From Planctopirus limnophila DSM 3776 (GTDB lineage Bacteria; Planctomycetota; Planctomycetia; Planctomycetales; Planctomycetaceae), in NCBI RefSeq assembly GCF_000092105.1, contig NC_014148.1, positions 3,600,001-3,632,000 on the forward strand: a DNA stretch of 32,000 nt, read 5' to 3'. Below are positions 1 to 32,000 of the stretch, one piece after another. The translations under genes were made by a program, and so were the position numbers. Positions within the stretch are counted from its first letter, which is position 1. Every line of letters begins with the position of its first letter. The notes under the pieces were generated by a model, which was not told the origin of the DNA, did no database searches, and was given only the letters and a program-made list of their open reading frames with translations.

Positions 1-555
1 CCCCGAATAGGTGCCAGCCGATTGCAATTGTTGCGTCAGTCGGTTCCGGATGCGTTTCATTTCATCCTGAAGTTCATCCGAACTGATGGTCTGCTTCCAA
101 TCGACACTGCCCCCTGCTGCGACAGCTGGCGATGCGGCGGCAGGTGCTGCCGGAGTGACCGCAGGGGCAGCCGTATTATTCGCCTGTGCCATTGCTGGAG
201 CAGGATTCGCTGCACCAGTGCTCTGATTATTCGCTGCGATCGCCAGCGGATCATCAAACCAGACATCGTAAGGAATATCCCCCAGCCACTTCCTGCCCCC
301 AGCCGACTTAATTGCACCTTCTTCAGGCCGTTGTTCGGAAGCATTGCTCTGAGCGACAGTCGATCCCTGGTTGGTGGCTTGAGCCGGCACTGCCGTCTGT
401 ACTGGAGCGGCTGTCCCTTCGGGTGTGGCTGGTGCTCGGGAACCGCATCCCGTACTCGTGAATATCGCGAGGCTTGCCACAGTCAGACCGACTGACAGTG
501 AAAAATGACGTTTGAACCATCGGGAACTGTCCCGCCAGCCGGATGACTGCTGCAT
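1..555 (-). CDS. Putative secreted lipoprotein, partial (C-terminus runs off the left window edge; absent from the supplied ORF track)
   Basis: The reverse-strand frame is open from the ATG (complement of 553-555) to position 1, 185 codons with no stop. The N-terminus MQQSSGWRDSSRWFKRHFSLSVGLTVASLAIFTSTGCGS has a basic n-region, a hydrophobic core and a lipobox-like STGC. It is followed by an Ala/Pro/Thr/Gln-rich linker. The tracked ORFs 22..495, 57..344 and 323..604 are other frames of the same DNA. Confidence 0.55.
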   Translation of the reverse strand, partial: MQQSSGWRDSSRWFKRHFSLSVGLTVASLAIFTSTGCGSRAPATPEGTAAPVQTAVPAQATNQGSTVAQSNASEQRPEEGAIKSAGGRKWLGDIPYDVWFDDPLAIAANNQSTGAANPAPAMAQANNTAAPAVTPAAPAAASPAVAAGGSVDWKQTISSDELQDEMKRIRNRLTQQLQSAGTYSG

Positions 556-845
556 AGATGCGACACTTTTTTGTAAATCGAGAGACGTCATGGAAATGTG
601 ACACTCAGCCAAAATGACTTGATTCAGGTTCAATCCTCTTGAGTATGACCCGCCCACACTCAGGCAGCAAGAACAGACTGGTTGGATCACCGATTTGGTT
701 TTTCTCCCAGCATTGGCCGGACGCTCGATTCAGGTTCTCTCATTGCTGCGAAATGCACGAACAATTCCAGAGAGCTCAAACGTCTCTTCCTGATTGGACG
801 CGGCGAAGAGACCTGAAGTTCCGCAAGATCTTCAAGGATGATTCT

Positions 846-2003
<1,158 letters not shown>

Positions 2004-2186
2004 CAGCCCATCCTCTCACACATTGATCACAGTGACGGCGGACAGTCTGACGACATTCAGCGATACGCTGCCCGGTCGCCTGTGACCGACAATCTGCCGA
2101 TTCCCAAATGCTGACTCAGCGGCCGTCACGAATTCCTTGGCAATCAACTTCAATACATCACTCAGAAGTTTTCCTGCCAGACTGAC

Positions 2187-4388
2187 ATGACCGCCCCCTG
2201 CGATGCAAGTCGTCAACCATCAATTCCCATCGGAGAGATACTCGCCACGCCTGCTGGTTGGGGCGCCTCCATCGACCGGCCGAAAACTCCCTATTGCCCT
2301 GCCAGCCTGAGAGATCTATCGTTTTTGGCACACGGGATGCCTTCCTTCAGCATCGCAACAAAGGAATCGGCTAAGGATGGAGAAGCCAAATTGCCTGAAT
2401 TGACCTCTCGCGATGTCGCCATTTTACAGAGTTTGCCCTCGGGAGCTGAGGGTAACCAAAGAGCACAACTCCAGAACCAAAAACACGTTACACCGTCTTT
2501 CGCTCTGTTTCTGGCAAGTCTCGTTCTCGTAGGATCGCTTCTGGCCTCGGGATTGTCCATTTACGCCGCCCCTCCTCTTCATGTCGATCTCTCCACCGAA
2601 GTCGAGCCACCCGTTTCGGCAATGCTGCCACTTCCTGCAGCACCACTCGAAATGGCCATGTGGGCACCGGAGCCGATTGAAGGCTCTCTGGTGATTGCCG
2701 GTGGTGGCGTACTCCCTCCTGCGATTTTTGAAAAGTTTATGGAACTGGCGGGTGATTCGAAGGCACGGCTGGTCATCATTCCCACAGCCAGCATTTACGC
2801 GGGAACTCACGAGATTGAACCTAAGATCGACCCCTGGCGGCATCGAAATGCTGCCAGTGTCCACGTCCTGCATACCCGCTCGCGGGATGAAGCCAACTCC
2901 GAAGAGTTTTCCCAAATTCTGGATCAGGCCACGGGAGTCTGGTTCATGGGGGGCAATCAAAACTGGATCACCAGTGTCTACGCCGAAACTCGTACTGAAG
3001 CACGCCTGCGTGCACTGCTCCAGCGAGGCGGTGTGATTGGTGGGACATCTGCCGGTGCAGCTATCATGTCGCAAGTCATGATTACCGGCGGGAAATACTA
3101 CCCCCAACTGGGTGAAGGGCTCGGCTTCCTCCAAGGTGTGGTCGTCGATCAGCACTTCCTGAAGAGACAACGTGAGACGCGTCTGAAGTCGGCCCTCACA
3201 CTTCGCCCCGGCCATGTCGGTGTAGGTATCGACGAAGGGACAGCTCTGGTTGTTCAAGGTCGCCGGTTTGATGTCGTGGGTGAATCTGAGGTCGTCGTTT
3301 ATCTCCCGGAAAATTCCCGCAAACCACTCAAAGAAACCCGCATTTCCCATGGACGCTCGACAGATTTTGTGACCTTGTGCCGAGCGGCCATCGAACGCGC
3401 CGCTGAAGACAAACAGCCACTTGATCTTTCCCGGTCGGCTATCGCGAAAACGCAGGTTCCGCAGGGCACACTGGTCATTGTGGGTGGCGGTGCAACTCCA
3501 GCGGCTGCCATCGAGCGCTTCATCGAAGCTGCCGGTGGCCCGGAAGCCCCGATGGTGGTTGTGAGTAATGCCTTGGGAGACGAAGCCCCGCCTGCCTCAC
3601 AAGTCGTCAACTGGTTAACAAAAGCCGGTGCCCGTCATGTGAGCCAGTTGCATACGTCCTCCCGAGCCGAAGCTCACGATCCCGAGAAGGCCAAACTTCT
3701 GGAAACAGCCCGAGGGGTCTGGTTTACGGGTGGTCGCCAATGGCGGCTGGTTGACCGTTATCTCGACACGCCGATGCTGAGCCACTTTCAGAATGTGCTC
3801 AAACGAGGAGGCGTTATTGGCGGTACTTCCGCAGGTGCCTCGATTCAAGGGAGCTATCTCGTACGTGGTAATCCGGACGGAAATCGAGAAATCAGTGCCG
3901 AAGGTTACGAACGCGGCTTTGGTTTTCTCCCTGGCGTGGCGATCGATCAACATTTTTCCGAGCGACAGCGACTGGCCGATCTGGTCAGCCTCAAGACCCG
4001 GTACCCAGAACTGGTGGCCATGGGGATTGACGAATCGACGGCAGTGATCGTCAAAGGGACTCAACTCGAAGTCATCGGGAAGCAGACAGTAACCATTCTC
4101 GACCGAACTGAGTCTCATGATTCATCCGGCAGCGAACGGAGACTCGAACCCGCTGTCGTCCGCTCAGGGGAAGCCTATGACTTTGCCAGCCAGAAACGAA
4201 TCGCTATCGCAGACAAGTCAGCTCAGGTTGATTCTCCTGCCGTCACGATCAATTCGAGCTCGATCAATGTGACAGAGAATAAATCATCCGAGGCTGTCGA
4301 TCTTGAGAAAGATTTGGCCTTGCCAGCCACCGGCAACTCGCCCCCAGCACTCAAGCGACCCGCGATGCGCAATTCAGCAGGCCAATAA
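2187..4388 (+). CDS. Membrane-anchored protein with two tandem cyanophycinase-like (peptidase S51) domains
   Basis: There are two copies of the S51 signature set: VIAGGG...GGTSAGAAIMS...VVDQHFLKRQRETRL and VIVGGG...GGTSAGASIQG...AIDQHFSERQRLADL. One hydrophobic helix (FALFLASLVLVGSLLASGLSIYA) precedes them. The start is uncertain, with an alternative ATG at 2337. Confidence 0.8.
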   Translation: MTAPCDASRQPSIPIGEILATPAGWGASIDRPKTPYCPASLRDLSFLAHGMPSFSIATKESAKDGEAKLPELTSRDVAILQSLPSGAEGNQRAQLQNQKHVTPSFALFLASLVLVGSLLASGLSIYAAPPLHVDLSTEVEPPVSAMLPLPAAPLEMAMWAPEPIEGSLVIAGGGVLPPAIFEKFMELAGDSKARLVIIPTASIYAGTHEIEPKIDPWRHRNAASVHVLHTRSRDEANSEEFSQILDQATGVWFMGGNQNWITSVYAETRTEARLRALLQRGGVIGGTSAGAAIMSQVMITGGKYYPQLGEGLGFLQGVVVDQHFLKRQRETRLKSALTLRPGHVGVGIDEGTALVVQGRRFDVVGESEVVVYLPENSRKPLKETRISHGRSTDFVTLCRAAIERAAEDKQPLDLSRSAIAKTQVPQGTLVIVGGGATPAAAIERFIEAAGGPEAPMVVVSNALGDEAPPASQVVNWLTKAGARHVSQLHTSSRAEAHDPEKAKLLETARGVWFTGGRQWRLVDRYLDTPMLSHFQNVLKRGGVIGGTSAGASIQGSYLVRGNPDGNREISAEGYERGFGFLPGVAIDQHFSERQRLADLVSLKTRYPELVAMGIDESTAVIVKGTQLEVIGKQTVTILDRTESHDSSGSERRLEPAVVRSGEAYDFASQKRIAIADKSAQVDSPAVTINSSSINVTENKSSEAVDLEKDLALPATGNSPPALKRPAMRNSAGQ

Positions 4389-4424
4389 AGATTTGAACAG
4401 AGCGGCAGGTATTCGATTTTCAGG

Positions 4425-4450
4425 CATGCTTGCTCCGAGCCGCAAGCATG
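4425..4450. terminator. Hairpin between the convergent S51 gene and cysK (candidate bidirectional terminator)
   Basis: A perfect 9-bp stem, CATGCTTGC (4425-4433) pairing with GCAAGCATG (4442-4450), with an 8-nt loop. It lies in the 103-bp gap between two convergent stop codons. The flanking T-tract is weak. Confidence 0.4.
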
Positions 4451-4491
4451 TTACACAAAGCGCGTTAAATCGTGAAAACCGTACCAATGAT

Positions 4492-5436
4492 TCAGCTCTT
4501 GAGATCTTCGAACAGTGGTGTTGAAAGATAACGCTCACCTGGACTGCACAGCACAGTAACAATTGTTTTGCCTGCATACGCCGGTCGTGAAGCGACTTTT
4601 GCAGCGGCACAGACATTGGCACCACTGCTGATTCCGACGAACAGTCCTTCTTCTCTTGCCAGTCGGCGAGACCATTCGAACGCTTCGTCGTTGGTCACCG
4701 TGATCACTTCATCGATCAGCCGCGTATCAAGGTTTTTGGGAATGAAACCCGCACCAATTCCCTGAATTTTATGGATACCCGGGCCCCCACCGCTGAGCAC
4801 TGCCGAATGCACAGGCTCGACAGCGATCGCCTTGAATACGGGATTGTGGCGGCGGATGAATCTCGTGACCCCCGTAATCGTACCACCGGTCCCCACTCCC
4901 GTCACAATGGCATCGACTACCCCGGCACTGTCGGCCCAGATCTCAGGGCCAGTTGTGGCCTCGTGAATCGCCGGGTTCGCGGGATTTTCAAACTGCTGAG
5001 GCATCCAGGTCTGTTCGCTGGCCAAGACCAGTTCATGAGCCCTGGCAATTGCCCCCTTCATCCCCTCAGCAGCTGGTGTGAGCACCAATTCGGCGCCCAG
5101 CGCCTTGAGTAGAATTCGCCGCTCGGCTGACATCGACTCAGGCATGGTTAATGTCAGTCGGTAGCCTCTGGAAGCACAAAGAAATGCCAACGCGATCCCC
5201 GTATTGCCACTGGTTGGTTCGATGATATGTGTGGATCGGTTTAACTGGCCAGCCTTCTCGGCGGCGTCAATCATGGCTTTGCCAATTCGGTCTTTGACAC
5301 TGCCCAATGGCTGGAAAAACTCACATTTTCCGAGAACTGTCGCTCCTCCCTGAGAGGCAGTCTTCAGTTTGACCAGCGGAGTACGGCCAATCGTTTCCGT
5401 AATGTCGTTGAACACGCTTCCGTCGGGCATACCCAT
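4492..5436 (-). CDS. cysK: Cysteine synthase A (O-acetylserine sulfhydrylase), PLP-dependent
   Basis: The full-length pattern is CysK-like: [23 protein letters not shown] (PLP lysine), [23 protein letters not shown] and ISSGAN. The first ATG is at 5436; the tracked start at 5439 is TTG. Confidence 0.92.
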
Positions 5437-5490
5437 CAACTCTTTTCAGTCTGATGAACTCTAACGATAGAAAACCTAACCACCCGTTCC

Positions 5491-5502
5491 ATCGATATCG
5501 AT
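5491..5502. promoter_or_regulatory. Perfect 12-bp palindrome ATCGATATCGAT in the Rrf2-cysK intercistronic gap (candidate operator)
   Basis: An exact self-complementary 12-mer lies about 55 bp upstream of the cysK ATG and about 50 bp downstream of the Rrf2 stop. Rrf2 regulators bind inverted repeats. There is no direct evidence of binding. Confidence 0.25.
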
Positions 5503-5550
5503 TGAAAGCCGCCTCATACAAAGACCTGACATCAAGGCTGTGTGAGGCAG

Positions 5551-6015
5551 TCAGATGCCATCTCCACTGGCGAGTTCCAGAGCAAACACTTCGTGATCCT
5601 CGACGGGATCAAGATCAATCAGTCGCGCCAGCGTCATGTTGTCGAGATAACGGGAAGCAAAGTTGCGAATCTCCAGCAGCACTCGGCGAAAGCGGCATAA
5701 TCTCGCTTGAGAACATGGGCGATGAGCCGAAGTTGAGACACATGGCGAGGGAGCAATCACACCATCAAAAAAGCGAATGACCTGCCCCATAGTGATCTGC
5801 TCCGGAGGCTGAGCAAGAACATATCCGCCCTTTCGTCCCGGCGAACTCTCGATCCACCCCTGGGATTTCAGATCCAGAACAATATGTTCCAGAAACCGCT
5901 TGGGAGCATCATTCATTCGTGCCAACTCACTGAGCGAAATGGGACTTTCGCCAAACCTGGCTGCCAGCGTGATGAGTATCCGCAAGGCATAATCTGCTTT
6001 TCGAGAGAGTTTCAC
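5551..6015 (-). CDS. Rrf2-family transcriptional regulator (CymR/IscR-like), upstream of cysK on the same strand
   Basis: The N-terminal winged-helix signature is MKLSRKADYALRILITLA...ISLSELARMNDAPKRFLEHIVLDLKSQGWIESSPGRKGGYVLA. The start is GTG, with GAGG 8 nt upstream. Confidence 0.9.
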   Translation of the reverse strand: MKLSRKADYALRILITLAARFGESPISLSELARMNDAPKRFLEHIVLDLKSQGWIESSPGRKGGYVLAQPPEQITMGQVIRFFDGVIAPSPCVSTSAHRPCSQARLCRFRRVLLEIRNFASRYLDNMTLARLIDLDPVEDHEVFALELASGDGI

Positions 6016-6308
6016 CTGAGGACCTCAACACAAATAATTTATCTATCACCATATTTATCGTGTTTTATTTCTCTCGAAAAGAGGCTTGCCAGATTTTTTT
6101 TAGGAATTCCCTTAATCACATGCAGAAAAACAACTTAGGACAAAAGCATCCAGTCGAAAACAAACAACCTGAAATACCCATTCCCCCAAAACCAACCCAG
6201 GGGGTTGATTTCCGGCAATTCCTGACGTATTCTCTCAAGCGTAAACACCACCAAGTCGATGATATATTCGTGACCGGCGAAACCTTTCTGAAACCAAGTT
6301 GAGAAATC

Positions 6309-6581
6309 ATGGCACGCAACCGGCTGACCTCACCTGACCTGTTCGATCTGCAAGCAACTCTCCGTTTGCCTCTGGATCGAACAGCGGGTTGTCAGGCATC
6401 CGAGGAAATGCTGCCTGCAAATAGCCGCTGGCTGATGACCGGCTCGCATGCACCGGTTTCTTCCGTGGAAATTCCCGCATGGGCTCGGCCGATTTATGAA
6501 GCCGCTTTCCTGACAGCTCGCATCAAGGTCCGCAATCGAAAAGTTCTCGATGCCGCCCTCACCGGTACGATGATCAACTGA
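6309..6581 (+). CDS. Hypothetical small protein (90 aa)
   Basis: An ATG-initiated ORF with codon choice like the neighbouring genes (CTG, GCC, ACC, CGC), followed by a strong hairpin at 6623-6669. No recognisable motif. The overlapping minus ORF 6330..6662 is an alternative. Confidence 0.35.
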   Translation: MARNRLTSPDLFDLQATLRLPLDRTAGCQASEEMLPANSRWLMTGSHAPVSSVEIPAWARPIYEAAFLTARIKVRNRKVLDAALTGTMIN

Positions 6582-6622
6582 ATTCTCGACAGTTTGCTCT
6601 GCAACAATCAGCCTCTCCCTAG

Positions 6623-6669
6623 ATACAAGAAGAGCCGGAACCCAAGCAGGGAACCGGCTCATCTTGTAT
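6623..6669. terminator. Long imperfect palindrome, candidate bidirectional intrinsic terminator
   Basis: ATACAAGAAGAGCCGG (6623-6638) pairs with CCGGCTCATCTTGTAT (6654-6669), 15 of 16 bp. The loop holds a further CCC/GGG pairing. The outer A-rich and T-rich arm ends give an A-tract/stem/T-tract layout readable on both strands. Confidence 0.5.
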
Positions 6670-6807
6670 TTGAAACGCGACTCAATTGAATTTGTGCGAA
6701 CTCATAAATCTCGGAAGCATTCAGCTTCCTGGCGGCGAAAGATCCATTCGCAGATTAACGACTGACTCACATTCGCCGCCCTAATCCCCGCAAGGGGCCG
6801 CAAGGGG

Positions 6808-7233
6808 TTAGCAGCAGCAGACGGGCATGCCGTTGAAGCAGATGCAGCAGGTGCAGCCGCAGGCGACGAGAGCACAGCACTGATCGCAGCAGGCCTGAAT
6901 CATTTTGCAGCAGTCAGCATCGCCCGAAGTGCAGGTAATGCAGCAGCCATCGACTGTGGTCTCGCAAACGCACTTGCACATCGAAAGGTTGCAGCAGCAG
7001 ACGCAGTTCCCATTCTGCACGCAGCAGACACTGCATAAGCAACCGGCCGATTGAGCACAGAGGGCCTGAATCATGTTGCAGGTCAGTTCGTCGTCACACT
7101 TGCAGACGATCTTCATACCGCCAGCACACTTCTCAAGGGTAATTTTACACTTGGGAACTGTGAGGCAGTTGATCTGTGGTGCGGGAACTGCAGAAACCGG
7201 TGTGGCAGTGATTGGAGCAGTGGCTGTTGTCAT
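6808..7233 (-). CDS. Extremely cysteine-rich protein (141 aa, 35 Cys), two internal repeats, metallothionein-like composition
   Basis: ATG with AAGGA 8 nt upstream. The 35 Cys all fall in residues 23-141, including CC and CCC runs, and the protein ends in CCC. There is no His, Tyr, Trp or Arg and only one Phe. The internal duplication is visible at both protein and DNA level. No signal peptide. Confidence 0.75.
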   Translation of the reverse strand: MTTATAPITATPVSAVPAPQINCLTVPKCKITLEKCAGGMKIVCKCDDELTCNMIQALCAQSAGCLCSVCCVQNGNCVCCCNLSMCKCVCETTVDGCCITCTSGDADCCKMIQACCDQCCALVACGCTCCICFNGMPVCCC

Positions 7234-7413
7234 GTCATCAATCCTTTAAAGCTCAAGACGAACATAAGTGACTCGCTGACCATCCATCGCCGGCTGGGAC
7301 AGCACGCTCGTGATAATACAGTGGCTCACCACCTGCACAATCTCGACCTGAGTTGCGTATATTTCCCTGAGCGATCGCGGGGAGAGAGAAAAGCAGTTGT
7401 TTGCAGGATTCTC

Positions 7414-9777
7414 TCAGAACTCCAGCACCACATCGGCCAGCCGGGTTCGATCACCCGATTGCCGCAATTCTTCGAGCAGTGACCGCACATCGGGCACGAG
7501 AAAATCCCGGAACTTGCGACTGTTATTGATGGTGATGTTCACTCGCTCATCGATCTGAAAAGCTTCAGCGGCCAGTCGCACCACATGCCTTTTACCGGGC
7601 GAGGTAATGTACACGCTGTTCCCGGGCGTAATGCGGAACTTCATGATCTGTGGCGAAGGGAGGGTGGTTCCCGCAGGTTGCGGGATGATCAGCGTGCGCG
7701 GGAGATCGATCACACTCAGGCCAAAACAGCGGGAATCCGTCTTGCGAAGTGAAAGCCACTCGATATCTGCCGGAGCCGTACTGCGCGGATGCAGTTCCAT
7801 CCACTCGAACATGCGCGACATTTCGTCGGAGTACATTTCGAGGCCCCGGCCGTGAATCTGCACCAGCATGAGGTCATGCCGAAATCCCTCTTTGAACATG
7901 AACTCCAGCACATTGGCATTAATGCTCAACAAATCGCGGTCGAGCTCACCAGCCACCACGTACCAACTGGTGAAGCGAGCATTCCCTTTGCTGTATTTGC
8001 AGTAAGTATCAGCCCTGCCGCAAATGGGGATCACACCGGCAAACTCATCCGCATGCGACATCCCCATATCGAAGGCAGCGTCACCGCCCATGGCATGCCC
8101 GGCCAGATACACACGATCGGCATCGACGGAAAAACGCCCGCGCGCATCCGCGAGAGCGGCCAGCACCTTCAAATGGGCCACTCCTTCCCCATTGTATTTT
8201 GTCGCACCATCCGGCACATATTCCGGGGCAATCACAATAAACCCCCGGCGGCGGGCATTTCCGGGACGATCAGCAGTTCCCGCCCACCAGGTCGCAATGG
8301 CGGCTGTTGTGCGATCTTCCGGCCTTAAGGCGACAATCATCGGATAGCGATGAGCCGGGTCATACTCGGGTGGCAAAATCGCCTGATAATGAAAAATCAC
8401 TTCTCCGTTATCGCTGCGAAGTGTGATCTTGAGCATGTCATTGGCCAGGGGTTCCAGCACCTCGCCATCTGCCGAGATAACCTGACCAGGTTCCAGACCC
8501 GCCGAATCCCGAAAAGGTGGCAATTGAGGAATCATCTGGCGGATCGATTTCCAGCCCACTCCTTCGAGGGCTGTAAGCTGCCGGAGTGTATTCTCGCGGG
8601 TTTCTGATGATTCGGCTTTGAGGTACTGCAATACGAGCTGCTGGGCATCCCACAACACCATGGTCTTGGCCAGATCGGTAGAAGCACCGACCGATCCAAA
8701 CACCCATCCTGAAAAGGCGAGTGCGAGCTTTTCTTCTGCGGAAAGAGTGGAGTCTTTGTCGGACCTCAAAAAGGCTTCCAGCCTCGGCAACGTCTCAAAC
8801 GACAGACCATGGCTCACCTCCGACCTGAGAAGTGCCACACGCTCACGCAGCTCGCGATTCGCGATTTGTGCCTGATACTCACCCAACAGCAGGCGGGCCA
8901 GTTCGATCTGCTGGCGAGCCAGATCATACTGCTTGATAAAGGCCTCGATATCCCGCATCACCACTGGGCCCAGTTGCTCGGCAGGGGCCAGCCTGGCCAC
9001 GCTTTCGGCGAGCTGATGTTGACCTTGCTTCTTTCGCTCCTGCAGTTGTTTCACGAACTGTCGCCCGCGCAATTGAATCAGTTCGACCCGCATACGATCG
9101 ACCTGATCTTTGAGTTCGGGAAACTCCATCGCAACAGATTCCAACTCCTTTTGAGCTTCGGCATAGAGCTCGCCCTGCAGATAAAACCGGACAATCGCCA
9201 GTCGATCTTTGGGTCGAGTCGGGTCAATCGCCTTCCTCAGGATGTCACTCAGGATTTCCGTCGGCAAACTACTGGTTGCCACACCCGATTCCCACTGATG
9301 GGTGAGTGCATCAATGAGTGCGTATTTCGGGGTTAATCGACTGATCCCCTGAATCACATTCTCCGGCCCTTTTTGTGTGAGAATTTCCAGCCGCCGCCGG
9401 CCAAACTCATCAAAAGACGTCACATTTCGAAAGCCACCCAATTGAGCCAGCACCTGCTGCTTGCCGGTTTTATGATGCTTGAGCTCAAAGACTTCCCACG
9501 GGAACAGATCGGGCTGACCGACGGTTTTTTCTGCATCAGGGATCTGGCGTGTCGGTACAAAAATCTTTTGCCAGCCGGCATCCACCATAATGATGGGATA
9601 GATCGGAATCGGCCCCGGCGTCTTGGCCTGAAGTTGCGCAAGCCCCTGGATCGGTGTCGCCTTGCCGCTGATGATCATGCCATTCTTCAGGCGAATCTCA
9701 GCCCCGTGGGCACAGATCGCTTGATCGAAGCCGTTTGCCAGAAACATCACGAGAGCCATCAGGGCCATGAGTCTCAT
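7414..9777 (-). CDS. Secreted protein with a helical/TPR-like middle region and a C-terminal alpha/beta-hydrolase (esterase/PHB-depolymerase-like) fold; nucleophile position is Ala
   Basis: The signal-peptide-like N-terminus MRLMALMALVMFLANGFDQAICAHG begins at the ATG at 9777; the tracked start at 9864 is TTG. The hydrolase-like block is YPMIVALRPE...RRGFIVIAPEY...DRVYLAGHAMGGDAAFDMG...VVAGELDRD. Confidence 0.85.
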   Translation of the reverse strand: MRLMALMALVMFLANGFDQAICAHGAEIRLKNGMIISGKATPIQGLAQLQAKTPGPIPIYPIIMVDAGWQKIFVPTRQIPDAEKTVGQPDLFPWEVFELKHHKTGKQQVLAQLGGFRNVTSFDEFGRRRLEILTQKGPENVIQGISRLTPKYALIDALTHQWESGVATSSLPTEILSDILRKAIDPTRPKDRLAIVRFYLQGELYAEAQKELESVAMEFPELKDQVDRMRVELIQLRGRQFVKQLQERKKQGQHQLAESVARLAPAEQLGPVVMRDIEAFIKQYDLARQQIELARLLLGEYQAQIANRELRERVALLRSEVSHGLSFETLPRLEAFLRSDKDSTLSAEEKLALAFSGWVFGSVGASTDLAKTMVLWDAQQLVLQYLKAESSETRENTLRQLTALEGVGWKSIRQMIPQLPPFRDSAGLEPGQVISADGEVLEPLANDMLKITLRSDNGEVIFHYQAILPPEYDPAHRYPMIVALRPEDRTTAAIATWWAGTADRPGNARRRGFIVIAPEYVPDGATKYNGEGVAHLKVLAALADARGRFSVDADRVYLAGHAMGGDAAFDMGMSHADEFAGVIPICGRADTYCKYSKGNARFTSWYVVAGELDRDLLSINANVLEFMFKEGFRHDLMLVQIHGRGLEMYSDEMSRMFEWMELHPRSTAPADIEWLSLRKTDSRCFGLSVIDLPRTLIIPQPAGTTLPSPQIMKFRITPGNSVYITSPGKRHVVRLAAEAFQIDERVNITINNSRKFRDFLVPDVRSLLEELRQSGDRTRLADVVLEF

Positions 9778-9963
9778 CAGTTGGTTGAAAGATGAGATCC
9801 ACACTTTCAGCTCTTCCTCTTGTCCTCGAATTCGCAAAGTCTTTGACCGCCACACTTCAGTCAACCACTTTCATCAGCAGTGAGTATCAGCGAAAAATTG
9901 AGATCTGCAAAGAGGTTTATCGGCTCTGTCCTGCCGAGTGTAGCAGAACCTTTCCCTGATCCA

Positions 9964-10023
9964 GTTTGTCCAGGCATAACTTGTCCTGGCAATGTTTGAC
10001 CTTGCAAAGTTTGTCCTGGCAAA
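9964..10023. repeat. Four tandem copies of a ~15-bp near-palindromic unit (consensus GTTTGTCCTGGCAAA)
   Basis: The units are GTTTGTCCAGGCATAA, CTTGTCCTGGCAAT, GTTTGACCTTGCAAA and GTTTGTCCTGGCAAA. They lie immediately next to the stop codon (10029-10031) of the giant gene and about 190-250 bp upstream of the ATG at 9777. Confidence 0.7.
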
Positions 10024-10028
10024 GTCTC

Positions 10029-13000
10029 TCACGGGACAGGTTCCGCCGGAATGATCTCTGGAAGTTTTCTTTCTCCCGGCTTTTTGCCATGTTCTATCGG
10101 GGCAAAATCCATTTCGAGCATCCATGCGAACAGATGTACCACCAGACGGCGATCGTCAGGTTGCTGCTGAATCACATAACCACCCGTGGTTTGAGGTTCG
10201 ACAGTCCCATACACCAGCTGACCCGTCCGATGATCCACCACACTCACGCGCAGTTCACTCTTCAGAAAGACTCGCCCATCGACTGTCCGGGGCGGTTGTG
10301 TCACCCGTGCCCAGAAGACACTGATGGGCAACTCTCCCAATTGATGGGGATCAATGGCTGTCTGCGGCACCGAAACCATCCACTCGACTCCCCCGATCTT
10401 CGCATCAATTCCATAAAACATTCCATCCACCGGGATCGCTGTCAGTTCGGCCCCAATGACACGCAAGCCATCCGAAGGATCCACTTCCTGACTGGCTACA
10501 ACCAGATACTGATCAGACTTACGCCTGACAATCAGTGGCCCGCTGGATAAACCTTCATCAATTTTCGAAGCGATCACCTGCCTCTTCGATACACGCTCGA
10601 AAATCAGCAATTGACCACCGGCATCAAGCGTCGCAATCTGCGGATATCGATTTTCCCGAGCATCCGGCCCATGCCGAAAATCCAGATCGCTCCGGCTGGC
10701 CGGCTCGACCATCGCCACACTGGTCGTCATCGGCAAGGTCTCGGTCCAGTTCAACTCGGGCTGCAGCCAGTTGTGATAATTCAGCAGCAGGTTTGCCTCC
10801 GTCCTCACCAGACTGACGGTTTCACTCCCTCGCTGCCACAGCCGATCTGTGGCGATCGGCCCCGCCACTTCCGTCAGAAGATCACCACTCCGAAGGCCAT
10901 ACACCGATGTATTGCCCGTCGGGTGTTCATACAACGTGACCGCCTTTTCATCGATCGTCACTTCGACCATGCGCGGTAGATTCTGGCGGCTCCAAACGAT
11001 TTCTCCCGTGGTAACATCTGCCGCAAATAGCCGGGTTCCGATCTGATAAATTACCAGATCGCCAGAGACTCCATGAACCTGGCCCGAAGACAAGCCCATC
11101 TGGTCAACGACTAAAGGAAACCGCCGTCCATTGGGGTACTTCATGATCTGCGAAGTAATGGCTCGGCTGGCCATCGAATTCGCTCCATTCGGCAGAAGTT
11201 TTCTTTGCCACAGGATGCGTGGCCCGGCTGGATCAGAAAGCGGATCGACAACGGTAAAATGCCCACCCAAAGGAAAGACCAGCAGACTGCCCGATGAGAA
11301 GACCTGGTGCCACCGCATGTTTCCACCGAACTGCAGATGATTCATCGCCGTCCCGTCTCGTTCCAGATACGACGTCGGGATCTGCCAGCGGAAATTTCCC
11401 AGTGGATCCACCGCCACAATGTGCAGCACACTGGCATCCATTTCAAAGTTCCAGTCATCCGTCAGCAGCGAGCGACCACCCATCTGCTCAATTGGCATGC
11501 GACGAATCATTCCCGGCGGTGCAGGCTTTCTCCGCGTGTCGGTAATCACTCCGTGCCAGTAGGGAATCTCACTTTCAGCCCGCAAAAACCGACCATCTGC
11601 CTGCAAAGCCACCAGCGACTCTGCTCCGGAAAATTCCTCCCGGGAGCCTGCAATCTGTCCCAGAAGAGGAAAGAGCTTGACGGCCCAGTCGGCCTTCCCC
11701 TGCCGGGTGAGTAACTCCATCCAACGGGCCGTAGCCAATGCGCGCAGTGGATGTCCTTCGGTCATGACAATCGAACTCAGCCATTGCTCGGAAACAACGG
11801 GATCGTCCAGAAATATGGGAGACTTGATGAGTTCACCCATGGCCTCAACCATCTCGGGCGAAGTCATGCCAAATACTCGCGCCAGAATCAGCAAACGCTC
11901 AGCGCGATCTTCCATTGGCAAACTTTCCGCCAGCTTGACATCTTCAGCCACCTGACGATTCACCTGCTCAAGTCCCCGCTGGCGTGCTTCTCCCCGCAAA
12001 CGAGAAAATGTCATGGCTAACCTGTCAGACAAAAAGTGATCGAGCCGACATGACCAGTCACCATTCACAAGCATCGCCTCAGGCTCTTCTCGTCCCTGGG
12101 CTCGCCACAATCTCAAAATGGCAGCCAGTGCCGCCTCATGTTCCTGCCGGGCTGTAAAACCATTCGCCAGTCGATGGAGGTAGATCCCCTTTTGTCGAGC
12201 CGAAAGTTGATACTGGTCCAGTCGATCACCCGCAGCCCGATATTTTTCAAAATCGGATTGCAGGCCATCAAGAATCACATCAATGAGCAGTTGCCGATTG
12301 CGTGGGTCATCACTCTTCGCAGCGGCCGCCTGCAGGTCTTCAAAACCGGCATCTGTCGCCCCTCGGAAGAGCAGCATCGCGCCCCGCAGTCCCAGCCCGG
12401 CGGGCCTGGTCTCTTCCTGGGCGAGTAGTTCCTTGACTCGCTGTTCGACACGATGCACCGACTGAAAGACCGTCACACCATCCATCCCCTGCATCACCAA
12501 CCGGTCACCCGCCGCCACCAGATTTCCCATCGCGGATTGGGGTTCGACAGTTGCCCTTGCCAGATGCCTTCCCGTGACAGCATCAATCACGACAATCTCC
12601 TGATCATCCTGCGGCACATACAGCACTTCACCTGCCAGCACAGGTACGCCCACAGGCGTCGAAATCACAGTGGCAGAACCCCACAAGGCTTCACCATTTT
12701 CCAGCGAAAGCGCCTGCACTCCCGAACGACTGACCAGCACCAGGTGATCACGCACCACGCCAGCGGCATACAACCCGTCTTCTCGCGGTTTTTTCCACAG
12801 GAGCTGACCACTGGCCAGATTCACACAATGCAATTCATTCGATTCACGAGGTGTCAGAATCACTCGCTGGCCATGCACTAAAGGCAGGCTATCCAGCCAG
12901 CGGCTCGATTCTTCATCAGCATTCCCTCCCGGCGGCTGCCCCATCACCTGAGCCACGAACAAACCTCGCTGATCAGCCTGCAAACTGGGTGTGGTCACTG

Positions 13001-14906
13001 CAAAGCTGTAAGTCCAGACGAGTTGCCTCCTTAAAGGATCGACGGCCACCACCCGGCCCGCACCTGTCGGGCAGACCAGCAATCCCTGCAGAGCCGAAGG
13101 CGTCAAACCGGCAATACTTCGAATCGCTCCACCAGAAAGATCGGTTTCAGCCGTCACTAGTGGCTGGATCCAGCGGATTACGAACTCACCAGCACTCACT
13201 CGAGGCTCACGAGCAACGGCTGCATCCGCTGCGTCCGCTTCGACATCACGAACTTGTTCCAGTACGACCAGCCGAATCTCACCCGCCGCCTCATGCAGTG
13301 CATACAACAATCCTCCCAAAGGAAGCGGCGGCCCGAGAAAAAAACCATCTGCCAAAGGATCCTGATCTCCCTCGGCTTCTCGAAATTGAGCCTCCTCCCC
13401 CTGCGGAATGCGGCGACGCCCTCCCAGTTCGGCAATCAGCCGGCCCGTCGCCAGTTCATGCACTCGGAGCAGATTCGTCTTGGGCTCCGAGAACAGATTT
13501 CGGACAATCTGCCCATTCGCAAACGGGTTCGGCGGAATGGGCAAACCGACGGTCGAATAAACATTTCGACCATCCGTCGACATCGAACCCCACGTCGCAT
13601 CGCGGTACATCCGTTGCTGCAAAAATTTCGTGACCTGACCCATCAGCCCCAACTGCACTGCAGCGGCATCCTCACTACGCGGAGATTCCCCCAGACTCCG
13701 CAAGGCTGTCAGCAGCCCGGCATCCATATCTGCCGAGATCCACTTCAGACTACCGGTGGAAATGTCAAAAGCAGCCAGTGCATCAGGCAAACGCACCACC
13801 AGATGATTCCCGGAAACGAGCGGCTGTGCGGCGGGTATTCTTAGTTTCTGCTCTTCTCGCAAACCATTATCAATCTGGTCAATCAACGATTGCCATTGAA
13901 TCTCGGTCGACTTCATCATCGATGCCTGAGACCTCAACGATGTCGAAAGCTGATACGAGGTGGTCCATGCCGGTGCACCGGCCAAAGTCGCGGGCAGCGA
14001 AAGCCCCGTCCGCGAGGCAATCCCCCGAACCATCGGCCAGTCGGCTGGCAGAGTTCCCGCTTCACTTAGAATAAGAGCAACCTTTGACAGCTCTCCCGCA
14101 CCAGCAGGGTTCATCGCCGAAATCACATCGCGATAGCGAGAAAGCCTGGGCTCCAGCCGCTTGCCACGCTCTCCTTTGGGCAATAGTGCCAGCCAGCGGG
14201 AAGCTTCCCACGGCCTTCCCAAATCAATCGCGCGACCACTCAACCATAAAGCCGCATCCTCGCCAGCCGCAGTCCCGGCATATTCACGCGCCAGCTTCAT
14301 CAGCAAGAGCACATCACCGGCCCGCAAGGCCTCATTCACCAACGGACGGCCTGCGGAACCCAGCTGCAACTCGAGTTGCTTGCGGCCTTCTTCAGGCAAC
14401 AATAAAAGACGCTGAATCGCCTCTTCATGCATGGATCGCAATCCCTCGCGATCCAGAAAATAGTCTTCATCCTGCCGTAGAATAAACCCCAGCCGCCCCA
14501 AGGCTGGGACATAGTCTTCGGTCATCAGATTGATATCGGCTTCTTCGAGAGCGTTCGCCAGCTCGCGCCGCGGTGGAATCGTTTGTGATCCTTGCGAAGG
14601 ATCAACTCCATTCATCGGCGTCGGATTGAATTGCGGCGCCAGAATCACCCGACCGTTCACCGGAAGAGGGCCATTAATTGGGCCCGGATTCGGCACGACT
14701 CGATTCGGCGGCACAACCTGGGCCATCACAGGGTGATCGATCGCGTTCCCCGCAAAACCACTCACCCACCAAAGACCGAACGCCAGCATCACGGCAGAAA
14801 TCAAAATGCGTGCCCACTTCGGCAATGTCCACCTTGGCTGCGCCCCCAGGTCATTGCGGGGCAATCTGGCCAATGCGTGCTGCTCTCGCTTCATTTGTCG
14901 AACCAT
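10029..14906 (-). CDS. Giant membrane-anchored PQQ-like (BamB-type) multi-beta-propeller repeat protein (~1625 aa)
   Basis: Many PQQ-like propeller blade motifs recur (GSLKWIS, RQLVWTYSF, GQLLWKKPRE, GEALWGS, GEIVWSRQN, ILWQRKL). The N-terminal TM helix is WARILISAVMLAFGLWWVSGF. The likely start is the ATG at 14906 or 14894; the tracked start at 15044 adds an implausible Cys/Trp-rich leader. Confidence 0.88.
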   Translation of the reverse strand: MVRQMKREQHALARLPRNDLGAQPRWTLPKWARILISAVMLAFGLWWVSGFAGNAIDHPVMAQVVPPNRVVPNPGPINGPLPVNGRVILAPQFNPTPMNGVDPSQGSQTIPPRRELANALEEADINLMTEDYVPALGRLGFILRQDEDYFLDREGLRSMHEEAIQRLLLLPEEGRKQLELQLGSAGRPLVNEALRAGDVLLLMKLAREYAGTAAGEDAALWLSGRAIDLGRPWEASRWLALLPKGERGKRLEPRLSRYRDVISAMNPAGAGELSKVALILSEAGTLPADWPMVRGIASRTGLSLPATLAGAPAWTTSYQLSTSLRSQASMMKSTEIQWQSLIDQIDNGLREEQKLRIPAAQPLVSGNHLVVRLPDALAAFDISTGSLKWISADMDAGLLTALRSLGESPRSEDAAAVQLGLMGQVTKFLQQRMYRDATWGSMSTDGRNVYSTVGLPIPPNPFANGQIVRNLFSEPKTNLLRVHELATGRLIAELGGRRRIPQGEEAQFREAEGDQDPLADGFFLGPPLPLGGLLYALHEAAGEIRLVVLEQVRDVEADAADAAVAREPRVSAGEFVIRWIQPLVTAETDLSGGAIRSIAGLTPSALQGLLVCPTGAGRVVAVDPLRRQLVWTYSFAVTTPSLQADQRGLFVAQVMGQPPGGNADEESSRWLDSLPLVHGQRVILTPRESNELHCVNLASGQLLWKKPREDGLYAAGVVRDHLVLVSRSGVQALSLENGEALWGSATVISTPVGVPVLAGEVLYVPQDDQEIVVIDAVTGRHLARATVEPQSAMGNLVAAGDRLVMQGMDGVTVFQSVHRVEQRVKELLAQEETRPAGLGLRGAMLLFRGATDAGFEDLQAAAAKSDDPRNRQLLIDVILDGLQSDFEKYRAAGDRLDQYQLSARQKGIYLHRLANGFTARQEHEAALAAILRLWRAQGREEPEAMLVNGDWSCRLDHFLSDRLAMTFSRLRGEARQRGLEQVNRQVAEDVKLAESLPMEDRAERLLILARVFGMTSPEMVEAMGELIKSPIFLDDPVVSEQWLSSIVMTEGHPLRALATARWMELLTRQGKADWAVKLFPLLGQIAGSREEFSGAESLVALQADGRFLRAESEIPYWHGVITDTRRKPAPPGMIRRMPIEQMGGRSLLTDDWNFEMDASVLHIVAVDPLGNFRWQIPTSYLERDGTAMNHLQFGGNMRWHQVFSSGSLLVFPLGGHFTVVDPLSDPAGPRILWQRKLLPNGANSMASRAITSQIMKYPNGRRFPLVVDQMGLSSGQVHGVSGDLVIYQIGTRLFAADVTTGEIVWSRQNLPRMVEVTIDEKAVTLYEHPTGNTSVYGLRSGDLLTEVAGPIATDRLWQRGSETVSLVRTEANLLLNYHNWLQPELNWTETLPMTTSVAMVEPASRSDLDFRHGPDARENRYPQIATLDAGGQLLIFERVSKRQVIASKIDEGLSSGPLIVRRKSDQYLVVASQEVDPSDGLRVIGAELTAIPVDGMFYGIDAKIGGVEWMVSVPQTAIDPHQLGELPISVFWARVTQPPRTVDGRVFLKSELRVSVVDHRTGQLVYGTVEPQTTGGYVIQQQPDDRRLVVHLFAWMLEMDFAPIEHGKKPGERKLPEIIPAEPVP

Positions 14907-15300
14907 CCTTAGCCCTCGCGAAACACTCAGCCTGCCAACCTGTTCCCACCACGGACATCCCTGCCGCACATTCGCTTGACCAACCCGCCCATCGCTCGCT
15001 TCGGCAAGGAAGCACCAGCAGCAGCCCCGCAAAAATTGCAGCAACTAGCATACCAGATCGATTGAACGACGTCAGACTTCATGAAAGACTTTACGAATTG
15101 GCTCCTCACATCATAACCGACTCGGCTTCCCGCAACAGACTTTGTTTTTTCTACCGGCTGCTCTGCCAAAATCCCTCACAGCCAAATACCTTGTTATACT
15201 TGTGACAACTTTCGCCGTTCAGGAGTCTCACGCGCTCCTCGCCCGGCTATTTCGTCTCAAATCGCTCTCCTCGCTTCTTTTGTCTCAGATCGACTGTGCC

Positions 15301-16368
15301 ATGCTGCCTCGCATCTACGAAAAATCGCCCGCCGAACTTGTCCAGTGGTGCCAGGAACAAGGTTTGCCCACCTACCGGGCCGGCCAGATTCAGCAGCAGA
15401 TCTTCCCCAATCGAGCCACACAATTTGGCGAGATGACCAACCTTCCCGCCAAACTGCGCGAGCTCCTGGCAGCTACTTTTACGCTCCTCCCCAGCGAAGT
15501 CGTAGCCCATCAGATCGCCAAAGACCGCACGGAAAAACTGCTCCTGCAGCTCCACGACGGCTCTCTCGTCGAATGCGTCCTCATGCGTGAAGACGACCGC
15601 CGCACCATCTGCATCAGCACCCAGGTCGGCTGCGGCATGGGGTGCGTCTTCTGTGCCAGCGGCCTTCTGGGCCTCAAGCGTAACCTCACCACAGGCGAGA
15701 TCCTCGAACAGGTCCTCCGCCTCGACCGCCTTCTCCCGGCTGACGAAAAACTCACCAACGTCGTCGTCATGGGAATGGGTGAACCGCTCGCCAACCTCAA
15801 GAACCTTCTACCGGCTCTCGATCGACTCACGGCCGATGATGGCCTGGGCCTGGGTGCGCGGCGTATCACTGTCTCGACGGTCGGCCTGCCCGAAAAAATC
15901 CGCGAGCTGGCCCAGACGGGCCACCAGTTCAACCTCGCCGTCTCACTCCACGCCCCGGAAGCCGAACTCCGCACCAAGCTCGTCCCGGTCAATAAGAACA
16001 TTGGGATCGAAGCCGTGCTAGAAGCGGCGGACGACTACTTCGCGATCACTGGCCGCCGGGTGAGTTATGAATATGTCCTTCTGGGTGGTATTAACGATCT
16101 CCCTGAGCACGCGAGGCAACTAGGCCATTTACTCAAATCGCGGATTGCCCACGTCAATCTGATCCCTATGAACGGAGTGAAAGAACTCCCCTTCGCCGAA
16201 CCCTCCGCTCCCCAAACGGGCGAGTTCGTCGCTATTCTGGAATCCTTCGGCGTCCCTGTCACTGTGAGGAAAAGAAAAGGCGCCGACATCGACGCCGCCT
16301 GCGGCCAACTCCGCATGAAACGCGAGCAGCAAAACCTCGTCGTGCTGAAAGCAGGACCTCAACCGTAG
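15301..16368 (+). CDS. rlmN: 23S rRNA/tRNA adenine-C2 methyltransferase RlmN (radical SAM)
   Basis: YRAGQIQQQIF in the N-terminal domain, the radical-SAM cluster CISTQVGCGMGCVFCASG, GMGEPLAN, ITVSTVG and the C-terminal DIDAACGQL. The ATG at 15301 gives the canonical N-terminus; the tracked 15142 start adds 53 non-conserved residues. Confidence 0.93.
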   Translation: MLPRIYEKSPAELVQWCQEQGLPTYRAGQIQQQIFPNRATQFGEMTNLPAKLRELLAATFTLLPSEVVAHQIAKDRTEKLLLQLHDGSLVECVLMREDDRRTICISTQVGCGMGCVFCASGLLGLKRNLTTGEILEQVLRLDRLLPADEKLTNVVVMGMGEPLANLKNLLPALDRLTADDGLGLGARRITVSTVGLPEKIRELAQTGHQFNLAVSLHAPEAELRTKLVPVNKNIGIEAVLEAADDYFAITGRRVSYEYVLLGGINDLPEHARQLGHLLKSRIAHVNLIPMNGVKELPFAEPSAPQTGEFVAILESFGVPVTVRKRKGADIDAACGQLRMKREQQNLVVLKAGPQP

Positions 16369-16388
16369 GGCAGGCCCCCGCCTACCGA
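16363..16388 (+). repeat. Hairpin-motif copy A (CCGTAG-GGCAGGCCCCCGCCTACCGA), overlapping the rlmN stop codon
   Basis: It shares CCGTAG plus 18 of 20 nt with copy B at 17379-17407. The stem is degenerate and no T-tract follows. Confidence 0.65.
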
Positions 16389-16582
16389 GCACGCAATTCA
16401 GACAAAGTTCTTGTAACTGACGTCACCGCTTTGGCGAACAGCGATCTTTCGATCTACCCCAGCCACCACCATTGCCACCCAATTGTAAGACCCGCGACGT
16501 CACATTGAAGCCAATCGCGGCACAGCATAGAACTGATACCGAGAATTCGGCACAATCCATTTTCCAGATTGACTCAAGAAAG

Positions 16583-17371
16583 ATGACAAGCTTATACCGA
16601 ATCGCTAATCCGAGGGCGACCTCCAGCGAACATCAGGCTTCAAGCTGCTGTTGTACAGTTGGCAAAAACACTTTGCATGCCGTCTGCCTTCGATGTGGAA
16701 AACCTGATCTTCCCACCGAAAATGGCCGCGTTCGGTGCCCGAACTGCCAATTCGTACTCACTCAAAAACGTTACGACAAGCTTCTAAACTCTGGTACTCA
16801 AATAGTATTATATGGTGTAAAATACAGAATTGAATACGAGGCACAAGTTGCCACTCGCGGGGATCTCTTCCGTAAATACGCATTGCGCGACCCCACGATT
16901 ATTGAAGCTGCCGTTGCCATAATAGTATCGGGAATTCTCGGAAATGTTGCGTACGATCTCACAAAGACAGCGCTGACGACACTATACACCCAACTAGTCA
17001 AGCGACGTCAGAGGCGAAAGAATAGTCCATCCGATCGCACAATAAGCTCCGAAGATCTAAAGTTCCTCTACAAGATGATTGGCAACGAACCGGAGTATGC
17101 TAAACAATTCATCGATTACTCAAAAGACTACGTCAATGGTCGCAAATCTCCAATAACGGCCGTCGCACGCGCATGCGAAGAAGAACGTGTCTTTAATCAA
17201 TATGCAGACATTTTAAAGAATGACCCACAGATATATGTCTTCTCAAGCCAAACTGGTCGGTGCTTTCATCGGAAAGAATGCCACGCCATTACCTCACCTA
17301 GAAAGCGTATCCGACTCAAAAAAGCATTACTAACTCCGCTGTTACCGTGCCGCAGATGCAAGCCATTGTGA
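16583..17371 (+). CDS. Hypothetical protein with an N-terminal zinc ribbon, a central hydrophobic segment and a C-terminal Ada-like Zn-binding motif
   Basis: The first motif is CLRCGKPDLPTENGRVRCPNCQ (CxxC-x14-CxxC). The hydrophobic stretch is IIEAAVAIIVSGILGNVAY. The C-terminus reads CFHRKECHAITSPRKRIRLKKALLTPLLPCRRC (FH-x3-C...PCxxC). GC is low: by hand count 23/60 at 16801-16860 against 36/60 at 13001-13060. The start is taken at the ATG at 16583; the tracked start is 16472. Confidence 0.6.
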   Translation: MTSLYRIANPRATSSEHQASSCCCTVGKNTLHAVCLRCGKPDLPTENGRVRCPNCQFVLTQKRYDKLLNSGTQIVLYGVKYRIEYEAQVATRGDLFRKYALRDPTIIEAAVAIIVSGILGNVAYDLTKTALTTLYTQLVKRRQRRKNSPSDRTISSEDLKFLYKMIGNEPEYAKQFIDYSKDYVNGRKSPITAVARACEEERVFNQYADILKNDPQIYVFSSQTGRCFHRKECHAITSPRKRIRLKKALLTPLLPCRRCKPL

Positions 17372-17378
17372 AATAACT

Positions 17379-17412
17379 CCGTAGTATGGCAGGCTCCCGC
17401 CTGCCGATTTTT
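17379..17412 (+). terminator. Hairpin-motif copy B: intrinsic terminator GGCAGGC-TCCC-GCCTGCC followed by GATTTTT
   Basis: A perfect 7-bp GC-rich stem (17388-17394 pairing with 17399-17405) with a 4-nt loop and a T5 run at 17408-17412. It lies 17 nt after the stop of the zinc-ribbon ORF and is preceded by the same CCGTAG as copy A. Confidence 0.65.
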
Positions 17413-17703
17413 CCCTTATCCACTGGAGTTGCACATTCACCCTTAAGCCAACCTTCTTACGTTCGCAGGGTGGCGACGGTTGATGTTCCGATTTCCACCG
17501 GGGTGGTGAAGCCACTGGAGGTCTCCGGTAGGGCTGTAACAGCAACGAACTCCTCTCTGAGAACCTCAATCCCGAAAGCCAAATTCCCGCCGATCCCAAC
17601 CATAAAAGACCGTTTGATTGCAAAACAGCGAAACCCTGGGGTATCGGCTGAAAATCTGGACTTAAGGGATGCAACGGGCTATCTTGATAGGAGGAGAATC
17701 ATT

Positions 17704-18081
17704 ATGGGCCAGCCAGTGACATTATCAGATGAACTTGTAGACGATGCCCGTGCTGTCGCTCCGGGCTCACAACGAAGTATTGCTGAACAAATCGAGTTCT
17801 GGGCAGAGCTAGGGAAATCGATTGAACCCTGGCTCACTGGAAATGGAGCACCACAAGGGCGCTCGGAAACTGTCGCACAAACGCTCTCCAACCGCGTTTC
17901 AGAGGTCAGCTCTCCGTTGGGTCGTCAGCGAGTTTCCGAAACTTTGGCCCAGCGGCCCTATCCCCACTATGAACCTGTCAAAGATTCGCCCGAACTTCTG
18001 CGGCAAGTTCTTGCTGACGGCAACAGAATTGTTGGAAAATTTGATGGCCGCGAGTTCATACCCATCAAGGCTGACCATTGA
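17704..18081 (+). CDS. ParD-like type II antitoxin (125 aa)
   Basis: The N-terminus MGQPVTLSDELVDDARAVAPGSQRSIAEQIEFWAELGKSIE matches my recollection of the ParD-like antitoxin family. GGAGGA lies 6 nt upstream of the ATG. The stop TGA overlaps the downstream TTG start (TTGA). Confidence 0.78.
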   Translation: MGQPVTLSDELVDDARAVAPGSQRSIAEQIEFWAELGKSIEPWLTGNGAPQGRSETVAQTLSNRVSEVSSPLGRQRVSETLAQRPYPHYEPVKDSPELLRQVLADGNRIVGKFDGREFIPIKADH

Positions 18082-18641
18082 ACTGGCCTTTCGACTTCCT
18101 TGATCAGCGGCCGATTGTCATCGCCTTGGCTGGCCCCAACGGTGCTGGTAAATCGACATTCTATGACAGCTTCCTGGCGGACTTTGGCCTGAGATTTGTC
18201 AATGCCGACTTGCTGGCAAAGCAATTGAATCTCGCGGCCTATGATGCTGCCAACCTGGCGTCCTCTCTCCGGACCTCCCTGATTTTACAGCGGGAAAGTT
18301 TCGTCTTTGAAACTGTGCTTTCGGATCCCGTTGGAGAGAAAGTTGACACGCTTGCCACTTATCAGCAACTCGGCTACACCGTCGTCTTGATCTTCATCCG
18401 AATCGGCAGCCCGGAGGAATCCATCCGGCGAGTGGCCATGCGTGTTAGCCAAGGAGGACACGATATCCCCGACGACAAGCTGCGGAGCCGCTTCGAGCGA
18501 ACCCAGGCGAACCTGGAACGTGCCATCCTTCGCCTGCCCCATGTGATCATCTTCGACAACCACGACTTAGCCAGACCCTACCAGTTGGCCGAGCTTTACG
18601 AGCACGGGCAAAGCGTCCTCGACAAGCCCAAACATCCATAA
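18078..18641 (+). CDS. Zeta-toxin-like P-loop kinase (COG4185-type ATPase), putative toxin
   Basis: Walker A is VIALAGPNGAGKST and the Walker B-like motif is SFVFETVLS. HDIPDDKLRSRFERTQANL is typical of this family. The TTG start is translationally coupled to the antitoxin. Confidence 0.82.
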   Translation: MNWPFDFLDQRPIVIALAGPNGAGKSTFYDSFLADFGLRFVNADLLAKQLNLAAYDAANLASSLRTSLILQRESFVFETVLSDPVGEKVDTLATYQQLGYTVVLIFIRIGSPEESIRRVAMRVSQGGHDIPDDKLRSRFERTQANLERAILRLPHVIIFDNHDLARPYQLAELYEHGQSVLDKPKHP

Positions 18642-18656
18642 CCCCGCTTAATCATC

Positions 18657-18677
18657 GGCAGGCCCCCACCTGCTTTT
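18657..18677 (+). terminator. Hairpin-motif copy C (GGCAGGCCCCCACCTGC + TTTT) between the toxin gene and a convergent lipoprotein gene
   Basis: The stem is GCAGG/CCTGC with a 6-nt loop, followed by TTTT at 18674-18677. The same motif occurs in copies A and B. The downstream CAACC...TCTTACGTTCGC (18678-18703) repeats 17449-17466. Confidence 0.55.
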
Positions 18678-18709
18678 CAACCGCAGGCTCGTCTTACGTT
18701 CGCCCGGCT

Positions 18710-19168
18710 CTACTTCTTCACCGGCTTAGGAGCCGCTTTGACATCAAAGTCGAACTTGCGGGATCCTTCCTGGGTGACTTCGGCGGTGATGGTGGTGGCT
18801 GTATTGTAGGTCGCGGGGATGGCTTCTTCGACCACATCGACCACGGGGCTGTCGGGCGTATCGTACGACTTCTTCTGGCCGATGACGCGAGGAGCATTGA
18901 TCTCCACACGCTTCGAACCATAAGGACTGGAGAATGAATAAGCCCCGTCTTTGATTTTCCCGCCAGCCACCGGGCCTTTCCCGTCAATGGGTGCGAACAC
19001 AATCGAGCCGGTTTCCAAAGGCACACCATTGAGTGCTACCTGGCCGGACACGGTCGCCATGGGGGGTGCATCGGAGGAACTGCAGCCTGCACACAATGCC
19101 GCCAGCATGCTGGCCAGCCCGAACATTCGAGACATACGCTTGAGTACCATCAAATACCGGCTCCGCAT
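18710..19168 (-). CDS. Small lipoprotein, carboxypeptidase-regulatory-like fold, partner of a DUF1559 gene
   Basis: The signal peptide and lipobox are MFGLASMLAALCAGCSS, followed by VSGQVALNGVPLETGSIVFAPIDGKG. It is a paralog of 21790..22194. Alternative ATG starts lie at 19150, 19135 and 19126. Confidence 0.75.
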   Translation of the reverse strand: MRSRYLMVLKRMSRMFGLASMLAALCAGCSSSDAPPMATVSGQVALNGVPLETGSIVFAPIDGKGPVAGGKIKDGAYSFSSPYGSKRVEINAPRVIGQKKSYDTPDSPVVDVVEEAIPATYNTATTITAEVTQEGSRKFDFDVKAAPKPVKK

Positions 19169-19283
19169 CTTTCGGGAGATTGCTGCGATATGAATTCTGC
19201 CAGGCAACTTTCAAATCGGCGACTCAAACGACGTGGCCAACGATTCCAATCATCGATGCCAACCGACCATCTAGCAATTTCTA

Positions 19284-20222
<939 letters not shown>

Positions 20223-20723
20223 ACAGCCCTCCTGAAATCGACTCATACTTGGGAAAGATAAGTGTAAAAATGAAGTGATTTGCTCAAGACCCGTTACGGA
20301 GAAATTCCGCCAGAATGGGATTGAAAGGAAACCCCAATGGATCAGTTTCTTTCGGGAAATGTCCACTAACTGCCAGAAAGGCAACGACTTAGGAAATGAT
20401 TCAGCTTTTCTGATCAGCCAAAATGCTGTTGATATGTTGAAAAATCAATATGCAGGCGATGGCACGATTTTGCAAGCTGTAATTTCTCTCGCAAAGTCTT
20501 TTGTGACAAGGCGCAAAATATCTCAATTTAAAGACAATAAATCACAATAAATGATTTTTATGTGTTGATTTGACGACATTTTTAAGCAAATATGAGTGGA
20601 ATCACTCTCTGGTATTGATTTTCCCCGATATGTTTCGGCGTCTGGAGACACTTTAGCATTGCTGCGGTGTTCACTACCCATTCCCTTCCAGTTCCTCTCT
20701 GATCAATCCACGAAAGGCCTCTT

Positions 20724-21683
20724 ATGAAAACCAGGCAACAGGCCGGTTTTACGTTGATTGAATTGCTGGTGGTCATCGCCATCATTGCGATTCTCATTGC
20801 GCTGCTGCTCCCCGCGGTGCAGCAGGCGCGGGAAGCAGCCCGCAGAACCCAATGCCGGAATAATCTGAAGCAATTGGGGATCGCCATGCACAACTATCAC
20901 GACACCCACAATACCTTCCCTTTTGGGAGTATGGCGCAAAGTTTGAATACGGCAGGAGCGGGCGGCCCGGGGGCCATGTCCTGGATGCCCATGATTCTCC
21001 CGTACATGGATCAGGGGCCACTTTACAACCAGCTCACACCGTGGATGGTCGCCAAGAATTCGGCCAACTGGCCCAGTGCCTTGATGAATACCATCATCCC
21101 CGGCCTGTCATGCCCTTCGGATCCTAACTCACCCAAGGAGACTTCGGTCCATGGCGTGGAAGCCACTCCAGGAGCTGATCCTCCCGATAATAATGACGGC
21201 TTCTGTGGAAACTATTTGGTCTGCTCCGGAAATGAGCAAATTACCGCTGCCAATTCGACGGCACTCAGTGGGATGTTTTTCTATCGCTCGCGCATTCGCA
21301 TGGCTCAGGTTGTTGATGGAACATCGAATACGGTCATGGTGAGTGAGATCAATCTGGTTCCCGAGCAAGCCGGTAATCGCGATTGGCGCGGCCGCTACTA
21401 TCGCTCCGACCACCTGAGCTCATTCTTCACGACGGAGTTGCCTCCCAATTCGACAAATCCAGACTTCCTGCGCACCTGCCAGGGTTTACCAGCCAGTCCC
21501 ACCTATGCTCCTTGTACAGGTTCAACCGATCCTCAATATATTTATGCCCGCAGTCGGCATACCGGCGGAGTTCATGCACTGATGGCAGATGGTTCTGGCA
21601 AGTTTGTGTCCTCGAACATCGACACCAATGTCTGGCGCGCTGTCGGCTCAAGAGCCGGTGGCGAAACCACCAGCGACTTCTAG
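20724..21683 (+). CDS. DUF1559 protein with an N-terminal prepilin-type cleavage/methylation motif and an H-x9-DG motif
   Basis: MKTRQQAGFTLIELLVVIAIIAILIALLLPAVQQAREAARRTQCRNNLKQ followed later by SRHTGGVHALMADGSGKF. It is divergent from 19284..20222. Confidence 0.9.
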   Translation: MKTRQQAGFTLIELLVVIAIIAILIALLLPAVQQAREAARRTQCRNNLKQLGIAMHNYHDTHNTFPFGSMAQSLNTAGAGGPGAMSWMPMILPYMDQGPLYNQLTPWMVAKNSANWPSALMNTIIPGLSCPSDPNSPKETSVHGVEATPGADPPDNNDGFCGNYLVCSGNEQITAANSTALSGMFFYRSRIRMAQVVDGTSNTVMVSEINLVPEQAGNRDWRGRYYRSDHLSSFFTTELPPNSTNPDFLRTCQGLPASPTYAPCTGSTDPQYIYARSRHTGGVHALMADGSGKFVSSNIDTNVWRAVGSRAGGETTSDF

Positions 21684-21789
21684 TCGCCATCAACCCTCGG
21701 CTATTCTCGACCGGAGATGCATGTGTGGCCCGTGGTCATGGGATCACGGGCCATTATTTTTGCTCGATCTCATTAGTAAAGCGGATCTC

Positions 21790-22194
21790 ATGAAGCTGCC
21801 TCACTGTTTCTCAACATCTATTCTGGCCGGGTGCCTGCTGCTGCTCTCAGGGTGCGGCGGAGTTTCCGATGCTCCTACACTAGTCGTTGTGAAGGGGAAA
21901 GTGACTCTGGATGGCCAGCCTCTCGATACCGGCAATGTGCTCTTTGTTCCCATCGATGGAAAAGGGCGAGCTGATGCCGGACCTGTAGTGAAAGGCGAGT
22001 ATGAGTTGAAATGTACGGCCGGTGAGAAGCGTGTCGAAATCACCTCACAAGTGGAAGCAGATAAACCCGCTGCCGACGGCCTTCCCGATTACAAATCTCG
22101 GATCCCCGCGAAGTACAACCGAGCCACCACGCTGACGGCAACCGTCAAAAGCTCAGGCGAAAACACCATCGACTTCGCTGTCACTTCCAAATAA
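21790..22194 (+). CDS. Small lipoprotein, carboxypeptidase-regulatory-like fold, partner of a DUF1559 gene
   Basis: The ATG at 21790 gives MKLPHCFSTSILAGCLLLLSGCGG (lipobox LSGC), followed by VKGKVTLDGQPLDTGNVLFVPIDGKG. It is a paralog of 18710..19168. Confidence 0.8.
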   Translation: MKLPHCFSTSILAGCLLLLSGCGGVSDAPTLVVVKGKVTLDGQPLDTGNVLFVPIDGKGRADAGPVVKGEYELKCTAGEKRVEITSQVEADKPAADGLPDYKSRIPAKYNRATTLTATVKSSGENTIDFAVTSK

Positions 22195-22318
22195 GGCATC
22201 TTCGCAGAACGTGACTGGATCGCACGGCGTAATGATCGCCGCGTAAGGCCGCGTTCCCGCAGGCCATGCTGACTCATCGACGTATGGCAGCGCCTATCAG
22301 TTGTGGGCATTCGTAAGA

Positions 22319-22708
22319 CTATACTGCCCCACTGCTATCGACACTTACTGCGACAAACGTGCCAGTTCCAGCTCGCGACATCAAGAACGAACTTAAAACC
22401 ATACCAAGTATTAAAAGCTGGGCAATCGCAATCACGACAATGACGGTTTTCACATACCTCAAAGCATGAGACACCTCCAATATCATTGCCAGCAGATAGA
22501 GCAATGAGAGGATGACCATCGAAGGTATGATTAGAATCGCTTTGGCGATCACGACTTTCAATGCAACAAAAACAAAGCCGTCATCGCGCGATCCGCCAAT
22601 GAGATTGGCGAGAAGCGCTCCGTCAAACAACAGCAATTGCATGATCGATAGAATACAGACAGCCAGTGTCACACCACGAAGAATCTGTGCAAAGAATTCC
22701 CTATTCAT
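22319..22708 (-). CDS. Hypothetical small integral membrane protein (129 aa, about 4 TM segments)
   Basis: The ATG-initiated ORF is strongly hydrophobic throughout (LAVCILSIMQLLLF, AILIIPSMVILSLLYLLAMIL, VIVVIAIAQLLILGMVLSSFL). It is AT-richer than its surroundings. No recognisable motif. Confidence 0.5.
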   Translation of the reverse strand: MNREFFAQILRGVTLAVCILSIMQLLLFDGALLANLIGGSRDDGFVFVALKVVIAKAILIIPSMVILSLLYLLAMILEVSHALRYVKTVIVVIAIAQLLILGMVLSSFLMSRAGTGTFVAVSVDSSGAV

Positions 22709-22764
22709 GATGATGACATTTCATTGAAGTCTTCTGACTTGTGGACACCATCGATCGCGCTGAC

Positions 22765-22867
22765 TCAATAATGATAGCGTAATTGGGCGATCAACAAGCT
22801 GTCACCTTCGATTCGGTAGACGATGCGGTGTTCATCGGTCATGCGTCGCGACCAGAATCCAGCCAGC
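22765..22867 (-). pseudogene. yoeB: C-terminal remnant of a YoeB/Txe-family toxin gene
   Basis: The reverse-strand translation is RLAGFWSRRMTDEHRIVYRIEGDSLLIAQLRYHY-stop. It aligns with the E. coli YoeB C-terminus [33 protein letters not shown]. The N-terminal ~50 codons and the start codon are missing, and the homology ends at a REP-like element. Confidence 0.7.
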
Positions 22868-22870
22868 CGG

Positions 22871-22903
22871 GTAGGGTGGGTTAAGGCTCTGCGCAACCCA
22901 CCA
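22871..22903 (+). repeat. REP-like hairpin element, copy 1 (GTAGGGTGGGTTAAGGCTCTGCGCAACCCACCA)
   Basis: It has an internal 8-bp stem, GGTGGGTT pairing with AACCCACC, and a 12-nt loop. It is the exact reverse complement of 23040-23072. Confidence 0.8.
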
Positions 22904-23039
22904 TCATATGATTTGTTATTTACGTCACACGGACATTTAGAACGACATTTGGACTATCAGCCTGTCACGGCCGTAAAGAAGAACGTCCGACTGTAGTATT
23001 TCGTGCGGTAATCGCTCATTGGATCGGGAAATTCTCATC

Positions 23040-23072
23040 TGGTGGGTTGCGCAGAGCCTTAACCCACCCTAC
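23040..23072 (-). repeat. REP-like hairpin element, copy 2 (inverted orientation)
   Basis: TGGTGGGTTGCGCAGAGCCTTAACCCACCCTAC is the perfect 33/33 reverse complement of 22871-22903. The two copies are 136 bp apart. Confidence 0.8.
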
Positions 23073-23201
23073 GCAACTTCAGGAAGACGTGGGAATTTGT
23101 TGCGAGTCAGGAAGAACACGCCCTTTCGCAAAGCCTCCAGGGACGTGCCACTCAACTCGATTCGCGATCAACTCACGACCAACCATCAACCCACCACTCC
23201 C

Positions 23202-24647
23202 CTACCCTGTAATCTTCACATACGGATGACCCTCGTTGAGCGTGGGGCGTTCGGGGCGGCCTTTGTATTGGTAGACGAGGTCCATGTGGCCCAGGCCCAT
23301 CAGGTGGAGGATCGTCGCGTGCAGGTCGTGGACGTGCATCTTCTGCGAGACCGCGTGCAGGCCCACTTCATCCGTCTCGCCAATCGTCTGCCCGCCAGCA
23401 ACGCCGCCTCCCGCCATCCACATCGTGAACCCCGTCGGGTTGTGGTCGCGGCCGTTCCCCTGTTCGCTCATCGGTGTGCGGCCAAATTCGCCTCCCCAGA
23501 TGACCAGCGTTTCATCCAGTAGCCCCCGCGCGGATAGATCTTCCAGAAGACCCGCCACCGGCAAATCCATGGCTTCACACAGCGACGTGTGATTTTTCTC
23601 GATCCCCGAGTGAGCATCCCATTTGCTGCCGGCTCCATGATAGAGCTGCACAAAGCGCGTCCCCCGCTCGACCAGCCGCCTCGCCAGCAGGCATAGTCGG
23701 CCATAGGAAGCGGTTTCCTTCCGGTCGAGGCCATACAGCTTTTGAGTCGCTTCGGTCTCTTCTCCCAGATCAATCGCCTGAGGGGCTTCGGCCTGCATGC
23801 GGAAAGCGAGTTCATAGCTTTCAATGCGGGCATCCAGTTCGGTCTGCTGGGGATGCCGACCGGCGAAATCGCGATTCATCTGATTGAGAAAAGCGAGCTT
23901 CCCCTGCTGCTGGCTGGCGGTTTTTCCCGCAGGGGTCATCAGGTTGGGGATGGGATCCTGCCCCCCTTCAATCCGAATCCCCTGATAGAGGGCCGGCATG
24001 AAACCAGCACTCCAGTTGCGCGGCCCGTTGACCACCTGCGAGACATTGTCCTGCATGACAACAAAAGCCGGCAAATCGGTGTTTTCTGTCCCCAGGCCGT
24101 ACGTCACCCAACTACCGAGAGAAGGCCGCCCTCCGAGGATCGAGCCGGTATTCATCTGGCACACGCCCGCCGAATGGTTGATCCCATCAGCCCAGCAGGA
24201 GCGAATGACGGCCAACTTGTCGGCGTGTCTGGCGGTATGTGGCAACCAGTCCGAGACCCACAGACCCGATTCTCCGTGCTGAGCCCACTTACGCTGCGAA
24301 GCAAGAAGTGGAGCACTGGCTTCCCCCATGGCGGTGATAACTTTGCCGAAGCTATCAGGCAAAGGCTGGCCCGCCAGCTTGTTGACCAATGGCTTCGGGT
24401 CAAACGTATCGAGATGACTGGGGCCACCCTCCATAAAGAGGAAAATGCAGCTCTTCGCCTTCGGAGCAAAATGGGGCAATCGCGCAGCCAGCGGTGACTT
24501 AACCCCGCTCGATGGTGCACTCGCCGTCGAGGCGGCCATTCCCTTCGATGAGAGCATCGAGGCCAGTGCGAGGCTTCCAAAACCCATCCCGGCACTCGCG
24601 AGAAGATCGCGGCGGCTGACTGGCTGATCCTGACGATGGCAGAACAT
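23202..24647 (-). CDS. DUF1501 domain protein (sulfatase-like fold) with a Tat-type signal
   Basis: The Tat-like N-terminus is SRRDLLASAGMGFGSLALASML. Conserved blocks are CIFLFMEGGPSHLDTFDPKP and WGGEFGRTP...GRDHNP. The first ATG is at 24647; the tracked 24674 start is TTG. This is the canonical partner of the upstream PSCyt/DUF1553 gene. Confidence 0.92.
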   Translation of the reverse strand: MFCHRQDQPVSRRDLLASAGMGFGSLALASMLSSKGMAASTASAPSSGVKSPLAARLPHFAPKAKSCIFLFMEGGPSHLDTFDPKPLVNKLAGQPLPDSFGKVITAMGEASAPLLASQRKWAQHGESGLWVSDWLPHTARHADKLAVIRSCWADGINHSAGVCQMNTGSILGGRPSLGSWVTYGLGTENTDLPAFVVMQDNVSQVVNGPRNWSAGFMPALYQGIRIEGGQDPIPNLMTPAGKTASQQQGKLAFLNQMNRDFAGRHPQQTELDARIESYELAFRMQAEAPQAIDLGEETEATQKLYGLDRKETASYGRLCLLARRLVERGTRFVQLYHGAGSKWDAHSGIEKNHTSLCEAMDLPVAGLLEDLSARGLLDETLVIWGGEFGRTPMSEQGNGRDHNPTGFTMWMAGGGVAGGQTIGETDEVGLHAVSQKMHVHDLHATILHLMGLGHMDLVYQYKGRPERPTLNEGHPYVKITG

Positions 24648-24680
24648 AACAACGCCCTCTAAGGGGATCGACAAAATTGA

Positions 24681-27600
24681 CTATTGAACGTACATGAACT
24701 CGCTGGAGTTCAGCAGGATATGACAGAAATCAATGAGCACTTCGCGGATGGCCGTCTTTTGTGAACTCGATGCCCCCCCTTCGCCTTTGGGTGGTCGATC
24801 GGCCAGATGGCGATCATGGCCGGAGGCATCGACAAAGGGGCCGGGAGTGGGTTCAAACCGCCAGAAGGCCATGGTACTGGGCTGCAAAGTATCACTGGTG
24901 AAGAGGAGTCGCTCAGGTGTCAGGGCTTCAGCACTCATCCGGACATCATCGACCAGGCCATCAAACCGGGCTGATTCCGTGCGATCGCGGCCACCCACCA
25001 TGAGAGGCCTGTTGGTTCCACAGATCCCACCCACCAGTTGATGAGGCACTGTCGCAATCAGCAATGGTTCATCGTCATTGGCCAGATCTTTCAAATAGAA
25101 CGTGACCTGCCCTGGTTGCCCATTACGAGCGAGCTTGACGGCTGCGGCCGCATAGTAGGGCTGGTTGAGCTGAATATGATGATCAGAAAACAGTGCCGCC
25201 TCAGCCGTCTTGCCATCGGCTGTCTTCCCGACCATCTGCATGACCAGCGTTTGAGGTTTGCGCCGGCTTCCCTTGCCGGTAATTCCAAAGTTCCAGCCAG
25301 CCTCAGCCATGTCACCATTCCAGCAGGCGGCAATCGTACGGACAGCCCCCGTCTCGTAGATCGAACGCACCACGAAGTACGACTCAATGGTGAAGTCGCT
25401 TCCTTCCGGTGATTTGATGACGGGCCCGATAAAGGGAAGCTGCTTGCTGGAAACGACAGCGGCATGTCCATCGCGGAAGGGGATTTTATCGTGAAGGAAC
25501 TTCGCTTCGGCGGAGGTCGCTTCGGCGATGTTGATCGTGCTGGCCTGGGTTCCCAGGAAGTCGAGGGCGGCGTCGATCTCGAACGATTCGGGGTCTCGGC
25601 CCAAAGTCATCCGATAAAGATCGGTGATGATCTGGCGGTCATCCACCGCAGGCTTCGCTCCCTGAGCTTTCGTCACACGTTCGGCCAATCCCTTCGCCCG
25701 TTGTAAGGCCCACTGGCTGTTGAAAAGGAGCAGCGATTGCACGGGAGTGGTGGTCGAGTGCCGGGAAGCACTGCTGGTGATCCAGAAGGGAGCATCAAAA
25801 GCATCGAGCACAGGATTGCGGGTGTTTCGCATCGTTCGCAGAAAAATCGAACGGACAGGAGCTTCGGCGGGTGCACCAGGGCCACTGGTGGTTTTGAGCG
25901 AGAGTTCTCCCGAAACCAGATAGCTGCTATCCCGGAACTGTTCGGCATCGAGCCTGCGGACATCACCTCGCCAGTAAAGCGTGTTTTCGGGATCGATCTT
26001 CTGAAGTTCGGCCAACTGGGGATGTGAGGAAGATCTGCGATAGGTTTCACTCAGCACAATGGCTTTATGAAGTGGCTTCATCCGCCAGCCACCCGCCACA
26101 AAACGCGAAGCAAGATCATCCAGCAACTCAGGATGTGTCGGTAAAGAACCCAGTCTGCCAAAGTCGCTGGCGTTGGCCGCCAGGCCCCGTCCGAAATGCT
26201 GCTGCCAGATACGATTGACCATCACCCGGGCCGTCAATGGATGATCGGGGCGAGTGAGCCAGTTCGCGAGTGCCGCCCTCCGGCCAGACGACTTGCCTCG
26301 TGGCGTGTCAATCGGAAGTACCGTGGCTGGCGAGGCATCGAGAATGGTCAGGAACCCGGGTTCAATGGGTTCTTTTCCCTTTTTCGGAATGGTGATCTCA
26401 GCACAATCGAGACCCCATTCGGTCACACAGGTGGCCAAAGGAAGTGCTGGCGGCTTGATGGAATCGAACTTGGCCAGTTCTTTACGCAAAGCCAGAATCC
26501 GCTCTTTATCGGCACCTTTGAGACGACCATCCAATCGCTCCCATTCGTACTCCACCTGACGAAAGGCGAGCGCCGCCAACTGCTTCTCGATGGGCGTTCG
26601 CTCGGCAACCGGCTTCTCGAGAATCGCTTGAATATCGGGGGGGAAGCGACCTTCGGCCTGCTTCTGACCTTGATCTCGATATTTGGCTTCGAGTGCAGAA
26701 ATCTCCTCGCGAATCGACTTGGTGGCTGCTTCCCAGGGGGCGAGCTTTTCCTGGTAAGCCGCAAGTTCAGCATCGCTCGGAATCAGAAATTGTTCGTGCG
26801 TCTGAATTCCGGCAAAGAAACTCCGCAGCCGAAAGTAATCCTTCTGCAAAATGGGGTCGAATTTATGATCGTGACAACGGGCACACTGCATGCCCAAGCC
26901 GAGAAAGACATCGCCCGTGGTATCGGTGATGTCATCCAGGATGAGATTCCACTGGGTGCGTACGTCGCGGCTGTTGTACTCATAAATTCCATGCCGGAGA
27001 AAACCAGTCGCCACGATCGCTTCGGGCTCGTGTGGGAAGAGTTCATCCCCAGCCAGTTGCTCCTGCACGAAGCGGTCGTAGGGCTTATCGTCAGCAAAAG
27101 AGCGAATGACATAATCCCGGTATCGCCAGACATGTGGCCGGGCAGCATCCAGCCGATAACCATCGCTGTCGGCATAACGGACGAGATCGAGCCAGAACCG
27201 TGCTTGCCGTTCGGCATAACGAGGACTGCCCAGTAAACGATCCACCAGACGCTCATAAGCATCAGGAGCCGAATCGGCCATGAACTGCTCGACCTCGTCC
27301 CAGGTGGGTGGGAGGCCCGTGAGGTCGAATGTCACACGGCGAATCAGAGCTTGCCGGGAGGCTTCCCCTGCAGGGTCGAGAGGAAAGTTTTCCTGAGCCC
27401 GCTTTTGAGCCATGCGATCATCAATGACCTGACTGGTCGAATCGTGAATATGGCCAGCAAATTCTGGCGTGGGTTGTGCCCCTTCAAACAGAACGGGGAG
27501 TGGCTGAAAGGCCCACCACTGGCGATCTTCGGCGGTAATTACACCCGGGCGGCGACCACTGGCTTTGACCTTTTCTCCCGCAGGCCACGGAGCACCCATT

Positions 27601-28070
27601 TCGACCCAGCGGGTGATTGCGGCAATCTGCTGGGCGGGGAGTTTGCCCGTGGGTGGCATTTCGTAACCATCGTAGTTGATGGCTGAGATCAACACGCTAT
27701 CGGCGGGTCGATGGGGAACGAGTGCCGCCCCGGATTCTCCACCAGTCAGCAGAAACTCCCGGCTGTCGAGCCGCAAGTTTCCGCTTTGCTTGTCCGAAGA
27801 GTGGCATTTGTAGCAATGCTCAACAAGCACTGGGCGAACTTCCTTTTCGAAGAAGTTCAACTGCTCTGGTGTGAAGGACACAGAGTTGGTTTGGACAGGA
27901 GCCGGTTCATCCGCAGCACGCGCCCAGTGACAGGCAACCACGAGGAACAGAATCAATGCGGCGAGACATGGCGTTTTACACCAGACAACGCATGTTGTGA
28001 GCCATGAGTCAGCCATGAGAAAACCGGGTTCTCCCGCATTCGGCTCGATCCTGGTTGATCGATTCAACAT
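24681..28070 (-). CDS. Planctomycete cytochrome-c domain protein (PSCyt1 + DUF1549 + DUF1553) with a C-terminal LamG-like domain
   Basis: The haem motif CYKCH sits in FEKEVRPVLVEHCYKCHSS. The DUF1549-like block is IRRVTFDLTGLPPT and the DUF1553-like block is MQCARCHDHKFDPI. The C-terminal 250 aa resemble a concanavalin/LamG fold. An alternative ATG lies at 28016. Confidence 0.92.
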   Translation of the reverse strand: MLNRSTRIEPNAGEPGFLMADSWLTTCVVWCKTPCLAALILFLVVACHWARAADEPAPVQTNSVSFTPEQLNFFEKEVRPVLVEHCYKCHSSDKQSGNLRLDSREFLLTGGESGAALVPHRPADSVLISAINYDGYEMPPTGKLPAQQIAAITRWVEMGAPWPAGEKVKASGRRPGVITAEDRQWWAFQPLPVLFEGAQPTPEFAGHIHDSTSQVIDDRMAQKRAQENFPLDPAGEASRQALIRRVTFDLTGLPPTWDEVEQFMADSAPDAYERLVDRLLGSPRYAERQARFWLDLVRYADSDGYRLDAARPHVWRYRDYVIRSFADDKPYDRFVQEQLAGDELFPHEPEAIVATGFLRHGIYEYNSRDVRTQWNLILDDITDTTGDVFLGLGMQCARCHDHKFDPILQKDYFRLRSFFAGIQTHEQFLIPSDAELAAYQEKLAPWEAATKSIREEISALEAKYRDQGQKQAEGRFPPDIQAILEKPVAERTPIEKQLAALAFRQVEYEWERLDGRLKGADKERILALRKELAKFDSIKPPALPLATCVTEWGLDCAEITIPKKGKEPIEPGFLTILDASPATVLPIDTPRGKSSGRRAALANWLTRPDHPLTARVMVNRIWQQHFGRGLAANASDFGRLGSLPTHPELLDDLASRFVAGGWRMKPLHKAIVLSETYRRSSSHPQLAELQKIDPENTLYWRGDVRRLDAEQFRDSSYLVSGELSLKTTSGPGAPAEAPVRSIFLRTMRNTRNPVLDAFDAPFWITSSASRHSTTTPVQSLLLFNSQWALQRAKGLAERVTKAQGAKPAVDDRQIITDLYRMTLGRDPESFEIDAALDFLGTQASTINIAEATSAEAKFLHDKIPFRDGHAAVVSSKQLPFIGPVIKSPEGSDFTIESYFVVRSIYETGAVRTIAACWNGDMAEAGWNFGITGKGSRRKPQTLVMQMVGKTADGKTAEAALFSDHHIQLNQPYYAAAAVKLARNGQPGQVTFYLKDLANDDEPLLIATVPHQLVGGICGTNRPLMVGGRDRTESARFDGLVDDVRMSAEALTPERLLFTSDTLQPSTMAFWRFEPTPGPFVDASGHDRHLADRPPKGEGGASSSQKTAIREVLIDFCHILLNSSEFMYVQ

Positions 28071-28248
28071 GGCAAAATCCCTCGCAAACCCCGGCCTGTC
28101 GATTCATCAACAAATTGTGATGCATCATAAGAGATTACACTACCAGCAGGGTGGCCTCAATTCCTGCTGAGCGATGAATTCTGGAATACCGAACGAAACA
28201 TCGTCACGCGGCAAAAATTGTATTTCGCATTAAATTTTGCGTGCTTTA

Positions 28249-28794
28249 TCAAGCTGGAGATTTTGGTCTGGTTTGCAGATCGACCAACTGAGAACCACCC
28301 GGCAGATGACAGCCAAAAGCCTGCGGGCAGGCATGAAGCAGGCATGCGGCTACGAAGACCAGCAACCAGCCGACCGAATTCACAATTTCTGAGGTTTTGT
28401 GAAGTGAATGAAAAGCATCGCATCGCGGCTGACCGGGCGGAGTGATCAATTCCAGTAGTGGTCGATAGACCAGCAGGTAATCGCTGACGGCAAGAGTTCC
28501 CGCGAGGAGCAATAAACCGAAAACAACGCGATCGCGGCCCCACTTTCTGAAGCAGCACAAAACGCCTGCACAACTGATGGCACCAGCCAGACAGACCCAC
28601 TGAAAGCCGTAAAAAACAGGGAAACGGCGACTGACAAGCAGATCTTTCACAGTCTCAGAAAGCTCGGGAGTGGTCACTTCTCGAACCCCGGCAGCAACAA
28701 AAAGTGCCGCTGCCCCAAGCCAGAAGGATGTCAGGAATCTCGCTGCCGACGCTGTCTGCTCGATCCACCGCGGTTGGCCTCCACAAGCACTCAT
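28249..28794 (-). CDS. Hypothetical integral membrane protein (about 4-5 TM segments)
   Basis: The ATG at 28794 gives MSACGGQPRWIEQTASAARFLTSFWLGAAALFVAAGV, followed by further hydrophobic segments. It is co-directional with and upstream of the PSCyt gene. The tracked start at 28845 is TTG. Confidence 0.6.
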   Translation of the reverse strand: MSACGGQPRWIEQTASAARFLTSFWLGAAALFVAAGVREVTTPELSETVKDLLVSRRFPVFYGFQWVCLAGAISCAGVLCCFRKWGRDRVVFGLLLLAGTLAVSDYLLVYRPLLELITPPGQPRCDAFHSLHKTSEIVNSVGWLLVFVAACLLHACPQAFGCHLPGGSQLVDLQTRPKSPA

Positions 28795-29101
28795 GATCAC
28801 TGCACCTTGGGCTCTATTCACCGTAGACAACTTGGCAGGGAACAATCATCGCGCTGCTATTTTTGGTGTACCATCGCGATAACAATCAACATAATGAATT
28901 GAAGAGAGTTTTCACCAGAGAGCAAATCCAACGCTCCGCTCGCAGGAAATCACAGGGCTGAAGTTGTTTCCGAGATCCCAATACGTTTGGGACAGACTTA
29001 TCTTGCTTCAGCTTCGGATTCATCTTGATGTTTTCGTGACGAATCATGGGATTACCAAAACAATTTTGAGCAAGGAGTGAACCTTTCACTCTCAGGAAGA
29101 C

Positions 29102-29683
29102 GTGATCGTGACCAGTGCCCAGAAAGCTTACATCATGCTTGGTAAGGAATCGCTGTGGCACGTCGCAACCCGTTGTCACGAACTGTTCGATTCGGCAAAA
29201 ATCCCTTATTCGATTGCTGGTGGAGTGGCGGTCTGCCTGCACGGATACCAAAGGAACACCACAGACATCGGTCTCATTATCCAGGCGAATGATTCTCAGC
29301 GAGTCAGGGAAACTTTAGTTCATGCTGGCTTTGAATGGTTGCCTGAGAAAGTGGAGTTTCACAGTCCTGACGGAATTGCCATTCAGTTTCTGATTGCCGG
29401 TCACCTGGCAGGGAAACATGCGGAAGTTCGTATTCCCGAACCGACTGGCGAACTGAATGTCGAGCATAAAGAAGGTCTGAATGTGGTTCGTTTATCGAGG
29501 CTGATTGAAATGAAAATCGCCTGCGGAACAGGAAGTCTTCGCAGAACTCACAAGGATTTTGCGGACGTTGTGGAACTGATTGCCATTCGTCAACTCGATC
29601 CATCTTTTGCTCGACATCTCCACAAATCGTTAAGAAAAACGTTCAAAGAACTGGTACGGGTCGCTAACGACAACCAATCCTAA
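29102..29683 (+). CDS. Nucleotidyltransferase-fold-like orphan protein (193 aa)
   Basis: IPYSIAGGVAVCLHGYQRNTTDIGLII resembles the G[GS]-x(9-13)-D-x-D minimal-NTase motif, but it reads D-I-G. The start is GTG with AGGAAG 3 nt upstream, or the ATG at 29135. The local context is low in GC. Confidence 0.6.
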   Translation: MIVTSAQKAYIMLGKESLWHVATRCHELFDSAKIPYSIAGGVAVCLHGYQRNTTDIGLIIQANDSQRVRETLVHAGFEWLPEKVEFHSPDGIAIQFLIAGHLAGKHAEVRIPEPTGELNVEHKEGLNVVRLSRLIEMKIACGTGSLRRTHKDFADVVELIAIRQLDPSFARHLHKSLRKTFKELVRVANDNQS

Positions 29684-29746
29684 TCCCTATCTTTCCGTTG
29701 AATGATTTCCATCACACCCGTTGCTTTCACCCTTCATAAAAGACCG

Positions 29747-29778
29747 CAGGACTGGCCCCCGCCAAGGGGCCAGTCCTG
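29747..29778 (-). terminator. Intrinsic terminator for the minus-strand gene 29906..30280
   Basis: A perfect 13-bp stem, CAGGACTGGCCCC (29747-29759) pairing with GGGGCCAGTCCTG (29766-29778), with a 6-nt loop. On the minus strand it is followed by CGGTCTTTTATG. Confidence 0.65.
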
Positions 29779-29905
29779 GTAGATATCGCTCGCAAATCGG
29801 CTTTCCCCCGTGGTGCTTTCTCCTTAAAGCCATCGTTTCTGGCGCACGTTATGCCAGCCACGTCCTGAGCGAATGCGGCGAATGAGCTATTGACTTCTAT
29901 TCATT

Positions 29906-30280
29906 TCAGTTCGAAGCAATGACGGCTTCGCCAACCATTGGCTCGCGATGGGAAGGCTTCGTGTAACCCAGGCTGCGAACCACTTCCAGCACTTCGCTCC
30001 ACGTGGGAAACATGCGGCCACTTTTGCGCTTGTAGTCGTCCATGGCCTTCATGAACTCGACTTCATCGCCTGAGTAATCGCGTTCGCAGGTGGTCGGATC
30101 AATCATCCGGCGACGCTCCACTTTGCGGCGAGGTGCTGCAGCAGCACGCCTTTCGCCACTGGCGAGTTTTTCTTCGACCTTCGAGCGACGTTCGCCAACC
30201 ACACGGCGGTTGCGGTTTCGCTGCTCCGTCTTGGCAATCGCATCCAGTTTGGCGGCATCCATAGTCGCAGATCGGGGCAT
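29906..30280 (-). CDS. Small Arg-rich basic protein (124 aa) of unknown function
   Basis: The ATG at 30280 has AGGAA 6 nt upstream. An Arg/Lys-rich low-complexity N-terminal half is followed by the compact C-terminal block [48 protein letters not shown] strong terminator follows. Confidence 0.7.
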
Positions 30281-30672
30281 TTGTAATTCCTGAATCGAAT
30301 GAGGGTAAAGACGCATCCGTCTGTTTCATCAGACACATGCATGGGGGATATTCGATTATGCCCATATCTTTTTCGATCAGGCTGAGTTCAACTTCTTTGA
30401 CGAATTGATAATCTGCGGAAACATTGCGGCCGCATCGATTCTTCCGATTCTAAGGATTATGTCGAAAGCAACACGTTGTCATCGGCCAAGAAACCGTGTT
30501 GTGATCCCCCGATAGGGCAAGAAGACGCCAAACCGTCCAGAGCCAGTTTTCAACTTGCGTTTTGAGTCGACATCATCCCACGATACTTAACTAAGAATAA
30601 CGCACCACAGGGCTCCTGAACTGTTTCTGCCCCTGATTCGTTTCTCTCCCCCCCGTTTGAGAACTGCCGCTT

Positions 30673-32000
30673 ATGCAGACTGAACTGCCCAAGTCGCAAT
30701 TGATCAGCAATACTTCACCGAGCCGCCAGCAGTCGCCAGTCGGGATCATGCTGAAGCTCTGTCTTTGCGTGACGCTTTTGTGCCTCACAATGATCGACAG
30801 GGTTGTCGCACAGACCAGTCCTCCAGGTGAACCGAAGGCGAAAGCTGCGGGTAAGGCCGCACAAACTCCCGATCGCAATCGCGGGAAACCATTACCGCCG
30901 GGTGTGCGCGATTACACATCTCGCAACTTTCTCATGCATACCGATCTTCCGCCGGAGGAGGCGAAAGAGTTACTCACCCGGCTCGAAACAATGCTGACCT
31001 TGATCTCGAAATACTGGGGCAAACCCAATCGAGCAGTCATCGAAATGTATGTCGTGAAAGATCTCTCGGTCTGGCCGCCTGGTTCGATCGATGGGCGCGG
31101 GTTGCAAAGCATCGAAGCGGGTGCAGGAGTCACACTGGGTCAGACGGCGTTCATTGGAAACGAGGCCATTGATGCCAAGGCGGTCGTTTACTCAGTGGCC
31201 GACCGCGGGACACCGCAGCACGAAGCAGTTCATGCCTACTGCCAACTGAATTTTGGACGAACCGGCCCCACCTGGTATTCGGAAGGGATGGCCGAGATGG
31301 GGCAATACTGGAAAGAAAAAGACACTTCTGTAGCAATCCACCCGGTTGTGTTCGATTATCTCAAAAAATCCGAACTCAAGTCGCTAGATGAGATTATTGC
31401 TCCTGGTCAGACGACAGGAGATAGCTGGGAAAACTATGCCTGGCGCTGGGCTCTGTGTCATTTACTGGCGAACAACACCAACTATGCGGCACGTTTTCGG
31501 CCCCTGGGACTCTCGCTACTTTCCAGCAGGCCGGGAAGCTTTGAATTGACCTATGGCCCATCGGCTCGCGAAATCAGTTTTGAATATGATTTCTTCCTCA
31601 AGCACCTGGAACAAGGCTTTCGAGCCGATCTGTGCAGTTGGGATTGGCAGACCAAACCGGTGACTGTCAAAGGGACAGCCACCGTCCAATCCAAGATTGA
31701 TGCCAAAAAGGGATGGCAGGCGTCGAGGCTCCTGGCCAAAGCCGGTGAAACGTATCAATTCACGACGACTGGCACCTGGAAAACAGGGACTGAAGGGGAA
31801 GCGATTTCACCCGCAAATGCCGAATCAGAAACTGGTCGACTGGCAGGAGTCCTCTTCAACGATTACGAGTTAAGCGAACCCTTCCTGATCGACCTGACCA
31901 ACGGCTGGACAGCACCCAGTGACGGAGCCTTATATTTACGTTGTCACGAGGGTTGGGGCGCACTTCAGGACAACACTGGAACTGTGGCTGTCAAGATTAA
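30673..32000 (+). CDS. Secreted HExxH putative zinc metallopeptidase (DUF1570-like), partial (runs off the right window edge; absent from the supplied ORF track)
   Basis: The frame is open for 442 codons from the ATG at 30673 to the window end. The signal peptide MLKLCLCVTLLCLTMIDRVVAQ begins at the internal ATG at 30748, which is an alternative start. The HExxH motif lies in RGTPQHEAVHAYCQ. Confidence 0.8.
   Translation, partial: MQTELPKSQLISNTSPSRQQSPVGIMLKLCLCVTLLCLTMIDRVVAQTSPPGEPKAKAAGKAAQTPDRNRGKPLPPGVRDYTSRNFLMHTDLPPEEAKELLTRLETMLTLISKYWGKPNRAVIEMYVVKDLSVWPPGSIDGRGLQSIEAGAGVTLGQTAFIGNEAIDAKAVVYSVADRGTPQHEAVHAYCQLNFGRTGPTWYSEGMAEMGQYWKEKDTSVAIHPVVFDYLKKSELKSLDEIIAPGQTTGDSWENYAWRWALCHLLANNTNYAARFRPLGLSLLSSRPGSFELTYGPSAREISFEYDFFLKHLEQGFRADLCSWDWQTKPVTVKGTATVQSKIDAKKGWQASRLLAKAGETYQFTTTGTWKTGTEGEAISPANAESETGRLAGVLFNDYELSEPFLIDLTNGWTAPSDGALYLRCHEGWGALQDNTGTVAVKI

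Follow-up and report, generated by a model that had tools for sequence, protein, structure and literature searches.

Sulfur-rich two-repeat proteins of Planctomycetota and their possible role in cysteine homeostasis

The cysteine-rich gene and its surroundings

The stretch of DNA analysed here, 32,000 nucleotides from Planctopirus limnophila DSM 3776 and called the window throughout, carries on its minus strand (6808..7233, stop codon included) a gene for a protein of 141 amino acids, 35 of which are cysteine (24.8%). Translation of the open reading frame agrees exactly with what an earlier note on this DNA had reported, namely 35 Cys, no His, Tyr, Trp or Arg and a single Phe; methionine occurs six times. 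The cysteines are arranged in ten CC, ten CxC and six CxxC motifs. CCC triplets, previously given as two plus a C-terminal one, number two in total (residues 79-81 and 139-141). As had been noted, a signal peptide is lacking: residues 1-22 are without a hydrophobic stretch (maximum Kyte-Doolittle mean of 0.95 in a 15-residue window), from which we infer a cytoplasmic location. In its low molecular weight, very high cysteine content and scarcity of aromatic residues (no Tyr, Trp or His), the protein is like metallothioneins in the broad sense.

Several sequence elements suggest that the gene is expressed on its own. A Shine-Dalgarno sequence, AAGGA, lies at 7246-7242 (7242..7246 on the minus strand), 8 nt before the ATG, just as described earlier, and AAAGGATTG is kept in the homologous loci L005 and L006. 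The candidate promoter proposed upstream of it, TTGTGC-16 nt-TATTAT (7313..7340, minus strand), has a more mixed record. Its letters are present and the adjoining block is conserved, but a promoter scan with a minimum of four consensus bases did not report it, the -35 element TTGTGC matching three of six. The block CTCAGGTCGAGATTGTG (7352-7336) around the candidate promoter is invariant in L005 and L006, and the region is also conserved in a relative of 88% identity. At the same place, Gemmataceae homologues have the near-consensus arrangement TTGCAA-17 nt-TATAAT with an A-rich upstream tract, and the Gemmataceae copies possess a structured leader hairpin, CCCGAnGGACGGG. This combination of promoter and leader suggests high expression and thus fits a protein made in bulk. 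Within the 5′ untranslated region of the window gene, the block GGATGGTCAGCGA (7273..7285, minus strand) is invariant across L005, L006 and the window, and it looks similar to part of the Gemmataceae hairpin, namely its loop and 3′ arm; the window contains no exact counterpart of the hairpin. Rfam searches of window positions 4000-8000, eleven Gemmataceae loci and the leader region of L067 returned no riboswitch and no known leader.

Downstream of the coding region, a terminator-like hairpin (GAGCCGG...CCGGCTC) is followed by a T-rich run (6621..6660, minus strand), indicating that the cysteine-rich gene forms a monocistronic unit. The stem of this hairpin is kept in L006, where the inner stem and the loop differ, and a terminator-like site found by the scan adjoins it at 6634-6613.

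A gene for an Rrf2-family regulator of 154 amino acids with a C-x8-C-x5-C motif (5551..6015, minus strand; Pfam Rrf2, E 7e-35; NCBIfam rrf2_super above cut-off) and cysK, encoding cysteine synthase A (4492..5439, minus strand; NCBIfam TIGR01139, 436.6 bits, cut-off 351; Pfam PALP), both lie downstream of the cysteine-rich gene on the same strand, as the earlier note had stated. Its description of the regulator as CymR-like is not established, since the protein reaches 81.5 bits with the CymR model NF047409, whose cut-off is 195, and passes that of the superfamily model alone. By eye, the promoters of the cysteine-rich gene and the Rrf2 gene in the window share no Rrf2 operator. Divergent regions of the Isosphaeraceae type alone have a recurrent AT-rich inverted repeat, GATCAnGAT...ATCATGATC.

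Between the cysteine-rich gene and the Rrf2 gene, on the plus strand, lies an intact open reading frame of 90 amino acids (6309..6581), both ends of which are kept in L005 and L006; L085 and L086 have a 92-aa gene at the same place. A family of proteins of about 75 amino acids, encoded on the opposite strand beside the cysteine-rich gene, was found with an HMM in at least 49 of 80 loci. The match of this HMM to the window frame is not significant, and the window protein has the invariant residues of the family (M1, R5, Y, A, A and a C-terminal N). To judge by its position and sequence, it may be a diverged member of this partner family. A structure model of the partner, of low confidence (pLDDT 63.6, pTM 0.27), predicts disorder over most of the protein and a pair of helices at its C-terminus, a picture reminiscent of folding on a target.

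A conserved family with a predicted alpha/beta fold

The tandem duplication of about 57 amino acids proposed earlier is borne out at several levels. Local alignment of the two halves of the protein gave a BLOSUM62 score of 108 as compared with 61 ± 9 in 500 shuffles (maximum 93), and family-wide profiles of repeat 1 and repeat 2 matched in hhalign with a probability of 96% (E 2.9e-9). In the DNA, the repeated words reported before are present where described and at no other place in the window, GCAGCAGCAGACG at 6811 and 6991 and GCCTGAATCAT at 6893 and 7064. AlphaFold2 predicts an ordinary alpha/beta fold of eight strands and two helices behind a disordered tail, with pLDDT values of 81-90 across the body and a pTM of 0.64. 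The Thr/Ala/Pro-rich N-terminal tail (residues 1-24; 7162..7233, minus strand) has a pLDDT below 50. Repeat 1 (residues ~26-85; 6979..7158, minus strand) and repeat 2 (residues 86-141; 6811..6978, minus strand) are each modelled as a beta-hairpin, a helix and a second beta-hairpin, comprising E30-36, E39-45, H49-62, E67-73 and E76-82 in the first and E87-93, E96-102, H106-124, E128-133 and E136-140 in the second. Foldseek comparison of the model with PDB and BFVD yielded no match (best E 0.57 and 0.33, TM-score at most 0.36). Conserved G, N, D, Q, T, S and P positions indicate that a folded product is maintained, more than mere codon content. The tail of most family members is Met/Gly/Pro-rich (MGMPGMG...), and the window copy has lost this Met-rich tail.

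The cysteine-rich frame is a real gene under strong purifying selection. Compared with L006 and L085, dN/dS is 0.05-0.07 at a dS of about 1.0-1.2, and 35 of 35 cysteines are kept; the reading frame and its cysteine columns are preserved in relatives. Homology searches returned 583 proteins (best E 1.7e-70), with 80-100% coverage in the 120 matches listed, and a profile search gave 199 cluster representatives. Species-representative genomes contain 211 loci of the family, nearly all in Planctomycetota, with matches from soil, peat and freshwater lineages (Planctopirus, Gemmataceae, Isosphaeraceae). The window protein belongs to this family by full-length homology, by its two repeats and by the motifs VPRC...GGMK...QNLC...NG...TSGD...MIQACC...PVCC. 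Searches of the 141-aa protein against Pfam-A (hmmscan, E ≤ 10), NCBIfam and PDB sequences gave no match, no homologue was found on plasmids, and a literature search found no paper on the family or on bacterial sulfur-storage proteins. The misfit to SmtA/BmtA, Csp and ferredoxins pointed out earlier is borne out, and neither these sequence searches nor the Foldseek comparison links the protein to any characterised family. The suggestion of a possibly new family stands insofar as the family is unannotated; the protein is no lone novelty, being one of a large and mainly planctomycetal group. Annotation is at present lacking for the family, for its small partner and for the hairpin conserved in the leaders of Gemmataceae copies.

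Across the family, methionine averages 17.6% and cysteine 17.0%; together they make up 35% of the median member and up to 44%, and in most members methionine is as abundant as cysteine. Three composition types can be distinguished, one rich in Cys and Met, one in Cys only, to which the window copy belongs, and one mostly in Met (P0153, with 40 Met and 15 Cys). Taken together with the Met-rich tails, these types suggest that composition points to sulfur as such. Ten divergent sulfur-rich members contain 27-35 cysteines each (or 15 Cys plus 40 Met), and all ten share a Cys at only three columns (pairwise Jaccard index of Cys columns 0.2-0.68). Among relatives of at least 50% identity, about 25 Cys columns are conserved to 80% or more. 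Paralogues with just 6-9 cysteines align over the full family profile and are thus predicted to have the same fold; at 44 columns that are at least 70% Cys or Met in sulfur-rich members, they mostly have L, A, S, T, I or V. As these Cys-poor proteins fit the same profile and cysteine positions drift at a constantly high cysteine count, the sulfur content appears to be superimposed on an ordinary fold. Indirectly, the full-length alignment of the Cys-poor paralogues and the alpha/beta fold modelled by AlphaFold2 make folding dictated by metal less likely.

The contigs that carry Cys-poor paralogues are short and differ in context, with a SpoIIE phosphatase and a downstream gene of about 103 amino acids. 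They provide no clue to an ancestral function.

Gene neighbourhood and possible roles

Neighbours were counted within 4 kb of the cysteine-rich gene in 80 genome loci; cysteine dioxygenase (CDO) and cystathionine lyase were counted by tblastn over whole loci, up to 6 kb on each side. An Rrf2 gene was present in 23 of the 80 loci, CysK or CBS in 13, CDO in 11 and cystathionine lyase in seven, at least one of these in 29. The association with Rrf2 and cysK is kept in relatives, Rrf2 orthologues lying downstream of the cysteine-rich gene in L004-L006, L024, L025, L028 and L068, and Rrf2 proteins of three sequence classes recur next to it. In Planctopirus the order is cysteine-rich gene, small gene, Rrf2 and cysK, in Gemmata cysteine-rich gene, Rrf2 and cysK, and in Isosphaeraceae and related MAGs CDO-Rrf2-small gene, then the cysteine-rich gene, then CGL-CBS. 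Pfam tallies of nearest neighbours relied on greedy picking of reading frames in high-GC loci and recovered 8 of the 23 Rrf2 genes, so that their use is confined to ranking families and to establishing the absence of metal ones: no metal-homeostasis family is among the top 25. A supposed cluster of CysA sulfate-transporter neighbours (eight loci) was discarded from the counts, as CysA-specific domains were found in only one checked member (L037) and the member in L007 is a generic ABC ATPase.

Of the two roles considered in the earlier note, soft-metal sequestration and a cysteine or sulfur reserve, we lean towards the reserve. The cysteine-metabolism neighbours, the ordinary predicted fold and the drift of cysteine positions at kept content all point this way. 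We tentatively propose, with less than even confidence, that the protein is a sink or reserve of cysteine and methionine tied to cysteine homeostasis. A stably folded cytoplasmic protein packed with sulfur amino acids, transcribed alone from its own candidate promoter and equipped with its own Shine-Dalgarno sequence and terminator, would serve inside a cysteine-homeostasis circuit as a protein-bound store of cysteine and, in most relatives, of methionine too. When cysteine supply exceeds demand, the surplus would be polymerised into the compact protein and free cysteine would stay low; upon sulfur shortage, proteolysis would return the cysteine. The adjacent Rrf2-type regulators probably set expression of the gene, and the partner of about 75 amino acids probably participates. 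The thiolates may well carry Zn or Cu in vivo, which is compatible with a sink or reserve. The role itself, the control by Rrf2 and the mobilisation by proteolysis are all inferred. Somewhat more hesitantly, we suggest that the family represents a dedicated bacterial store of sulfur amino acids, in which an ordinary alpha/beta fold would have become 'sulfurised' to 30-44% Cys+Met and which would be made in bulk while cysteine is abundant, degraded at sulfur scarcity and controlled by Rrf2 and a dedicated partner.

The recurrence of cysteine-metabolism and Rrf2 genes and the absence of recurrent metal genes count for a sink or reserve. On the other hand, 51 of the 80 loci have neither a sulfur-metabolism nor an Rrf2 neighbour within 4 kb, the adjacency of cysK could merely reflect the cysteine demand for making the protein, and the roughly 25 well conserved Cys columns of closer relatives count against it as well. 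The prior for such a role is low, as we are aware of no bacterial protein dedicated to sulfur storage. In Bacillus, moreover, cysteine scarcity turns on the genes under CymR-type repressors, and for a sink this would be the wrong sign; the regulator type here may differ.

Cysteine and methionine are also the two ligands of Cu(I) and Ag(I), and tails with MxM and MxxM motifs recall copper-handling proteins. The protein might thus be a high-capacity store or detoxifier of soft metals, Cu(I) and possibly Zn or Cd, in which a pre-folded alpha/beta scaffold would hold thiolate clusters, as the helical bundle of Csp3 does or in the manner of a large metallothionein of two domains, and a Met-rich tail would take up Cu(I) and pass it on. 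We consider this a serious, if somewhat less likely, alternative. The abundant CC, CxC and CxxC motifs, the near absence of aromatic residues, the lack of His and the conserved Cys columns among relatives of at least 50% identity would all suit such a store. The MGMPGMG tails of most members recall Cu(I) Met motifs, and interchange of Cys and Met is as compatible with Cu(I)/Ag(I) ligation as with sulfur content. The Csp proteins offer a precedent for a pre-folded, Cys-lined protein that holds Cu(I) (PMC7558416), and the evidence from composition, fold and drift is therefore compatible with a metal store, too. However, the copper, zinc and mercury families P-type ATPase/HMA, MerR/CueR, CsoR, ArsR/SmtB and multicopper oxidase are all absent from the top 25 neighbour families of the 80 loci, where cysteine-metabolism genes recur instead. 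Across the wider family cysteine positions are poorly kept, with three columns common to ten members, the window copy is without the Met-rich tail, plasmid homologues are lacking, and the Metallothio_Pro and Csp models are unmatched.

CBS and cystathionine lyase are known generators of H2S and persulfides, and their presence among the neighbours, along with the very high density of Cys and Met alike, might indicate a thiol/thioether buffer. Oxidants, electrophiles or reactive sulfur species would be taken up by it, either sacrificially or in a recyclable way, for instance with persulfide or polysulfide sulfur bound to its cysteines, and thioredoxin and Msr systems would regenerate the protein. 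The Rrf2 protein beside window-type copies has three cysteines, like cluster- or redox-sensing members of its family. Yet genes for thioredoxin, Msr, sulfide:quinone oxidoreductase, rhodanese or persulfide dioxygenase are not recurrent near the 80 loci, many cysteines would be buried in the predicted fold, and nothing we examined points specifically to buffering, which makes this role improbable.

The most constant neighbours are the partner gene (at least 49 of 80 loci) and then Rrf2 (23 of 80), which would also be expected if the cysteine-rich protein were a regulatory component. Together with the partner it could modulate the adjacent Rrf2 protein by holding or donating an Fe-S cluster, or by gauging the supply of Cys- and Met-tRNA through its translation. 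The predicted disorder and C-terminal helix pair of the partner and the C-x8-C-x5-C motif of the Rrf2 protein beside the window copy are in keeping with this. But a gauge or adaptor has no need of 27-35 cysteines at drifting positions or of a near-consensus strong promoter, the conserved G/N/D/Q/T/S/P positions indicate a folded product, and the sequence has no Fe-S motif such as CxxCxxCxxxCP. We regard a regulatory function as quite improbable.

The protein consists of a Cys-rich body preceded by a distinct N-terminal segment, as a modified-peptide precursor or a secreted, disulfide-cross-linked envelope protein might, and old reports of cystine-rich planctomycete envelopes count for the latter. 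Both are given next to no credence. The protein has neither a signal peptide nor a hydrophobic segment, its predicted fold is globular, and radical-SAM, YcaO, lanthipeptide and peptidase/export genes are absent from the recurrent neighbours of the 80 loci. A RiPP precursor was rejected for want of radical SAM, YcaO, LanM and similar enzymes in the 25 commonest neighbour Pfam families (80 loci) or the window, and an envelope protein was rejected as signal peptide and processing genes are lacking.

Comparison with known systems

The arrangement around the cysteine-rich gene resembles the CymR/CysK control of Bacillus and Staphylococcus in that cysK and genes for the conversion of methionine to cysteine (CBS/CGL) accompany the gene of an Rrf2-family regulator. 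It differs in that the window regulator falls well below the CymR cut-off (81.5 against 195 bits) and has three cysteines in the C-x8-C-x5-C motif. We know of no Cys-rich protein among the members of the CymR regulon.

Bacteria are known to keep reserves of carbon, nitrogen, phosphorus, iron and copper. A protein that serves them as a reserve of reduced sulfur has, to our knowledge, not been described. Excess cysteine is toxic, and how bacteria cope with it beyond export and degradation is poorly understood. A functional analogy is provided by plant 2S albumins and delta-zeins, compact proteins whose Cys and Met content lies far above the proteome average and which serve as a bulk reserve of reduced sulfur. 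In contrast to the planctomycetal family, they are eukaryotic, secretory and disulfide-bonded, and the two groups are non-homologous. We know of no described bacterial counterpart of these sulfur-rich seed storage proteins. If the proposed sulfur store is real, it would be the first prokaryotic example known to us. The matter can be tested directly in culturable species, among them Planctopirus, Gemmata and Singulisphaera.

With the metallothioneins SmtA/BmtA/PmtA and MymT, the family shares a high cysteine content, CC, CxC and CxxC motifs, few aromatic residues and the lack of a signal peptide. The profile of SmtA/BmtA is that of a protein of about 55 amino acids with nine Cys and two His, a Zn4 cluster and a zinc-finger-like fold. 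More generally, these metallothioneins measure about 50-80 amino acids, have 9-10 Cys (plus His in SmtA) and fold only around their metal cluster, whereas the proteins described here are 141-195 amino acids long, are predicted to fold alone, have drifting Cys positions and lack SmtB/ArsR-type neighbours. Membership of Metallothio_Pro was rejected for the window protein, which matches no Pfam family, has no His and is 141 amino acids long. The same holds for ferredoxins and polyferredoxins, as CxxCxxCxxxCP is absent from the translation and Pfam Fer4 gave no match.

Should the protein store metal, Csp1 and Csp3 would be its best mechanistic analogue. A Csp protein is folded in advance, is lined with cysteines and stores 13-20 Cu(I), with Met and His at its entrance (PMC7558416). 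Csp1 and Csp3 are likewise small, without His-rich sites and with many cysteines lining a fold that is present before the metal, and the Csp3 type is cytosolic (PMC7558416). They differ in being tetramers of four-helix bundles with 13-20 Cys, as against two predicted hairpin/helix/hairpin repeats with 27-35 Cys. The window protein is not a member of the Csp family, having no Pfam match, no match to a PDB fold and a prediction of eight strands and two helices. If it nevertheless proved to store metal, its unusually high ligand density would be of possible use in metal capture, and the family would add to metallothioneins and Csp a third structural way of storing metal in the cytosol.

Conservation and composition of the cysteine-rich family

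The cysteine-rich ORF on the minus strand of the window (6808-7233) is a real gene. Its translation is identical to that given in the earlier note: 141 aa with 35 Cys (24.8%), a single Phe and no His, Tyr, Trp or Arg. The protein contains 10 CC, 10 CxC and 6 CxxC motifs; its CCC triplets had been slightly overcounted and are two in total, at residues 79-81 and at the C-terminal end (139-141). The proposed internal duplication is borne out. Both DNA repeats (one at 6811 and 6991, the other at 6893 and 7064) are present with no further copies in the window, the half-versus-half alignment scored 108 compared with 61 ± 9 in shuffles, and at family level the profiles of repeats 1 and 2 match each other (96% probability, E 2.9e-9). 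The suggested SD sequence, AAGGA, lies at 7246-7242, 8 nt from the ATG. Comparison with the 88%-identical copies of loci L006 and L085 gave a dN/dS of 0.05-0.07 at a dS of about 1.0-1.2, and these copies keep 35 of 35 Cys. About 150 nt past the stop, a terminator-like hairpin is followed by a T-rich run (6660-6621, minus strand), and thus the gene forms its own unit. The stem of this hairpin is the same in L006 and its inner part is different.

The suspicion of a new family was supported by searches of Pfam, NCBIfam and PDB sequences, none of which yielded a match. A collection of 5.8 billion proteins contained 583 homologues at E ≤ 0.01; the best 120 of them measure 141-195 aa, lack Pfam domains and are called 'hypothetical' where named at all. 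Family members were located at 211 loci of species-representative genomes, several genomes having two copies. When a profile was run against 1.84 billion cluster representatives, it gave 199 matches only, and the family is therefore compact. The best genome match is Planctopirus hydrillae JC280 (99%), and further matches belong to Gemmataceae, Gemmata, Fimbriiglobus, Isosphaeraceae (Singulisphaera, Paludisphaera) and a few MAGs assigned to Thermoguttaceae or Pirellulaceae. Non-planctomycete labels on a few of the matching MAGs are probably binning errors, because some of their neighbouring genes are of planctomycete type.

The family is rich in sulfur residues, not in Cys alone. Among the best 120 of the 583 homologues, Met averages 17.6% and Cys 17.0%, and the two together make up 35% (median) and at most 44% of the residues. 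The window protein (35 C, 6 M) is the Met-poor, Cys-rich extreme; an almost Cys-only composition recurs in other divergent members such as P0194 (33 C, 1 M), and P0153 consists mostly of Met (40 M, 15 C). The disordered N-terminal tail reads MGMPGMG... in most members and is made of Thr/Ala/Pro in the window protein.

Predicted fold and placement of the cysteines

An AlphaFold2 model built on a 34-sequence alignment (mean pLDDT 75.7, 81-90 over the body; pTM 0.64) has residues 1-24 disordered, followed by two beta-hairpin/helix/beta-hairpin units. Foldseek with this model found no similar structure in PDB or BFVD. The profile search also recovered Cys-poor paralogues (P0164, P0167, P0185, P0224 and the tandem P0177; loci L084 and L087) with 6-9 Cys and few Met, which align across the whole two-repeat domain profile. 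At 44 columns that are at least 70% Cys/Met in the Cys/Met-rich members, these paralogues have mainly Leu, Ala, Ser, Thr, Ile or Val. They carry C-terminal extensions, each is followed by a gene of about 103 aa of no known family, and one comes after a SpoIIE-type phosphatase gene.

Ten divergent Cys/Met-rich members with 27-35 Cys each (or 15 C and 40 M) were compared for the positions of their cysteines. Cys is common to all ten at no more than three columns, which correspond to C59, C116 and C139 of the window protein, and C59 and C116 occupy equivalent positions of repeats 1 and 2. Pairwise overlap of Cys columns ranged from 0.2 to 0.68. Model and alignments together suggest a fold of ordinary type that has been filled with sulfur residues in its core and on its surface; the content of these residues is kept more strictly than their position.

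Such a protein could store soft metals in the manner of Csp proteins, which are likewise pre-folded and lined by Cys with Met at the entrance (PMC7558416). The Met-rich tails resemble Cu(I) motifs, and close relatives (at least 50% identity) share about 25 Cys columns that are at least 80% conserved. The drift of Cys positions speaks against this main rival, as does its genomic context: metal-homeostasis families are absent from the top 25 Pfam families of the nearest neighbours, a tally headed by Rrf2, PALP, CBS, Cys_Met_Meta_PP and CDO_I. We regard a metal store as less likely than not, but as a serious alternative.

Partner gene, expression signals and neighbourhood

We clustered and Pfam-named the ORFs within 4 kb of the cysteine-rich gene at 80 distinct loci. 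The most constant neighbour, detected by HMM at no fewer than 49 of the 80, is an ORF of about 70-90 aa on the opposite strand, usually divergent upstream (about -250 to -500 in L013, L019, L021 and others) and sometimes convergent downstream. Its family comprises 276 proteins, mostly of 69-76 aa and 'hypothetical' where named at all, with no Pfam or NCBIfam match. They share the motifs M..NR[FLI] (N-terminal), F..CP (middle) and W.QQ.Y..A.EQA.A..RPS..ER.....WN (C-terminal). In the predicted structure most of the chain is disordered and the C-terminal part forms a pair of helices. The window ORF 6309-6581 (plus strand) appears to be a diverged copy: it has the invariant residues, at an HMM score that is not significant, and the position of the small gene in L002. 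It is intact in L005 and L006 with both ends conserved, and independent gene finders called its equivalent in L085 and L086.

The promoter suggested earlier, TTGTGC-16 nt-TATTAT (7340-7313, minus strand), is present but missing from the list of a consensus scan; its -35 box matches 3/6 consensus bases, and the scan required at least 4. The surrounding block does not vary among relatives. In Gemmataceae, the gene is preceded by an A-rich tract, TTGCAA-17 nt-TATAAT and then a leader hairpin, which is directly preceded by the near-consensus promoter TAAAATCGTTGCAA-17 nt-TATAATC. The hairpin combines a conserved core, CCCGAnGGACGGG, with an outer stem showing compensatory changes (covarying outer pairs), and has no Rfam family match. 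The exact core occurs once per locus in 13 loci (L011, L019, L020, L033, L039, L053, L055, L056, L064, L067, L079, L080, L082), each time before the cysteine-rich gene, about 100-170 nt upstream of the match; its window counterpart is a related block only, GGATGGTCAGCGA at 7285-7273.

Rrf2 regulators accompany the gene at 23/80 loci, CysK or CBS (PALP with or without CBS domains) at 13, cysteine dioxygenase at 11, its FAD/NAD(P)-binding partner at 12 and cystathionine gamma-lyase/synthase at seven; the dioxygenase and lyase counts were confirmed by tblastn over whole loci, up to 6 kb on each side. At least one of Rrf2, CysK/CBS, dioxygenase and lyase occurs at 29/80 loci, and 51 have none. A CysA cluster was dropped as mostly generic ABC ATPases. 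Gene order varies by lineage: cysteine-rich gene, small gene, Rrf2 and cysK in Planctopirus (window, L004-L006, L085, L086), and cysteine-rich gene, Rrf2 and cysK in Gemmata (L024, L068). Isosphaeraceae-type loci (L074; also L021, L054, L070) have FAD/NAD gene, dioxygenase, Rrf2 and small gene divergent from the cysteine-rich gene, which is convergent with lyase-CBS, and homoserine dehydrogenase is close by.

The window cysK encodes a true cysteine synthase A, as proposed. For the 'CymR-like' Rrf2 protein, CymR is indeed the closest type, but at 81.5 bits the score is far under the cut-off of 195. Three Rrf2 classes were distinguished: 154 aa with C-x8-C-x5-C (window type, found with cysK), 149 aa with the same spacing, and about 137 aa without it (found with small gene and dioxygenase). 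With this regulator nearby, the protein might act as a regulatory adaptor for Rrf2, which we consider improbable. The region between the divergent small and cysteine-rich genes (L013, L021, L023, L051, L054, L070, L074) contains a candidate Rrf2 operator, GATCAnGAT...ATCATGATC; this imperfect, AT-rich inverted repeat immediately precedes a -35-like box, ACTTGAA.

Several further genes were observed. Cysteine dioxygenase is accompanied by a FAD/NAD(P)-binding protein of about 407 aa (PF13454; L014, L021, L023, L027, L045, L047, L054, L066, L070, L073, L074; L015 has this protein only), and the two may form an uncharacterised cysteine-catabolic unit. At 16 Gemmataceae loci (L019, L020, L033, L039, L049, L052, L053, L055, L056, L061, L063 and others), the gene for a protein of about 235 aa, which carries a signal peptide and belongs to no known family, follows directly on the same strand, about 100-280 nt downstream. 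Directly upstream in the window, an 816-aa ORF (7414-9864, minus strand), kept in L004 and L005, has no Pfam domain; its residues 493-617 match PHB-depolymerase-type esterases only weakly, at a score under the cut-off. L075 contains a tight cluster of five Acido-Lenti-1 RNA motifs on both strands (2364-2717; RF01687, 40.2 bits each), about 3.3 kb upstream of the cysteine-rich gene.

A possible sulfur reserve and known cysteine-rich proteins

The most economical reading is selection on sulfur content within a cysteine-managing circuit. We tentatively favour a cysteine/methionine sink and reserve, a function inferred from context that is plausible though short of probable. In support of this, Cys and Met are interchangeable and drift in position, the predicted fold is independent of them, Met abounds in the unconstrained tail, the promoter appears strong, and the genes that recur nearby serve to synthesise, convert or degrade cysteine. 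Sulfur storage and soft-metal storage are compatible with each other. A thiol or persulfide buffer is less likely than either, and a secreted or processed product is very improbable. Adjoining cysK, a 733-aa ORF (2187-4388, plus strand) matches cyanophycinase in two stretches (TIGR02069, 312 bits) and is possibly a tandem; an enzyme mobilising a nitrogen reserve, cyanophycin, would thus adjoin the putative sulfur-reserve locus. If true, the storage reading would describe a new kind of bacterial reserve.

When compared with SmtA/BmtA, Csp proteins and ferredoxins, the cysteine-rich protein belongs to none of them, and it shares only the compositional part of the metallothionein definition. It represents an undescribed family with a predicted fold without match and a dedicated partner gene, and we rate it with the Cys-rich thiolate proteins as the broader kind.
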